Positions 1 to 64,000 of a DNA stretch of 64,000 nt are shown here, in pieces (the stretch's first letter is position 1; each line of letters opens with the position of its first letter). Below the pieces are notes generated by a model that searched no databases, had not been told where the DNA came from, and worked only from the letters and a program-made list of their open reading frames with translations. A program made the position numbers and the translations under genes. The stretch comes from Candidatus Brocadiia bacterium. GTDB taxonomy: Bacteria > Planctomycetota > Brocadiia > SM23-32. The stretch is taken from positions 17,886 to 81,885 of the forward strand of contig JBKHIT010000017.1 in assembly GCA_046538485.1 (NCBI GenBank), in the 5' to 3' direction.

Positions 1-68
1 CCGTGCTCTGTGGAGCTCGGACTTTCCTCGGCTGCCGCAGGGACAGCGCGATCACCTCTCCTCCTGCA
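1..68 (-). ncRNA. rnpB: RNase P RNA, 5' portion (runs off the window start)
   Basis: Reverse complement reads GCAGGAGGAGAGGTGATCGCGCTG...GAGGAAAGTCCGAGCTCCACAGAGCACGG, matching the universal GAGGAAAGUCC(G)xxCUC 5' core of bacterial RNase P RNA; exact 5' end approximate. Confidence 0.92.
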
Positions 69-87
69 GCCAATACCTCAAAAATTT

Positions 88-96
88 ATTATAGCA
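88..96 (-). promoter_or_regulatory. Extended -10 promoter (TGcTATAAT) for rnpB
   Basis: Forward attatagca = minus-strand TGCTATAAT, ~20 bp upstream of the RNA 5' end. Confidence 0.6.
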
Positions 97-132
97 GAAA
101 TCTGATTCTTATAACAGCGCCCCCACCCCGTA

Positions 133-162
133 TTGACATCTTCACCGCCGGGAGCTTATACT
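133..162 (+). promoter_or_regulatory. Sigma70-type promoter for the lptF/G-like gene
   Basis: TTGACA (133-138), 18 bp spacer, TATACT (157-162); divergent from rnpB. Confidence 0.6.
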
Positions 163-228
163 CCACGTCAGCCCGACCAGCCGGGGCAAAGTCAGCGAAC
201 GCTCCCACACAGAGGATATCACGCCTGT

Positions 229-1350
229 ATGAAACGAATCGATTTCCTGATTGTCAGGGGTTATATCATCAGATTCGTGCTCATTTTGCTGATCGTCTTC
301 GGTCTATACGTGAGTTTTGACGCGGTTAACAGACTTGATCATATTAAGAGCGAGAGTTTTCGCGAAGCCGTACCGCGAATCCTGACCTACTACGGCTATG
401 ATTTCCCCAATAGAGCGACTGAAGGGATTGATATACTCCTGCTTGTGGCAGCCGGCCTTCTGCTCGTCCAGATGTCGCGGCGTGGCGAACTGTTAACACT
501 GAAAGCAAGTGGTATCAGTCTGCGGCGTGTGGCCCTGCCCGTATTTCTCTGTACCCTGCCCATTGTCACGATCGCTTTCTGGGCCAAAGAGAAAGTGGTT
601 CCAATGACATATCGAAAACAGGCTATTCTTGATCGGCAAATGGAAAAAAAGGTCACAGGCCCGTTTTTGCTGAATGATGAAACATTCGATTATAAACTGT
701 ATGTGGATAGTTATGATTTTGCCAGACAACGCATGAAAGGCGTAACTCTCATGGCCTTCTCTGAATCGGGTGTGATAAAACTGCGCATTGTCAGCGAATC
801 CGGACTGTGGGTGCGGACGGACGCAGAAGCCCGTGGGAACGCAAAAACGAAAGCAAATGTGGTTTCATTGGAGAGGGTTAACATAGAACACTTCGATAGC
901 AATGGGGAACCCGAGGGGCAACCAGAGGTCCGACCGGTTAAAAGGTTAAAGACCTCGCTGACACCTTTCGCGTTTGTGCGCGCACGCCAGAGTGCCATGT
1001 CAACTCGCATTCCGACAATGACATTCACCCAGCTGGTAGACCACATCCAGACTGAACCCAACAATCCCCGTTTTAAGCTTCTGCTGCACTCACGAATAGC
1101 AGGACATGCCTCTCCTTTCGTTCTGTTGCTTATTGGCATACCGTTGCTAATCGGATTCGAGCATACTCTCCAAAGTCGGGTCCTGGGAGCCATTGTCTGT
1201 ATCGCCGTCGCCGGCACGTACCATGTGCTTTCATTTGTGCTGGCCAGCATGGGGAATACAGGCCTCGTGCCGCCAGTCATTTCTGCATGGTGTGTGCCCG
1301 GACTCGCAACAGCAATCGGTGGGTGGATGTTCGCCAGCATGCGCACTTGA
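229..1350 (+). CDS. LptF/LptG family permease
   Basis: Three N-terminal TM helices, GELLTLKASGISLRR motif, periplasmic beta region, C-terminal TMs with PPVISAW; ATG at 229 after AGAGGA. Confidence 0.88.
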   Translation: MKRIDFLIVRGYIIRFVLILLIVFGLYVSFDAVNRLDHIKSESFREAVPRILTYYGYDFPNRATEGIDILLLVAAGLLLVQMSRRGELLTLKASGISLRRVALPVFLCTLPIVTIAFWAKEKVVPMTYRKQAILDRQMEKKVTGPFLLNDETFDYKLYVDSYDFARQRMKGVTLMAFSESGVIKLRIVSESGLWVRTDAEARGNAKTKANVVSLERVNIEHFDSNGEPEGQPEVRPVKRLKTSLTPFAFVRARQSAMSTRIPTMTFTQLVDHIQTEPNNPRFKLLLHSRIAGHASPFVLLLIGIPLLIGFEHTLQSRVLGAIVCIAVAGTYHVLSFVLASMGNTGLVPPVISAWCVPGLATAIGGWMFASMRT

Positions 1351-1576
1351 ACTCCACGACAAAAAGTTTTTACATACAGGCCGAAAACGTATCGCACTTG
1401 CAATTCCGGGTTGCGGTCGTTACTTTGGCTGCCCATTGATGGTGATTCCGGGCTAATTCACTTGTCCCGCAACATTGCCACGTCCCACTCATATACTTAT
1501 TTTCCGGGAGCATACTTTCCGGCGCTTGTTCCTTTTCAACAGCGCTTTTCTCTTTTTGGTCCCTGAGGTAACTGCA

Positions 1577-2563
1577 ATGGCTGAAGAAATCCGAGTTGGT
1601 ATTATTGGATGCGGTGGTATTGCCAATGGCCACATTGGTAGACTGATCTCCATTCCGGAAGCAAAGATAACGGGTCTGATGGATATCGATCCCAAGAGGC
1701 TTCAGGCGGCAGCACAACGTTTCCCGGAGATAGCGGACGTTCCGGTGTTTGAAAACCACAAGGAAATGATCGAGGAGCTCGATCTGGACGCTACGGTCAT
1801 CTGCTCTCCTCATTTCATTCATACGGAGCAAATTCTTGACAGCCTCAATGCAGGCCTCCATGTTCTCACCGAAAAACCGATGGTCTGTAGCATCGAAGAA
1901 GCAAGAAAGGTCCGGGAAGCCGAAGAAACGGCGGGCACAGTGCTCGGCATTTCATATCAGCGCCACACCCAGGCCGAATATCAGTTTGTCCGCGATCAAA
2001 TAGCATCCGGTGAAACCGGAGACGTTATGTTTGTCGGAGCGTTGCAGGGACAGGCGTGGCTGTACAACACCAGAGGAACATGGCGACAGTCTCTGGAGAA
2101 GTCATGCGGTGGCCAGCTGAACGATTCAGGAAGCCACTTGATCGATATAATCCTTTGGATGACAGGTCTGGCAGTCGAAGAAGTAACCTCTGAGATCCAT
2201 AATCGCGGCACCGAAGTTGATATCGACAGCGCAGTCTCAATGAGATTCAAGAACGGCGCCGTCGGCACTCTAAGCGTTATCGGAAGCTGTCCGGTCTGGT
2301 GGGAAGATATTACAATTACCTGCAGTGAATGGGCTTTCTTTTTGCGTCAGGGACAACCCCTTACCTACACAACAGGGCGCCAGGGAGAAACCCATACCGT
2401 AAGCGGTTTCACGTACGGTTCCGAATCGCCCGATCACAATTTCATCGATGCGATATTGGGGCGTGATGATATCCTTGCTCCGAGCATTTGCGGTTTACGA
2501 ACAATCGAAGTCACCGAAGCCGCCTGGAAAAGTGCTGAGCAAGGGGAACCATTTCAGCTCTAA
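1577..2563 (+). CDS. Gfo/Idh/MocA family NAD(P)-dependent oxidoreductase
   Basis: GIIGCGGIA Rossmann motif, EKP motif, GGQLNDSGSH; ATG after GAGG. Confidence 0.92.
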   Translation: MAEEIRVGIIGCGGIANGHIGRLISIPEAKITGLMDIDPKRLQAAAQRFPEIADVPVFENHKEMIEELDLDATVICSPHFIHTEQILDSLNAGLHVLTEKPMVCSIEEARKVREAEETAGTVLGISYQRHTQAEYQFVRDQIASGETGDVMFVGALQGQAWLYNTRGTWRQSLEKSCGGQLNDSGSHLIDIILWMTGLAVEEVTSEIHNRGTEVDIDSAVSMRFKNGAVGTLSVIGSCPVWWEDITITCSEWAFFLRQGQPLTYTTGRQGETHTVSGFTYGSESPDHNFIDAILGRDDILAPSICGLRTIEVTEAAWKSAEQGEPFQL

Positions 2564-2641
2564 AAGATCGCTTCACCGGTAAAGATTAAAGCTTTTGGTC
2601 AGTAGCCCTTTTCGCGGAATAATTTGTTGCACAAACAGGGT

Positions 2642-2670
2642 TTGACGGCCCTGAAATCGCGCGATATACT
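2642..2670 (+). promoter_or_regulatory. Sigma70-type promoter for purD
   Basis: TTGACG-17 bp-TATACT. Confidence 0.6.
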
Positions 2671-2738
2671 GGCCTCCTTAAACTTTTACAAAAATAAAAC
2701 TGGGCTTTCCCAGCGAATTCTTTGATGGGGTGCTCCCG

Positions 2739-4013
2739 ATGAAAGTACTGGTTGTTGGAGGTGGCGGACGCGAACATGCCCTGGTGTATAAAATTGCCGA
2801 ATCTCCGCTGGTAGACAAAATTTATTGTGCGCCCGGCAACGCAGGGATCGCACAGCTGGCCGAATGTGTATCAATTAAATCCACCGAAATATCTTTCCTT
2901 CGCAAGTTTGCCGTGCAAAACGAAGTAGATCTCACTGTGGTGGGTCCGGAAGCGCCACTTTGCGCGGGAATAGTCGATTCTTTCCAGGCAAAAGGCCTCA
3001 GAATTTTCGGTCCTGATCAAAAAGCAGCTCGGATCGAAGGTAGCAAAGTGTTCGCAAAAAAGCTCATGGATAGGCATGGGATACCAACAGCGACTTTCCG
3101 CACATTCGACTCACCGGATCGCGCAAAAGCCTACATCAAAATGGTCGGTGCTCCCATCGTTGTGAAAGCCGACGGGCTGGCTGGTGGGAAAGCAGCCATC
3201 GTCTGCGATAGCGAAGAGAAAGCCATCGAGGCCGTCAACAGAATCATGATTGAGGGAGAATTCGGCAGCGCCGGTGAACACCTCGTCGTCGAAGAATGTC
3301 TCAATGGTGAAGAAGCCAGCATGTTGGCGTTCACGGACGGGCGAACGATCGCTATTTTGCCCTCTTCTCAGGACCATAAAGCGGCCTACGACGGTGATAA
3401 AGGTCCGAATACCGGTGGAATGGGCGCATACAGCCCCGCACCAGTCGTGACCCAACACCTGGAAAAAGAAGTTGAACGCGAGGTTATTGTCCAGACCGTC
3501 CATGCTATGAATCGAGAGGAACGTCCCTATAAAGGGGTCCTCTACGCGGGGCTGATGATCGAAGAAGAGGCCCCAAAGGTCCTTGAATTCAACTGTCGTC
3601 TTGGCGACCCCGAAATGCAACCGCTTGCAATGCGTCTTAAAAGTGATATCGTACCAATTCTCATCGCTACAATCGAAGAAAATCTGGATGAAATGGAGAT
3701 CGAATGGCACGACGGTGCGGCGCTCTGTGTCGTTATGGCCTCAGGCGGATATCCCCAAACATATGAAAAGGGCAAACGCATTACAGGCCTGGCTGACGCC
3801 GAAAAACTCGACGATGTGGTGGTTTTCCACAGTGGGACACGTGAGGAAAACGGAAAGATCTACACCGATGGGGGACGCGTCCTCGGGATAACCGCACGCG
3901 CCGAAAGTATTGCGAAGGCCAAACAAAAAGCCTACGATGCCGTCGATATGATCCACTTCGAAGACGCCCACTATCGAACCGACATCGGTGCTAAAGCCAT
4001 TGGCCGCGGGTAG
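2739..4013 (+). CDS. purD: Phosphoribosylamine--glycine ligase
   Basis: MKVLVVGGGGREHAL, APGNAG, KADGLAGGK, GPNTGGMGAY, EFNCRLGDPE. Confidence 0.98.
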   Translation: MKVLVVGGGGREHALVYKIAESPLVDKIYCAPGNAGIAQLAECVSIKSTEISFLRKFAVQNEVDLTVVGPEAPLCAGIVDSFQAKGLRIFGPDQKAARIEGSKVFAKKLMDRHGIPTATFRTFDSPDRAKAYIKMVGAPIVVKADGLAGGKAAIVCDSEEKAIEAVNRIMIEGEFGSAGEHLVVEECLNGEEASMLAFTDGRTIAILPSSQDHKAAYDGDKGPNTGGMGAYSPAPVVTQHLEKEVEREVIVQTVHAMNREERPYKGVLYAGLMIEEEAPKVLEFNCRLGDPEMQPLAMRLKSDIVPILIATIEENLDEMEIEWHDGAALCVVMASGGYPQTYEKGKRITGLADAEKLDDVVVFHSGTREENGKIYTDGGRVLGITARAESIAKAKQKAYDAVDMIHFEDAHYRTDIGAKAIGRG

Positions 4014-4075
4014 AACAATACTTTAACTCGCACCAGCCCCTCTGAACGATCACTGATTCCGTTGAAAACCGGTGA

Positions 4076-6208
4076 TCACGTGTCGTCGACCACAAGGTAT
4101 AGATCGGCAAATTCCCAGGCGAACAGGCGGTAAACTTCAGCACAAATTGCTTTCCGGTTCCGACGCAAATCTCGATCATCAACGTTTACAAATACTTCCT
4201 CAAAAAATTCGTGAACCGGTCCCGCAAATATTTGACAGTATCTTTCGGCCGTTCCTTTGTATTCCGCTTCCGCAAAACCTGCCCTGATAGCCTCCGCATT
4301 CTTGTCTAAGCGGTCCACTATATCTTTCTCTTCCGCCTCTTCAAGCAACTCATGATCTATCTCCAAGGGCTCTTCAAGATCCTTCTGGATGCGGCATGTT
4401 CGATCCACCAGTTCGACAAGATCGGGCCACCATTCCAGATCTTCTAATTGTTCGAGAGCTTCCAGCCGTTCCCAGAAAAGGTAGATATTCCAATTAAGCC
4501 CATCGCGGGGCACCTCAAAATCAAACCCGGCTGCCAGCACGGAACGCACTTGATCGTGACGGTAGCCATTCTCAACAGCCGCGTGATACAAACGGTCGCG
4601 GAAGAACTCCATAACCTGCTCAAACGGCACCTCAATACCGTCTCCGGAGAACTGTCCGCCCTGCTCATCGAGAACATCCACCGCTGTGCTCACAAGGTCT
4701 GAAAGTTGCGCCTCTATCTGCTGAGAGTAAAGGATTCGCATAACGGCCAGCGCATTTCTCCTGAGACCGTAGGGATCCTGGTTTCCAGTTGGCAGTTCCC
4801 CCAGCGCAAAACACCCGACGATTACATCGAGCTTGTCGGCAATCGCAAGTGCACAGCCCTCCACGGTTTTCGGCGGTTCGTCGCTTGCCCCGGTTGGACG
4901 GTAATGATCGCTGATCGCCTGCACGACGGGTTCGGCTTCGCCCTCTTCACGGGCCAGTTCCCCTCCTACAGCGCCCTGGAGGCCGGGAAATTCTCCCACG
5001 AGATCCGTCAAAAGATCCGCTTTGCATAAAGTGGCTGCACGGCGAACGTGTTTGTTCTGTTCCTCTGTTACTCCCATGCTCCCAGCAATCAGCTCGGCCA
5101 GATCACGCAACCGTTTCGTGCGCTGCAAATTATCTCCGAGCCCGCCGAGGTATCTAACGTTGACAAGATCATCGACACGATCTTCAAGCCTGATCTTCCG
5201 GTCTTCATCCCAAAAAAACCGCGCGTCCGCAAGCCGAGCGCGGAGGACACGTTCATTGCCCTCCCGGACGGTTTCACTCTGTTTTTCGGTGCGGTTGGAC
5301 ACCACGACAAATCGATTTTCCATCTCCCCACGATCATTCCAGACGGGAAAGTAACGCTGGTGTTTGGTCATCGCAGCGGCCAGAACACTGTCCGGTGTTT
5401 CAAGAAATTCCTCATCGAATGCTCCCGCCACCGCGTGCGGATACTCAACAAGATTAGCCACTTCTTCGAGCAAATCCGGATCCGGATTAAGCGCCCCGAG
5501 ATTTTCGACCTGTTTTTGGATCAGTTCTCGGCGCTGCTGAAAACCAACCAGCACAAATTGCTCTTCCAAAACGGAACGATATTTCTCCAGAGAAGCGTCT
5601 TCCAATTCGACAGGTTCTGGAGCAAGAAAGGGATGTCCGTACGTCTTTCGGCCGGCCTGCAAACCAGCGATTCTGAGGGGCAGAACCGACTTTCCCATGA
5701 TTGCTACCAACCAGCGTATGGGCCGGGCAAAACGTATGCCTTCTTCTCCATCCGACGGCAGGGGCCAGCGCATTGATCTGGGGAACCCAATCTGTTCTGT
5801 CGCTTGTTTCAGCACAGACGGAAGGACCTCCAGTGCTTTCGCTCCCTCCTGTTCCAGGACAGCGAAAACATATTTACCCTTATCGGTTTCCCGGGTGATA
5901 AGGTCCTGGACACTGACCTTCTGTGCCCGGGCGAAACCTTTCGCCGCATTTGTCGGTTTACCAGTGTCATCGAATGCAACTTTGGCCGGTGGGCCGGGGA
6001 TTTCTTTGCGTGCTGCCAGCTGGGCCTCAGGCACTCCGTTAACCCACGCCGTCAGCCTGCGAGGTGTGCCCGCGGTGATAATCTCTTTGGGCTCAAGCCG
6101 TTTCTCTGCCAGACCGCTCTCAAGTAGCTCCGTCAAGTGGGTAAGGGCTGGCCGGATGTATCCGGCTGGTATTTCTTCGGTCCCAATCTCGAAAAGAAGA
6201 TCGTTCAT
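4076..6208 (-). CDS. glyS: Glycine--tRNA ligase beta subunit
   Basis: LLFEIGTEEIP, TPRRL, FARPIRW, GNERVLRARLADARFF, DPYGLRR. Confidence 0.97.
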   Translation of the reverse strand: MNDLLFEIGTEEIPAGYIRPALTHLTELLESGLAEKRLEPKEIITAGTPRRLTAWVNGVPEAQLAARKEIPGPPAKVAFDDTGKPTNAAKGFARAQKVSVQDLITRETDKGKYVFAVLEQEGAKALEVLPSVLKQATEQIGFPRSMRWPLPSDGEEGIRFARPIRWLVAIMGKSVLPLRIAGLQAGRKTYGHPFLAPEPVELEDASLEKYRSVLEEQFVLVGFQQRRELIQKQVENLGALNPDPDLLEEVANLVEYPHAVAGAFDEEFLETPDSVLAAAMTKHQRYFPVWNDRGEMENRFVVVSNRTEKQSETVREGNERVLRARLADARFFWDEDRKIRLEDRVDDLVNVRYLGGLGDNLQRTKRLRDLAELIAGSMGVTEEQNKHVRRAATLCKADLLTDLVGEFPGLQGAVGGELAREEGEAEPVVQAISDHYRPTGASDEPPKTVEGCALAIADKLDVIVGCFALGELPTGNQDPYGLRRNALAVMRILYSQQIEAQLSDLVSTAVDVLDEQGGQFSGDGIEVPFEQVMEFFRDRLYHAAVENGYRHDQVRSVLAAGFDFEVPRDGLNWNIYLFWERLEALEQLEDLEWWPDLVELVDRTCRIQKDLEEPLEIDHELLEEAEEKDIVDRLDKNAEAIRAGFAEAEYKGTAERYCQIFAGPVHEFFEEVFVNVDDRDLRRNRKAICAEVYRLFAWEFADLYLVVDDT

Positions 6209-6248
6209 AAGCGTGGCCAATTCACTGAGGTATTCGGGAAAAAAGCGA

Positions 6249-6722
6249 CTACATTGGCATACCCGTAACTTCCCCCTCAAATATCAGTTTATCATCAACA
6301 AAGCCCTGGCAGTCAAACACTGCCCTCCGTGATCGCAGATCGGTGTTTTTCGCAACCAGAATCAGTCTTTCGCCCGGTTCCACCTGCCCTCGAAACTTTA
6401 CATTGTTGAGCGCGCCGAATCCGAGGAACTTTTCTGTCTCCATCGCTTTCTTATAATAATAGGTACAGAGTTGTGCGGCAGCTTCACACATTAAAACCCC
6501 GGGCAGAAGCGGCCGGTCCGGTATGTGGCCACGGACCCAGAATTCGTCGTCTGTAACATCCTTGAATCCGACCACAACTTTCTCATCGGGGTTAAAAAAA
6601 ATAATCCCGTCAAGCTGTTCGAACTCGTAGCGTTGGGGATTGCATTCCCGAATTCCCTCCGGGCCATCTTCAATCTTTCCAAGATCGATATCATCAAGAT
6701 CCACAAGCGGCTTGGGCGGCAT
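6249..6722 (-). CDS. fabZ: FabA/FabZ family beta-hydroxyacyl-ACP dehydratase
   Basis: PQRYEF, GHIPDRPLLPGVLMCEAAAQ, KFRGQVEPG hot-dog fold motifs. Confidence 0.85.
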   Translation of the reverse strand: MPPKPLVDLDDIDLGKIEDGPEGIRECNPQRYEFEQLDGIIFFNPDEKVVVGFKDVTDDEFWVRGHIPDRPLLPGVLMCEAAAQLCTYYYKKAMETEKFLGFGALNNVKFRGQVEPGERLILVAKNTDLRSRRAVFDCQGFVDDKLIFEGEVTGMPM

Positions 6723-6991
6723 CAGAATTCCTTTCGCAGAACAAGTGATTATCCAGACCTCTACCTACCAATTTGCCGATAGAGGCGAAACCAGGCGCAT
6801 ACATCAATTCCTGCGAGTTGCAATATTTGCAGAGGATCTTCAGGTGCCCTGTTATTCTGAATGGTTTTGCCCCTCCGTCGGCGCGGCACAAATGATCCTC
6901 ATGTCGGATTTTGTCTACACTTGAAACGGACTATCAGCGGAAAGAATTGTACCCTTTTGGGGCAATTTAAGTCAAGGTCGAGGCCTATTCA

Positions 6992-8347
6992 TCACTCCGC
7001 TTCTTTCATACCAGATTCGTGGCCGGGTCCATATTTTTCAGGCCCCTTCTCTTTTTTATCCGTGTTAACAAGAGATTTCCCGGCGATCAGTTTCTCAAGC
7101 TCGGCCGCGATATCTTGGGCACTGCCTGGCTCGATCCCGGAATGGATAGCCTGCACCGTCCCATCTTTTCCGATAATAACGAGATACGGAACGGGCCACA
7201 CCAGGTATTTTTTGGCAATTTTTTCTTCCTCATCGAGCGCCACTTTTAAATCAAAACCTGTTCTCTCCAGGAAGTTCTTAACTCTTTCAGGAGATTCGGC
7301 TGGATTGATCGCATAGACCACGACTCCTTTTTCTCGGTACTTCTCAGCCATTTTTGATAAGACTGGCAAAGCGCGGTAACAACTTTTTGAACTGGTAACC
7401 CAAAATAGCAGGCAGACGACATGTTTACCGGTATGACTGGACAGCTTTAATTGAGTTCCATCCAGCATATTGAGTTCGAATTTCGGTGCCGGTCGCCCCA
7501 GCATCTTTTTTCTCTCTTTCTTGCGCCTGGCGGCCTTTTCCTTCCGCAATGCTTTGAAATCGATAGCATCGTCCGGTGGGTTAAAGGTAAACTGGTCGTC
7601 CTCGAATTCCGGATTCAGTTCCCAGTTTTCAAAAAGAAAGGTCATGCTTACCTTTGGTTTTTTGCCGGTCGCGCTTTTTTTAACAAGCCGAGCCATATCG
7701 ACTTCGATTTTCCTGACAACAGGATTCTCAGCGGCTTTCACCCACATTTCCCAATCCAACGTCTTACCTGTGAACTTCATATGATGAGACTTACTTTCGT
7801 CATCGACTTCAAGCCCGACGTACTGACCCGTCTTCGCATTTTTCATCAGATATTCGTACGGTTTGCTCACCATACCAAATGCAGGAGATGGTCCCCTGGG
7901 ACCAAGCGGGCTTACAAGAAGTTCGTTCAAAGGCGATTCTCCCGAAAACAGTCTATCGATGGATTTCGGAGCTTTGTCACTTCTGTAAATCTTCTCCAAA
8001 GGTTGATATAAATGGAGGCGTTCGCCATCGTAGATAAACCGTGTTTTTTCGGGAGCCGTCTCTTCGCAAATGTAGAGCCGATTCGGTTTTTGTACAGCGA
8101 TGGCAATAGAGCCCTCGCTGCTCTGTTCTTGGTCTTCACTTTTTATACTCATGGAAATTTTTTGGTTAACAGCAAAACCATCAAGTTTCGCGTAAAAATC
8201 AGCGATCTTGTGCATAAGCCGGCTGACTTTCGGATCGATTTTTTCGTCCGGCCCCGGCTTCTTTGTCGCGGTTAGGGCCGCATCCGTCATCAAAAACGCA
8301 ATAAAAGCAAACACAACGAACAAAACTGGCGTCTGGAAATTTTTCAT
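6992..8347 (-). CDS. Secreted LolA-like (DUF2092-type) domain fused to a TlpA/redoxin-like thioredoxin domain
   Basis: Signal peptide; LolA-like domain ending W.LNPEFEDDQFTFNPPDDA; redoxin GRPAPKFEL...FWVTSSKSC...VPYLVIIGKDG. Confidence 0.75.
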   Translation of the reverse strand: MKNFQTPVLFVVFAFIAFLMTDAALTATKKPGPDEKIDPKVSRLMHKIADFYAKLDGFAVNQKISMSIKSEDQEQSSEGSIAIAVQKPNRLYICEETAPEKTRFIYDGERLHLYQPLEKIYRSDKAPKSIDRLFSGESPLNELLVSPLGPRGPSPAFGMVSKPYEYLMKNAKTGQYVGLEVDDESKSHHMKFTGKTLDWEMWVKAAENPVVRKIEVDMARLVKKSATGKKPKVSMTFLFENWELNPEFEDDQFTFNPPDDAIDFKALRKEKAARRKKERKKMLGRPAPKFELNMLDGTQLKLSSHTGKHVVCLLFWVTSSKSCYRALPVLSKMAEKYREKGVVVYAINPAESPERVKNFLERTGFDLKVALDEEEKIAKKYLVWPVPYLVIIGKDGTVQAIHSGIEPGSAQDIAAELEKLIAGKSLVNTDKKEKGPEKYGPGHESGMKEAE

Positions 8348-8410
8348 TCCACACTCCTGTAGAAACGAAAAGCACAAATAATTTGCACTTCCGGGGAAAA
8401 ATGGAAACGA

Positions 8411-8434
8411 GAATGCCGCCCTGGAACGGCATTC
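8411..8434 (-). terminator. Putative intrinsic terminator
   Basis: Stem GAATGCCG/CGGCATTC followed on the minus strand by a T-rich tract, just downstream of the 8471 stop. Confidence 0.45.
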
Positions 8435-8470
8435 TAAGTAATCACGAACATAGCGTAATCCGGCCGGTCC

Positions 8471-10336
8471 TCAGTTTCCCTCTGGGAAAGGCCACCAGGT
8501 CTTGGAAATCATTCCATCTTTCTCCCACCTGCCGGTAATTGACCCGGCTGAGAGATACTTTTCAACCGTTTTGAATTCCGGGAGATCGATTTCAATTTCT
8601 TGCTCCGGCAGCGCGTCAAAGAACGACCAAATCCATTTTGCCATTGGCCGCGTATCGGCATAAGCTACCATTGAAGGGCGCTCAAGCATATGCGACAGCC
8701 CCCTCTGAAACTTATCGTTATTCAGCAGCGGGCTCTGCCCGCGCGTGCTTGACCGAATAGCTTGTTTTATCAGAGACGGGCTTGTTGTAATAATAAGGCG
8801 ATTGTTGACAAACGCAAAGCAGATCTGAAAAGACGGCATTTCAACGCCGTTTCCTACCGTTCCGCCACCTAATCGGGGCGCCTGGTAGATCTCTTTGCCT
8901 TTGAATTCAATGCTGCTGAGTTTGCCCTGCATCTGAGGGAACGCCATGATTTTTTGGATTGTTCCCCCCAACGTAGCAACATCCTTCATATCGCACACGA
9001 ACATGAGATTCAAAAACTTTGGCGGATTCGGACTTATGAGTTCGGCCGGTACGTAAACGAACCAGTGGGTACCAAGCGTATTTATCAGATCCTTTTCAAC
9101 ATGGATTGGGCTTTGCGGATTATTGAGATTCTGTTCGATCTGCCCATGCATCTGGGGATTAATCCTTTTAATGGCGGCTTTAATTTCCTGCCAAAACACC
9201 GGCACATCGAAATATCCGCCTGCAAACAACGCGGCATCTCTATCCACAAATACAGGCGGTTTCACATTGGCTTTGCTCCCTGGATCGATAGCGCGCAAGA
9301 GCCCGTTGTGCGGAGAAGTTACTTTGAGAAAAGACTCGTTGTATATTCCCTCTTCCATAATCTGTGTCTTGCTGATCTGGCCTTTTATGTTTGTTATCCC
9401 CAGTTCAGATACAAATTCCCCGACAGAGAAACCATTCTGCCTTCCATCAGCGGGCTCGAACATTTTCCACATCGGCTGCATATTTTGAAACGTCAGATAA
9501 TCAGCCTTTCCTGTAAGCCGCAGCTTGAGTTCCTCATAAAGTTCATTCTGTTTCAAAGACGGGATATTGCCGCCTTCACGGAGCACGAGATGGCGTTCCA
9601 GTAAGCTCCGATCACTGCCGGTCGCTATCACCATAATTCCATTGCTGATATTAACATAGCAATCATAGCTTTGCTGAGCAGCGGAATCCGACTCCGACTC
9701 CTCCATCATCTTACGCAATTCGGGGTCGAGATCCTTCAGCTTTTCGTCGGAAACTTTCCCGCCCTGTGCTGGCGTTATGACAATATGTTGTATCTTATAA
9801 TCCCTGAATGTTTCAGTCTTTACCTTGATCTGTTTTTCTTTTTTCGCTCTCAACAACAGCCGACCTAATAGCTGGTTTGCGGCCTGCTCTTTCCCGTCAA
9901 CCTCGATCAAAATCAGGACCCATGTATCACCGAAACTCTGCGGTTTCCTTCGGCTAAAAGGATTTGCCACCGCATCAATTGATCCCGCAGCAAACTGACG
10001 TTTCATTGCAAGGGCAATCCGCCCTGTAGGCAAGTCAGAAAAATCTTCCAGCTTGACACCGACCTGTTTCCTGAATTCTGACAGCTGTTCGTCCAATTTC
10101 GAGCTGATGCTATCAACCATCCCCTTAAATTCTTCTTCCTCAATGATACTGCCGTACGGACTTTTCTTGAGTTTGGCAACAGTGGTGGGATAACTGTGCA
10201 TAACAGAATAGTTGGTAACATCACTCGGGATAAATTGTTCAAATTCCCCGGCGTATAACGGAACAACAGCAAAAACCAGCACAAAAAACAGAACTGCAAC
10301 TTTATCAACCAGGTTGAACCTTCTCGTCCTTCGCAT
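8471..10336 (-). CDS. Secreted hypothetical protein (DUF3352-like planctomycete family)
   Basis: Long ORF with signal peptide and AGGAG RBS; two-lobed pattern (PTGRIALAM, ETFRDYKI, IEFKGKEIY, NNRLIITTS) recalled from DUF3352-like proteins. Confidence 0.6.
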   Translation of the reverse strand: MRRTRRFNLVDKVAVLFFVLVFAVVPLYAGEFEQFIPSDVTNYSVMHSYPTTVAKLKKSPYGSIIEEEEFKGMVDSISSKLDEQLSEFRKQVGVKLEDFSDLPTGRIALAMKRQFAAGSIDAVANPFSRRKPQSFGDTWVLILIEVDGKEQAANQLLGRLLLRAKKEKQIKVKTETFRDYKIQHIVITPAQGGKVSDEKLKDLDPELRKMMEESESDSAAQQSYDCYVNISNGIMVIATGSDRSLLERHLVLREGGNIPSLKQNELYEELKLRLTGKADYLTFQNMQPMWKMFEPADGRQNGFSVGEFVSELGITNIKGQISKTQIMEEGIYNESFLKVTSPHNGLLRAIDPGSKANVKPPVFVDRDAALFAGGYFDVPVFWQEIKAAIKRINPQMHGQIEQNLNNPQSPIHVEKDLINTLGTHWFVYVPAELISPNPPKFLNLMFVCDMKDVATLGGTIQKIMAFPQMQGKLSSIEFKGKEIYQAPRLGGGTVGNGVEMPSFQICFAFVNNRLIITTSPSLIKQAIRSSTRGQSPLLNNDKFQRGLSHMLERPSMVAYADTRPMAKWIWSFFDALPEQEIEIDLPEFKTVEKYLSAGSITGRWEKDGMISKTWWPFPEGN

Positions 10337-11273
10337 CAGAATCTCCTTTCTCGGATTCGTTTGGCGGCTCCAAATAATGGTGACCGGTGTTCGGATTATC
10401 TTTGTCGTACGCAAAAGCATCCCGAAACTTCAAAAAATCCTTGACAAAATTCACCGGAATTGCAAAGCCCATTCCCTCGGACAAAAACCCCATCTTCATA
10501 TTTGTAACACCGATCACCTCTCCTCTCATATTCAAAAGGGGCCCCCCGCTGTTACCTGGATTGATCGGCGCCGTTGTCTGTAGAAGAACCATTCCCTGAA
10601 ATGCCCGAGCTTTCGAACTTATAATACCTTCAGAAACACTTCTTTCAAAACCAAGAGGGTTTCCAACCGCAAACGTCTGGTCACCCGTTCTCACTCTATC
10701 CATATCTCCAAACGAAAGACACGTGAGCTTCAGATCTTCCGGTGGAACCAGCTTTAAAAGCGCCAAATCGGCAAAAGGATTCAACGCGACTATTTCAACC
10801 TTCTTGATTTTACGCCGCGTGAGACGTTCCTCGCCCTGCAAAAATAATGTGACCGATATATTCGTCTCTCTTTCAATTACGTGAGCGTTCGTAATTAAAT
10901 AGCCTTGAGGATGGATCAAAAAACCACTTCCCATCCCCGAAGGGGTGCGCACAAGCACAACGCCTTCACCAAATTCTGCTACCAGATCCTGAACCGGTTT
11001 TTTCGACCGTTTGGCTTCCGTGTAAAGAGTCTTCCCCGAAAGAACTTCCTCTGATCCATTCCCACTGTCTTCTTCCGGCTCAGCCTTTTCAACCTTAAGA
11101 ATTCGGTCGTTCGGAATCTCCAAAACAGTGAAACCAATATCCAAAACCGTTACCCTCGCCTTTTTTACCAGGATCTTGCCAGTTACGATATTTCCACTTC
11201 GCAAGTAGACGGTTTCAGCAAATACAAAGCTCGACAATCCCAAAAAAAGTACTGTCCCGACAGAGAATGCCAT
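10305..11273 (-). CDS. Secreted trypsin-like (S1C/HtrA-type) serine protease without PDZ
   Basis: GSGFLI, TNAHV (His), DLALLK (Asp), INPGNSGGP (Ser); signal peptide; start uncertain (11273 or 11321). Confidence 0.9.
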   Translation of the reverse strand: MAFSVGTVLFLGLSSFVFAETVYLRSGNIVTGKILVKKARVTVLDIGFTVLEIPNDRILKVEKAEPEEDSGNGSEEVLSGKTLYTEAKRSKKPVQDLVAEFGEGVVLVRTPSGMGSGFLIHPQGYLITNAHVIERETNISVTLFLQGEERLTRRKIKKVEIVALNPFADLALLKLVPPEDLKLTCLSFGDMDRVRTGDQTFAVGNPLGFERSVSEGIISSKARAFQGMVLLQTTAPINPGNSGGPLLNMRGEVIGVTNMKMGFLSEGMGFAIPVNFVKDFLKFRDAFAYDKDNPNTGHHYLEPPNESEKGDSDAKDEKVQPG

Positions 11274-11568
11274 CAGGATATTGCGCCTGAGCAATCTATT
11301 GTTCGATTCGAAATGCTTCAAAATTCTTCCCGAAACTATCTATGGGGCCCCCGATACAGAAAGACGAAACTACTGAATCACTATACTGTCCGCACTCATT
11401 TATTGCAAACTCTGCATCATCTCAGTGCGTGAGTGCAACGGGCAGACAACGACTTCCAAAATACGCACAACTCCCTGCCCACTTCATAAAGGCAAAAACT
11501 TTAGTTGACAGATGCCTCTGACCCTTTAATGTATATCTCAACCTGAACACTTCCGGAGAAGTTCTTCC

Positions 11569-12501
11569 GTGAAAATTTTTCTTGATACCGATATCGGGAC
11601 AGACTCGGATGATGCCGTCTGCCTGGCTTATCTTCTTCTCCACACCGAATGCGAACTGATGGGGGTGACAACCGTCGGGTTTCAGGCCGATCTGCGGGCC
11701 AAAATCGCCGAAAAACTCTGCAGCCACTTTGGGCACCCTGAAATCCCCGTCGTCGCCGGAGCCGAATCACCTGTCTTACCCAATCGCTACTGGTGGGGTC
11801 ACCACGTCAACCAGGATGTCATCCTTGATGGTTCTCCGGAACGGGGATCTGGCCGGCCGGCGGATGCCCTCAGCCTGATGGAATCCGTCGTCCGCGAGAA
11901 TCCCGACGAAATCGCGCTCCTGACGGTCGGCCCCACGACAAACGCGGCCCTGTTCGCCACCAGCTATCCCGAGACGGCCCGGACACTGAAGGCCATTTAC
12001 ACCATGGGCGGGCGGCTCGGATATGATCCGGATGAACCCCGGACAGAGTGTAACATCATGCTGGATCCCGCAGCCGCGTGCGCCCTCCTCTCCCGCAAGC
12101 TGCCCAATCACACGGTTTTTCCGGTCAATATAACCGGCCCCCTCCATCTCACGGGGGAAGAAGCAGAAACCCTCTTCGATGGCGAAATATTCGATCCCCT
12201 GCGACAGTGCTGCGGGGCCTGGAACGAACAGAAGAAATCGGATGGCACGGGTCTCCACGACCCCTTCACCGCCGCCTGCCTCCTCGAGCCCAACCTCTGC
12301 ACCTGCCAGCGGGGCAGAATGGGGATCAAACTCGCCAATTACGACCTGTCGCGAGGTTTCGAACTCGAGAAGGATCGGATTACGGGATGGACGTACTTCG
12401 ATGCCGACCCGGATGGCCCGCACCGGGTCGCTATTGATAGCGATAAGAAACGATTTCACAAACACCTCAACAAGATATTCTCGGAAGCAAGGAACAAGTA
12501 A
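11569..12501 (+). CDS. Inosine/uridine-preferring nucleoside hydrolase family protein
   Basis: DTDIGTDSDD Ca-binding motif, GPTTN, MGG, ECNIMLDP, LHDP. Confidence 0.92.
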   Translation: MKIFLDTDIGTDSDDAVCLAYLLLHTECELMGVTTVGFQADLRAKIAEKLCSHFGHPEIPVVAGAESPVLPNRYWWGHHVNQDVILDGSPERGSGRPADALSLMESVVRENPDEIALLTVGPTTNAALFATSYPETARTLKAIYTMGGRLGYDPDEPRTECNIMLDPAAACALLSRKLPNHTVFPVNITGPLHLTGEEAETLFDGEIFDPLRQCCGAWNEQKKSDGTGLHDPFTAACLLEPNLCTCQRGRMGIKLANYDLSRGFELEKDRITGWTYFDADPDGPHRVAIDSDKKRFHKHLNKIFSEARNK

Positions 12502-12522
12502 CCACACTGACCCTAACCCGTT

Positions 12523-12556
12523 TTTCTCAGTGTACCGTGAAAGGCACACTGAGAAA
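12523..12556 (+). terminator. Stem-loop, possible terminator
   Basis: 11-bp inverted repeat TTTCTCAGTGT/ACACTGAGAAA 22 bp after the hydrolase stop; no strong plus-strand U tract. Confidence 0.4.
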
Positions 12557-12743
12557 TCCTGGCCCGGATTTTACGGATAATTGGAAGCCAACCTTGCTAA
12601 ATTAGGGTAGAATCTTTATCGAAGACCGTTCACAACACTTCTTGTCGTTGTAAATTCTTACGCCTGAACAGCATGCGCCGTTTTATATAGCCTGCATCCG
12701 TAAGGTGCAGACTGCCTAAGTCCTTGTTTTTAAACTGTTTACG

Positions 12744-13808
12744 ATGACTTCTAAACACGACAAGTCCGTTGCCGTAGCAATGTCGGGAGGGGTCGACTCT
12801 TCGGTCACCGCCGCTCTACTCACCAGAGAAGGGTGGGATGTCCATGGGGTCACCATGATCCTCCCGCGCTACGGCACCTCAGAAGGAAAGCCTCGAAGAG
12901 CCACTGAGGATGCCCGGGAGGTGGCAGAAATCCTCGATATCCCGCTGGAGATTTACGATTGCCGATGCTGGTTTGAAGAAACTGTTCTGGAACACTTCGT
13001 GCAGGAATACGCCAGCGGTCGCACCCCCAATCCCTGTGTGCATTGCAACCGCCAGGTCAAGTTTGGTTTTCTGATGGACAAAATAAAGGCCCTCGGCTGC
13101 GATCACCTCGCCACGGGGCACTACGCCCGCGTATCGCAGGACCCGGAAACCGGTCGCTACCACCTGCGGGCAGGAGCAGGAGCCGAAGATCAATCCTATT
13201 TTCTCTTCGGGCTTTCTCAGAAACAGCTTGCCGATGCCGTCTTTCCGCTTGGAGAAAAGGACAAGACCGAAGTGAGGGCTCTGGCCACAGAATTTGATCT
13301 GCCGATCCATGACAAACCCCAAAGTCAGGATCTGTGTTTCCTCCCTCACGGGGGATACCGCGAGCTGCTGCGAAAACGGTGTCCTGAACTGGCCGATCCG
13401 GGTCCGATAATCCATGTCTCCGGTGAGCTTCTCGGCAAACACCATGGCATCATCGATTTTACCATTGGGCAAAGACGGGGTATAGGCATTTCTTGGTCCG
13501 AACCGCTTTATGTGGTGAGGATCGAACCGAATTGCAATCGCATCGTCGTGGGTGAAAAACACCACATTATGAAAAACAATTGCCGTTTGACGAATCTGAA
13601 TTGGGTTTCCCGGATTTGTTCCGAAACCCCATTCCGAGCATCGGTACGGATCCGGTATCGCCATCCGGGCGCCCTGGCAACCGTTGCGCCTCAACCAAAT
13701 GACTCGGCAGAAATCAGTTTCGACGAAGATCAGAAAGCGCCCGCCCCGGGCCAGGCGGCCGTCTTCTACGACGGCCCCACTGTTCTCGGTGGAGGAATTA
13801 TCGAGTAA
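12744..13808 (+). CDS. mnmA: tRNA 2-thiouridine(34) synthase
   Basis: AMSGGVDSS PP-loop, TPNPCVHCN, ATGHYA, DQSYFL, SQDLCF, TIGQRRG, PGQAAVFY. Confidence 0.97.
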   Translation: MTSKHDKSVAVAMSGGVDSSVTAALLTREGWDVHGVTMILPRYGTSEGKPRRATEDAREVAEILDIPLEIYDCRCWFEETVLEHFVQEYASGRTPNPCVHCNRQVKFGFLMDKIKALGCDHLATGHYARVSQDPETGRYHLRAGAGAEDQSYFLFGLSQKQLADAVFPLGEKDKTEVRALATEFDLPIHDKPQSQDLCFLPHGGYRELLRKRCPELADPGPIIHVSGELLGKHHGIIDFTIGQRRGIGISWSEPLYVVRIEPNCNRIVVGEKHHIMKNNCRLTNLNWVSRICSETPFRASVRIRYRHPGALATVAPQPNDSAEISFDEDQKAPAPGQAAVFYDGPTVLGGGIIE

Positions 13809-13827
13809 AACACGGGAGGAGTTTTAG

Positions 13828-14814
13828 ATGAAAGCAATCGCCCTGTTCTCCGGCGGACTCGATAGCCAGCTGGCCGCGAAGTTGATCGCGGAGCAGGAAA
13901 TCGACGTCCACGCTCTTCATTTTACCTCTGCTTTTATCCCCCGTCACGGCTCCGAGTCCGAATCTTCGGTGGCGCGAGAGGCGGCGGACAACCTGGGCTT
14001 TCCGCTGACTGTTGAAGATATCACTTCCGAGCTGACTGAACTCGTGAAAAATCCCCCACACGGCCGGGGAAGCGGATACAATCCTTGTATCGACTGCCGA
14101 ATTTTGCAATTGCGGCGCGCCCGAAAATTAATGAAAGAAAACAACGCGAAGTTTGTCGTGACCGGAGAGGTGCTCGGCCAGCGCCCTATGTCACAAAGAC
14201 GCGGAGCCATCAGCACCATCGAACGGGAAGCCGACCTGGAAGGCCTGGTCGTGCGTCCTCTCTGCGCAAAATCCCTCGAGCCCTCCCTCCCCGAGGAGAA
14301 AGGCTGGGTGGACCGCTCCAGACTCAAAAATTTCACCGGTCGGCAAAGAACACCACAGATTCAGCTGGCCGAAGAGCTCGGTGTCAAAGATTACCCCGAT
14401 CCCGCCGGAGGATGCCGTCTGACAGAACCGGGTTACAGCCGCCGTATCCGGGATCTGCTCGAACATGATGATCTGAATGAGAAGAACCTTGACCTCCTTG
14501 AAGTTGGACGCCATTTCCGCCTTGCGCCGGGGACAAAACTTGTCGTCGGGCGGAACCACGAAGAAAACCTCCGTATCGAAGAACTGGCATTGGACAGCGA
14601 TTGCCTGTTTGAAGCGCGAGATTATCCCGGACCGACATCTCTATTGAGAGGCGGCGCCGACGAACAGCTTCTCGAAATCTCTGCCAGTATTACCGCCCGG
14701 TACGGAAAAGGGAGAAATGAGCCGGGAATCGTGGTTAATTTGCTGGGAAACGAAACCGGCGAACTGATCGTCGAACCCATGGATGATGAGCGACTGACCA
14801 AATGGCGTATTTGA
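13828..14814 (+). CDS. ThiI/MnmA-like PP-loop putative tRNA sulfurtransferase (no THUMP domain)
   Basis: FSGGLDS, NPCIDCR, TGEVLGQRPMSQ, PAGGC, GRHFRL, VGRN. Confidence 0.8.
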   Translation: MKAIALFSGGLDSQLAAKLIAEQEIDVHALHFTSAFIPRHGSESESSVAREAADNLGFPLTVEDITSELTELVKNPPHGRGSGYNPCIDCRILQLRRARKLMKENNAKFVVTGEVLGQRPMSQRRGAISTIEREADLEGLVVRPLCAKSLEPSLPEEKGWVDRSRLKNFTGRQRTPQIQLAEELGVKDYPDPAGGCRLTEPGYSRRIRDLLEHDDLNEKNLDLLEVGRHFRLAPGTKLVVGRNHEENLRIEELALDSDCLFEARDYPGPTSLLRGGADEQLLEISASITARYGKGRNEPGIVVNLLGNETGELIVEPMDDERLTKWRI

Positions 14815-14870
14815 TTCCTGCACTTCCGTTCATCAAAACCTGGGCCCCCACCTCAACAACTTAATCTTCT

Positions 14871-15434
14871 TTATCTACGGGATACGCCAGCCGACGGATG
14901 TACGCCGAGATAAGAAAGAAGTTTATCCTCCAGTCCATCGATAATATTTTTAATCCGGGGGATGCAGTCGCGATGCACTTGTGTTTCCGCTTCAATCTCA
15001 GCCGGAGGGTAACGGATGGCTGCCTCGTATTGAAAGACTCGCTTCCAGAGTGCGTCCAGATGTCCGTCAAGCTCGGCCTTCCGGTAATCTTTCATCAAGT
15101 TAAAATCTGCCGCCTCCGCTGTCGTAATGCGCCCCAGGGAGATAAGACTCGGGATATAACGCAAACACAATCCCCCACCAAAGGCCACGACGAACATGAA
15201 GGCCGGCAACAAAAATACGAGGGCGCGGTTCAACCCGGGCAGGCCAATTCTTGGCAGCTGATGGCCTAGGCCGGTCGCGATTGACATGATCAGCGTGTAT
15301 TTCAAACTCCCCCTGTACATCAGTGTCCCCACGCGGTTAAGCGCATCTCTGAACTGAGTGAGATGATAAAAGCGTCGGGCTTCTTTCACGAACCGCGATA
15401 AATTCCATCCGCTGCTTTTTCTGCCGCGTTTCAT
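14871..15434 (-). CDS. Hypothetical membrane protein, possibly 3'-truncated
   Basis: ORF with two hydrophobic segments; ends close to the convergent gene; no recognisable motif. Confidence 0.45.
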   Translation of the reverse strand: MKRGRKSSGWNLSRFVKEARRFYHLTQFRDALNRVGTLMYRGSLKYTLIMSIATGLGHQLPRIGLPGLNRALVFLLPAFMFVVAFGGGLCLRYIPSLISLGRITTAEAADFNLMKDYRKAELDGHLDALWKRVFQYEAAIRYPPAEIEAETQVHRDCIPRIKNIIDGLEDKLLSYLGVHPSAGVSRR

Positions 15435-15591
15435 ACTGCACCCACCATGTTTCCAGAAAACGTTCATCCGAATCTTAGAAAGCCGCCAGCCCAGCGTCAA
15501 CTCCCATCGCTAACACCATCGCGAGCCGCAGAACGTTGACAGTAAGAATCCCCCTGTTGCTGGCCTCACAGGCTTGAATTGGAGTGCCTCA

Positions 15592-16725
15592 CTAAGCACT
15601 TAGAACGGCAAGCAGGCAGTCGCGGAGCCATTTCTGAGTCTCCGGGCTCAAGTTGCGGCCAAAACGGATCGTTGTCTCGTCGCTGATTACGTGTACCGAA
15701 AGTGCTTGCGACTGAGATGATGCCCCCCTGCTGTTTTTTTGGGCCAGGATCTCCTCGATAGCATCCGCCGGGATACGGCTGTGACCGAAATCTCCCCAGC
15801 GTGTCGTGTACCAGTTCTCGACACCTTCAGGGGAAACCGTTACCACCTGAGAAATGACTTTTCCGGCAATGGCAAGCAGGAGTCCCAACAAACTGAGCGC
15901 TGCAACAAAAAATGAGATCAAGACGGCGTGTCCTTCCAGGTGTAAATAGCCCTTCAGGACGGAGATGGCCACACCGATACCCCCAAGAAATCCCACGGTA
16001 GCCAAAACCACGCAACCGATGGGCACAGTTTGTGCTGGCACAAAGAAGCTCAATTTATCCCCCTCTGTTTTCACTCTCAGACGGGCATCAGGAGGAGGCT
16101 GGGTCGGATCAAAATCGACTTCCAGATGCCCTTCTGCTACACGTTCGCGCACCGATTTGTCGAGGTCTTCCACCGCACGTTCGGTCACACCTTGTTCATC
16201 TTCAACCAGCGCTGGTAAACCGAACAGTCTCGCATAGCGTTCGTGCTGGGAACGGAATTTTTCGTGGCTTCGGGAACAATAAAGCTGCACCGACCGGTCT
16301 TCATCGTCTTCGTGGCTCAGAGTAAGCTTATAAAGCGTGTAGCCCGAACTGTGCTGTCCGCCGCTGTGGTACTCCGATTCCCTGAGCACCCCCCTGTAGC
16401 GGTCCAGGGATTCCTCCCATTTTTCTGTCCCGAAGGGACTCCTGTAATATCTCCTGACCGAGTCCGCATTGAATTGCCAGTAACCGCTTGAGAATGCATT
16501 GGCGATCCCTTTTACGATGGCCACAAGCCCGATGCTGAGGAACAGGCCAACAACAAGAAACGCAAACCACGGAGCGCCCTCGGTAAGAGCTTTATACATC
16601 ATGAAACCCGGGATAGAGCTCCAGAGCACGCCAAATAACACCAGTCCCCACCAGACAGAGGTGTCTTCTTCTGCCCTCAAAGGGATCTCTGCCCCGGGAG
16701 ATATGAGGTCTTTCTGCGGATTCAC
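15592..16725 (-). CDS. Hypothetical membrane protein with two (2TM + soluble domain) modules
   Basis: GTG after GGAGG; two pairs of TM helices, each followed by a beta-rich segment. Confidence 0.7.
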   Translation of the reverse strand: MNPQKDLISPGAEIPLRAEEDTSVWWGLVLFGVLWSSIPGFMMYKALTEGAPWFAFLVVGLFLSIGLVAIVKGIANAFSSGYWQFNADSVRRYYRSPFGTEKWEESLDRYRGVLRESEYHSGGQHSSGYTLYKLTLSHEDDEDRSVQLYCSRSHEKFRSQHERYARLFGLPALVEDEQGVTERAVEDLDKSVRERVAEGHLEVDFDPTQPPPDARLRVKTEGDKLSFFVPAQTVPIGCVVLATVGFLGGIGVAISVLKGYLHLEGHAVLISFFVAALSLLGLLLAIAGKVISQVVTVSPEGVENWYTTRWGDFGHSRIPADAIEEILAQKNSRGASSQSQALSVHVISDETTIRFGRNLSPETQKWLRDCLLAVLSA

Positions 16726-16782
16726 AAGCCCTCCGGCCGATCAATTCAATTAAGGAGTTCATCATTACATAATGCCCCACCG

Positions 16783-18594
16783 TCATCCCAGGAGGCGGAG
16801 GATATCATTACGCACAGCGTAAACGACCAACATCAATAGCAACGTCAGGCCCACAATCTGGCTGACTGTGCGGACTTTTTCGCTGACGGGTTTTCCTCGT
16901 ATCTTCTCGATAGCAAGAAAAAGCAGGTGCCCGCCATCGAGCACCGGTATCGGCAGAATATTAAGAAACGCAAGCGCCGCACTGATGAGAGCCGTAATAT
17001 ACAGCAGTTTCCCGAGACCTTCCTGCGCCGCCAGATAGGATCCATGAGCTATAGCAACCACGCTGCCCAGTTTGCGGGTGCTGATGTCCCGGCTGGCAAA
17101 ACCACGAATGGTTCGAAAGATATCCACAATGGTAGCGTAACTTTTATACACGCCGGTTTGGACTGCTTTGAAGGCCCCATGTTTTCGAACAACCTGTTTT
17201 GGCTCCCGAAAAATCACACCCAACAACCTTGTCTGCTCAAGGTGGGAAGGGGCCGGTTCAACCTCCGCAGAGTGTATTTCACCGTCATGCTCCCACACGA
17301 TTTTCCTTGGATCTTTCCCGGCGCGACTGTTGGCGCGCAGAATATCCTGCCAGCTTTCAGTTTTTACGCGCCCTATCTTCACGATTTTATCACCCGGCCG
17401 CATACCCGCCTCCCATGCAGGCCCCCCCTCTCTCAGCCATGTGAGACGGCCGGCATCTTGGAATTTAATGCTGAATTTAAAATCCTCAAAGCGACGTTTA
17501 TCAGGGATATCGACTTCGACTATCTGCTGAGCCTCACCTCGCTGCACCAACAGCTTCTGCGTCCCAAAAGATTCTTGTACAGCCCTCTCCAGGTCCAGAA
17601 AGTTCTCGATCTTTTTAGCGTTGACTTCTACAATTCGGTCTTTAGGCCGCAAACCCGCCAATTCGGCCATACCATCTCCTTGTAGCGATTTTATTCCGGC
17701 CGATATATATGAGATCCCCAGCACATAACGTGAAGACGGTTCAAGGTTTACCTCCAATTCCAACGGCTCTTCTCTCCCTTTTCTTATCACTCTAACCGGG
17801 AGGGTTTCCTTGGTGCAAAAATCTATCTCGTCCCGCATTTCACTTACTGTTTCAACGTGAATGCCGTTCACAGACACAATTTTATCCATCAGCTCGACGC
17901 CCGCTTCCCTGGCCGGACAGCGCTTGTTTTCTCCTTGCCCCACTTCCACCAAACCATTGACAACCGTTTTTATGGGTGGACCTATTCCTATCCGCCGGAT
18001 ACCCACCAGGTCATCGTATTCAGTGGCAAAATTGTATTGGTACAACTCCCCGTCACGCCTCACGTCCATCTCAATTTCCCGCACACTTTTTATTGCCACT
18101 TCGTGCTGCACGTCTTTGAAATCCGGGGCCTCAATGGAATTGATACGCTCGACTTTATCCCCCCGACGAAGACCGGCCTTCCACGCCGGCATATCTTTCT
18201 GAAGCTGACCGACTTCTGCCACCGGGAAGGGCACCCCGATCGAAAAGGCCGCCACGTAACCTACCACCGCAAGAACCATATTCATGAAAACGCCAGCCAC
18301 AAAGACGATCGCACGCTGACCGGGCGTTTTGGAGCAAAACTCGCCTGGATCACCTGAGCTTTCACTGGCTATTTCTCCCGCCAGTTTCACGTAACCACCG
18401 AGTGGTATCAGCGATATCCGGTATTCAGTTTCGCCTTTCTGAAAACCGACGAGTTTCCGCCAGAAACCGATAGAGAACACTTCCACACGAACTCCGACGG
18501 CTTTTGCCGCGATAAAATGACCGAACTCATGAACAAGAATTAGTATTCCAACGGCAATCGCAGCTTCAACGATACTCAAAGCTGAGCGCAACAT
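16783..18594 (-). CDS. rseP: RIP metalloprotease RseP (M50) with four PDZ domains
   Basis: HEFGH, IPLGGYVK, NILPIPVLDGGH; four PAxxAGxxxGDxI-type PDZ repeats; directly downstream of dxr. Confidence 0.95.
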   Translation of the reverse strand: MLRSALSIVEAAIAVGILILVHEFGHFIAAKAVGVRVEVFSIGFWRKLVGFQKGETEYRISLIPLGGYVKLAGEIASESSGDPGEFCSKTPGQRAIVFVAGVFMNMVLAVVGYVAAFSIGVPFPVAEVGQLQKDMPAWKAGLRRGDKVERINSIEAPDFKDVQHEVAIKSVREIEMDVRRDGELYQYNFATEYDDLVGIRRIGIGPPIKTVVNGLVEVGQGENKRCPAREAGVELMDKIVSVNGIHVETVSEMRDEIDFCTKETLPVRVIRKGREEPLELEVNLEPSSRYVLGISYISAGIKSLQGDGMAELAGLRPKDRIVEVNAKKIENFLDLERAVQESFGTQKLLVQRGEAQQIVEVDIPDKRRFEDFKFSIKFQDAGRLTWLREGGPAWEAGMRPGDKIVKIGRVKTESWQDILRANSRAGKDPRKIVWEHDGEIHSAEVEPAPSHLEQTRLLGVIFREPKQVVRKHGAFKAVQTGVYKSYATIVDIFRTIRGFASRDISTRKLGSVVAIAHGSYLAAQEGLGKLLYITALISAALAFLNILPIPVLDGGHLLFLAIEKIRGKPVSEKVRTVSQIVGLTLLLMLVVYAVRNDILRLLG

Positions 18595-19745
18595 CGACGT
18601 GCCTCCTCTCGCGCCCAACGATCCGCCGCTTCGAGGTCGGCGAGGTCAGGCTTCTGTACCAGATCATGTTCATCAAGCACTTTTCTGGCAACTCCGGTAA
18701 TATCCGTAAAAGCAATTTGTTCTCTCAAGAATTGTTCGACCGCCACTTCGTTAGCGGCGTTCAGCACAGCCCCGCTGGTCCCACCCCGTCGTGCCACCCG
18801 ATATCCGATTTCCAACGCCGGAAATGTCTCATAGTCCGGTTCCTCAAGGTCCAAATTCCCAACTTTTGTCAGATCAAGTCTTTCTACCGGTCCAGGGATT
18901 CGGTCAGGATACGTCAGCGCGTACTGTATCGGCAATTTCATATCAGGGACACCGAGCTGGGCCAGAACCGACCCATCTACAAACTCGACAAGCGAGTGAA
19001 TAATAGACTGTGGGTGAACCAGAACGTCGATTTGATCGACTTCGAGATCGAACAGCCAGCGGGTTTCTATAACTTCCAGGGCCTTGTTCATCATTGTAGC
19101 ACTATCGATCGTGATTTTCCTCCCCATATCCCAGGTAGGATGATTAAGGGCTTCGGTCGGCGTCACATCCCGGAGCTGGTTCTTATCCCTCCCGCGGAAT
19201 GGACCGCCGCTTCCGGTCAGGATCACCCGCCGGACCTCCGCACGCTTACCACTTGCCATCGCCTGGAAAATCGCGCTTTGCTCGCTGTCAACCGGAAGTA
19301 TTGAAGTAGCGTTTTGTCGGGCGAGCCTGTTCACTAAAGGTCCACCAACCACAAGCGTTTCTTTATTCGCCAGAGCGAGAGTAAGACCCAGTTCAAGGGT
19401 ACGAACTGACGGACCGAAGCCCGCCCAACCGGTGATAGCCCCCACTATGATGTCCGCCTCCACATTCTCCAGCATCTTGCATATTCCGTCAGGTCCGAAA
19501 TACAGCTCAACATTCTCCTCGCCCACGGCCTCGGAAAAATCGCTTTTGTGCTGGAGATCGGCAATAGCCGCGCTAAACGGGTTGAATTCCCGCACCTGCT
19601 CGGCAAGTTCTTTCCAACGCGAACACGCGCTCAAACCAACGACCTCGATTCTGCCGGAAAGCCCCCTCACAACATCCAAGGTGCTGTTTCCAATCGAGCC
19701 AGTGCTGCCGAGTACTATTACTTTTCTGGCTATCTCTTCAACCAC
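18576..19745 (-). CDS. dxr: 1-deoxy-D-xylulose-5-phosphate reductoisomerase
   Basis: LGSTGSIG, LANKE, PVDSE, HPTWDMGRKITIDSATMMNKALE, NAANE. Confidence 0.98.
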   Translation of the reverse strand: MVEEIARKVIVLGSTGSIGNSTLDVVRGLSGRIEVVGLSACSRWKELAEQVREFNPFSAAIADLQHKSDFSEAVGEENVELYFGPDGICKMLENVEADIIVGAITGWAGFGPSVRTLELGLTLALANKETLVVGGPLVNRLARQNATSILPVDSEQSAIFQAMASGKRAEVRRVILTGSGGPFRGRDKNQLRDVTPTEALNHPTWDMGRKITIDSATMMNKALEVIETRWLFDLEVDQIDVLVHPQSIIHSLVEFVDGSVLAQLGVPDMKLPIQYALTYPDRIPGPVERLDLTKVGNLDLEEPDYETFPALEIGYRVARRGGTSGAVLNAANEVAVEQFLREQIAFTDITGVARKVLDEHDLVQKPDLADLEAADRWAREEARRCCAQL

Positions 19746-19751
19746 GGAAAA

Positions 19752-20816
19752 TCACTCCAACTTTTCTATCTGTTCCAGCAAAGCATCTGCCAACTCAGAA
19801 CTTGGACGTTTATCAATTTTCTTTCCGTTGCGAAAAATAAAACCAAAATCTTTTCCCCCGGCCACACCGACGTCACATTCTGCTGCTTCGCCGGGACCGT
19901 TGACGACACACCCCATTACAGCCACCCGCAGGGAACGATCGCAATCTTTTAACCTCTCGCGCACTTCCTCGACCAGTTCGCATAGATCAATTTCGCAACG
20001 CCCACATGTCGGACACGAAACAATTTCTGGGCCACTGGGCTCTCTCAGCCCCGCCACCTCCAGAATTTTACGGCCGGCCCGGATTTCATCGTGCGGCGGA
20101 CCTGTCATTGAAACTCGAATGGTATCACCGATCCCCTCGAGAAGCAGAGCACCAATTCCCATAGCGCTTTTCACGAGGCTTATATCCTGCGGGCCGGCGG
20201 CCGTCACACCGACATGAAACGGATAATCGCAGCGATCAGCCGCGAGCCGGTAAGCCTTCACCGTGTTCACCACATCACTGGCCTTAAGGCTTACGACAAG
20301 ACTCTCGCATCCCTCCGCTTCTGCAGCCTGACAGCCTTCGAGCGCTTCTCGAACCATCAATTCGGGCATTTCTTCGCCCGTCTCGGAAACCTCCAGACCG
20401 TCCCGGGGCCGTGCCGAACCGGAATTCACGCCGACTCGCACCTTGATTCGCTCTTCCCCGGCACGTCGAAAGACTTCCCGCAACCCGGCGGTATCCTCCA
20501 TATTTCCCGGATTGACTCGAATCCCATCCGCTCCCGCGCCAATAGACCTCAACGCAAGATCCGGCTCAAAGTGAATGTCGGCAATTAGAGGTAAAGCAGA
20601 ACGTTCCACAACCTTTTCAAGCGCCGCGGCAGCCCGACGGTTAGGGACTGCACAGCGAATAATTTCGCACCCGATTTCCGCCAGCTCCTCAATCTGCTGA
20701 ACGGTCGCATCAACATCCTCCGTGTGGGTCTTTGTCATCGACTGGATACTGACCGGCGCGCCACCGCCGATGGTAACGGGGCCGACTTCGACAGCTCGTG
20801 TTTTTCTCCGTTTCAT
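19752..20816 (-). CDS. ispG: 4-hydroxy-3-methylbut-2-en-1-yl diphosphate synthase
   Basis: VSIQSMT, ADIHF, RVNPGN, GIGDTIRVS, SCPTCGR, MGCVVNGPGE. Confidence 0.98.
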   Translation of the reverse strand: MKRRKTRAVEVGPVTIGGGAPVSIQSMTKTHTEDVDATVQQIEELAEIGCEIIRCAVPNRRAAAALEKVVERSALPLIADIHFEPDLALRSIGAGADGIRVNPGNMEDTAGLREVFRRAGEERIKVRVGVNSGSARPRDGLEVSETGEEMPELMVREALEGCQAAEAEGCESLVVSLKASDVVNTVKAYRLAADRCDYPFHVGVTAAGPQDISLVKSAMGIGALLLEGIGDTIRVSMTGPPHDEIRAGRKILEVAGLREPSGPEIVSCPTCGRCEIDLCELVEEVRERLKDCDRSLRVAVMGCVVNGPGEAAECDVGVAGGKDFGFIFRNGKKIDKRPSSELADALLEQIEKLE

Positions 20817-21110
20817 GCGAGACGCTCGAAGAATATAATTGAAAACGATCCACCGAGAACCACGAGGTTTTAACGTTAAGCGGTGGAAAGCGGATGGACT
20901 CTTGAATTATAGACTTATTCGCTCCTTTTATCAAAAGGCACCATGTAATACCCCGTCCTGGAAAAACTTACATTGTTCAGGCTGGATTAGAATCACCGAT
21001 GACGGATTTTGCTCTTTTTTCAGCAAGCGGCAAGTGATATAATTCAGCAGAGGTACCGATGGTCTTTGCCATATCATAATCTACGTTTTTTGACAGAAGA
21101 GGAGGCATAC

Positions 21111-21950
21111 ATGTTCAGTAGAATAGGCCAGACATTCGACCTGATGAAAATGTCGTGGCAGGTGCTGAAAAAAGACAAAGAAATGCTGTTTTTTCCTCTG
21201 CTGTCAGCTATCTCCTGTCTTATCGTCCTCGCCTCATTCTTTGTTCCGCTGAACGCCACCGGGAACCTCGCTCCTCCGGGCGAAGGAGCGTCTTCAGTTC
21301 AAGAGATTATTTATTGGGCAATTGTGTTTCTTTTCTATTTCTGCAACTATTTCGTCATTATTTTCTTTAATTCCGGACTGATCGCCTGCGCTATCATCCG
21401 GTTCCGCGGGGGCAACCCAACGGTTATGGACGGAATCCGGGCTTCTCTGGCGCGTCTCCATTGCATCATCGGCTGGGCATTGCTGGCTGCTACTGTCGGG
21501 CTTGTGCTCAGAATGCTGGAAAGTCGATTTGAAAAAGCTGGTCGAATTATCTCCAGCATACTGGGAACTGCCTGGACTATCATGACATATCTCGCGGTCC
21601 CTGTTCTCGTTATCGAAAAGACAGGGCCCATTGAGACGTTCAAACGTTCTACCGGCCTGCTGAAAGATACCTGGGGGAGTCAGCTGGTGGGAGAATTTGG
21701 TTTTGGACTACTTTTCTTCATGCTTTCCCTCCCGGCAGCTGTCTTTGTCTTTCTGGGATTCCTCGGCGGCACAGCCCTGACGCTATCCGCCGGTATCGCG
21801 GTCGCTGTTCTCTATATGATTATAATTGGGCTTGTACAATCGGCACTGCAGGGCATCTTCCAGGCGGCACTTTATCTCTACGCTGCCGACCAGGAAGCTC
21901 CGGAGGGATTCGATACTTCTTCGTTGAGTAATGCAATCCATGAACGCTAA
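21111..21950 (+). CDS. Conserved membrane protein (DUF6159-like)
   Basis: AGAGGAGG RBS; SWQVLKKDKEMLFFP, VPVLVIE, KDTWG; about 6 TM helices. Confidence 0.75.
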   Translation: MFSRIGQTFDLMKMSWQVLKKDKEMLFFPLLSAISCLIVLASFFVPLNATGNLAPPGEGASSVQEIIYWAIVFLFYFCNYFVIIFFNSGLIACAIIRFRGGNPTVMDGIRASLARLHCIIGWALLAATVGLVLRMLESRFEKAGRIISSILGTAWTIMTYLAVPVLVIEKTGPIETFKRSTGLLKDTWGSQLVGEFGFGLLFFMLSLPAAVFVFLGFLGGTALTLSAGIAVAVLYMIIIGLVQSALQGIFQAALYLYAADQEAPEGFDTSSLSNAIHER

Positions 21951-22008
21951 CCGGGGGCAGTATTTGCCCGAATTTCTCGTGTTCCAGCGCCGATACCTGT
22001 AAACCTTC

Positions 22009-24237
22009 TTATAGCTCCCACGTGCGCCACTCATTCGTCACGCAACGCGTTCTGTTGCCAACCGTAACATCACGTTGGTCACCATCGGTCTTCAGCTCTA
22101 TCGTTTCGTGGGTTAAGCGTACGAAAATCCGGCTTCCTCTGAATTTGATACGGAACGCAAGACTATCCCACTGCTCAGGCAACGACGGATCGAACACCGG
22201 GATTCCTTCTCGTAATATGAAGCCGCCGAAACCATGAACAAGAGCCTGCCATGTCCCTCCCAGCGACGCTGCGTGGATACCGGTGTCGTTTTCAGCGTAT
22301 TCACCAAAATCCAGTTCGGCATCACGTATAAAAAGATCATACGCCCGCTCGAGGCGTCCCACCCGAGCACCGAGAGCGGCATAAATACTACGACTCAAAC
22401 TTGAAGCGTGCGTCGAACGCGCCTCGTAGTAATCAAACCCTTTCCTGCGGGTCTCTTCCGAAAAATCATCCGGGAAAAGATAATACAAGAGCACCGTATC
22501 GGCCTGTTTGCTTAATTGTGTGGGTTTCATGCTGTGAAGAACGGGACCGGTAAACATTTTTTGAGTCATATCTCGATCCGGACGTTCGTCCTTCAGATCG
22601 AAGAAACCTTCAAATTGCTCGTGGATTCCTTTTTCATCGTCAAACGGAACGTAAAACTGATCCGCCATTTCCCGCCAGAGCGCGGTCTCATCGGACTCGA
22701 TATCCAATTCCTGCCCCACGGATAAAGCCCCATTGGTCTCCTGCAATTCGTCAATTGCGTCGGCCGCCCGCTTGAGATTCCAGGCCGCAAGGTAATTGGT
22801 CAAGGCATTATTGTCGATGCCTGTGTGAATTTCGTCGGTCCCGGTAATATTTAAGATTACATACGCCCCTTTCTCTTCATCCCATTCTGCTCGGTCCACC
22901 CAGTATCTCGCCGCTTCCACTACCAGCGGAATGCCACAGTTCGCGAAGAATTCGGGCGCGTTCACAGCAGACTGATAACGATCAACGGCGTATGCGATGT
23001 CGGCCTGGAGATGATCCTGCCAACCCAATCCACCGTAGCTGCGTTCTTTCGCGTCTATTGAAGTATTCCACGGAAATCGCGCTCCCTTCATATTCATCTC
23101 GCGCGCATTTTCCCGTGCATCCGGCAGAAATCGGCAACGGTAGCTGAGAAGCGCTTGAGCCACCGCCGGCCGCGTATAGAGGAAAAATGGAAAGAGGTAA
23201 ATCTCAGTATCCCAAAAAATAAGTCCTTTATAGCCGTTGCCGTGGAGCCCTTTGGCGCCGATGCTGACGGTATCATCGTCGATCCCGAGGGAATTAAGAT
23301 GAAAGATATTGAACCGTACGGCTTTTTGGGCTCGCGGATCGCCTTCGATAATAACATCCGTGTCATCCCACAGTCTTTTCCATGCATCAACATGTTCCCG
23401 CACCAGTTCCCCGCAGGTGAGACCTGATATCGCGTCAAGCTCCTCTTTCGTAATTTCAGGGACAACGGCACAATCGCGGGAGTTGTAAAAAGCTGCCCGT
23501 TTCTCAAAACCAATCGGCTCTCCTTCAGGAAGCTCAAAGGTCATGGTTTCCGATAGCTTATCTTCCTGCACTCGACTGGAACGTTCTGCTTCAGACTCGA
23601 CGCAAAGCTGAGTTGCGCAGGCCACTTCAATTTCTGACTCCGCTGTCACAGTTGAAAGAAAAATGCCGTTCTGCCCCATGTCCGCCACGCTCATTTTGGC
23701 GTAGTGGCTCGTCTCCGAACTCGAACCATACTTCGTTTTCCACCCATCTATTTCGCTGGTCAACCGCGTGTGCCCGGTGTAATTGACAGCCGTGAGCCGC
23801 CCCCAGACCAGACCACAGTGGCGCCGTGCCAAATGTATCAAACGTGCACTCTCCCAACGTGTTTCCCGTCTGGCATCATCTCGCCACAGCACATTTGTCC
23901 AGAGAATGCCCTGTTTCATGTCGAGTGCCCGGGAATATTCGAGGATTTCCCCGCTTCGAAGATCAAAATCGAAGCCGTCCATGTTTGCATTCAGCCCGAT
24001 CCAGCAGGGCAAATTGACAATTTCATACTGGTGGCCGGCAAGATCGTAAACTCCCGCCATGTAGAACCCTGGATCCCCCAGATTAATGTTGAACGGAAGA
24101 CTTCCCCGTAACCCCCCATAACCATTAGCAAGGGCAAAAATTGTTTCGTAATGCTGAATCTCAAAAGGTTCAAATTTTTCTTCCAAAATCAGCCATTCGG
24201 ATGGAGCCGGTTTACAAACCGTATCAAATCCCAGCAT
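22009..24237 (-). CDS. Glycoside hydrolase family 65 (kojibiose/trehalose/maltose phosphorylase-like)
   Basis: ETIFALANGYGGLRG, GYKGLIFWDTE, GTDEIH, KQAD, HASSLS, GIHAASLGGTWQ. Confidence 0.93.
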   Translation of the reverse strand: MLGFDTVCKPAPSEWLILEEKFEPFEIQHYETIFALANGYGGLRGSLPFNINLGDPGFYMAGVYDLAGHQYEIVNLPCWIGLNANMDGFDFDLRSGEILEYSRALDMKQGILWTNVLWRDDARRETRWESARLIHLARRHCGLVWGRLTAVNYTGHTRLTSEIDGWKTKYGSSSETSHYAKMSVADMGQNGIFLSTVTAESEIEVACATQLCVESEAERSSRVQEDKLSETMTFELPEGEPIGFEKRAAFYNSRDCAVVPEITKEELDAISGLTCGELVREHVDAWKRLWDDTDVIIEGDPRAQKAVRFNIFHLNSLGIDDDTVSIGAKGLHGNGYKGLIFWDTEIYLFPFFLYTRPAVAQALLSYRCRFLPDARENAREMNMKGARFPWNTSIDAKERSYGGLGWQDHLQADIAYAVDRYQSAVNAPEFFANCGIPLVVEAARYWVDRAEWDEEKGAYVILNITGTDEIHTGIDNNALTNYLAAWNLKRAADAIDELQETNGALSVGQELDIESDETALWREMADQFYVPFDDEKGIHEQFEGFFDLKDERPDRDMTQKMFTGPVLHSMKPTQLSKQADTVLLYYLFPDDFSEETRRKGFDYYEARSTHASSLSRSIYAALGARVGRLERAYDLFIRDAELDFGEYAENDTGIHAASLGGTWQALVHGFGGFILREGIPVFDPSLPEQWDSLAFRIKFRGSRIFVRLTHETIELKTDGDQRDVTVGNRTRCVTNEWRTWEL

Positions 24238-24477
24238 GTGTTTTATATCTCCGCTATTCAAGGGAAAACTCCAGAGGAAGTATACCATCGCGGTGCCTTC
24301 TTGCCAAAAGACACTACTGGTCTGTTCCACTTGGTTTTGTGTGTTCAGCAGGACGTCGGCGGTTTTTTCTTGTCGCCGTATTGCCCTTAGCAAACAAATA
24401 TGATAGAATGGGTAACAGTTATGTGGCAATACAGTCCGTCGCATATTTCTTTCATCTTGATGTAAGGGAGGACGAGA

Positions 24478-24645
24478 ATGTACAGGTTAGTTATCGCAGT
24501 CGCTGTTTTGGCGCTAAGCTGGGGTGTTGTAGGTTGCGACAGGGAAGAACCGGCAGAAACCACATCCCCAACGGTAGAAGAGGAAGTTGAAGAAACTGCG
24601 GAAGAAGAAATTGAAGAAACTACGGAAGAAGACGTTACTGAGTAA
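24478..24645 (+). CDS. Small acidic lipoprotein (55 aa; absent from the ORF track)
   Basis: AGGGAGG RBS; MYRLVIAVAVLALSWGVVG-C lipobox; mature part DREEPAETTSPTVEEEVEETAEEEIEETTEEDVTE; followed by a terminator. Confidence 0.8.
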   Translation: MYRLVIAVAVLALSWGVVGCDREEPAETTSPTVEEEVEETAEEEIEETTEEDVTE

Positions 24646-24671
24646 CTGAACAATCTCGCAAATTACATAAT

Positions 24672-24722
24672 GGGGCTGCAGCCGTCAGGTCACGTATTAT
24701 CGGCTGCGGCCCCTTGTTTTTT
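24672..24722 (+). terminator. Intrinsic terminator between the lipoprotein gene and convergent metW
   Basis: GGGGCTGCAGCCG ... CGGCTGCGGCCCC stem followed by TTGTTTTTT. Confidence 0.7.
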
Positions 24723-24732
24723 GCAACTGGCA

Positions 24733-25380
24733 TTATGCGCCTACCGAACGATTCATCCCCTCAATGGTTTCGTTCATAGTTTCAGTTTGATGCTTTTCGA
24801 TCACGAATGTCGCACTGGCAGCGAGAAAATTGGCGACCAGTTTAGGGATACGCTGATACGTAGCAGTAAAAAACGCCGCGTCAATGATACGGTAATGCCG
24901 CGCTGTGCAGAACTCGCGGAAATCTTTCACCGTCAGTACTCGCAGGTTGGGCGTATTATACCAGTTATAGCGAAGAACTTTCGTCTTGGGAGCTCGGCCT
25001 TTCAGCAGCAATTGAAGACGGATCGACCACTGTCCGAAGTTGGGGAAACTGATAATGGCCCTTCTTCCCACCCGCAACATTTCTTCCACTATGCGCACGG
25101 GCTTAAGAGTCTGCTGGAGAGTCTGGCTCAGAACAACACAATCGAAACTGCCGTTGGCAAACATACCCATCCCTTCAAGCATGTCCCCATGATAGACCGA
25201 CACACCGCGTCGGATGCAGGAACGCACGGCCGCTTCGTCAATATCTATACCGCACGCATCAACATCTTTGTCCTCGGAGAGACGTTCAATCAACGAACCA
25301 TCCCCGCAACCCAAATCCAGCACCCGGGATTGGGAAGGCACGTGCGCCTCAATGTAGCGATAATCTCCGCGTTCCAGCAT
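24733..25380 (-). CDS. metW: Methionine biosynthesis protein MetW
   Basis: RVLDLGCGDG, LSQTLQ, SFPNFG, WYNTPN; follows metX. Confidence 0.95.
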   Translation of the reverse strand: MLERGDYRYIEAHVPSQSRVLDLGCGDGSLIERLSEDKDVDACGIDIDEAAVRSCIRRGVSVYHGDMLEGMGMFANGSFDCVVLSQTLQQTLKPVRIVEEMLRVGRRAIISFPNFGQWSIRLQLLLKGRAPKTKVLRYNWYNTPNLRVLTVKDFREFCTARHYRIIDAAFFTATYQRIPKLVANFLAASATFVIEKHQTETMNETIEGMNRSVGA

Positions 25381-25415
25381 CAGTAGTCCTCAAAATGCTA
25401 CCGGTTATTCTCCGC

Positions 25416-26540
25416 TCAAATCTCGTCCTGCATATTACGCAGAAAACTGCTGATAACCTCCTCGAGCCGGCTATTCTTGATTAAGAAGACATCATGGCCG
25501 TAAGGCGATTCCATTTCGCAATAGCTTGCTCTGACACCGTTGGTCTGTAAGGCCCGCACGATCTGCCGGGATTGATAAGCCGGGAAAAGCCAGTCCCCTG
25601 TAAAAGAAAGCACCAAGAACCGACTTTTCATATCCGCGAAAGCTGAGACGAGCGATCCGAAGTCGGTAACCAAATCGAAATAATCCATCGCTTTGGTAAT
25701 ATAAAGGTAGCTGTTGGCATCAAAGCGCTCCACAAATTTCCCGCCTTGATGTCGCAGATAGCTTTCAACCCGGAAGTCAGGCGGGCCAAAATCGTACCCA
25801 ACGTCCTCCCGTCCCTGAAGTCTTCTGCCAAATTTCTCGTGCATAGACTCATCGCTGAGATACGTAATGTGACCAATCATTCGAGCCACAGCGAGACCAC
25901 GATCCGGCGGTTCGGCGTTGTAATAGTCGCCACCGTTCCATTTCGGATCGGCGTAGATGGCCTGGCGCCCCACTTCATCGAATGCGATCGCCTGCGCGCT
26001 CAGCCTGGCAGCCGTCGCGATCGGTATCGCAGAATATACCATTTCGGGATATTCAATAACCCACCGCAATACCTGCATTCCCCCAAATGAACCACCGATC
26101 ACACAAAGAAGACGGTCCAGACCCAAATGTTCTGTCACCAACGCGTGCTGGACCTTCACCATATCTTGAACAGTCACCATGGGGAAATTCAGCCCATACG
26201 GTTCACACGTTGAAGGATTAAGCGATGCCGGGCCAGTGCTACCTTTGCAACCTCCGATGATATTGGAACAAATAATGAAATAGCGGTCCGTATCGATCGG
26301 TTTCCCCGGCCCCACCATCAGATCCCACCAGCCCTTTTTGCGGTCATCGGGAGAGTGGCGGCCGGCCACATGAGCGTCACCGGAAAGTGCATGGCAAATC
26401 AGAATCGCGTTATCGCGTTCCGGAGCCAGCTCGCCGTAGGTTTCATAAGCCACGTCTATCGGTCCGAGCCTGGCCCCACAGCGCAGTTCTCGTTCCTCAG
26501 GAGGGTGAGCAAACCGCCACGATTGAGCCTTAACAATCAT
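25416..26540 (-). CDS. metX: Homoserine O-acetyltransferase
   Basis: AYETYG, HALSGDAH, GGSFGG nucleophile elbow, RFDANSY, DWLFP, YGHD. Confidence 0.96.
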   Translation of the reverse strand: MIVKAQSWRFAHPPEERELRCGARLGPIDVAYETYGELAPERDNAILICHALSGDAHVAGRHSPDDRKKGWWDLMVGPGKPIDTDRYFIICSNIIGGCKGSTGPASLNPSTCEPYGLNFPMVTVQDMVKVQHALVTEHLGLDRLLCVIGGSFGGMQVLRWVIEYPEMVYSAIPIATAARLSAQAIAFDEVGRQAIYADPKWNGGDYYNAEPPDRGLAVARMIGHITYLSDESMHEKFGRRLQGREDVGYDFGPPDFRVESYLRHQGGKFVERFDANSYLYITKAMDYFDLVTDFGSLVSAFADMKSRFLVLSFTGDWLFPAYQSRQIVRALQTNGVRASYCEMESPYGHDVFLIKNSRLEEVISSFLRNMQDEI

Positions 26541-26651
26541 GCGTGTAACATTCTCCTCCCTCGGCAATCACGAACCGCCATTTGCTCGCGGGGCAACTAT
26601 GGGAACACCAAGCCAACGGTGGCATGTCATACGACTCATATGTGTACAATC

Positions 26652-27971
26652 TTATGGAATCCTCTTATTTGGTGTACAGCCTGACTGCAGATCCAGAGCC
26701 TGATCCAGATCGGATTTGATATCTTCCACGTCCTCGATGCCCACCGAAAGCCGCACAAAATCCTCCGTCACACCAGACTGATCGAGTTCTTCAGCACTGA
26801 GCTGCTGGTGCGTGGTACTGGCGGGGTGGATCGCGAGCGTCCTGGCATCCCCGATATTCGCAAGATGGCTGACGGTCTGGAGGTTATCGATGAAGCGTCG
26901 GCTGGCCTCCCGCCCGCCTTCCACCCCGAAACCGATCATACCACCGAACCCCCCATCGAGATATCGGGCCGCGAGTTCGTGTGTCGGGTGATCCGCCAAC
27001 CCGGGATAATTCACCCAGCTGACGCCGTCATGATCGGAGAGAAATGAAGCAATTTCCGCCGCATTCTCGCAGTGGCGTGGCATGCGAACGTGGAGCGTCT
27101 CGATTCCCTGGATGATAAGAAACGCGTTTTGCGGGCTAATACAGCCGCCCAGATCACGCAGTATCCGGCACCGCGCCCGCATGATGTAAGCGGCTTCCTC
27201 GAACCGTTCGGTGAAACTCACCCCATGGTAGGCGGGGTCCGGCTCGACCATCTCGTCGAACCGCCCACTGTCTTTCCAATCGAAATGTCCTCCGTCGACA
27301 AGCACCCCGCCGATACTGGTCCCGTGGCCACCCAGATACTTTGTCAGTGAGTGCACAACAATATCCGCTCCGTGCTCGAGCGGCCGGCAGAGCCACGGGC
27401 TTGCCATCGTATTGTCCACCATCAGCGGAATCCCGTGTTCGTGGGCCACATCGGCCAGAGCGCACAGATCCGGTACCGTCAGCCGGGGGTTGCCGAGCGT
27501 TTCGGTGTAGACGAGTTTCGTCCGATCCGTGATTGCCTCCGCAAATTCCGCCGGGGCATCCGTATCGGTAAAGGTCGTTTCAATCCCGAATTTATCTGGA
27601 AACGTCTGGCTGAACAGTGTGTATGTCCCTCCGTAGAGTCCGCTGGAAGCCACGATATGATCGCCGTGGCCCATCATCGTCAGGCAGCCGGCGTTTATGG
27701 CTGCCATTCCGCTGGCGAAGGCGAGCCCTCCGACGCCCCCTTCGAGCATAGAGACGCGCTTCTCAAGTACTTCCGTCGTTGGATTCATCAATCGCGTGTA
27801 AATGTAGCCCGGTTCCTCCAGCGCAAAAAGTCTTGCCGCGTGGTCGCTATCCTCGAAAAGGTACGAAGTTGTCTGGTAGATCGGCACGGCGCGGGCGCCG
27901 GTGTCAGTGTCAGGCGTATGACCCCCGAGCAGGCAGGCCGTGTCAAACTTCAGTTCGGGACTTTCGTCCAT
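26652..27971 (-). CDS. metY: O-acetylhomoserine aminocarboxypropyltransferase (sulfhydrylase)
   Basis: [32 protein letters not shown] lysine, HLANIGD, HPASTTH, RLSVGIE. Confidence 0.95.
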
Positions 27972-28007
27972 CGTATTCTCTCCTCAAAAGAAAGTGGGTT
28001 CTCGTTT

Positions 28008-29026
28008 CTAATTACCCACGTAGCGACTGTAAAATTGCCGGGCGACCGATTGGTCGGAAGTTCCCTGCACAATGGCCCGCCCGTTGGGAAAAATCGTCAT
28101 CGTGAGAGCATCATTTTCAATCGTCAGCAGATAGCCGTTGTAGTTGCAGTCGCAGCTCGATTTCAGTCTCTCGAGCAATTTATTCAAAGACAGTTTCTTC
28201 TGTTCCTCAGGCACAATCTGAACAGCTTCCCGACCGCAGAGCGCCCCTGCACTGGAACCTTTATTCCCGTTCAAAAAGTCGAACCGGAGGTGCCCGCAGA
28301 CAGGGCATTCGGCTCTTTTTTCCACTTTCACTGTTTCGAAAGTTCCCCGCCATACATCGCCCGTCACGAGTCCGGGGTCGCCGAAAGTTTCCGTAGCGAG
28401 CAGGCGGAGGGCGAAAGCTGCTTCGAGCGCCCCGACCAGTCCGGGGGCGGGATTAATCACACCGGCAGAATCGCACGTGGGCAGACTCCCGGGATTCGGC
28501 TCCCCGGGCATCATACATCGCAGACACCCGGACTGCCCCGGTCGCACGGGCATAACCGAAAAAGACGCGCCGACGGCACCGGCGTAAATCCAGGGGATAC
28601 CCAGCTTGACGGCTACATCATTGATCAGAAGACGGGTCTCAAAATTGTCGGTCCCGTCCAGAATCACCGTATACCCCTTGAGAAGTTTTTCCGCATTCGG
28701 CGAACGCAGGTCTTCGACCCGTGGGTCCAGCTTGACCTCCGAGTTGATGGAGCCGAGCGTTTTTGCTGCGGCCACGGCTTTTGGCAACTGGTCCTGCGCG
28801 TGGTCCTCATTGAAAAGAGGCTGACGGTGCAGATTCTGGCCCTGCACAAAATCCCGGTCAATAATTCTCAGTTCCCCGATCCCGGCGCGGGTCAGGCTCT
28901 CGCAGCGACAGTGCCGCCGACCGCTCCGCAGCCGACGACAACCGCGGACGCGGCGGAAATCCTCCGTCGCCCTTCACGGCCAATCGGGTCGAATAAGATC
29001 TGTTTTCTGTAGCGTTCTTCAATCAT
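28008..29026 (-). pseudogene. ThiF/MoeB family adenylyltransferase split by a 1-nt frameshift near 28900
   Basis: 5' frame [12 protein letters not shown]...VVGCGAVGGTVA stops at 28892; the next frame continues ESLTRAGIGELRIIDRDFV..NLHRQ, DGTDNFETR, CLRC, PTCDSAG, CPVC. May be a real lesion or a sequence error. Confidence 0.85.
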
Positions 29027-29450
29027 GCTGGGAGTCGGCGTCAGCCTCGTCTCCTGACTCGGAGGTATCTTTATCTTCACCGCGGTAATTCAAAACGGCG
29101 GCTTCCAGCGCTTCTTCAGCCAGCACAGAGCAGTGCTTTTTCTGCGCGGGCAGTCCACCCAGAGCTTCGGTGACCGCTTCATTGGAGACGGTGAGAGCCT
29201 CTTCAATGGTCTTTCCTTTCACCATTTCGGTCATGATGCTGCTGGTGGCGATGGCGGCCGCGCAGCCGAAGGTCTGGAACTTAACGTCGACGATGCGTTC
29301 TTCATTGACCTTGATGTAGATTTTCATGACGTCCCCGCAGACGGGGTTACCGACCTCCCCCACCCCGTCAGCGTCTTCCAGCTGACCGATGTTTTTGGGG
29401 TTCATGAAATGTTCCATTACTTTTTCAGTGTAACTCAACTCAGGTGTCAT
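29019..29450 (-). CDS. iscU: Fe-S cluster scaffold (IscU/NifU N-terminal type)
   Basis: [40 protein letters not shown]. Confidence 0.95.
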
Positions 29451-30312
29451 TTTTTTCTCCCCTTGGTTCGGCATCTTTATTTTTGAGCACTTCATTCATA
29501 CTTCCCGTCCGGTAGCCTTCCAGATCCACCGCGACGTAGGTGAATCCGATCTTGTTGAGTTCCCGCGCGATTTCATTTTTGAGCGGCGAAGCGCTCAGTT
29601 CGGGCACCTTTTCCGGAATAACCTCAATCCGGGCGACATCTCCGTGGCTGCGCACCCTGCACTGCTGAAAACCCTTCTCTCGCAGGACCTTTTCCGCCTT
29701 TTCGACGCGCTGCATCTTTTCTTCTGTGATTTCCTCTCCGTAGGGAAATCGTGATGCCAGGCACGCCATTGAGGGTTTATCCCAGGTCGGCAATCCCATA
29801 CGTTTTGACAATTTTCGAATTTCATCTTTCTCGATTTCAGCTTCCTCAAGCGGGCTTCGCACACCGAGTTCACGGGCCGCGCGCCGTCCGGGTCGGTGAT
29901 CGGAAAGATCGTCCACATTGCTGGCATCGGCCACCCATTGAATACCCCGTTCTCGGGCCATAGAGAGCAGTTCGCCGAACAGCTCTATTTTGCAGTGATA
30001 GCACCGTTCCGGCGAATTTTGACGAAATTCTTCGTTTTCCAGTTCCGAACTCTCAATCATGACATGTTCGACCCCAATCGACTCCGCCAGCCGGCAGGCC
30101 TGCTCGCACTCCTCATCGCTGTAAGGAGCCGAGGTCGCCGTAACGGCCAGAACCTCAACGTCATCGATGTCAGCGGCAACTTTCACCAGGAAGGTACTGT
30201 CGACCCCGCCTGAGAAGGCGATCAACACGCTTCCCATTTCCTGCAGAATTTGTCGGAGGTGCCTTAGCTTGCTCTCGCAGGCAGGTCCTCCACTTTTTTC
30301 CTGTTTCGTCAC
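29440..30312 (-). CDS. larE: ATP-dependent sulfur transferase LarE family (CxxC...C type)
   Basis: [46 protein letters not shown]. Confidence 0.92.
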
Positions 30313-30362
30313 GGCTCGTTCTCTCCTTTCAGCCTCCTCCGTTTTACCATCGGATCGCGCGG

Positions 30363-31277
30363 TCAGCTCGGGACGGCCTCAACCATTCTGTCAACGGCTT
30401 TCCGGGCCTGATGCCGGATCTTTTGGGGTACTTCGACCTGGTAGCGCATTTCTTCCAGCGACCAGAGAATCTTCTGAAGGTCTATCTGTTTCATATTCGG
30501 GCATATAGCCGCCTCGGAGACTGAGTAGAAGCGCTTCTCCGGATTTTCATCTCGCAGACGGTAGATAAGACCGATTTCCGTGCCAACAATCATTTCTTCT
30601 GCTTCACTCTCCCGGGCACGTCGACACATCCCCCCGGTCGATTCGACATAATCGGCCCGCCCACGCACGTCGGGGCGACACTCGGGATGCACCATTACTT
30701 CGGCGTCCGGATGTTCGGCGAGCCGTCTCTCTATATCTTCAACCAGAATTCGGGCGTGCGTTGGACAGTAGCCGTGATGCAGGATCAAGTCCCGGCCGGT
30801 CTGCTCCTGGACATAAGATCCCAGGTGCTGATCGGGAACGAAAATGACGGGGCGTCCGGGCGGTATACTGTTGACCACATCGACGGCATTGGCCGAGGTG
30901 CAACAGTAATCGCTCTCCGCTTTCATCGCCGCACTCGAGTTGACGTATGTAACGACAACCGCGTCGGGATTCTCACGTTTCATCTGACGCAATTTCTCCA
31001 CGGGACACATCCCGACCATCGGGCATCCAACGTTTTCCGCGGGGACAAGAACAGTTTTATCCGGACTGAGAATCGAGGCCGTTTCGGCCATAAATCGCAC
31101 GCCGCAAAAGACGATGACGGTCGCTTCGGTCTCGGCGGCTTCCCGGCTCAACCCGAGGGAATCCCCCCGAAAATCGGCGATGTCCTGCACCTCGGGCAGC
31201 TGGTAGTTGTGAGCCAGAATGATGGCGTCACGCTCGGTCCGGAGTTTTTGTATCTGTTTTTGGATCGTTTCCTGCAT
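30363..31277 (-). CDS. nadA: Quinolinate synthase
   Basis: LAHNYQ, GDSL, FCGVRFMAE, GCPM, YVNS, CCTSAN, CPTH, HPEC, CPNMK. Confidence 0.97.
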   Translation of the reverse strand: MQETIQKQIQKLRTERDAIILAHNYQLPEVQDIADFRGDSLGLSREAAETEATVIVFCGVRFMAETASILSPDKTVLVPAENVGCPMVGMCPVEKLRQMKRENPDAVVVTYVNSSAAMKAESDYCCTSANAVDVVNSIPPGRPVIFVPDQHLGSYVQEQTGRDLILHHGYCPTHARILVEDIERRLAEHPDAEVMVHPECRPDVRGRADYVESTGGMCRRARESEAEEMIVGTEIGLIYRLRDENPEKRFYSVSEAAICPNMKQIDLQKILWSLEEMRYQVEVPQKIRHQARKAVDRMVEAVPS

Positions 31278-31281
31278 GATC

Positions 31282-32457
31282 TTACTCCTGGTCGGATTTT
31301 TTGTACAGAGGCGACATGTCTCGCAATCTCCGAACGATCGGCGGAAGGGCTTCGATGACCCTGTCGATCTCCTCTTCTGTGTTGTCGCGGCCCAGGGAAA
31401 ACCGGAGGCTACCGTGCGCAACAGCGGGATCGAGTCCCATAGCGGTGAGTACGTGGGAGGGATCGAGCGAGCCGGAAGTGCACGCCGAACCGGTGGAGAC
31501 GGCGATGCCCTGGCTGTCGAGGGTCAACAACATCGACTCGCCTTCTACAAACTCGAAGCTGATGTTCAAGATATTGGGCAGCCGGCGTTCTGGATGTCCG
31601 TTCAGGTAGGAATCTTCGATCGTATCCAGCAGTTTTTTTTCAAGTCGATCTCGCAGTCCGGCAAGTCGAGTGGACTGTTCTTCACGCTCCTCCTCGACCA
31701 GGCGAATCGCTTCGCCCAGTCCGACGGCTGAGGCAACGTTCTCTGTGCCGGACCGTTTGTTACGTTCGTGGTGGCCTCCAAAAAAGAGCGGGGAAAACCG
31801 CGTCCCTTTCCGGACATACAGCGCGCCGACACCTTTCGGGCCGTAAATCTTGTGGCCGGAAATTGATAGCAAATCCACACCGAGCTCATCAACAGCCACC
31901 GGTATCTTCCCGACGGCCTGCACGGCGTCGGTATGAACGAACACATTAGAGTCCCTGGCCAGCTCAGATATCTGCTTCAGCGGTTGTATCGTCCCCACTT
32001 CATTATTGGCCAGCATGACACTCACCAGCACCGTGTCCTCATCCAGCGCGTCTTTCAGAGCATCCAGTTCAACGATCCCGTCCGAATCAACCGGCAGGAC
32101 CGTGAGGCGGTATCCCTCCTTCTCCAGGTGCTCCGCGCAGCTCAGCACGGCATGGTGCTCGATGGAAGAGGTGATCAGGTGCGGGTCGGATTCCCCGGAG
32201 GCGCGCATAATCCCCTGGAGGGCAAGGTTGTCGCTCTCGGTCCCGCCACTGGTAAAATATATTTCTTCGGGAGATGCCCCGATAGCCGAGGCGACGTGGC
32301 GCCGGGCATCCTCGAGCGCCTTGCGCGCGTCCTGTCCGAACTTGTGGACGCTTGAGGCGTTTCCAAAGACCTCCGTGTAGTAGGGGACCATGGCGTCGAC
32401 GACTTTGGGACGCACCGGGGTTGTAGCCGCGTGATCAAGGTATATTTTGTCGCTCAT
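31282..32457 (-). CDS. iscS: Cysteine desulfurase (NifS/IscS type)
   Basis: YLDHAATTP, FTSGGTESDN, HTDAVQ, SGHKIYGPKG, STGSACTSGS. Confidence 0.97.
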   Translation of the reverse strand: MSDKIYLDHAATTPVRPKVVDAMVPYYTEVFGNASSVHKFGQDARKALEDARRHVASAIGASPEEIYFTSGGTESDNLALQGIMRASGESDPHLITSSIEHHAVLSCAEHLEKEGYRLTVLPVDSDGIVELDALKDALDEDTVLVSVMLANNEVGTIQPLKQISELARDSNVFVHTDAVQAVGKIPVAVDELGVDLLSISGHKIYGPKGVGALYVRKGTRFSPLFFGGHHERNKRSGTENVASAVGLGEAIRLVEEEREEQSTRLAGLRDRLEKKLLDTIEDSYLNGHPERRLPNILNISFEFVEGESMLLTLDSQGIAVSTGSACTSGSLDPSHVLTAMGLDPAVAHGSLRFSLGRDNTEEEIDRVIEALPPIVRRLRDMSPLYKKSDQE

Positions 32458-32548
32458 TTGTGTCTCCTTTTCCCGAACAAAACCGCGTTATTCAAACCTG
32501 TGAGAGGATCTCAATCTGAGCCAGTCAGCAAATTATGGGAAGTCTTAT

Positions 32549-32794
32549 TTATCCTCCGCTGACAGGTACCACAAACAGCACGGAAGCATCGTTTGGGACC
32601 GCCACTGTTTTCCAGTTTTGTCCCGCCGCAACTCCGTTCACAAAAGCGATGGCCAGCTGATCTTTCTCCAGGGAATCAACTTCGCTTCTCAGCAACTCGT
32701 CCCGCACATCCGCGAGGGTCTTGCCCTCGACTTCAAGACTTTTCTCGGTGTTATCGACTGCTGGCATGCCCATAACTTGAACTCTAACGGTCAT
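32549..32794 (-). CDS. MoaD/ThiS/SAMP-like ubiquitin-fold sulfur carrier (81 aa)
   Basis: FVNG and C-terminal VVPVSGG-stop; ATG overlaps the upstream stop (ATGA). Confidence 0.88.
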   Translation of the reverse strand: MTVRVQVMGMPAVDNTEKSLEVEGKTLADVRDELLRSEVDSLEKDQLAIAFVNGVAAGQNWKTVAVPNDASVLFVVPVSGG

Positions 32795-33600
32795 TCCCAT
32801 CTCTCCAGTATTTCCTGGTGCCGCTGGCAAAGACCCGCCTGCTCGCCGACCTGCGCACGGAGCAACTCCTCTTGCCAGTGCGCGTTGAACAGGCGGCACG
32901 ATTCGTCATCGCAAAAAGGTTCACCGGTCGCATGGTAAAACAACGCCTGAAACAGATAGCCTTTCAACGCCTCATGTGCCCGCGGATCATTTTCGCTCAA
33001 GTACCGTTCGCGCAGCTCATCGGGGATATTGGAACCGCCGGAACCGACTGAAGTGGCGGTGTAGTATTCGCGCGGCCGGGCCGGCGCCTGTACCAGACCA
33101 CTTGTAGAAATCAGAGATGGCACGCCGTAAAGCGAGACCCGCGCGTGGTACCGTCCGACTTTTGGGCGAGTCCCGAAAAGCTGATTGGTCAGCACAACGT
33201 GACAAATTGTGGGGAGGACCTCGTCGGCGTGGAGCAGTTGCGCGAAAGCCTCCAGCAGCATGTGGCCATCGTAGAGCAATCCAGAGGGTTTTTCCCCGCC
33301 GGCTGTGAGAAAGCGTTTCTCGTATTCCACCTCCCCGGGGATCGGATCATCCTCGTCGGCGGCCCGTTCAGGATCACGAACGCGGGCCTTCGCGATCCGC
33401 CGGGCCGTTTGCTCGCGCAGCTCCTCGCCAGCACGGGCCAAACATTCCGACAGAAAATCGTCGAAGACCTCAACATCCACGCTCGGGACCCGCCGGCGAA
33501 GAAATTCCGCGAGCGTTTCCACTTCTATTGAATCCGAACCCGTGCCATCATACAACCGCACGAATTTGGGCGGTGTGGCCCTGTAGGAAGAAGGGTCCAT
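32791..33600 (-). CDS. DUF6775-like putative metallopeptidase (archaemetzincin-related, HExxH not retained)
   Basis: YDG, RYHAR, STSGLVQAPARPREYY, GEPFCDDESCRLFNAHWQEEL...LCQRH, recalled from the mostly archaeal DUF6775/DUF7001-type proteins. Confidence 0.75.
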   Translation of the reverse strand: MDPSSYRATPPKFVRLYDGTGSDSIEVETLAEFLRRRVPSVDVEVFDDFLSECLARAGEELREQTARRIAKARVRDPERAADEDDPIPGEVEYEKRFLTAGGEKPSGLLYDGHMLLEAFAQLLHADEVLPTICHVVLTNQLFGTRPKVGRYHARVSLYGVPSLISTSGLVQAPARPREYYTATSVGSGGSNIPDELRERYLSENDPRAHEALKGYLFQALFYHATGEPFCDDESCRLFNAHWQEELLRAQVGEQAGLCQRHQEILERWE

Positions 33601-34394
33601 CAGCTTTTCTCCAACACATCCATGGCGACTTCAGCCGCTCTGCGCCCTGACAACAGCATAGCGCCGAACGTCGGGCCCATTCGCGGAAGGCCATAGACTG
33701 TGCTGACGGCCATCCCTGTCACGATGAGTCCCGGGTGAAGTTCCCCGGTATGCTCGACCACCAGATCTTCGGATTGATCGACCCACATTCCGCCGTATCC
33801 GGCGATATCAACGACACCTCTGTCGGAGAGTTTAGTAGCGACACAGGCGTCGTGACCGGTGGCGTCGATAACCACGCGGGATTCCAGTGCGACCGGGTCG
33901 ACGCAGGTTATCTGGCGTGGTAGAGACTGAACCGGGGTCCAGTTGATAACCGCACCGGCCACTCGCCCTTCTTCCCGAAGAACGACGTCCTCGAAAACGG
34001 TCATATTGGAGATTTTGACGCCGGCATCACAGGCGGCGCCGATCAGTTTCGAGCACGCGTGGGGACCGTCCGCCACGTGCAATCCCTCCGTCTTTTCCTC
34101 GTGCGGCACACCCAGTTCGTCCAGAATCTGGTCGGCCGGGGTACGGACAGTGAGCTTATTCATCAGGTAACCCCCGAGCCAGAAGCCACCGCCGAGGTAA
34201 TTATTTCGCTCGACAATCAGGGTCTTAACGCCCGCCTGAGCGAGTGTTCGGCCGGCCATCAGACCCGAGGGGCCCGCTCCGATTATCAGGCAGTCGGTCT
34301 CGACGTACTCTTCAAGTTGAGACGAGAAAGCCCCGATAATTGCGCGGGTGACGTCTTTCTCGCCGGCTCGACTGAAAATGTGATTGTCTGACAT
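33600..34394 (-). CDS. thi4: Thi4-type thiazole (ADT) synthase, Cys-containing type
   Basis: [56 protein letters not shown]. Confidence 0.95.
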
Positions 34395-34473
34395 TCGACA
34401 AAACTCCTTTCGAGCTGGTGCATCGTAAGTAAAGAGATTCGCTAATTTCGGATCCCGAGTCCTGGTAACTTAA

Positions 34474-35184
34474 TCAGATACCCGCTCCTTCCTCCAATGA
34501 CCCGACCGGTTCCCGATCGAAGAACTCCTCTCGAGTCCCGGTCGTTGCGGTTGCACGTTCGAACGATTCGAGCTGTTCGCGCAACTCCTTCTGTTCTGCG
34601 GCGAGCCTGTGGATAATTCCGCTGAGCGGGTCGGGCAGGTCGGCGTGATGGAGCATATCCTCTGCGCTGGGTTTTTCATCCACCGTCCTGCCGGGGACTC
34701 CGACCACGGTTGCTCCGTCGGGGACGGACCTGATGACGACGGAGCCGGCTCCGATTCGGGCGTCGGAACCGACCTCGATCGGCCCGAGCAGTATTGCTCC
34801 GGCCCCCATTACAACATGATCGCCTATCGTGGCGTGTCGTTTCTTTTTCTGCAGAGACGTCCCGCCGAGCACAACACCTTGATACATCAGCACATCGTCG
34901 CCGATTTCGGCGGTCTCCCCGATCACCACACCCATACCGTGATCAATGAAGAAACGTCTCCCGATTTCGGCTCCGGGATGGATCTCGATTCCCGTGAGGA
35001 ACCGTCCCACATGGGACAGAATCCGACCGAAAAGTTTCAGATGGTGTTCCCAGAGCCAGTGGCCAATTCGGTGCAACCAGATCGCATGGAGTCCGGGGTA
35101 GCACAGGAGTACCTCAAGAATGCTGCGCGCCGCAGGATCGCGATCAAAGACAGTTTTAATGTCCTCTCTGATCCTCTTGAACAT
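34474..35184 (-). CDS. cysE: Serine O-acetyltransferase
   Basis: [35 protein letters not shown], hexapeptide repeats, LPDP. Confidence 0.97.
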
Positions 35185-35202
35185 CGATCTCTCCTCGTTG
35201 CC

Positions 35203-36126
35203 TCACTCGAAAAGCCATGTTGTCAAATAACGTTCGCCGGTGTCGCAGACAACGGTCACGATCTGTTTGCCTTCATATTCTTCCCGTTCGGCAAGTCGCA
35301 ACGCTGCGCAGACATTCGCTCCGCTGGAAATGCCACCCAGGATCCCTTCCTTCTCGGCGAGCAGGCGGGCCGTCCGTGCCGCATCGTCATCGGTCATTGT
35401 CATGACCTCGTCGATAAGGTCCTTGCGAAGCACGTCGGGAATGAAACCAGCTCCGATACCCTGGATTTTGTGGGCCCCGGGGTCGCCCCCCGATATGACG
35501 GGGGAGGTTTCGGGCTCGACGGCGACGATCTGGACGTCGGGATTCCGGTCTTTCAGAACCTCCCCCACACCGGAGAGCGTCCCGCCGGTACCCACTCCAG
35601 CCACAAACGCATCGACCTTTCCGTCGGTATCTTTCCAGATTTCTTCCGCGGTGGCCTCCCGGTGGATTTTCGGATTAGCAGGATTTTTGAACTGTTGGGG
35701 CATAAAAGCATCGGGGAGTTCATCGACCAATTGCTCGGCTTTTTCCACCGCCCCGGGCATCCCATCGTCGCCCGGTGTGAGGACCAGTTCGGCGCCCAGA
35801 ATGCGCAGAAGCTGGCGGCGTTCCATACTCATACTATCCGGCATCGTCAATTTCAGCGTGTACCCCCTGGCTGCACAGATAAAGGCCAGGGCGATACCGG
35901 TGTTGCCGCTGGTCGGCTCTACGATAACCGTGTCCGGGGTAATCTCCCCGTTTTTCTCGGCCTCCCGAATCATACTCACCCCGATACGGTCTTTAACACT
36001 CGAAAGCGGGTTGAAGGACTCGACCTTAACAAGGACTCCGGCCTTAGCATCGGCTGTCAAACGGTTCAGGCGGATCAACGGGGTATTGCCAACTGTTTCT
36101 GTTATATCGTCGTAAATGTGACCCAT
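35203..36126 (-). CDS. cysK: Cysteine synthase A
   Basis: [47 protein letters not shown]. Confidence 0.98.
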
Positions 36127-36180
36127 TTTGTCTCGTCCTTTTCTGAAGAAGTTTTTCCTCGTCGTAGCAGTTTTTGTTGC

Positions 36181-36624
36181 CTATATCTGATAACTTTGCA
36201 TGTCACTTTCGTGGTATTCTTCGTCCCGCTCAAGCAGATCCTGCAGGGTGGTTCTTTCAAGAACCTCCATGATCGCCTCTTTGACCTCCGCCCAGGTCTT
36301 GCGAGTGGTACACTTTTCTTTCAACGGACACACCTCCGGTTCGTCGACGCATTCAACGGGAGCCGCCGAACCCTCCACCGCCTCAAACACTTCGCTCAGA
36401 TGGCAGTCTCCGGGGGTTTGTGCCAGACAGTATCCGCCGTGAATACCGCGGACAGAACGAACGATACCGGCGGTCTTGAGCTGAGCCATGATGTGCTCGA
36501 GATATTTGGCGGATATATCCTGACGCTCGGCAATCTCACGCACCGATAGATTGTCCTCGGGGTAGGCCCGCGCCAGTTCAACCAGCGCCCGCGTCCCATA
36601 CCGCATTTTGGTTGAAAACTGCAT
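36181..36624 (-). CDS. Rrf2 family regulator (IscR-like, three Cys)
   Basis: STKMRYG, YLEHI, SVRGIHGGY, ECVDEPEVCPLKEKC; heads the sulfur gene cluster. Confidence 0.95.
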   Translation of the reverse strand: MQFSTKMRYGTRALVELARAYPEDNLSVREIAERQDISAKYLEHIMAQLKTAGIVRSVRGIHGGYCLAQTPGDCHLSEVFEAVEGSAAPVECVDEPEVCPLKEKCTTRKTWAEVKEAIMEVLERTTLQDLLERDEEYHESDMQSYQI

Positions 36625-36636
36625 TCCATCCTCCTC

Positions 36637-36692
36637 TCCTATTATTCCTATTATACAACTATGATTTTAGCAGCGATTGTTTAATTTGTCAA
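36637..36692 (-). promoter_or_regulatory. Promoter and probable Rrf2 operator of the sulfur cluster
   Basis: Minus strand TTGACA (36692-36687), 17 bp, TAAAAT (36669-36664); overlapping imperfect palindrome ATTCCTAT-TATACA-ACTATGATTT and direct repeat TCCTATTAT x2. Confidence 0.72.
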
Positions 36693-36826
36693 ATAACACT
36701 CTTTTAGACATTATCAAAGAGGGTTTTTGGCCGACAAACGGGTAGCCTGCCGAAGTCATTTGCGTTGATTGTAACGATTAGTTGTGCAGCAGTGCGAATA
36801 GGGAAAAAATTTACCCCAAGAACGTG

Positions 36827-36903
36827 CTCTCAGCGGCTCTGGGGACTGTGTGGGACCGCAGCACGCCGATTTTTACCCCGGAACCCCCAAAATGAAAGTG
36901 TGC
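36827..36903 (+). repeat. Dispersed element X, left module (copy 1)
   Basis: 36859-36903 is identical over 45 bp to 63625-63669 (CAGCACGCCGATTTTTACCCCGGAACCCCCAAAATGAAAGTGTGC); upstream flanks also similar. Confidence 0.9.
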
Positions 36904-36975
36904 GGTATCCAACGTTTTCCCGAACGACACAGCGGTGAGTAAAACGCACCTCCGGCCCGTTTTAACACACCGCAA

Positions 36976-37000
36976 TCCACCGCGAGTCGCGGTGGACTAC
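36976..37000 (-). repeat. GTAG-type REP-like palindrome
   Basis: Minus strand GTAG-TCCACCGCG-ACT-CGCGGTGGA. Confidence 0.6.
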
Positions 37001-37010
37001 ATTAAGGTTG

Positions 37011-37083
37011 CTGCAGTGTACTTAGTGAGCTCTGATGGCGAAACTGGTATTCCCGGAAATTGTATCCCCCACGGGGGGCGCCG
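37011..37083 (+). repeat. Dispersed element Y (copy 1)
   Basis: CTGCAGTGTACTTAGTGAGCTCTGATGGCGAAACTGGTATTCCCGGAAATTG aligns to the reverse complement of 44512-44584. Confidence 0.75.
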
Positions 37084-37172
37084 CTGGCGCGCGGGACATC
37101 GCACGGTCCGGTGCCGCCGACATCCCGGGGTTGCGGGAAATGTCTCGTGCCGCAAGACGCAGCAGGTTTGTG

Positions 37173-37276
37173 GTGGGCCTTCAGCCCACTTTTTCTCAAT
37201 GCACACCTGTACCCCAGGGCTCCGACGGCCTGCGGCCCCCGTCACCCCGGGCTATTATATACTGCCCTTTCAGGGC
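37173..37276 (+). repeat. REP-like element Z (CACCCCGGG...GCCCtttcaGGGC)
   Basis: Hairpins GTGGGC-CTTCA-GCCCAC and GCCC-TTTCA-GGGC flank a CCCCAGGG...CCCCGGG stem; same layout at 52108-52171 and 55891-55954. Confidence 0.6.
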
Positions 37277-37594
37277 AATGAACGGCAGGGCGCGCTCGGC
37301 GATAACCCCTTGCATCTGCGTGGCATCCCGGATACGTGGAGCCCCGGTGGGTTTCCCCGCTTTTCTCAAGCGGCGCCAGTGCTGCAGCTGCGCGGAAGCC
37401 AGGCGCAGGAGTATTTTCATACTTCAAGTGCAGGCTGACAAAGCAGATGCAGTGCTGGCGTCGCTCCCGGAGGGCGAACCGCTGTTTTTCGAATTACAGA
37501 CTGTGTACTGAGATTAGATGCGAAATATAGTGCAAAGTCTTTTTGGATGCCGTTTATAATAATTATTTCTTTAGGTTCGTGAGAAATGCGGGTT

Positions 37595-37897
37595 CCGGGA
37601 GATCTGTCGGCTGATAGTGCGCGTTCTGAACTCCAGCCTGCGGCTGAAGTCCAATCCGCTCGCGGCGATTGAGACTCGAGTTCAGCTGAGCCCGCCAGCG
37701 GCGGGCGAAACTGGACTTGAGGCGGACAAATGGAGGAAAGTTCGCCAACAAAAAAACTTCTCTCCTCGCAGCCAGGTCGCTGACCGGCAGGCATCTTACC
37801 TGTCAACGGTTCAGTTGCGAGGGACTCCGGCGTTCCCAGGATGGGGAACGGGATCCGGGGTGGCTCAATCCAGCATTCTGTTCCGAAGGAAAATTAA
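37595..37897 (+). repeat. Dispersed element X, palindromic core and right module (copy 1)
   Basis: 37671-37729 identical (59 bp) to 63747-63805; 37802-37897 nearly identical to 63905-64000; core also at 55236-55436 on the minus strand. Confidence 0.92.
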
Positions 37898-38137
37898 GGA
37901 ATGTGCGCCCCGTCCGAGGGCAGAGTCAACCGGGATTTTTGGGGAATGTTCGGCTGTCGGGCAGCGAAAAGACCTACAGCGCAAATTCCTTGCCGGGCAT
38001 TGCATATGGTGTAGAAACCGATTATTCTAACGTTACAGGGTATACAGAGAGTCAGAATTTTTTATCCTTCCGGGCGCGAAAATGGGGGGGGTTGTTTGCC
38101 CAAAAGATCGCCCCGGTTTTCACAAAGGAAAAATACG

Positions 38138-39422
38138 ATGAAAACGGTATGTGAGGACCGAAGCAATGGTTCCATGGTATCAGATACAATCACAGGGTAT
38201 CAGAAGATTTGGATCGATTCAGGACAAATTCTTCTTATCATCTTTGTGTGCGCATTCCTCGCAACTGCCGCTCAGGGCAAAGATGTCACCGAAAAAGTAG
38301 AGACCGTCGGGAAACCGTTCAAAAAACCGGCATACGGACGAAATGTCTGGGACATGCGTCTGTTCAACAAACGTATTTATTTTGGTCATGGCAACAGCAG
38401 CAACAAAGGTCCGGCCCAAAACGTGGGTCCAATTCCCATAGTTGTCTACGATTTAGAAGACGAATCGTTCCGGAAAGTATTCACGGTCTCCGAGGAGCAA
38501 ATCGATATTTTCCGGTTGATTGATGGAACACTTTACGTTCCAGGCCACGACCCGAAGGACTCCTGGAAACTGGGAAATTTTTACCGGCTCGAGAGAGATG
38601 GCTGGAAGAAATATCGGACCATCCCCGGTGGCATTCATTGTTACGATATGTATAAAAAACACAACGTGCTTTTTGCAGCCCTTGGTTCTAAAAAAAATGC
38701 CGTATACATGTCCGGGGACAACGGCGCCACGTGGAAAACATGTCCCCACGCTGGTTCGGGTCGACGCTACGTTTTTTTCGAAGTCAACAACACTTTATTT
38801 ACCATGGCTCAGGTCATTAAGGTCAAGGGCAGAAAGCGATTGGGGAGCGGTGTCACCGGCTTCAATCCCCGTACAGGGAGATGGAAGGTTAGAAAAAAGA
38901 TCAATTTCGACAAACTTTTCCCAAATGCACCGGATTATATCTTCCCAAGCGACAAAAACGTTGTTTCCGCACGTGTTGCCCGCCCTGTTCTGTTCCGAAA
39001 CAAGACTCTCTATCTCGGGGTGAAAGCGGTGAACGACCACCAGTGGGACCCCTTCGGTTTCTACATCGCTACCGTCAGAGGAGGCAAAGGATACACGGTC
39101 CATTGGCCCCCGGGGGAAAGCGATCAAACCATGGGACATTTTGGTCAGGCGCGACGGCGTCTACGCCCTCTTCAGTGAAAAAGTTGGAGCGGGCACTTTC
39201 CGGCTATTGGTGGCAAAAAGCCGCAGAGGTTTCAGATGGCAGAGGCTTTTCATTTTGGAACAACCAACTTTTGCCCGCTCCTTTGAGGAAGCGGACGGCG
39301 ATTTTTACCTGGGTCTCGGGACGGATGTGGGGCGTGAATACAATGAAGACTCCTACACCGACACCGTCCGCCCGGAATCCGGCACAATTCTCCGGGTTCC
39401 AAAATCAGCCTACTCAGACTGA
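38138..39422 (+). pseudogene. Secreted beta-propeller-like hypothetical protein with a +1 frameshift in C5G5A3 near 39106-39119
   Basis: Signal-like segment ILLIIFVCAFLATAAQG; Asp-box-like SGDNGATW; removing one G joins HWPPG to KAIKPWDILVRRDG...PTFARSFEEADGDFYLGLG (ORF 39141-39422); start uncertain. Confidence 0.7.
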
Positions 39423-39431
39423 CACCCGAGC

Positions 39432-41087
39432 CTATTCCCCGAGGATCTGCTGAAGATCTTCTTCGGGTGTGGAGATGGGCATGATGTTGAATTTGTCCAC
39501 GAGGACATCCAGAACTGCCGGTTCCACGAACGCCGGGAGTGTCGGTCCGAGTCTCATATCCTCAATGCCCAGATGCAACAGCGTCAGCAGAATCGCCACG
39601 GCTTTCTGCTCATACCAGGAAAGCACAAGCGAGAGAGGCAGCTCATTCACGCCGACATCAAAAGCATCCGAGAGAGCCAGAGCGATCTGAATCGCCGAAT
39701 ATGAGTCGTTGCACTGGCCGACATCGAGCAGACGCGGTATCCCGCCGATGTCGCCGAATTCAAGCTTGTTGAAACGGTATTTGCCGCAGGCCAGCGTGAG
39801 AATGACGCAGTCATCCGGCACGGACTGGGCCAGTTCGGTGTAGTAATTCCGACCCGGTTTCGCTCCGTCACAACCGCCGATCAAGAAAAAGTGTCGGATG
39901 TCACCATTTTTCACAGCATCCACGACCTGGTCAGCCACGTTCGTGACAGCGTTTCGGCCGAATCCAACCGTGATATTGTGCTCCTCCCCGTCATCTGTGA
40001 AACCGGGCTGAGCGAGGGCGGCTTCTACTACCGGGGAAAAATCGCTGTCGTCGATATGCCTCACCCCCGGCCATCCTGTCGGTCCCGATGTAAAGAGTCG
40101 GTCTTTATAGCTATCCTTCGGTTTCATCAGACAGTTGGTGGTCATCAGGATCGCGCCCGGAAACTCGTCGAATTCCTCCCGCTGACGTTGCCAGGCCCCT
40201 CCATAATTTCCGACGAGATGATCGTACTTGTTCAGTTCAGGGTAGCCGTGACAGGGCAACATCTCACCGTGTGTGTAGACGTTGATGCCAGAGCCCTCGG
40301 TCTGCTTGAGAATTTCGTCAAGATCTTTCAGGTCATGGCCGGACACAACTATAGCTTTCCCTTTCACGGGCGTAACTCGCACGGGGGTCGGCTCCGGATG
40401 TCCGTATGTCCCCGTATTGGCGGCATCGAGCAGTTCCATCGCCCGCAGGTTGAGTTCGCCGGTCTCCAGCGATTTGGCGAGCAAATCTTTAAGATTATCA
40501 GGTTCGGAAGCCACAAAGCTTAAAAGTTTGTGGAACCCGCCGTAAAGGTCAGCGTCCTCCTCACCGAGAACCTTCGCATGATAGGTATAAGCGCCGGCCC
40601 CTTTGAGTCCGTAGACTATCAGTTCCTGCAGTCCGGCGACGTCAGCTCCGTATTTATCGATCCGGTTCTCGATACTGACCCCTTCGCCCTGCTCTATGAG
40701 ACCGTTCAGATCATCGGCCGGCCTCCAGTCTTCGATCCATGCGATGTCGTCATCAAGTTCGACTCCGGCGTCTTTGCACATTCCTGCAGCTACGTCCCGC
40801 ACTTCAGCTGCCCGATGAATAAAATCGGCGAAATCTTCAGCATCGAAATTTACGTTTGTGAGAGTCGTAAAAACGGCCCAGGGGACAAACGCGTCCACCT
40901 CCGGGTCACGCTTCCCGGCACTTTGCGCCCTATGCGCACAGGCCGATATGCCCTTGATCGCATGGATGAGGAGATCCTGCAGCGCTGCCACATCGGGGTC
41001 TTTACCGCATACGCCGTGCATCGTACAACCTTCGCCTTTCGCCGTCTGTTCACATTGATAGCAAAACATGGTCTCTTTTTGCTCCAT
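39432..41087 (-). CDS. hcp: Hybrid cluster protein (hydroxylamine/NO reductase)
   Basis: MFCYQCEQT...C..GVCGK, SGHDL, YTHGEMLP, TTNC, GGCDG, LACGKYRF, GQCND, WYEQKA. Confidence 0.98.
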   Translation of the reverse strand: MEQKETMFCYQCEQTAKGEGCTMHGVCGKDPDVAALQDLLIHAIKGISACAHRAQSAGKRDPEVDAFVPWAVFTTLTNVNFDAEDFADFIHRAAEVRDVAAGMCKDAGVELDDDIAWIEDWRPADDLNGLIEQGEGVSIENRIDKYGADVAGLQELIVYGLKGAGAYTYHAKVLGEEDADLYGGFHKLLSFVASEPDNLKDLLAKSLETGELNLRAMELLDAANTGTYGHPEPTPVRVTPVKGKAIVVSGHDLKDLDEILKQTEGSGINVYTHGEMLPCHGYPELNKYDHLVGNYGGAWQRQREEFDEFPGAILMTTNCLMKPKDSYKDRLFTSGPTGWPGVRHIDDSDFSPVVEAALAQPGFTDDGEEHNITVGFGRNAVTNVADQVVDAVKNGDIRHFFLIGGCDGAKPGRNYYTELAQSVPDDCVILTLACGKYRFNKLEFGDIGGIPRLLDVGQCNDSYSAIQIALALSDAFDVGVNELPLSLVLSWYEQKAVAILLTLLHLGIEDMRLGPTLPAFVEPAVLDVLVDKFNIMPISTPEEDLQQILGE

Positions 41088-41108
41088 TAGAAAAATAGTA
41101 AATTGAAG

Positions 41109-41453
41109 TCAGTCGCCTCGCAGCATGATAAGCAGCATCTTGAACCGTTGTTCCGCCTGGAGAGAATGCGGCACATCGGCCGGCATAAGCACCAGTTCGC
41201 CTTCATCCGGCTCCACGGTTTCGCCGCCGATTGTCAGCTGCCCTTGCCCATCAAGAATCAACACAAGGGCATCGAACGGGGCCGTATGTTCGCTCAGCCC
41301 CTGCCCGGAATCGAACGCGAAAAGCGTCACCGTGCCCCCGCTGGTTTTGGCAAGTTCGCGGCTGACCGTGCTGCCGCTCTGGTACTCAACCATAGAGGCC
41401 AGATCGAGGGGCCGGGCCGGATCCAGCAATTGTTCGTCTCCTTCGTTGTCCAT
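41109..41453 (-). CDS. Cupin domain protein
   Basis: TLFAFDSGQGLSEHTAPFDA, MPADVPHSL; family commonly found next to hcp. Confidence 0.9.
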   Translation of the reverse strand: MDNEGDEQLLDPARPLDLASMVEYQSGSTVSRELAKTSGGTVTLFAFDSGQGLSEHTAPFDALVLILDGQGQLTIGGETVEPDEGELVLMPADVPHSLQAEQRFKMLLIMLRGD

Positions 41454-41484
41454 CTTCCTTTCTCCTATCGTGAAATAAAACCTG

Positions 41485-42672
41485 TTAGCCGAAAGTCTCC
41501 GTTGCCAGTTTCCGTCCAAACGTGCGGCACTCGTCCAGGTCTTCTTCTTCCGGTTGCCACTGGCAGGCCAGTCCTTCGCTCGCGAGCGGGATCCGGGCTT
41601 CCTCCAGGCTCTCTTCGATACGTTTCACCGAACCTCCTCCCCATCCGTAGGAACCAAAAGCCGCGCCCTTCTTGTTCTTGAAGCCGAGCCCGCGTAAATC
41701 TTCGAGAATGGGAGTAATCGTCGGCAACACACCTTTGTTAATCGTGGATGACCCGATGGCAACAAGGCCCGAACGGAACACTTCAACCAGGGCATCGTTA
41801 CGGTCAGCCAGTGCCAGGTCGATAAGTTTGTAATCGATCCCTTCTTCCGAAAAACCGTCGCCGATGCCCTCTGCCATCCGGCGGGTAGCTCCCCACATCG
41901 TATCGTAGAGGAGAACCGCCCGTTCTTCGGGCTCCTGCTGAGCCCACTGCTGATACTTCTCGACGATCTGGAAGGGCTCGTCTCGCCAGATGACGCCGTG
42001 GCTTGGAGCGATTACGTCGACCGGCACATCCATTTCAACCAGTTCCCGGATCTTGCGCTCGACCAGGTTTCCGAACGGGTTGAGGATATTGACGTAGTAT
42101 TTGAGCGCTTCCTCATACAGCTCCTTTTGATCGACTTCATCGTTGAACCGGTAGGCGGTGGCATAGTGCTGGCCAAAAGCATCGTTCGGCATCAACACGT
42201 TGCTGCCGGTCAGGTACGTGAACATGCTGTCAGGCCAATGCAGCATCGGGGCCTCGATAAAGACAAGTTTATTCTCGCCGATATCGATGCTGTCTCCCGT
42301 CTCAACCGTCTCAAAGTTCCACTCCTCGTGGAAATGGCCCTTGATGTTATCAGGCGCACGTTTGGAACATACCAGCCGGGCATCCGGAGCCGCACGCATC
42401 ACCTCCGGCAAACCACCGCTGTGGTCTATTTCGGCATGATTGGCGACCACAATATCGATCTCTGAGGGAGCAACAAGCTCAGAAATATTCTCCATCAGCC
42501 GATCGGTGTGAGGCTCCCAAACGGTATCGACCAGCACCGTCTTCTCATCCTGAATCAGGTACGCGTTATAGGTGCTTCCCCGGTGCGTGGAGAGTTCGTG
42601 CCCGTGGAAGCTTCGCAGATCCCAATCGACAACACCGACCCAAAAAACCTTATCCTTCACCTGCGTAATCAT
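41485..42672 (-). CDS. fprA: FprA-type flavodiiron protein (NO/O2 reductase)
   Basis: GSTYNAYLI, NHAEIDHSG, HWPDSM, NDAFGQH, PSHG, flavodoxin TMWGAT and FGSYGW. Confidence 0.93.
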   Translation of the reverse strand: MITQVKDKVFWVGVVDWDLRSFHGHELSTHRGSTYNAYLIQDEKTVLVDTVWEPHTDRLMENISELVAPSEIDIVVANHAEIDHSGGLPEVMRAAPDARLVCSKRAPDNIKGHFHEEWNFETVETGDSIDIGENKLVFIEAPMLHWPDSMFTYLTGSNVLMPNDAFGQHYATAYRFNDEVDQKELYEEALKYYVNILNPFGNLVERKIRELVEMDVPVDVIAPSHGVIWRDEPFQIVEKYQQWAQQEPEERAVLLYDTMWGATRRMAEGIGDGFSEEGIDYKLIDLALADRNDALVEVFRSGLVAIGSSTINKGVLPTITPILEDLRGLGFKNKKGAAFGSYGWGGGSVKRIEESLEEARIPLASEGLACQWQPEEEDLDECRTFGRKLATETFG

Positions 42673-42734
42673 TGGATGCTCCTTACAAAGTGCTTTCACT
42701 CCAGAACGAGAACTGTCACTGAGACGTTTTCCAG

Positions 42735-43457
42735 CTATTGCGTGATTTTTCCTTTCACGGAGACTTCAACTGTTTCCAACGGGATATCACGACCGCTTTT
42801 CTCGATCGCGTTGCGGGCGATTCTGAGCAGACCGTGACAGCACGGCACTTCCATGTGCGCGACAGTCAGCGATTGAATCTCATTGCGTTTCAGAATTTCG
42901 GTGAGTTTTTCTTCGTAATACGCCCCGTCATCGAGTTTGGGACACCCCACCAGGAGACGTTTTTTCTGGAGAAGCTGTCCGTGAAAATTCGCCAGGGCAA
43001 ACGGAACGCAGTCAGCTGCCAGAAGAAGCTCGGCGCCTTCGAGAAAAGCCGCCCCGGCCGGAACAAGATGCAATTGGACAGGCCATTGCCGCAATGCGCT
43101 ATCTGACGACGAGGTGCCAGCGGACCTCTCCGGAGAATCACTGAAGTCCATATCCATGAAAGCTGCTCCCGGGCAGCCGGACGGTTTATCTGCACTCGGG
43201 TTGTCTTCTTCCGCCGTTCCCGCCTGCTTCTGCTCCACCGCTTCCTCGTCAAATTCAGCGGCGTCCCGCTCTTCCAACGTAATGGCCCCCTGCGGGCACT
43301 CCCCCAGACAAGCGCCCAGGCCATCGCAGTAACGCTCATCCACCAGCTTAGCCTTCCCATCGACGATCTGCAAGGCGCCTTCTTCGCAGTTGGGGATACA
43401 TTCCCCGCACCCGTTACATTTCTCTTCATCTATTTTTACTATTGTTCGAACGACCAT
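42735..43457 (-). CDS. 4Fe-4S ferredoxin-domain protein
   Basis: CNGCGECIPNC, CDGLGACLGECP, GCPG, QWPVQL, AADC, GCPKLD, MEVPCC. Confidence 0.9.
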   Translation of the reverse strand: MVVRTIVKIDEEKCNGCGECIPNCEEGALQIVDGKAKLVDERYCDGLGACLGECPQGAITLEERDAAEFDEEAVEQKQAGTAEEDNPSADKPSGCPGAAFMDMDFSDSPERSAGTSSSDSALRQWPVQLHLVPAGAAFLEGAELLLAADCVPFALANFHGQLLQKKRLLVGCPKLDDGAYYEEKLTEILKRNEIQSLTVAHMEVPCCHGLLRIARNAIEKSGRDIPLETVEVSVKGKITQ

Positions 43458-43509
43458 GCGCTCCCCTTTCCAAATAGGACTTTTAGGCTCCTGTTTATCG
43501 TAAAAATTT

Positions 43510-43809
43510 TTACTCTCTTTCCGGTGGTGCGTCTTCCGGGGCATTGCCGATGGCAAAATCGCGGGCGTTCTCGGGATCGAGCCCACTTTCTTTAAGCCGC
43601 CCGAGACATTGTTCGGCGTATTCACACCACTCGAGACATCCGAGGTCGGCTTTGGGGTTTGCGACACGTTTTCCGCACGCGGGACATCTTCGGGCGATCT
43701 CATCGGGCCAGAACTCAACCTTCTGCCCGCATTCGCCGCAGTTCGCAACAGCGATCTGTTCGGGCTTGAGAAAGCGGCTGTCCTGGCCGGGACAGTGTTC
43801 GGGACTCAT
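43510..43809 (-). CDS. Small 8-Cys putative metal-binding protein
   Basis: CPGQD, CGECG, VEFWPDE, CPACG, GCLEWCEYAEQC; ATGA overlap with the Rrf2 stop. Confidence 0.85.
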   Translation of the reverse strand: MSPEHCPGQDSRFLKPEQIAVANCGECGQKVEFWPDEIARRCPACGKRVANPKADLGCLEWCEYAEQCLGRLKESGLDPENARDFAIGNAPEDAPPERE

Positions 43810-44234
43810 CGCGATTTCTCCTCCGTTTCAACCTGCATTCCGGCCGCGATATCCGCCAGATTAATCCCATCGAACCAGCTCTCAATCTCTTTTTGCAGAG
43901 TGCCAAGACGGCGGCGGAGGGCGCAGACTTTCACGTTCTCGCAGATCTCGGGATCGTCGAAACAGGCATTCACAGTAAGCGGCCCCTGAACCGCCTTCAC
44001 CACATCGTGGAGTGTTATCCGGTCGGCGGACCGGGCCAGCCCGTATCCTCCGAAAGGTCCCTGGGACGATTCCACCAGCCCGGCGGTTTTGAGCCGCTGC
44101 ATGATCTTGCGGAGAAAATCCTCCGGCACGCTCTCATCCTCAGCCAGCACGGACACCGGCTCCGTCTCAGCACTATGCGCCAGATGCACCATGGCCCGCA
44201 GCGCATAATCTGTATCTCTGTGGATAATCGCCAT
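43806..44234 (-). CDS. Rrf2 family regulator (three Cys) heading the hcp/fprA operon
   Basis: TDYALRAM, FLRKIMQRL, SSQGPFGGY, CFDDPEICENVKVC. Confidence 0.95.
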   Translation of the reverse strand: MAIIHRDTDYALRAMVHLAHSAETEPVSVLAEDESVPEDFLRKIMQRLKTAGLVESSQGPFGGYGLARSADRITLHDVVKAVQGPLTVNACFDDPEICENVKVCALRRRLGTLQKEIESWFDGINLADIAAGMQVETEEKSR

Positions 44235-44247
44235 GTTACTTCCCCTT

Positions 44248-44305
44248 ATAGGATTAATGTTATCTTATTTAATAGGATTTTACCACTCCTATTATGCTCT
44301 GTCAA
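44248..44305 (-). promoter_or_regulatory. Promoter with two tandem palindromic operators
   Basis: Minus strand TTGACA (44305-44300), 17 bp, TAAAAT (44282-44277); ATAGGA-N9-TCTTAT (44248-44268) and ATAGGA-N9-TCCTAT (44272-44292). Confidence 0.8.
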
Positions 44306-44511
44306 GTCCTTTTTCGCAATGGACATCCAGGGACCGGATTGTCCGTGCATATAAGGCTCCCAGACGACCTGGACAGGAGGCGGCTTTCGATTTCCGGGGA
44401 TGGGCTTTCAAAAACAGATTCGCTGTCGCGAACCTCATATCCCGTCTCCTGGTAGCCCCTATTCCGAACGCGGGGCGATGTGTTGCAATGTTTCTTTGGA
44501 TTAACGGAAAG

Positions 44512-44584
44512 GGGCGCAGCCCGGGGCGGTTTCAATTTCGGCGAACATCGGTTTCGCCAGCAGAGCTTACTAAATACCGTGCAG
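44512..44584 (-). repeat. Dispersed element Y (copy 2)
   Basis: Reverse complement CTGCACGGTATTTAGTAAGCTCTGCTGGCGAAACCGATGTTCGCCGAAATTG matches 37011-37083. Confidence 0.75.
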
Positions 44585-44795
44585 ACGACATTCCGAACAT
44601 GTATAAACAGAATGGCGCGGATTGCCATCTTTGGACTGCGGGGGCTTGCTGCCGCTTTGTCTTTCAGTTTGTAGATTGAATCCTTAAGCCCGGCAGGTGG
44701 ACGGACGGCAGGTAGCCTGATCGAAGTAGAAACTCCCCAGCCACTAAAAACCGACACGATTCACAGCGCATATGCCTGACTCAACCAGATTTTCC

Positions 44796-44841
44796 TTGAC
44801 ATGAACTACAATCGATTGAATCATTCCTGCAACCGGCTGTA
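44796..44841 (+). promoter_or_regulatory. Promoter and two LacI-type operators
   Basis: TTGACA at 44796; TACAATCGATTGAA (44807-44820) and TGCAACCGGCTGTA (44828-44841) are CG-centred palindromes upstream of the LacI gene. Confidence 0.7.
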
Positions 44842-44864
44842 GATAGCGCAGGGAGCCAAGTATT

Positions 44865-45722
44865 ATGGCCGTCACACTGCAGGATATCGCAGAATCCACC
44901 GGCACCGACAAGGCAACTGTCTCGCGGGTGCTCCAGGGCAAAGCGCGCGATTATTACATCAGCCGCGAGCGGGAAGAGCGTATCAGGGAGGCCGCCCGGG
45001 ATATGGGATACCGCCCCAACGGCGGCGCCCACCTGCCCCGGGTCCTGCAAGAAGAGATGACCGACGGGCTTCTGATCGCCGCCAAAAAGGATCTGCCCGA
45101 CCCGATGACGAACGTCATGCGGAAAGCGGATATCCCCGCCATCTGGCTCACCCACGACCTACCCTACGACTGCATCCGGGAGGACCATGTCGGTGGGGGA
45201 CAAAAGGCAACCAACTACCTGATCGAACTCGGGCATCGTCGCATCGCCTACCTCGGCCGGAAGTGGTCCGGAATAACAAATCCCGAAAACCCGGGAGAAA
45301 AAGACGGCCGCTACGAAGGCTACACGCTCGCACTCGATAAAATCGGCGAGCAACCCCGGAAAATGGTGCCGAAAAACAAAAGCAGCGGCCGGAGAGAAAC
45401 GATCCGCCGTCACCTGACCGGCGACAACCGCGCCACAGCTGTGCTGGCCGCCTGGCACGAGCTGGCCGAAGACGTCCTGCTCACCGCACTGGAACTCGGA
45501 CTGCGGGTGCCCCGGGACCTTTCGGTCATGGAATTTCATCCAACCGGCAAAACCGAGAGCCACTCTCCGATCACCGCGGTAACGGTTAATGAATATCGCA
45601 AAGGAACCATTGCGGTCGAGATGTTGCAGGAAAAAATCGAGAATCCGAATCGACAACTCAAATCACACGTCATGACCATGGAACTGAGCAAAGGTCGCAC
45701 CTGTGCAAAACTGAAAGATTGA
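44865..45722 (+). CDS. LacI family transcriptional regulator (short, probable internal deletion)
   Basis: VTLQDIA...TVSRVL HTH, GYRPN, LGHRRIAY, LRVPRDLSV; only 285 aa. Confidence 0.9.
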   Translation: MAVTLQDIAESTGTDKATVSRVLQGKARDYYISREREERIREAARDMGYRPNGGAHLPRVLQEEMTDGLLIAAKKDLPDPMTNVMRKADIPAIWLTHDLPYDCIREDHVGGGQKATNYLIELGHRRIAYLGRKWSGITNPENPGEKDGRYEGYTLALDKIGEQPRKMVPKNKSSGRRETIRRHLTGDNRATAVLAAWHELAEDVLLTALELGLRVPRDLSVMEFHPTGKTESHSPITAVTVNEYRKGTIAVEMLQEKIENPNRQLKSHVMTMELSKGRTCAKLKD

Positions 45723-45734
45723 TGGGGGAACATT

Positions 45735-46601
45735 ATGAAAGTCAAAAAAATATGTTCGCACGAGAAAAAAAGGAGAAACGGGTCCAAACTCGGGGGCTGC
45801 CGCCAGTGGGGCCAGAAACCAGCGCGGCCCGGCGCCCTCCCCGGCGGTTTCACGCTCATAGAACTGCTTGTGGTCATCGCCATCATCAGTATCCTGGCAG
45901 CGATGCTCATGCCGGCTCTGGAAAAGGCCCGGTTCCAGGCCCGAAAAGCCACCGATATCAATAACACCCGCCAGATGGTGGTCGGACTCACCTTGTATGC
46001 AAATGACCGGAACGGCAAACTGCCTCGAGGTGAACGTGGTACAGGGCCAGATTACGTCCCCCATCCGACAAATGCTTTTTTGCGAGATTCCTACACCGGT
46101 TACGAAAACATCGACTACCGACCGGTAACCAGAGAGTATGATTTCATGCCGGCGACGGCCCATCCTGTTACGGGAGCGCCCGCCTGGAACGACCCCGGCA
46201 ATACTGGCCAATCGGCAGGTGGCGGCACACTGCTGAGAAATATCCGCTGCTACAGAGCCCGCCACTATTACGACGAGCTAACGGCCGACGAAAAAGTTTT
46301 TCTCGGTCCGGACCGTCTCTACGGCAATGTCTCGGGAAAACACCTCGTCGGATCGTGGCTCGCCGATTTCAGCGCAACATCCTGGCACCTCGGCGCCCGG
46401 GTCGGCCCATACATCGAAAATCGCATCGACACCTTCGAGCAGGAAGACAATCCGTCTCGTCGGTTCTTCCGCGGAGCCGGGTTGAGCGGTTCCGTCAGCG
46501 CAGGCTATGATGCTTCCGTGCGGTGGTTTGCAAAAGATGAATTGGATTACTATACGCATCCCGCCGGCACGTTGCTCTACGCCGTCCCCAATCGAAATTA
46601 A
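45735..46601 (+). CDS. Prepilin-type N-methylation domain protein (PVC DUF1559-like)
   Basis: [39 protein letters not shown]-terminal YDASV. Confidence 0.9.
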
Positions 46602-46688
46602 GCCCGGTAATTTGATGCTCGCAGTTGCTGCTACCTGACAAAAATGCACAATGATCTTCCTTACAACTCGGCAAACAAAAGTGAAATT

Positions 46689-47010
46689 ATGAGCATTTCT
46701 CGACGCCATTTCCTCAAAGGAGCTTTCGGATGCGCCACCGCCGCTGGCACCGCCGCCCTCCCCCTTTCTCTGGCACAAGCGGCCGAAAAAATGAACCACA
46801 GCAAAAAACCCGATATCGTCCTTTTTCTGACCGATGACCAGGGCTGGCAGGACACCAGCGAGCCCTTCTGGAAAAAAGAAACGCCTCTCAACCGCCGTTA
46901 TCATACCCCGAACATGGAACGGCTGGCCGATGAGGGAATGAAATTCACCGACGCCTACGCGTGCTCGGTCTGCTCGCCCACCCGGGTAAGCCTGATGACC
47001 GGCTCCAACA
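46689..47010 (+). pseudogene. Truncated Tat-exported sulfatase (N-terminal ~105 aa only)
   Basis: SRRHFLK Tat motif, PDIVLFLTDDQG, TPNMERLA, CSPTRVSLMTG formylglycine motif; homology ends where it meets the antisense oxidoreductase. Confidence 0.85.
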
Positions 47011-49915
47011 CCGCCTCCGCATGCCGGGCCAGCAGACCGCGCAAATCGTGCCGGTATTCTTCCAGGATCGCCCGCCCCTGTCCCTCCCAATCTCCACACC
47101 GGAACAAAACTCTTGCCAGACAGATTTCCCGTAGCGCACCTTCCCGTCGGCGGCGAGAAACATCCTGGTTCTGCAGGGGCTCAATTCCGGTCATGGCGTG
47201 TCCGCTCATCCCCGGTTCGTCAAGCAATTTTGCCAGCGGTTGCGCCGCACGTGGATCCCTCACGGCTTCCAGCGCCAGAGCGACAGCTCGATGATGCGAC
47301 AGCGTCGTGTCAGCATCAAGCCCCCTCACCCGGTCCAAAATGGGGATCAACGCCCGCTCGTCCCCGCTCCTGCCGAGCGCCAGAATCAACGCATCAACCG
47401 GTGTCGGCAGGTGCGCATATTCCGCCATCCTCCCCTGCAAAATCTTTTCGTCCCAGTCTGTCCCTTCAAGAGCCTCGATGAGATCCGGCACACCGTCAGG
47501 AAAGCCGAAGATCCCGAGAGCCCGGGCGGACCGTAACCTCGCCTCGCCTTCTGTTCGCTCGAACCGCGATTTCAGGACCGGCACGGCCGCCGCCCGGTGC
47601 GTGAAGATAACGGCCAGAGCGCGGCACGCGGTTTCGTACTCTGAATCGGGATCCGTGTAGGTATGGACAGCGTCTTTCACCGCCTGCTCCGACAACGGGA
47701 AAGAATCCCCATCGGTCAGGACTGTCTCCGGCAACGCTCCCCTACCGATCAGATGCTGCTGGAGTTTTTCCACACCGATATCACGCGGCGCGAGGCAGTT
47801 TTGGACCGCCATCGCCGCCGCCCGTCCGGCCGCGTAACCCTGGTTGAGCAAATCCTTCTGCATCCGCATCAACGCCGACGCATCCCGATACATGCTGATC
47901 CCCAGACCGACACCGATCAGATTGTCGATTCCCCGTGGCAAAAGACATCGATACGGAGTGTATGCCTTCCCTCCCGGTGCAGGGTGATTGGCGGATCGGC
48001 TTTCCTCGGTATGAGGCAGCAGGGCAAAAAAACCCAGCGACGGATACCCGTGGGAATCGTAGTCGCTCTCGGAAAGCACAATGGAATCCGGATAAGTGCG
48101 TCCGACGATCTGATCGAGGTATGACAGCACGTGGTCCCCCATGAACCGGCGGCGCTCACGGGTCTGGAGCATCGGACTCAGGTCATAATCTGTATCCACC
48201 TCAAGCGCCATCACACGGCCGACCATTGCCCGGGTTACATCCACGACATCGGATTCATCCACGAGCAAATAGTCGGTATTGACGTAATCTCTGCCGGGGG
48301 GACGGAGGGCCAGCCCGGCACCCTGCATGGCAATGTCACCGGACGCGTCGCCGAACATCGTTTCGACCCCTGCGGCGGCGGCAATGTCGGCGTTTCCTGT
48401 CGCATCGATCACGCAGTCGGCCATCACAACGCCGCAGCCTCGCGGAGTTGCCACGGCCACGCCGGTAATACGATTTGCATCCATCCAGGCACCGAACGCC
48501 AGCACCCGTGTCCAGATTCGCCCGCCTCCATCCCGAATTTCACGGCGAAGCCACTCGGCCTTATCCTCGACGTTACATTCCGGGCCGGGGAAAGGTACTT
48601 CTTCGGCCAGCCCGATATCGAGCCCGTGGTACGCTCGCCCGATGAGCCCCACGGTACCCAGGCCGCCAGGTTCTTCCTGATATTCCAACACCAGCACGTC
48701 GCTCCCGGCCGGCAAAGCGCCGATGGCCGCAGCCGCTCCCGCTGTCCCGCCCCCGACTACAACCACTTCTGCTTCATCCAGAATTGGGAGCGAACTGGCC
48801 CGGCTGAGTATGGCACGCTCCGGCTCTCCAACTGGCCGGAAACCGTTCAATGATTCGGACAAATCCCCGGGAGCTTCACTTTCTTCCTTTCCCGGACCGC
48901 CGGCGTGCAACGCCCCCCTTTCGCTTGCCCGGGTATGGGTGGCCGATCCCCGCCCCACACGTCGGCCCAGTATCTCGGCCACGGTCGGTTCAAAGAGCCT
49001 TGCAGCGTTTGGTTCCGGCAAATCGGCACAGGGACCCAGCACGTAAAAACCTTCGGGGTGCGGGGGGCAGAACGGCCCAAGATCGTCCGATTCAAAGTCG
49101 TAATCACCGCCACCGCGCACACGACCGTTAATCCGAAACGGCGGGACATACAGCAGCGACTCACCCGATCTCAGCTGTCCCGGGCGATACGTCATATCGC
49201 GGGCGAGCTGATCAAGTTCCTGCCAGGAATCTTCCGAACCTTCCGGCCGCGTGAACGCCAGGTCGTACCGGTGATACTGGACGTGCTCACCATTGATCTC
49301 CAGCTCCGATGGGAAATCATGGTCCGGGGCGACGTCCGATTGTTCACTCCCACCCAGCACCACCTTCCGGGCGCTGAGTTTATCGGTTCCGCGGGGTATC
49401 AGTTCGACGCCGGCGCTGCGGGCAAGTGCAGCGTGTCGCGTAGCATCAATCACGGCCTTCGCCGCGACAGCCTGGCGTCCGGCGCGGTCCGCCAGAATCA
49501 TCCCCCCGACGGTCCGCTCCTCCGTCAAACAAATCCGGCACGGCAGACACCCGAGCACAAAATCCACGCCGGCCGAGACCAGTGCTTCGGCCAGCACTTT
49601 TTTGACCGCAAGAGGAGTCGTCAGGCTCGACTCTCCGAACATTCTTTCCACCAGCGGCCCGGTGCTGATTTCAGAGTTCTGGCTCCAGAGACGAAGCGTT
49701 CCGCAGATTTCCTCGCCAAGAAAGAGCCGCGGAGCGGCCAGGAAGACCGATGCGCCGTTCTCAGCTGCTTCGAGAGCCGCAGCTACTGCCCGTATGCTCC
49801 CGCCGGCAATTGCAACATCGACCGTCTTTTCCAGAGGGAAACTTCGGTTGCCCACCACAACACGGGGCCGTTTGCCAGCAGGTCGCTCGTTTGCAGCAGC
49901 ATCTGTTTTCATCAT
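46955..49915 (-). CDS. Large FAD-dependent oxidoreductase (two FAD-oxidoreductase domains plus HEAT-like C-terminus)
   Basis: DVAIAGG, VIDAT, VVVVGGGTAGAAAAI, VIDATGNAD, RERRR, TPYRCLLP, NQGYAAG; helical repeats at the C-terminus. Confidence 0.85.
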   Translation of the reverse strand: MMKTDAAANERPAGKRPRVVVGNRSFPLEKTVDVAIAGGSIRAVAAALEAAENGASVFLAAPRLFLGEEICGTLRLWSQNSEISTGPLVERMFGESSLTTPLAVKKVLAEALVSAGVDFVLGCLPCRICLTEERTVGGMILADRAGRQAVAAKAVIDATRHAALARSAGVELIPRGTDKLSARKVVLGGSEQSDVAPDHDFPSELEINGEHVQYHRYDLAFTRPEGSEDSWQELDQLARDMTYRPGQLRSGESLLYVPPFRINGRVRGGGDYDFESDDLGPFCPPHPEGFYVLGPCADLPEPNAARLFEPTVAEILGRRVGRGSATHTRASERGALHAGGPGKEESEAPGDLSESLNGFRPVGEPERAILSRASSLPILDEAEVVVVGGGTAGAAAAIGALPAGSDVLVLEYQEEPGGLGTVGLIGRAYHGLDIGLAEEVPFPGPECNVEDKAEWLRREIRDGGGRIWTRVLAFGAWMDANRITGVAVATPRGCGVVMADCVIDATGNADIAAAAGVETMFGDASGDIAMQGAGLALRPPGRDYVNTDYLLVDESDVVDVTRAMVGRVMALEVDTDYDLSPMLQTRERRRFMGDHVLSYLDQIVGRTYPDSIVLSESDYDSHGYPSLGFFALLPHTEESRSANHPAPGGKAYTPYRCLLPRGIDNLIGVGLGISMYRDASALMRMQKDLLNQGYAAGRAAAMAVQNCLAPRDIGVEKLQQHLIGRGALPETVLTDGDSFPLSEQAVKDAVHTYTDPDSEYETACRALAVIFTHRAAAVPVLKSRFERTEGEARLRSARALGIFGFPDGVPDLIEALEGTDWDEKILQGRMAEYAHLPTPVDALILALGRSGDERALIPILDRVRGLDADTTLSHHRAVALALEAVRDPRAAQPLAKLLDEPGMSGHAMTGIEPLQNQDVSRRRREGALREICLARVLFRCGDWEGQGRAILEEYRHDLRGLLARHAEAVLEPVIRLTRVGEQTEHA

Positions 49916-50012
49916 CTTCTTCTCACACAGGAGGGGTTCAGTGGCACGTTCTGGACTCGTACAGCAGGGCTTCCCGGGACTCTTTTTCGGCGACCGGACA
50001 CGCGCTCAAGCG

Positions 50013-50053
50013 GAACGGGCGTCTTGACGCCCCGTTCAAACTGCTTTTATAAT
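50013..50053 (+). promoter_or_regulatory. Promoter for the hypothetical-der operon, with an overlapping inverted repeat
   Basis: TTGACG (50024-50029), 18 bp, TATAAT (50048-50053); GAACGGGCGTC-TT-GACGCCCCGTTC spans the -35. Confidence 0.55.
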
Positions 50054-50088
50054 CCGTATGAGGGATTCGTTTCAAATGAGGTCAACCA

Positions 50089-50520
50089 ATGGAAAAATCA
50101 GACGAGCTACCTGGTTTCCGCAAAAAACGCAAAGTCTTGTTCGGTGAAAAATCAACCGATGAAGACCTGCGCGAAATGGGGCGGCAGTTCATGGAAGCCG
50201 AGCATTACGACGATGCTCTGGAGTTTTTTGCCCGGACGGAAGCCGAGGGAGATGTGAGAAAGATTGCCTCGCGGGCGATGGAAAAGGGCAATACGCCTTT
50301 GTTCCTGCGGGCAAAAGTAGTACTGGACGAACAACTCACCGAGGAAGAACTGGAAAAACTCGCCGCAAACGCTGAGCAAGCCGAACAAATATCCTCAGCA
50401 TACGTCGCACACCTCAAAGCCAGCAACAATGCCGAACTCGAAAAACTGAGCGAAAAACTCCCCGGGCGCCACCTGCCGGGGACTTCGGAGGAGAAAGAGG
50501 ACGAAGAATCGGAGCAATAA
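50089..50520 (+). CDS. Hypothetical helical protein
   Basis: GAGG RBS; 143 aa helical, TPR-like pattern; directly upstream of der. Confidence 0.7.
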   Translation: MEKSDELPGFRKKRKVLFGEKSTDEDLREMGRQFMEAEHYDDALEFFARTEAEGDVRKIASRAMEKGNTPLFLRAKVVLDEQLTEEELEKLAANAEQAEQISSAYVAHLKASNNAELEKLSEKLPGRHLPGTSEEKEDEESEQ

Positions 50521-50559
50521 GGGCGGCTTGCGCGAGTTTCTCTCAATTCTGCCAACACT

Positions 50560-51903
50560 ATGATCCCATCAGTTGCAATCGTCGGACGTGCCAATGTGGG
50601 CAAATCATCGCTGTTCAATGCCCTCTGCGGAACACGTGTGGCTATCGTCGATTCGAAGCCCGGCATCACACGGGATCGTGTGGCTCGCGAGGTGAATATC
50701 GATGGCCGGCGCGTTGAGATCGTCGATACCGGCGGAGTCGGCATGGAAAGTGCCGAGGAAATCGCGGCAGATGTCGAACTTCAGATTGAAATCGCTATCA
50801 CACGCGCGGACCTGATTATTTTCCTGGTTGACGCCAAGCACGGTATCCACCCGATGGACAAACAAATTGGGCGTCGATTGCGGCAAGCCGGACAGAGCGT
50901 TCTGCTCGTAGCCAACAAAACCGACGTGCAGAACGCTGAGCCGAAAATCCTGGAGTTCTATGAACTCGGTTTCGGAGAGCCCCTGAGAGTGGCCGCCACA
51001 CAGCGTAAAGGGATGTCGGAACTGGAACAAGAGATCCTCCAGAAACTTCCTCCGTCGGAGAAACAACACGAGAGTTCAGAAGCACTGAAGATTGCTTTTA
51101 CCGGCCGGCGCAACGCCGGGAAAAGTACCATGATCAACTTCCTGGCCAACGAACCCCGCGTCGTTGTCAGTGAGATGCCCGGCACAACGCGCGACAGTGT
51201 CGATGTGAAATTTCAGCTGGAAGACGAAAGCGGCATCACCGAGTTTGTTGCCATTGATACGGCCGGAATCCGCAAGCGGAAACAGATATCCGAGTCGGTC
51301 GATTATTACAGCCAGGTCCGAACCAAACGCGCCATAGGCCGGGCCGATGTCGTCGTTCTCGTGATCGATTCAACCGTCGAGATCGGACGCGTCGACAAAC
51401 AACTGGCCGATGAGATCACCTCGCAGCATAAGCCGGTTGTCGTGGCACTCAACAAAGCGGATTTAATCCCTGAAGATACCGAGGACGAAGCGTTCGTCGA
51501 ATACGTCTGGCAGAGTTTGGCGGGAATTCGATTTGCGCCACTCGTCCTGATCAGCGCACTCACCGGCGAAAATGTGGTCCCCATGCTGCGCATCGTCCAG
51601 CATCTCCACGAGGAAGCGGGATTCCGGGTCCAGACCAGCGAACTGAACGATATCATGGAAGAAGTCACCGGGCGTAAATCCCCACCGTCAAAACGAAGTG
51701 GTCATGGCAAAATTTTCTATGCCACACAGGTCGAGACCCACCCCCCTACAATCGTTCTGTTTGTCAACGACGCCGCCAGGATTACCGGGCCCTACGAGAG
51801 ATACCTGGCCGGCCAACTGCGGGACCATCTGCCGTACGGCGATATTCCGATAAAATTTCTCATTCGCCGACGGGAAAAAAGCGTCGAATCAGAGACACAT
51901 TGA
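50560..51903 (+). CDS. der: Ribosome biogenesis GTPase Der
   Basis: Two G domains (GRANVGKS/DTGG/NKTD and GRRNAGKS/DTAG/NKAD) and a KH-like C-terminus. Confidence 0.97.
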   Translation: MIPSVAIVGRANVGKSSLFNALCGTRVAIVDSKPGITRDRVAREVNIDGRRVEIVDTGGVGMESAEEIAADVELQIEIAITRADLIIFLVDAKHGIHPMDKQIGRRLRQAGQSVLLVANKTDVQNAEPKILEFYELGFGEPLRVAATQRKGMSELEQEILQKLPPSEKQHESSEALKIAFTGRRNAGKSTMINFLANEPRVVVSEMPGTTRDSVDVKFQLEDESGITEFVAIDTAGIRKRKQISESVDYYSQVRTKRAIGRADVVVLVIDSTVEIGRVDKQLADEITSQHKPVVVALNKADLIPEDTEDEAFVEYVWQSLAGIRFAPLVLISALTGENVVPMLRIVQHLHEEAGFRVQTSELNDIMEEVTGRKSPPSKRSGHGKIFYATQVETHPPTIVLFVNDAARITGPYERYLAGQLRDHLPYGDIPIKFLIRRREKSVESETH

Positions 51904-52107
51904 TAGATGCCGGCAATCTTTGAGAATCTGATAAGCCCTCGCTCTGAGCCTCACTCTGCTTGCTAATGATCGCAGGAAAACCCACCGCCTGCCTCGCGTG
52001 AGCAGGATACGCCCCCGCGCCGGCCGTCCTTTTGCACTACTGACAGCCAACTCGCCGAGAGCTACCACTGACCTCGGTACTTCGTTTAGCCTTCTGTCCT
52101 GCCGTGA

Positions 52108-52171
52108 GCCCGCGGAACGGGCGTGGCAGACGTCACCCGGGGCCACACTCTGAGTGCCCCCATTCGGGGGC
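52108..52171 (+). repeat. REP-like element Z (copy)
   Basis: GCCCG-CGGAA-CGGGC ... CGTCACCCGGGG ... GCCCCC-ATTC-GGGGGC. Confidence 0.55.
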
Positions 52172-52276
52172 TTCTGGATCTCTGCATCCAAGAGATTTGC
52201 GATTTGCATTTCAGTCTCTCACAATACGCGTTCTGGCGTCGCACAACTCAAAAAAACCAATTAGCAGAACAAACCC

Positions 52277-55129
52277 ATGAGCGTTGATCTCGAAAACACA
52301 ACCTCTAAACCCCCGGCCTCCGCAGAACCCCCGGACGATCTCTGGATTCGGGTTCATGGGGCGCGAACGCACAATCTTAAAGATATCGACGTGCGGTTGC
52401 CCCGCGATCAATTTGTCGTCATCACCGGCGTCAGCGGCAGCGGCAAATCGTCCCTCGCGTTTGATTCTCTCTACGCCGAAGGTCAGCGACGCTACATCGA
52501 GAGTCTTTCCAGCTACGCTCGCCAGTTTCTCGAACAGATGCCGCGCCCCGATTGCGATCGCATCACCGGTCTGCCTCCTACGGTCGCAATCGAACAACAA
52601 CCCGAAGGCGGCGGCCCGAATTCAACCGTTGCCACAACGACAGAAATCTACGATTTCCTGCGCCTTCTGTTCGCCCGGGTCGGCACACCCCATTGTCCCC
52701 GCTGCGGCGCCGAAATTGAGCATCAAACCCTCGAACAAATCGTTGGTTTCCTCAGCAACCTACCCGACGGCACACGCCTCACCCTCCTCGCACCGGTCGT
52801 CCACGGGCGAAAAGGACATTACCGGGAGCTGTTTGAACGAATACGCAGCGAAGGATACGTCCGCGCCCGCATTGACGGCAACATCCGCGATCTTGACGAA
52901 GTCGATCGCCTGCAACGTTACAAAACCCACGATATCGATGTCGTCGTCGACCGCGTTGTCATCAGCGGCAAATCACAGACCGGTGCCTCGGCGCGACTCA
53001 GTGACAGCGTCCAGACAGCCCTCAACCTCGGCGAAGGCGTCTGTGTTGCTCTCAAAGAAGATGGAGACGAATTCCTTTTCAACCGCAAATTCGCCTGCAC
53101 AGAGTGCGATCTGGGCATTGAAGAACCGAATCCCAAGATGTTCTCCTTCAACAGCCCCTACGGACGATGCGAGGAATGCAAAGGACGCGGCACCGTGGAC
53201 CATTTCGACCCCGATCTCATCGTCCCAAACCCGTCGCTCAGCATCGACGACGGCGCCATCGAACCCCTGGACAAATGGGGCGGTCGCGCGGGTAAAAGCC
53301 TGAAAAAAGAGGTCATGGACCTGGTCGCTGAACTGAACGTGAACACGGTCACAGCGTTCGAGAAACTGCCGGAGAAAGATCGCCGGGCCCTCATCGAGGG
53401 AGAAGAACTGCCGGAGGAGGCGGCCGAAAAACAGGCCGTCATCCCCGCCTTGCGGCGGCTCCGGAACTCCACCGATTCTTCCCGCACCCGCCGAAAACTC
53501 GCCCGGTACATAAGCCCCGTGCCGTGTCCTGCGTGCGAAGGGGCGAGACTTCGACCGGCCGCCCTCGCGGTGACAATCGACGGGAAAAACATCCATGACG
53601 TCACCCGCCTGGCTATCAGCGAGACGGTTCAATTTTTCGATTCGGTCTCCTTTCCCGGAACAAAAACCCGCATCGCAGAACCCATCTTGAAAGAGATACG
53701 GGAACGACTCGGTTTCCTGCTCGATGTGGGGCTCCATTATCTGACGCTCGAGCGGCTGACAAACTCCCTGAGCACCGGCGAATCGCAACGGACCCGGCTC
53801 GCAACGCAGATTGGCAGCGGCCTGACAGGCGTGTGCTATATCCTCGATGAACCGTCTATCGGCCTCCATCCGCGCGACCACGAACGCCTTCTCGGAGCCC
53901 TCGAAAGCCTGTGTCAGGCCGGAAATACCGTCCTGGTGGTCGAACACGACGAAGAAACCATACGGCGGGCGGACTGGGTCCTTGATCTCGGCCCTGGAGC
54001 CGGGAGTCAGGGAGGAGATATCGTTTTTAACGGCCCCTTCGCCGACATGCTCGAGTGCGAATCAAGCCTGACAGCGCGGTACCTGAAAGGCGAGAAGAGC
54101 ATCCCGGTCCCGGAAAGACGCCGCGCTCCCGAAGACAGGGGCAAACTCCTCGTCCGGAAGGCGTCTGAACACAACCTGAAACAGATCGATGTTGCCTTCC
54201 CCCTCGGACGTTTCATCTGCGTCACGGGGGTCAGCGGAAGCGGAAAAAGCACACTTGTGAATGAGATACTCGTGCGTTCCCTCGCCCGCGAGATCAACAA
54301 CAGTCCCGACGTCCCCGGGCGCCACAAAACCATCGAAGGCATCGAGCACATCGATAAAGTCCTGGAAATCGACCAGAAACCCGTCGGTCGGACCCCCCGT
54401 TCCTGCCCCGCCACTTACACAAAAGTCTTCGATCACATCCGCAAAGTTTTCGCCGGAACGAAACAGTCCCAGGTGCGCGGGTACGATCGAGGGCGGTTCT
54501 CCTTCAACACATCCGGCGGACGATGCGAAGTCTGCAACGGGATGGGACAGAAGAAAGTCGAGATGAACCTTCTGCCCGACATGCGCGTGGAATGCGAGTC
54601 ATGCCACGGGCGGCGCTACAACGAGGAAACACTTCAGATAACGGTGCGTGGACGCAACATCGCGGACGTGCTGGAGATGACGGTGGAAGAAGCATTCGAT
54701 TTTTTCGTCAACTACCCCCCCATCGAACGTCGTCTGCGCACAATGCGGGACGTGGGAATCGGGTATCTTAAACTCGGGCAACCCAGCACAACATTGAGCG
54801 GCGGGGAAGCGCAACGCATCAAACTCGCTCGGGAGTTGGGGAAAGTGGCCACCGGCAACACTCTCTACGCCCTCGATGAACCCACAACCGGGCTTCATTT
54901 CGAGGATGTCGGAAAACTGCTCAACACCCTTCACAGCCTGGCCGACATGGGCAATACCATCATCGTCATCGAGCACAACCTGGAGGTCATCAAGAACGCC
55001 GACTACGTCATCGATCTGGGCCCCGAAGGCGGCCGGGGCGGAGGAACCGTGGTTGCTGCCGGGGCCCCGGAAGAGATCCGCGACTGCGAAGACTCTTACA
55101 CGGGTCAGGCGCTGAAAAGAGTCTTGTAG
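52277..55129 (+). CDS. uvrA: Excinuclease ABC subunit A
   Basis: GARTHNLK, two GVSGSGKS Walker A motifs, EGQRRY, zinc fingers, LSTGE/LSGGE signatures, DEPTTGLH, DLGPEGG. Confidence 0.98.
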   Translation: MSVDLENTTSKPPASAEPPDDLWIRVHGARTHNLKDIDVRLPRDQFVVITGVSGSGKSSLAFDSLYAEGQRRYIESLSSYARQFLEQMPRPDCDRITGLPPTVAIEQQPEGGGPNSTVATTTEIYDFLRLLFARVGTPHCPRCGAEIEHQTLEQIVGFLSNLPDGTRLTLLAPVVHGRKGHYRELFERIRSEGYVRARIDGNIRDLDEVDRLQRYKTHDIDVVVDRVVISGKSQTGASARLSDSVQTALNLGEGVCVALKEDGDEFLFNRKFACTECDLGIEEPNPKMFSFNSPYGRCEECKGRGTVDHFDPDLIVPNPSLSIDDGAIEPLDKWGGRAGKSLKKEVMDLVAELNVNTVTAFEKLPEKDRRALIEGEELPEEAAEKQAVIPALRRLRNSTDSSRTRRKLARYISPVPCPACEGARLRPAALAVTIDGKNIHDVTRLAISETVQFFDSVSFPGTKTRIAEPILKEIRERLGFLLDVGLHYLTLERLTNSLSTGESQRTRLATQIGSGLTGVCYILDEPSIGLHPRDHERLLGALESLCQAGNTVLVVEHDEETIRRADWVLDLGPGAGSQGGDIVFNGPFADMLECESSLTARYLKGEKSIPVPERRRAPEDRGKLLVRKASEHNLKQIDVAFPLGRFICVTGVSGSGKSTLVNEILVRSLAREINNSPDVPGRHKTIEGIEHIDKVLEIDQKPVGRTPRSCPATYTKVFDHIRKVFAGTKQSQVRGYDRGRFSFNTSGGRCEVCNGMGQKKVEMNLLPDMRVECESCHGRRYNEETLQITVRGRNIADVLEMTVEEAFDFFVNYPPIERRLRTMRDVGIGYLKLGQPSTTLSGGEAQRIKLARELGKVATGNTLYALDEPTTGLHFEDVGKLLNTLHSLADMGNTIIVIEHNLEVIKNADYVIDLGPEGGRGGGTVVAAGAPEEIRDCEDSYTGQALKRVL

Positions 55130-55235
55130 GCTTTCGGGGACGTGTGCGGCCCAGGGGAACCTTGATACCAACCGGTTTCTGGCAAAATATCGTGTCGTTG
55201 CCCCCGTATCTCGCCCCTTTTGCCTGACAGATGGA

Positions 55236-55436
55236 GCGGACTGGGCTTCAGAACCGCTCCTGCGGGGCTGGAGTTCAGAACCCGGTGCAATTTGGTCGGA
55301 TTTCGGTGCGCACCGGCATTTTCCAAACATTGCCCGCCTCAAGTCCCCCTTCGCCCGCCAGCGGGCTCAGCTGAACTCGAGTCTCAATCCCCGCGAGCGG
55401 ACTGGACTTCAGCCGAAGGCTGGAGTTCAGAACGCG
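55236..55436 (-). repeat. Dispersed element X, palindromic core (inverted copy)
   Basis: Reverse complement CGCGTTCTGAACTCCAGCCTTCGGCTGAAGTCCAGTCCGCTCGCGGGGATTGAGACTCGAGTTCAGCTGAGCCCGC... matches 37620-37729 and 63747-63899. Confidence 0.9.
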
Positions 55437-55490
55437 GTCCATAAACCAACAGGTGGCCCAGCAAACGGCGATAGAGCCGAACAACAAACG

Positions 55491-55519
55491 GCAGGTCCGG
55501 CTCGGCGATCCGGACCTAC
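55491..55519 (-). repeat. GTAG-type REP-like palindrome
   Basis: Minus strand GTAGGTCCGG-ATCGCCGAG-CCGGACCTGC. Confidence 0.55.
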
Positions 55520-55890
55520 AGCTCTCGGCCTTTTTCGGAAACTCGCCACTGTTCTCGGTCTTTGGAATCTTCACGTATCCGCGGTGCCATGTAAATGTAG
55601 GGCAACCGATTTCATTTTGCGAAGATGAAATCGATAGAGCAGAAGAAAGTAGAGAGTCGAGAGGAGATACAGCAAAATGAGAAGCTTCCACAATATAAGA
55701 TGCTCAATAAAGCGGTCTCCCCTGTCGTCTCTTTTCGACATTCTCCTTTCCCGTCCAGAGAATCGCCGAGCGCGCCCTGCCGTTCTGCGGAAAAACATGG
55801 CCAACAAGCCGTTCTACCCCGGAGCTTGCGCGCCAAACGTTGGCGCGACTGCGCACAGCCCGCTTCATGGACATTCCCATGTTGAGTTGA

Positions 55891-55954
55891 GCCCCCGACA
55901 GGGGCGATCGCAGACATAACCCGGGGTGCGCCCGTTGTTCGGGCAAGCCCCGGG
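55891..55954 (-). repeat. REP-like element Z (inverted copy)
   Basis: Minus strand CCCGGGG...GCCCG-AACAA-CGGGC-GCACCCCGGG...GCCCC-TGTCG-GGGGC. Confidence 0.55.
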
Positions 55955-56087
55955 ACTCGGACACGCCACGTAATTTCCAAACGCAGAAGGGCCTACAATC
56001 CTTGCGAGAGTCCCTGATTAAGCTGTATGGTAAAGTTCGGCGAGGGTAGGGTAATGCCAAACATGAAATACGTGAGGAGACTATATT

Positions 56088-57287
56088 ATGAGGCGGGATG
56101 ATAAGTTGCTGTGGTTGATGAGCGCGTTTGCTCTTGCAATTTTCCTGGCGGGCTCTCCCGCCCGGGGGGAATGGAAAGAGAAGATCGTCATATATAGGTA
56201 TTCGGAACGTTATCCGAAACGCCCGCCCGAGGGCACGCCCAGCCGGGCCGTCTGGAAGCTTATGAAGACTGCCGAAAAAGGTGAAAAAAAGACTTTCTGT
56301 TCACTGTTTCACAACATATCGAACCAGCAATGCGATGAGTTATTCGAGCTCTGGGGTTCAAGAATGTCGGACGAGGAACTGGTGGATTTTATGGCCGTTG
56401 CTCGGAGGGGCAAGAAGGAAGCGTGTGTGATCTTAACTCTCTGGTGGTCCGAAGGCGCGGATAATCGGAAGGGTTCTAATTTTACCGGGGTTTTGTATTT
56501 ACGTAAACATGCAAAAGCATGGAAGATCCACGTCGAGAAGCTGGATGAAGAGACAGAAACTTATCTTCAGAAAGCGCTTTCGCAGGAGGTGTGGGAAAAG
56601 CGGCATAGCAAACGGCTCGATAAGAATGCTCATGAGACGTTGCGTGAATTGTCAGAGAAGGATACCAAGAAGGGAATGAAGTATATGCGCGAGGCGTTGG
56701 GCAAGGAGGAGTTTGAGAAATGGCAAAAGTGGAAAAAATTTAAAAAGGAAATGGAGAAGCAGGGCAAACGGATTCCCGACAGTTTTAAAGAAATGTTGAA
56801 GATATACAATGCGACGTTGTACAGCCCTCCTTTAACTTTCAGCGTGGAAGATAAACCAGAAAGTTCCAAAAAGACCGGCTGGAAATACGGGTTTCGCAAT
56901 GCCCTGTTTAAACAATGGAAGAAGCACGGTCTGGCAAGGTGTGGCGGGAAGGGGGATATACAGGTTCTGGCAACACTGGAGAGGGTGGTGAAAGGCAAGA
57001 AAATTCTTTTTGTGTTTTGCAACGGGGTAAATTTTAAATATTTCGGCGAAAAACGGTTTATTACGGCGGCGTTCCCGATGGAAAAACAGAAAGATGGAAC
57101 CTGGAAACTGGAACGGGAGTATCTCAGGTATCCTGGGATAAGCCCGTACATATGGAGCGCGTCGGGGCGGATCACTTACACTCGCAAAGCATACAAAAGA
57201 AGCGTCGTCGAAGAGGTTCTTGGCACCACCAATTTACCCGCCCCGTTTGATCGTCTGTACAAACTCTCCGAGTGCAAGGAGTTTTGA
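56088..57287 (+). CDS. Secreted Lys-rich hypothetical protein
   Basis: GAGGAG RBS; signal peptide ending SPARG; visibly more A-rich than the flanking core genes; no family recognised. Confidence 0.75.
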   Translation: MRRDDKLLWLMSAFALAIFLAGSPARGEWKEKIVIYRYSERYPKRPPEGTPSRAVWKLMKTAEKGEKKTFCSLFHNISNQQCDELFELWGSRMSDEELVDFMAVARRGKKEACVILTLWWSEGADNRKGSNFTGVLYLRKHAKAWKIHVEKLDEETETYLQKALSQEVWEKRHSKRLDKNAHETLRELSEKDTKKGMKYMREALGKEEFEKWQKWKKFKKEMEKQGKRIPDSFKEMLKIYNATLYSPPLTFSVEDKPESSKKTGWKYGFRNALFKQWKKHGLARCGGKGDIQVLATLERVVKGKKILFVFCNGVNFKYFGEKRFITAAFPMEKQKDGTWKLEREYLRYPGISPYIWSASGRITYTRKAYKRSVVEEVLGTTNLPAPFDRLYKLSECKEF

Positions 57288-57490
57288 CGCAAGGCGAAAT
57301 AGCTTAGGGGTGGGATATCCTGTTTTGTTCTATAGAACCCGCTAACGCGCTTCTATGGTTTTTCGGGTGGCAAGAAAGCCCTTTATTTTCAACGCTCCAG
57401 GTGCTTCCTCGGAGAAGGTCTGCCTTTGGGTTTCGATGGGCAAATGGGTTGGCGCAGCAGAACCGCGTGGCCGGGGGGCTTTTTGTCTTG

Positions 57491-59305
57491 TTACAGGTCC
57501 TTCAAGCCAGGTATTGCTTTTTTGAGCTTGCGCACGCCCTCTTCCGTAACTTCGGTTTGACTGAGATCGATCTCCCGCAGGTTCTTCAGTCCTTTCAGAT
57601 GCTCAAGGCCCTTGTCTGTAACTTTTGTGTTGTAGAGCCAAAGCTCCCGCAGGTTTTTCAGCCCCTCGAGATGCTCAAGGCCGTCGTCTGTTATGTTATT
57701 ATTGGATCCGAGATAAAGCACCCGCAGGTTCTTCAGTCCCCTCAGATGTTTCAGCCCTTCCTCGGTAATCCTCGTATCCCAGAGGTTAAGCTCTCGCAGG
57801 TTCTCCAGCCCCCGCAGATGCTCAAGACCCTCACCGGTGATTTTCGTTTCCCCCAGGAAAAGTGCCCTCAGATGTTGGAACTCCACCAGATGCCTCAGAC
57901 CTTTATCAGTAATATTTGTCCGGTCGAGGCCAAGCTCCTCCAGGTTCTTCAAACCCTTCAGATGTTCCAGACCCTTGTTAGTGATATTTCCCCGTAAATA
58001 GAGCTTATGTAGGTTTACCAATCCATTTAAGTGTTGCAGGCCCTTGTCAGTGACTCGCGTTTTCGCCACAGAAAGCTTTTGTAGGCTGTTCATCCCTTTC
58101 AGATGCTTCAGACCCTCGTCGGTGATTTTCGTATAATCGAGATCAAGCTTCCGCAGGTTATCCAGCCCAGTAAGTTGCTGCAGCCCCTTATCCGTGAAGT
58201 TTGAGCATCCGACAAGAAATTGTCGTAGATTCTTTAGTTCGCTCAGATGCTTCAGGCTCTCACCCGTGACTTTCGTAGATTCGAGGTTAAGGAGCTGCAG
58301 GTTTTCCAGTACCGGAAAATGTTCCAGGCCCTTGTCTGTAACTTTCGCGCTTTCAAGGTGAAGCTCCCGCAGCTTTTGCAGCTGTGCCAGATGCTTCAGG
58401 CCTGTACCGGTGACCTTGGTCCAGTCGAGGCGAAGTACCCGCAGCTCTGTCAACCCCTCCAGGTGCCTCAGACCCTCGCCGGTAATTTTTGTGCCTTCAA
58501 GGTTAAGGTTCCTCAGGCTCTGTAGCTCGCCTATGTATTGCATTCCTTTGTCAGTAACTTTCGCCCGATAGAGGTTAAGCCGGCGCAGATCTGTGGCGCC
58601 TTTCAGGTACTTAAGGCCCGTGCCGGTGACTTTCGTATATTCGAGCCCAAGCTCCCGCAGTTTTCGGAGGTTCTTCAGGTGCCTGAGAGCCTCATCGGAC
58701 ACCCTGATGGCCCGAAGGTGAAGCTCCCGCAGCTTTCGCAGCTCTGCCAGATGCTTCAGGCCATCTTCGGTCATATGGTAAGGGCAGAGGCGAAGCCACT
58801 GCAGATTTTTCAGTCCCCTCACATGTTTCAGCCCCAAATCGCCGACTGCGTTGCCCTTTAAGTCAAGCCATCGCAAATGTTTCATCCGTTTCAAATGTGG
58901 CATGTCGAAGTTTGTGGTACCCGTAGGCAAATCGAACCCCGGGATTTTTTTTCGTCTCAGTTCCCCCGCCAACACTTCCCAGTCCAGATCGTCGGCGTGT
59001 TTCCGGGGCTTTACCCACCAGTATCGGCATTCAGGGATCTGGAGGGGTTTCTCGGACGGGGTTATGCCGATATACACCTCTTTCGATTCCCCCTCTTCGG
59101 TAACTTCCGCCCGCACGTAAAACTCCAGATCGGAGTTGAACGTGCGAGGACCGTAAGTCTCGGGCAGAGCCGATTCCTTCTCTTTCTCGGGCTGCGCTTG
59201 GGCTTCCGCCACCAATAACTTTTCGCATATGCCAGGAGAGAGCGCCCCCACTGTGCAGAAACACATCAATGCTACCAACCCTCTCGACAGCCAACGTGTG
59301 CGCAT
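57491..59305 (-). CDS. Secreted leucine-rich repeat protein (19 x ~24-aa LRR)
   Basis: AGGAGG RBS; N-terminal signal/anchor; repeats LxxLxLxxTxVTDxGLxHLxGLxx; cap GVRKLKKAIPG. Confidence 0.93.
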   Translation of the reverse strand: MRTRWLSRGLVALMCFCTVGALSPGICEKLLVAEAQAQPEKEKESALPETYGPRTFNSDLEFYVRAEVTEEGESKEVYIGITPSEKPLQIPECRYWWVKPRKHADDLDWEVLAGELRRKKIPGFDLPTGTTNFDMPHLKRMKHLRWLDLKGNAVGDLGLKHVRGLKNLQWLRLCPYHMTEDGLKHLAELRKLRELHLRAIRVSDEALRHLKNLRKLRELGLEYTKVTGTGLKYLKGATDLRRLNLYRAKVTDKGMQYIGELQSLRNLNLEGTKITGEGLRHLEGLTELRVLRLDWTKVTGTGLKHLAQLQKLRELHLESAKVTDKGLEHFPVLENLQLLNLESTKVTGESLKHLSELKNLRQFLVGCSNFTDKGLQQLTGLDNLRKLDLDYTKITDEGLKHLKGMNSLQKLSVAKTRVTDKGLQHLNGLVNLHKLYLRGNITNKGLEHLKGLKNLEELGLDRTNITDKGLRHLVEFQHLRALFLGETKITGEGLEHLRGLENLRELNLWDTRITEEGLKHLRGLKNLRVLYLGSNNNITDDGLEHLEGLKNLRELWLYNTKVTDKGLEHLKGLKNLREIDLSQTEVTEEGVRKLKKAIPGLKDL

Positions 59306-59335
59306 GGTATGCCCTCCTGTACCCAAAAAAACGCC

Positions 59336-59358
59336 GCGAAACTGGACTTGAGGCGGAC
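59336..59358 (+). repeat. Fragment of element X
   Basis: GCGAAACTGGACTTGAGGCGGAC identical to the 3' arm at 37705-37727 and 63781-63803. Confidence 0.8.
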
Positions 59359-59495
59359 CAACACCAGACAGAGCCTGACCCAAACTGATTTGAAACCAGA
59401 CTCAACCGGCCGTATTATACCGTCTCGCCTCCCCATGTATAGAATCACAACCACGGGCCTGAAATGAACACAAAGCGGAAAGTGGACTGGCAAGA

Positions 59496-60332
59496 ATGCT
59501 TGAAAATATCTCTCCTCCACAAGCAACGTCGAAACAGCTGAAAGAGCTGGTCGCGAACCGGCGCGGGTTTGTATTCGACCTCGACGGCACGGTGTACCTG
59601 GGAGACAGTCTTATCCCTCAGGCCGACAAAGTAATCGCAAACATCAGAGATATGGGACGGAAAACGGCCTTTCTGACGAATAAACCCATCGCCTCACGCG
59701 AGGAATACGTGGAAAAACTCAACAAGCTGGGGATCCCCTGTGACGAGGATGATGTCATAAATTCGTCCCTCGTTCTGGCCCGATATCTGAGCAAAAACTA
59801 TCCCGGAGCGGCCGTATACCCCGTCGCCGAACAACCCGTCATCCGCGATCTTGAAGAACACGGCTTGAAAATCAGTGACGATCCGGAGAAAATCGAGGTC
59901 GTCGCGGTGTCGTGGGACCGTGATTTTCACTATGACAAGCTGCGCATTGCCTACGAAGCAGCGATGACCGGAGCTGAATTAGTCGCAACAAACCCGGACC
60001 GCACGTGTCCGATGCCGGGGTATCGTCTCCCGGATGCCGCCTGCATGATCGCGGCCATTGAAGCCTGCACCGAACGCGAGGTCAGCCCGATCGTCGGCAA
60101 ACCGTCCCGTATTATGCTGGAAGAGGTCATGGGGTTGCTCGATCTGGCACCGGAGGAATGCGCGATGTTCGGGGATCGACTGGGAACCGACATAAAAATG
60201 GCGCGGGATGCCGGACTGCAAGCCGTGCTGGTCCTCACAGGCGTCACCGAGGCGGACCGGCTCGATCCGTTGCCGCCGCAAGTTGATCTTGTCGTCAATA
60301 GTATTGCCGATCTTCTCCCAGTATTGGAGTAG
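59496..60332 (+). CDS. HAD-IIA (NagD-like) phosphatase
   Basis: FDLDGTVY, LTN, ATNPD, GKPS, GDRLGTDI, VLTGV. Confidence 0.93.
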   Translation: MLENISPPQATSKQLKELVANRRGFVFDLDGTVYLGDSLIPQADKVIANIRDMGRKTAFLTNKPIASREEYVEKLNKLGIPCDEDDVINSSLVLARYLSKNYPGAAVYPVAEQPVIRDLEEHGLKISDDPEKIEVVAVSWDRDFHYDKLRIAYEAAMTGAELVATNPDRTCPMPGYRLPDAACMIAAIEACTEREVSPIVGKPSRIMLEEVMGLLDLAPEECAMFGDRLGTDIKMARDAGLQAVLVLTGVTEADRLDPLPPQVDLVVNSIADLLPVLE

Positions 60333-60335
60333 AAA

Positions 60336-63041
60336 ATGGCGCGAATAGCCGACAACGAGGTCCTCGGCGACCTCCTTGAAGAAAAAACCGGTGGTGATGT
60401 CACCGCGGAAGCAATTTCTCAGTTTCTGAAGGATGCCCGGGATTTCGCGCGCGACGAATTCACAGAAACCCGGCGCGGCAAACGCTGTTCACGGTTTTTA
60501 AGTCGCGCCGCCGATCACGCTCTGCGTGCGCTGATCACGTCCTTCGATACCGGGGGGCTGCAGCTGTGCTGGATTGCAACCGGAGGCTACGGACGCGGAA
60601 TGCTCAGTGCGGGAAGTTCGGTCCGGGTACTTTTGCTTCACGGAGGCCGGGACCGTGATGCCGCCCATGCCCTCTCCCTGGAGGCAAGCGGTATTCTTAG
60701 CGAAGCCATACCGGCAAGTGGACTCTCCCTCCACACATCCCCGGAAATCATCAGGCTGATGCACGATGACGCCATCCAGGCGTCCGCGTTGCTTGAGACC
60801 CGTCTTCTGGCCGGATCAAGAACGGTGTACAACCGTTTCCGATCGGATATTGAACAGAAATTTATGATCCCGGCCTGGGGGACTTTCGGGGAACAGGTGC
60901 TGGAAGAATCGCTGGCTCGACGAGATCCCTACACCAGTTCTCCGTATCGGACCGAACTGAATCTGAAAGAGAGCGCTGGCTGCCTGCGCGATGTGGGCAT
61001 GCTCCAGAAACTCGCCACTGTGCTCCAGAAGGTTCCGGAACTGGAGCGATTCCTCGCCTCCTACGGCGGCTCGGGAAACGGCCCACTCCTGCCGGTGGAG
61101 AACACTCACCTCGACGATGCACTTGGTTTTCTTGTTGCCGCCCGGAACGAGTTGCATTTCACGGCGGGACCCGAATCCGACACGTTACGGATGAAAACTC
61201 AGATGGGCGTCGCCGATGGGCTGGGGTACGGGGGTCGCGAGTCCCCGGAAGAATCCGTGGCGGATTTTATGAGCGACCTGTTCCAGCACACCGGACGGGT
61301 GGCCTGGTTGTTGAGAACGGTGCAGGAACGCTTTGAGCACCTCCATGCGGTGGCCTGGGAGAAACCCGGGAGGGTTCCGCGCCGTGAGATCGAAAATCAG
61401 TTCTCCGAAGTGGAAGGGAAACTCTATAACGCCGCCTCACCGCCGTTCAGCGGAGAGGAACCCCAGCGCATGATGCAGGCTTTCCTGCTGAGTCAGCGCC
61501 GCCATCTGCCGATCAGCCAGACACTCCTCGATGAAGTCGACGCGCATCTGCAATTCGTCGATGATGCTTTCCGCAAGGATCCCGAGATCGGCACCATTTT
61601 CATGGACCTGCTCGGCGGAAGTGTCGGAGTCGGACGGAGCCTGAGCCGGATGCGGGACTGCGGTCTTTTGCAGAAATACATTCCCGAGCTTCAGCCGATC
61701 ATGCGGCGGGTCGATTACGAGCTCAGCTCCGAATATACCCTCGACGAACACATGCTGGAGGCGCTTCGGATCATCGACGAACTGGCGCATACCCGCCAGG
61801 AGAGCGATTTAAACCAGCGAGAACTGCTGAGCCAGATTGGCCGACCGTGCCTGTTGCGTCTGGCAATTCTACTCCACCAGCTGAACGAACCCGGGGAGGC
61901 GGTTGAACGCATCGGGGATAGGATCGGACTTTCCAGGGCCGACAGGAAGACGATAGCATTTTTGGTCCAAAATCGCCATTTATTGACCCGGCTTGCCGAA
62001 CGACATGATTTTGATGACGAAACGGCGTTTGAATTGGCGGCGGAACAGATCACCGACGATCAGTCACTTAAAATGCTCTATTTGATGAGCTATGCCGATT
62101 CGAAGGCCGCGGGCAAACTGGGCTGGTTCGCGTGGCGGGACGCATTGCTTTACGAGGTCTATCAGAAACTTCTCGCAATTATTTCGCCCGAATTTCGCCC
62201 CCGGGCAACCCCGGAATCTTTCCGGGAACGACTTTTCGAACTCGCCGAAGAACAGGGCGGAGAGGAACGCCGGGCCGCCGCGGCTCGTCTGGCGGATGCC
62301 GCACCCGAACGATACGCCGTCGAAGTCTCGGCCGAAGAAGCCCTCAACCACCTCGACCTCATCGACGAGCTGACGGACCTACCAGCATCGATGAATGTTT
62401 CGTGCGAAGGCGACTCCGCACAGGTCTGGCTTTGCACCGCGGACGTCCCCGCACGCTTCTCCCAGATGGCCGGAGTCCTCACCGCACATGAACTCAACAT
62501 CCTGAGTGCACACGCTTTCTCTCTTACCGACGGGACAGTGCTCGACCGGTTCATTGTTCATCGACCCGAACGTAAGCCCATCAACCCCAACGAAAGGTTC
62601 TGGGACGAAGTCCGTGCGACGCTCGTCGGATCGGTAACTAATGAGATTGATCTCGACGGGCTCGTGGCCGACAAATTGCAGAAGAGGGAGAAAGAATCGG
62701 CGGCACCGGCAAGACGGGGCGTGACGAATGTGAATTTCGATACCGAGAGCAGCGGCCGGTTCACGATTCTCGATCTGGTCGCCTGGGACCGGCTGGGCTT
62801 GCTTTATTCGCTGGCTCGAGAACTGGGGGAACTGGGGGTTAACATAGAATTCGCCCTCATATCCACGCGGCTCGACGTAGCATCAGACGTTTTTTACGTC
62901 AACGACTCAGAAACGGGGAGCAAGATTACTGACGAAACGCGTCTGGATGAAATTCGCGAAAGACTGCGCGCTGCTGCTGAGACGAAATCGCGAATTAAGA
63001 GAGAAACAGAAACTCCCTCTGACGCCGATTTTTGGCCTTGA
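60336..63041 (+). CDS. glnD: GlnD-like [protein-PII] uridylyltransferase homolog with degenerate catalytic motifs
   Basis: GGYGRG, NLKES.GCLRD, RNELHF, YTLDEH and two C-terminal ACT domains (DRLGLL, DVFYV); DxD and HD motifs altered. Confidence 0.85.
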   Translation: MARIADNEVLGDLLEEKTGGDVTAEAISQFLKDARDFARDEFTETRRGKRCSRFLSRAADHALRALITSFDTGGLQLCWIATGGYGRGMLSAGSSVRVLLLHGGRDRDAAHALSLEASGILSEAIPASGLSLHTSPEIIRLMHDDAIQASALLETRLLAGSRTVYNRFRSDIEQKFMIPAWGTFGEQVLEESLARRDPYTSSPYRTELNLKESAGCLRDVGMLQKLATVLQKVPELERFLASYGGSGNGPLLPVENTHLDDALGFLVAARNELHFTAGPESDTLRMKTQMGVADGLGYGGRESPEESVADFMSDLFQHTGRVAWLLRTVQERFEHLHAVAWEKPGRVPRREIENQFSEVEGKLYNAASPPFSGEEPQRMMQAFLLSQRRHLPISQTLLDEVDAHLQFVDDAFRKDPEIGTIFMDLLGGSVGVGRSLSRMRDCGLLQKYIPELQPIMRRVDYELSSEYTLDEHMLEALRIIDELAHTRQESDLNQRELLSQIGRPCLLRLAILLHQLNEPGEAVERIGDRIGLSRADRKTIAFLVQNRHLLTRLAERHDFDDETAFELAAEQITDDQSLKMLYLMSYADSKAAGKLGWFAWRDALLYEVYQKLLAIISPEFRPRATPESFRERLFELAEEQGGEERRAAAARLADAAPERYAVEVSAEEALNHLDLIDELTDLPASMNVSCEGDSAQVWLCTADVPARFSQMAGVLTAHELNILSAHAFSLTDGTVLDRFIVHRPERKPINPNERFWDEVRATLVGSVTNEIDLDGLVADKLQKREKESAAPARRGVTNVNFDTESSGRFTILDLVAWDRLGLLYSLARELGELGVNIEFALISTRLDVASDVFYVNDSETGSKITDETRLDEIRERLRAAAETKSRIKRETETPSDADFWP

Positions 63042-63066
63042 CATGGGGGAAAACGGCCTATATATT
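63038..63066 (+). promoter_or_regulatory. Promoter for the cold-shock gene
   Basis: TTGACA-17 bp-TATATT, implying a ~95-nt 5' leader as is usual for csp genes. Confidence 0.6.
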
Positions 63067-63167
63067 TAATTTTGCTGTAAAGATTCAATTTCTGCGTAGT
63101 TCCAGTGCCCGCGCCGAAATTCGACGGGGCAGTGTCAGCCTTGATTTTGCGGTAGGAGAAGCAGGAA

Positions 63168-63374
63168 GTGGCACCCGAAGGCACAGTAAAGTGGTTTGAT
63201 GATAAGAAAGGGTACGGCTTCATCGAAACCGACAACAGCGATGAAGACGTCTTTGTGCATTATAGCGCGATTAATATGGATGGGTTTAAAACCCTTGAAG
63301 AGGGTCAGCGCGTGAGTTTTGAAGTCGTGCCGAGCGATAAAGGACTCAAAGCAGACAACGTGCAGGCCGTATAA
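63168..63374 (+). CDS. Cold-shock protein (CspA family)
   Basis: GTVKWF, KGYGFI (RNP1), DVFVHYS (RNP2), GFKTLEEGQ. Confidence 0.97.
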
Positions 63375-63398
63375 GCACATCGTAACGTCAAAGTTTTC

Positions 63399-63440
63399 GC
63401 CCGCGCGCACGGGAGATCCCGTGCAGCGGGCATTTTGTTT
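63399..63440 (+). terminator. Intrinsic terminator after csp
   Basis: GCCCGC..GCACGGGA-GA-TCCCGTGC.GCGGGC followed by ATTTTGTTT. Confidence 0.75.
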
Positions 63441-63596
63441 CCTCACGCCCTGCCCTAACCCGGATATTTCATGAATCCAACGAGAAAATTATTCTAACGA
63501 CATTTATGGCAACAACTTAAGTGGCATTTAGGGAGCTTTCTATTGGTACACCCTGTACTTTGGCCCGAACAGAAAGGATTCACCCTGCGGGAGCGC

Positions 63597-64000
63597 CCTC
63601 AGCACTGAGGACTGTGTTGGACAACAGCACGCCGATTTTTACCCCGGAACCCCCAAAATGAAAGTGTGCCGTAAACATCGCTGTTTGCCGGGAGGTCTGT
63701 GGGCTGATGAGCCGCGTTATGAACCCCAGTCCGCTGGCAGAGAATGGAGACTCGAGTTCAGCTGAGCCCGCCAGCGGCGGGCGAAACTGGACTTGAGGCG
63801 GACAATTGCCGGAAAATGTAAATGCGCCTGGAATCTCAAGGGAAGTCGATCGCGTTCTGAACTCCAGCCCCGCACAGCGGCGCTGAAGTCCAGTCCGCTT
63901 GCCCGTCAACAGTTCAGTTGCGAAGGACTCCAGCGTCCCCAGGAGAGGGAACGGGATCCGGGATGGCTGAATCCAGCATTCTGTTCCGAAGGAAAATTAA
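63597..64000 (+). repeat. Dispersed element X, most complete copy (runs off the window end)
   Basis: Carries in order the 45-bp left module, the palindromic core and the right module found at 36859, 37595-37729 and 37802-37897. Confidence 0.92.

Follow-up and report, generated by a model that had tools for sequence, protein, structure and literature searches.

In the window, by which the whole 64,000-nucleotide stretch analysed here is meant, the gene of a Cys-type Thi4 thiazole synthase is followed by a DUF6775 gene and by the gene of a ThiS-like carrier. As a whole, this arrangement is on balance best explained as a case of the known Cys-type Thi4-DUF6775 cassette, here part of an operon that is headed by Rrf2 and concerned with cysteine, Fe-S and sulfur mobilisation. 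DUF6775 would be an accessory subunit in it and the ThiS-like carrier an optional, lineage-specific add-on. The Thi4-DUF6775-ThiS gene set is already known from work published in 2025-26 by Oliveira-Filho, Van Gelder, Obe, Voiniciuc, Wilson and Hanson (bioRxiv 10.1101/2025.09.23.678117; ACS Omega 2026, PMC13325395), whose main sections and tables report that suicide-type Thi4 clusters with DUF6775, ThiS, ThiF, NifS, NifU, CysK, CysE and LarE. The same sections describe an archaemetzincin-like fold of DUF6775 that lacks HExxH as well as genomes without ThiG, and they propose an alternative sulfur donor or dehydroalanine repair, with DUF6775 as a metal helper. The sequence-only reading had presented the module as a candidate undescribed one, a description that does not hold because the same gene set and hypotheses are in that paper (PMC13325395). 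The window is a further example of the published set, with candidate interface residues; the control-backed complex model and the interface residues reported below were not found in the main sections and tables of that paper (PMC13325395).

Gene cluster and type of the Thi4

Twelve genes on the minus strand form the cluster, in the order Rrf2, CysK, CysE, thi4, DUF6775, carrier, IscS, NadA, LarE, IscU, ThiF and O-acetylhomoserine sulfhydrylase (Table 1). The stop codon of thi4 (TGA, 33602-33600) overlaps the ATG of the DUF6775 gene (33600-33598) as TGATG, and the DUF6775 stop codon (TGA, 32793-32791) overlaps the ATG of the carrier gene (32794-32792) as ATGA. Both overlaps had been claimed in the sequence-only reading and are seen directly in the sequence, as are the 81-residue carrier, which reads MTVRV...VVPVSGG, and the iscS gene that follows it after a gap of 91 nt. 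A gap of 36 nt separates the end of the E1 gene from the O-acetylhomoserine sulfhydrylase gene. NAD is the substrate of Thi4, which gives the NadA gene its relevance here. The promoter candidate upstream of the Rrf2 gene is likely the operon promoter, as judged from its match to the consensus in a scan that found 7 promoter-type sites against 4.8 expected in shuffles. An Rfam scan of 26000-38000 returned no family match, and a TPP riboswitch is therefore absent from this region.

Table 1. Coordinates of the cluster genes and the promoter candidate in the window
Feature	Position	Strand	Evidence
Candidate sigma-70-like promoter, TTGACA-17-TAAAAT, 11/12, TG extension	36664..36692	-	consensus match alone
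Rrf2/IscR-type transcription regulator	36181..36624	-	PF02082 3.1e-41
CysK-type cysteine synthase, PLP enzyme	35203..36126	-	PF00291 6.8e-77
CysE serine acetyltransferase	34474..35184	-	Hexapep and SATase_N matches
Cys-type Thi4 thiazole synthase, active-site Cys164 in QITCVDP	33600..34394	-	PF01946 1.6e-70, TIGR00292, structure alignment
DUF6775/DUF7001 protein, archaemetzincin-like fold, no HExxH	32791..33600	-	PF20565 3.3e-74, model, Foldseek
ThiS/MoaD-family beta-grasp carrier, 81 aa, ending PVSGG	32549..32794	-	PF02597 23.9 bits, model, Foldseek
IscS/NifS cysteine desulfurase	31282..32457	-	PF00266 5.7e-97
NadA quinolinate synthase	30363..31277	-	PF02445 1e-122
LarE-family PP-loop sulfur transferase	29440..30312	-	TIGR00268 1.2e-100
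IscU/NifU scaffold	29019..29495	-	PF01592 4.3e-52
ThiF/MoeB-family E1, frameshifted	28008..29026	-	profile matches, frame analysis, comparison of sequencing runs
O-acetylhomoserine sulfhydrylase-type PLP enzyme	26652..27971	-	PF01053 1e-137

In the profile search, the Thi4 protein matches PF01946 with 237.5 bits (cut-off 26.2) and TIGR00292 with 250.8 bits (cut-off 148.3); the NCBIfam name of the latter says "sulfide-dependent", although the protein has an active-site Cys. The Cys of Arabidopsis THI1 (1rp0, QSCMDPN) occupies the same alignment column as Cys164, and the corresponding residue is His in methanococcal Thi4 (4y4n, 4y4m) and Met in Thermovibrio THI4 (7rk0). By the published typing rule, a Cys at the position of yeast Cys205 and plant THI1 marks the suicide type, and His or another residue marks a catalytic Thi4. 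By this alignment the Thi4 of the window carries the sacrificial-type Cys, which agrees with what had been read from the sequence. The active-site Cys is present in all 49 rows of the Thi4 alignment, and column counts show that Cys114 and Cys122 are also conserved in the clade. A second Cys-type Thi4, without DUF6775, is encoded in the genome.

Conservation of the pair, the carrier and the E1

A comparison of loci reveals that the conserved core is the Thi4-DUF6775 pair rather than the trio, and that the adjacency of the pair is far beyond chance. Thi4 lies directly upstream on the same strand at 67 of 80 DUF6775 loci, which come from many bacterial and archaeal phyla; among the remaining loci it is found within 3.4 kb in 2, is absent despite room in 7 and is undeterminable in 4. 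In a metagenome sample of 80 close Thi4 relatives, DUF6775 is directly downstream in 61, further off in 1, absent with at least 600 nt of room in 5 and undeterminable in 13. The linked Thi4 is Cys-type wherever it was typed (68/68). Eight genomes were checked in which the two genes are apart or the locus lacks Thi4, and 7 of them encode a Cys-type Thi4 elsewhere. One complete genome with both a His-type and a Cys-type Thi4 has DUF6775 3 kb from the Cys-type copy. Haloarchaeal Cys-type Thi4s occur without DUF6775, as none of 14 control genomes matched and as Table S3 of Oliveira-Filho et al. (PMC13325395) likewise indicates; that table lists DUF6775 in 26, ThiF in 12 and ThiS in 8 of 40 representative suicide Thi4 clusters. 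Additional neighbours are IscS (19), CysK (18), ThiF (13), LarE (10) and sulfhydrylase-family genes (9) within the 80 DUF6775 loci, and LarE (17) and IscS (15) within the 80 Thi4 loci. At one locus, DUF6775 and MnmA share a single reading frame of 641 aa; a database search by length, which is weak evidence, found no fused or longer DUF6775 forms at 472-2000 aa.

The carrier matches PF02597 (ThiS family) with 23.9 bits against a cut-off of 22.5, and its model (pLDDT 84.6) finds MoaD (1nvi/1fm0), SAMP1 (3po0), CysO (3dwg_C and 4n6e_B) and ubiquitin in Foldseek, which identifies the predicted fold as that of a genuine ThiS/MoaD-type GG protein. NCBIfam holds no model for the carrier or for DUF6775. 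A GG-carrier directly follows DUF6775 in 5 of the 75 loci with room for it: of the 14 GG-ending frames after DUF6775 in the genome loci, visual inspection discarded 9 for their short length or unusual composition, and it discarded all 6 frames in the metagenome loci on the same grounds. The trio is accordingly not a conserved unit, and the co-occurrence proposed in the sequence-only reading is borne out for Cys-type thi4 and DUF6775 and fails for the carrier. The two closest relatives retain the overlap of the DUF6775 and carrier genes.

One ThiS-family and one ThiF-family gene are found in the genome (5.19 Mb, 88.3% complete). The ThiF/MoeB E1 had been placed correctly in the cluster; however, this sole ThiF-family gene found is split into two frames by 2 extra bases at the GAGAG run 28897-28901, with the N-terminal 44 codons in one frame and the rest in another. 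Within one study, three runs gave contigs with the frameshift; the 2 nt are missing from a relative that comes from a second study. Judging from these contigs, the only E1 seems to have been lost from the population, whereas the cassette was retained, and the carrier could therefore not be activated there as long as the E1 is broken. The reported absence of thiG from the window is confirmed and extends to the whole assembly, in which PF05690 (ThiG) and PF02391 (MoaE) each have 0 matches; carrier and E1 thus cannot serve ThiG or MoaE, to the extent that a genome 88.3% complete reveals them.

Fold of DUF6775 and its predicted complex with Thi4

The DUF6775 protein matches PF20565 with 250.1 bits and DUF7001 (PF22529) with 232.2 bits (8.2e-69), over profile positions 3-258 of 259. 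The top PDB matches of its model (pLDDT 91.9) in Foldseek are the archaemetzincins 2x7m, 3lmc, 3zvs and 4axq, with E values of 4.4e-4 to 0.08 and TM scores of 0.54-0.66 on the target. Cohesin matches in a PDB sequence profile search (E 0.012-0.039) were rejected as chance. The HExxH motif is absent from the protein, from the family consensus and from all aligned members, and the stretch aligned to the catalytic zinc motif HExxHxxGxxH/D reads Q218-A-L-F-Y-H-A-T-G226-E-P-F-C230. All four residues of a C230-x4-C235-x22-C258-x2-H261 site are invariant in 49 sequences, and so are several His, Glu and Arg residues; H134, R150, H152, R154 and K213 are invariant or nearly so. According to the model, DUF6775 has the fold of the archaemetzincins, with the HExxH protease site lost and a putative Cys3His metal site kept. 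The 49-sequence alignment contains no conserved Cys outside this site, which makes DUF6775 a poor candidate for a persulfide carrier.

The Thi4-DUF6775 complex model reaches ipSAE values of 0.62, 0.56 and 0.62, compared with 0.00 for the best control, the score being the confidence of the model. In the calibration, 116 of 157 solved complexes attain this mark, as do 2 of 215 mismatched pairs; the comparison holds only roughly because our own alignments were used as input. At least 84% of contacts recur between the runs, and the partner pLDDT is 85 or higher. These results support direct binding, the Thi4/DUF6775 part of the complexes that the sequence-only reading had suggested predicting, and together with the conserved adjacency they indicate that the partnership is specific, conserved and probably physical.

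On the Thi4 side, the predicted interface contains E214 (conserved in 49/49) and H215 (47/49); on the DUF6775 side it is formed by residues 84-90, 93, 96-97 and 105-108 and adjoins E94, which is invariant, and E90, which is at least 90% conserved. The PLPGE-x-YE segment of DUF6775 (residues 84-97) would thus meet a clade-specific E214-H215 patch of Thi4. The predicted contact is made through an insertion rather than the former active-site cleft, and neither Cys164 nor the Asp and His of the CVDP and GHD motifs are among the predicted interface residues. The dyad was considered as a marker of DUF6775-partnered Thi4: it is EH in 47 of 49 DUF6775-adjacent Thi4s and QK, AK or EK in three unlinked copies. 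It was rejected, since 3 of 5 metagenome relatives without a DUF6775 neighbour also have EH and the dyad therefore does not discriminate.

Possible roles and comparison with known systems

DUF6775 would dock on Thi4 as an accessory subunit that is dedicated to it and has no proteolytic function. The most likely role of DUF6775, which falls short of an even chance, is the handling of a loosely bound metal required by Thi4 for sulfur transfer, by analogy with the TRASH metal-binding neighbours of non-Cys Thi4s. As an inheritance from a structural zinc site, however, the Cys3His site is no obvious place for metal delivery, and the exclusive link to Cys-type Thi4 is at least as well explained by a role specific to Cys or dehydroalanine. 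The next most likely role, and a tentative one, is the positioning or regeneration of the sulfur source. With the E1 broken and the carrier not activatable, the most likely sulfur source of Thi4 would be its own Cys, or else the sulfide or persulfide that the co-transcribed CysE, CysK and IscS produce. Several observations weigh against an accessory subunit: the haloarchaeal Cys-type Thi4s without DUF6775, a predicted interface that includes neither Cys164 nor the Asp and His of the CVDP and GHD motifs, a dyad that in the metagenome sample fails to tell Thi4s with a DUF6775 neighbour from those lacking one, and the published expression results, in which DUF6775 was only insoluble and its inclusion bodies contained no metal by ICP-MS (PMC13325395). 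The predicted binding suggests that co-expression with Thi4 might render DUF6775 soluble, its insolubility having halted the metal tests of the published work.

A rival possibility, also tentative, is the relay or repair of sulfur, in which IscS persulfide or carrier thiocarboxylate sulfur replaces the sulfur of Cys164 or re-sulfurates dehydroalanine, with DUF6775 as adaptor or regenerase and Thi4 as a multi-turnover enzyme. The sequence-only reading had proposed such a feed through carrier, IscS and ThiF; the Thi4-DUF6775 partnership and the lack of a ThiG or MoaE client in the genome favour it, and the frameshifted sole E1 and the rarity of the carrier do not. The restriction of DUF6775 to Cys-type Thi4, even in the genome with two types, the sulfur-mobilising neighbours (IscS, CysK, ThiF, LarE), the DUF6775-MnmA frame and the few loci with a downstream carrier are also consistent with it, whereas the lack of a conserved Cys beyond the Cys3His site is not. 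Complementation results point in both directions: one ThiS/ThiF-clustered Thi4 complemented an E. coli thiG mutant better than a thiG thiF thiS mutant, whereas a second Thi4 showed no ThiS/ThiF dependence (PMC13325395), and the Cys-type Thi4 of Haloferax volcanii is reported to need Cys165 and to work without the only ThiF homologue of the organism. In a stronger form, which is unlikely, DUF6775 would be a stoichiometric partner through which a "suicide" Thi4 becomes catalytic: it would dock on E214-H215 and, with IscS-mobilised sulfur (or a ThiS-type thiocarboxylate where present), feed the reaction or re-sulfurate dehydroalanine-164. If this is true, DUF6775 would be the first factor dedicated to the repair or re-charging of an enzyme that acts as a sacrificial sulfur donor. 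Turnover of suicide Thi4 costs 2-4% of plant biomass accumulation (PMC8454699), which places it among the most expensive enzymes to run, and a natural sparing or recharging factor would be of interest to enzymology and crop engineering.

The client of carrier and E1 may instead be one or both PLP sulfhydrylases of the operon (O-acetylhomoserine sulfhydrylase, CysK), with the coupling to DUF6775 reflecting operon packing. HcyS and CysO are precedents for such protein-thiocarboxylate-dependent synthesis of homocysteine and cysteine. The short gap between the E1 and O-acetylhomoserine sulfhydrylase genes, the CysO matches of the carrier model, a Pfam-confirmed ThiS gene about 200 nt upstream of CysK at another locus, and the CysK and sulfhydrylase-family neighbours of DUF6775 argue for this client. 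It is doubtful, however, because the carrier gene of the window lies between DUF6775 and IscS with no adjoining sulfhydrylase, the DUF6775-carrier overlap is kept in the two closest relatives and the E1 is broken in this genome. Clearance of spent, dehydroalanine-containing Thi4 by DUF6775 as an unusual active peptidase would fit the metzincin-like fold, the Pfam label "probable metallopeptidase", the exclusive link to the single-turnover type and the predicted contact. It is quite unlikely, given that the HExxHxxGxxH/D zinc site is absent from all aligned members, as the published main text also states (PMC13325395), and that the predicted contact is made through the insertion rather than the former cleft. 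Hydrolysis of the Thi4 product ADP-thiazole (ADT) to thiazole phosphate is very improbable: H134, R150, H152, R154 and K213 could bind a nucleotide diphosphate and the pair is operon-coupled, but non-Cys Thi4s make the same product without a link to DUF6775, the His-type copy of the two-type genome is far from DUF6775, and the 14 control genomes have no match. SAMP/Urm1-like conjugation of the carrier to Thi4, marking spent enzyme for turnover, had also been suggested and is the most improbable of these readings; the carrier is a beta-grasp GG protein whose model matches SAMP1 and ubiquitin, but the E1 is frameshifted, most cassettes have no carrier, and profile matches of the cluster genes include no conjugation or deconjugation gene.

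The accessory-subunit reading can be set beside four known systems. Archaemetzincins (AmzA; 2x7m, 3zvs, 4axq, 3lmc) share with DUF6775 the alpha/beta/alpha fold, a C-terminal C-x4-C...C-x2-C/H metal site and the G-x3-C spacing; DUF6775 is about 90 residues longer, lacks HExxHxxGxxH/D, has His in place of the fourth Cys, carries new invariant residues and has no sequence-level match to any PDB chain. The TRASH genes described by Joshi et al. (2021, PMC8454699), for which metal supply was proposed, abut non-Cys THI4 genes and, like DUF6775, place the gene of a small, Cys-rich metal-binding protein next to Thi4. TRASH proteins belong, however, to an unrelated fold and family and are linked to His/Met-type Thi4, whereas DUF6775 is linked to the Cys type. 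In the ThiS-ThiF-ThiG, MoaD-MoeB-MoaE and CysO/HcyS systems, too, one operon encodes a cysteine desulfurase together with a beta-grasp GG carrier and a ThiF-family E1; the window differs from them in that no ThiG or MoaE was found in the genome, the carrier is not beside a sulfhydrylase and the E1 is broken. Compared with the clusters in the main sections and tables of Oliveira-Filho et al. (PMC13325395), the window is set apart by strict coupling of the three genes through TGATG and ATGA overlaps, the frameshifted E1 and the second Cys-type Thi4 without DUF6775.

Cluster organization and type of Thi4

The thi4, DUF6775 and carrier genes are embedded in a 12-gene run on the minus strand with short or overlapping intergenic gaps, and the overlaps described in the sequence-only reading are confirmed: thi4 and the DUF6775 gene share one base, the A of the TGA stop and of the ATG start, and the stop of the latter falls within an ATGA, the ATG of which (32794-32792) starts the carrier gene. 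The top promoter-like site (an 11/12 match) is located immediately upstream of the Rrf2 gene. An Rfam search of the cluster region matched no family and hence no TPP riboswitch.

Features of the cluster and related genes (window coordinates unless a contig or survey locus is named)
Feature	Position	Strand	Remarks
Rrf2 regulator		minus	before the trio
CysK		minus	before the trio
CysE		minus	before the trio
thi4	33600-34394	minus	Pfam Thi4 1.6e-70; stop TGA 33602-33600
DUF6775 gene	32791-33600	minus	Pfam DUF6775 3.3e-74, DUF7001 8.2e-69; stop TGA 32793-32791
Carrier gene	32549-32794	minus	81 codons, ends PVSGG; Pfam ThiS family 23.9 bits (cut-off 22.5)
IscS		minus	after the trio
NadA		minus	after the trio
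LarE-family PP-loop sulfur transferase	29440-30312	minus	after the trio
IscU		minus	after the trio
ThiF-family E1	28008-29026	minus	cluster end
O-acetylhomoserine sulfhydrylase-type enzyme		minus	cluster end
551-aa ORF	39432-41087	minus	N-terminal Cys-rich motif
Second thi4, own genome	contig C84, 106662-107345; locus L099, 1456-2241		full-length, 'VRCVDP'
Second nadA, own genome	locus L099, 2360-3298		
LarC (Ni-insertion) gene, own genome	contig C81, 6057-7190		
DUF6775-MnmA frame, Elusimicrobia MAG	locus L045, 5998-7923	plus	641 aa

As proposed earlier, the Thi4 is of the Cys type, judging from its alignment to solved structures, in which Cys164 of the motif QITCVDP is matched by Cys in Arabidopsis THI1 (1rp0); this position is His in the methanococcal enzymes (4y4n and 4y4m) and Met in Thermovibrio THI4 (7rk0). 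Because of this type, the NCBIfam equivalog name of the protein, 'sulfide-dependent', is misleading. According to Oliveira-Filho et al. (PMC13325395), the active-site Cys position is occupied in catalytic Thi4s by His or a different residue; published excerpts give His in 171 of 199 non-Cys sequences and equate Cys165 of the Haloferax enzyme with yeast Cys205. Two other cysteines, Cys114 and Cys122, are kept in 48/49 and 49/49 DUF6775-adjacent Thi4s, respectively; none of the aligned methanococcal, Thermovibrio and plant enzymes has them.

The genome encodes a second Cys-type Thi4, whose gene is followed by a second nadA, with no DUF6775 gene. A nadA is thus clustered with each thi4, directly downstream on C84 and three genes downstream in the window, which may reflect that NAD is a substrate of Thi4. 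The LarE-family protein contains a C-x2-C pair and the ACLASR cysteine; three cysteines in this family mark the Fe-S-cluster type, not the sacrificial type. Because a LarC gene exists elsewhere in the genome, this protein may have a true role in nickel-pincer cofactor synthesis or use. The 551-aa ORF presumably resembles hybrid-cluster protein.

Conservation of the Thi4-DUF6775 pair

The three genes had been read as one module; a survey of gene neighbourhoods upholds the Thi4-DUF6775 pair and reveals that the trio is not general. A scan from the DUF6775 side, with one genome per species, yielded 591 relatives among 598 pattern matches, and the best 80 loci, from many bacterial and archaeal phyla, were examined. 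Thi4 lies directly upstream on the same strand in 67 of these best 80 (66 by script plus L026, in which DUF6775 is cut by the contig end) and approximately 3 kb upstream in 2; 7 lack Thi4 despite at least 900 nt of room, and 4 have too little room. Most pairs are separated by a few bases or overlap by 4, 23 or 26 nt, and the active-site Cys, within R-[EQA]-[ILV]-[TS]-C-VDP, is present in all 68 Thi4s typed in DUF6775 loci. Eight genomes with a split pair, or with no Thi4 at the DUF6775 locus, were searched: seven encode a full-length Cys-type Thi4 elsewhere, and none was found in the remaining one. One complete deltaproteobacterial chromosome (L085 and L093) is a natural pairing control for the Thi4 types, with a His-type Thi4 approximately 1 Mb off and a Cys-type Thi4 3 kb from DUF6775. 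From the Thi4 side, among 501 metagenome relatives, the best 80 (66-77% identity) have DUF6775 directly downstream in 61 loci and 1.5 kb off in one; it is absent from 5 despite at least 600 nt of room, and 13 are undeterminable. The active-site residue in these best 80 is Cys in 78 and Ser in 1, and 1 is unmatched by the pattern.

Of the 75 genome loci with room, 5 (L002, L006, L018, L022 and L079) have a plausible beta-grasp GG gene immediately after DUF6775, and Pfam confirms ThiS in three of them; none of 46 metagenome loci with room has one, and a shorter metagenome locus (L176) is an additional case. In three further genome DUF6775 loci, a ThiS gene confirmed by Pfam occurs elsewhere, at most 6 kb away. 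Among the best 80 loci, the arrangement of the window is common to its two closest relatives, L002 and L006. Given the low frequency of the carrier against the high frequency of the pair, the conserved unit is the Thi4-DUF6775 pair, and the trio is a lineage-specific elaboration. Other neighbours recur at moderate frequency in the best 80 DUF6775 loci: IscS (19), CysK (18), ThiF (13), LarE (10), the sulfhydrylase (9), Rrf2 (9), NadA (8), CysE (7) and IscU (4). In one MAG of the Elusimicrobia, a single frame encodes DUF6775 together with a complete MnmA (tRNA 2-thiouridine synthase), and a LarE-family gene follows it; the frame may be a genuine fusion or result from loss of a stop codon; a search for fused DUF6775 forms found no other.

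Fold of DUF6775 and predicted complex with Thi4

The only clear structural relatives of the DUF6775 model (pLDDT 91.9, pTM 0.90) are archaemetzincins: 2x7m (E 4.4e-4), followed by 3lmc, 3zvs and 4axq. The family keeps the G-x3-C-x4-C-R-L...C-x2-H portion of the archaemetzincin motif, and its C230, C235, C258 and H261 do not vary across 49 sequences. HExxH was not found in DUF6775, either in its place, which reads Q-A-L-F-Y-H, or elsewhere, and the protein should not be classed among the metzincin peptidases. E94, Y110, H152, D205, Q218, N239, H241 and Q243 are also invariant in the 49 sequences; conservation is at least 90% for E90, H134, R150, R154 and K213.

Of the complexes envisaged for the trio, binding between Thi4 and DUF6775 is supported by co-folding, for which 49 sequences per protein, drawn from the same loci, were aligned. 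The pair scored 0.62, 0.56 and 0.62, versus 0.00 in all three controls; 116 of 157 solved complexes attain this mark, as do 2 of 215 mismatched pairs, a calibration that is only rough for custom alignments. The runs have at least 84% of contacts in common, with partner pLDDT of at least 85. The modelled interface comprises Thi4 195-199, 207-219 and 233-237 and DUF6775 75-76, 84-90, 93, 96-97 and 105-108, and these DUF6775 residues lie in a segment additional to the length of the archaemetzincin chains (160-190 residues). The Thi4 side includes E214 (49/49) and H215 (47/49), which align with RN in methanococcal, KN in Thermovibrio and RL in plant enzymes, and with QK in the second Thi4 on C84. 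Because three of five close metagenome relatives without a DUF6775 neighbour also carry the EH dyad, it is a lead, not a marker of the partnership. One Actinomycetes MAG has two DUF6775 copies (L021 and L036), neither directly beside Thi4, and its Cys-type Thi4 (L089) has a variant GHDAV motif, with AK replacing EH.

Adjacency, coupling and the complex model suggest that DUF6775 is probably a non-proteolytic accessory subunit dedicated to prokaryotic Cys-type Thi4. Its most likely role, put forward tentatively, is metal handling, which is favoured because DUF6775 retains a metal site, because the predicted contact is Glu/His-rich on both sides, and because a different metal-binding protein, TRASH, is encoded next to non-Cys Thi4s (PMC8454699). 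The exclusive link of DUF6775 to Cys-type Thi4 favours a role in sulfur supply or regeneration, which we consider the next most likely; proteolysis of the spent enzyme and hydrolysis of ADT are each given little weight.

The carrier, its E1 and published systems

The absence of a classical carrier client, noted earlier for the window, extends to the assembly (5.19 Mb, 143 contigs, 88.3% complete), in which neither ThiG nor MoaE was matched. The assembly has one ThiS-family gene, that of the carrier, and one ThiF-family gene, that of the clustered E1. The carrier model is a beta-grasp fold (pLDDT 84.6), with MoaD, SAMP1, CysO and ubiquitin as the best structural matches. The frame of the first 44 codons of the E1 (MIEERY...GGTVAARA, then a stop) differs from that of the remainder, the switch lying at the GAGAG run 28897-28901 (minus strand, window 28890-28905). 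This region is identical in contigs from three runs of one study, one of which may be the source of the window DNA, and minority alleles are possible since contigs were compared. An approximately 95%-identical relative, a contig from a second study, has 2 bases fewer at 28897, which places both parts in one frame. As far as the data go, the population has lost its only carrier-activating enzyme. The carrier and E1 are optional to the Thi4-DUF6775 cassette: most cassettes lack them, and in this population they are inactivated. A competing explanation is that the client of the carrier is the sulfhydrylase encoded after the E1 gene; such chemistry has a precedent in the HcyS/CysO type.

A full-text search for DUF6775 or DUF7001 returned two records, both versions of Oliveira-Filho et al. 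(bioRxiv 10.1101/2025.09.23.678117; ACS Omega 2026, PMC13325395). That work covers over 400 neighbourhoods of suicide-type Thi4 genes, spread across at least 26 phyla. DUF6775 heads its list of neighbours, with 26 of 40 representative genomes; next come ThiF (12), CysK (9), ThiS (8) and NifS (7), and then NifU, CysE, LarE and MnmA. ThiG is absent from its seven example genomes. The same work describes an archaemetzincin-like fold without HExxH for DUF6775, and puts forward two hypotheses: an alternative sulfur donor or dehydroalanine repair, and a metal-helper role of DUF6775. In its pilot experiments, one Thi4 complements E. coli better with host ThiF and ThiS and another does not, and DUF6775 was insoluble with undetectable metal; in its Table S3, aerobic ammonia oxidisers have DUF6775 and no ThiS or ThiF mark. 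The Haloferax Cys-type Thi4 works without its only ThiF homologue, according to published work, and needs no DUF6775, as indicated by a control-genome search. The sulfur-relay or recycling reading is reasonable and only partly supported here, but not undescribed, because the gene set and both hypotheses are already published by Oliveira-Filho et al.; to these, the present analysis adds a modelled interface, co-expression of the two proteins as a suggested approach, and a population that has naturally lost a working E1.
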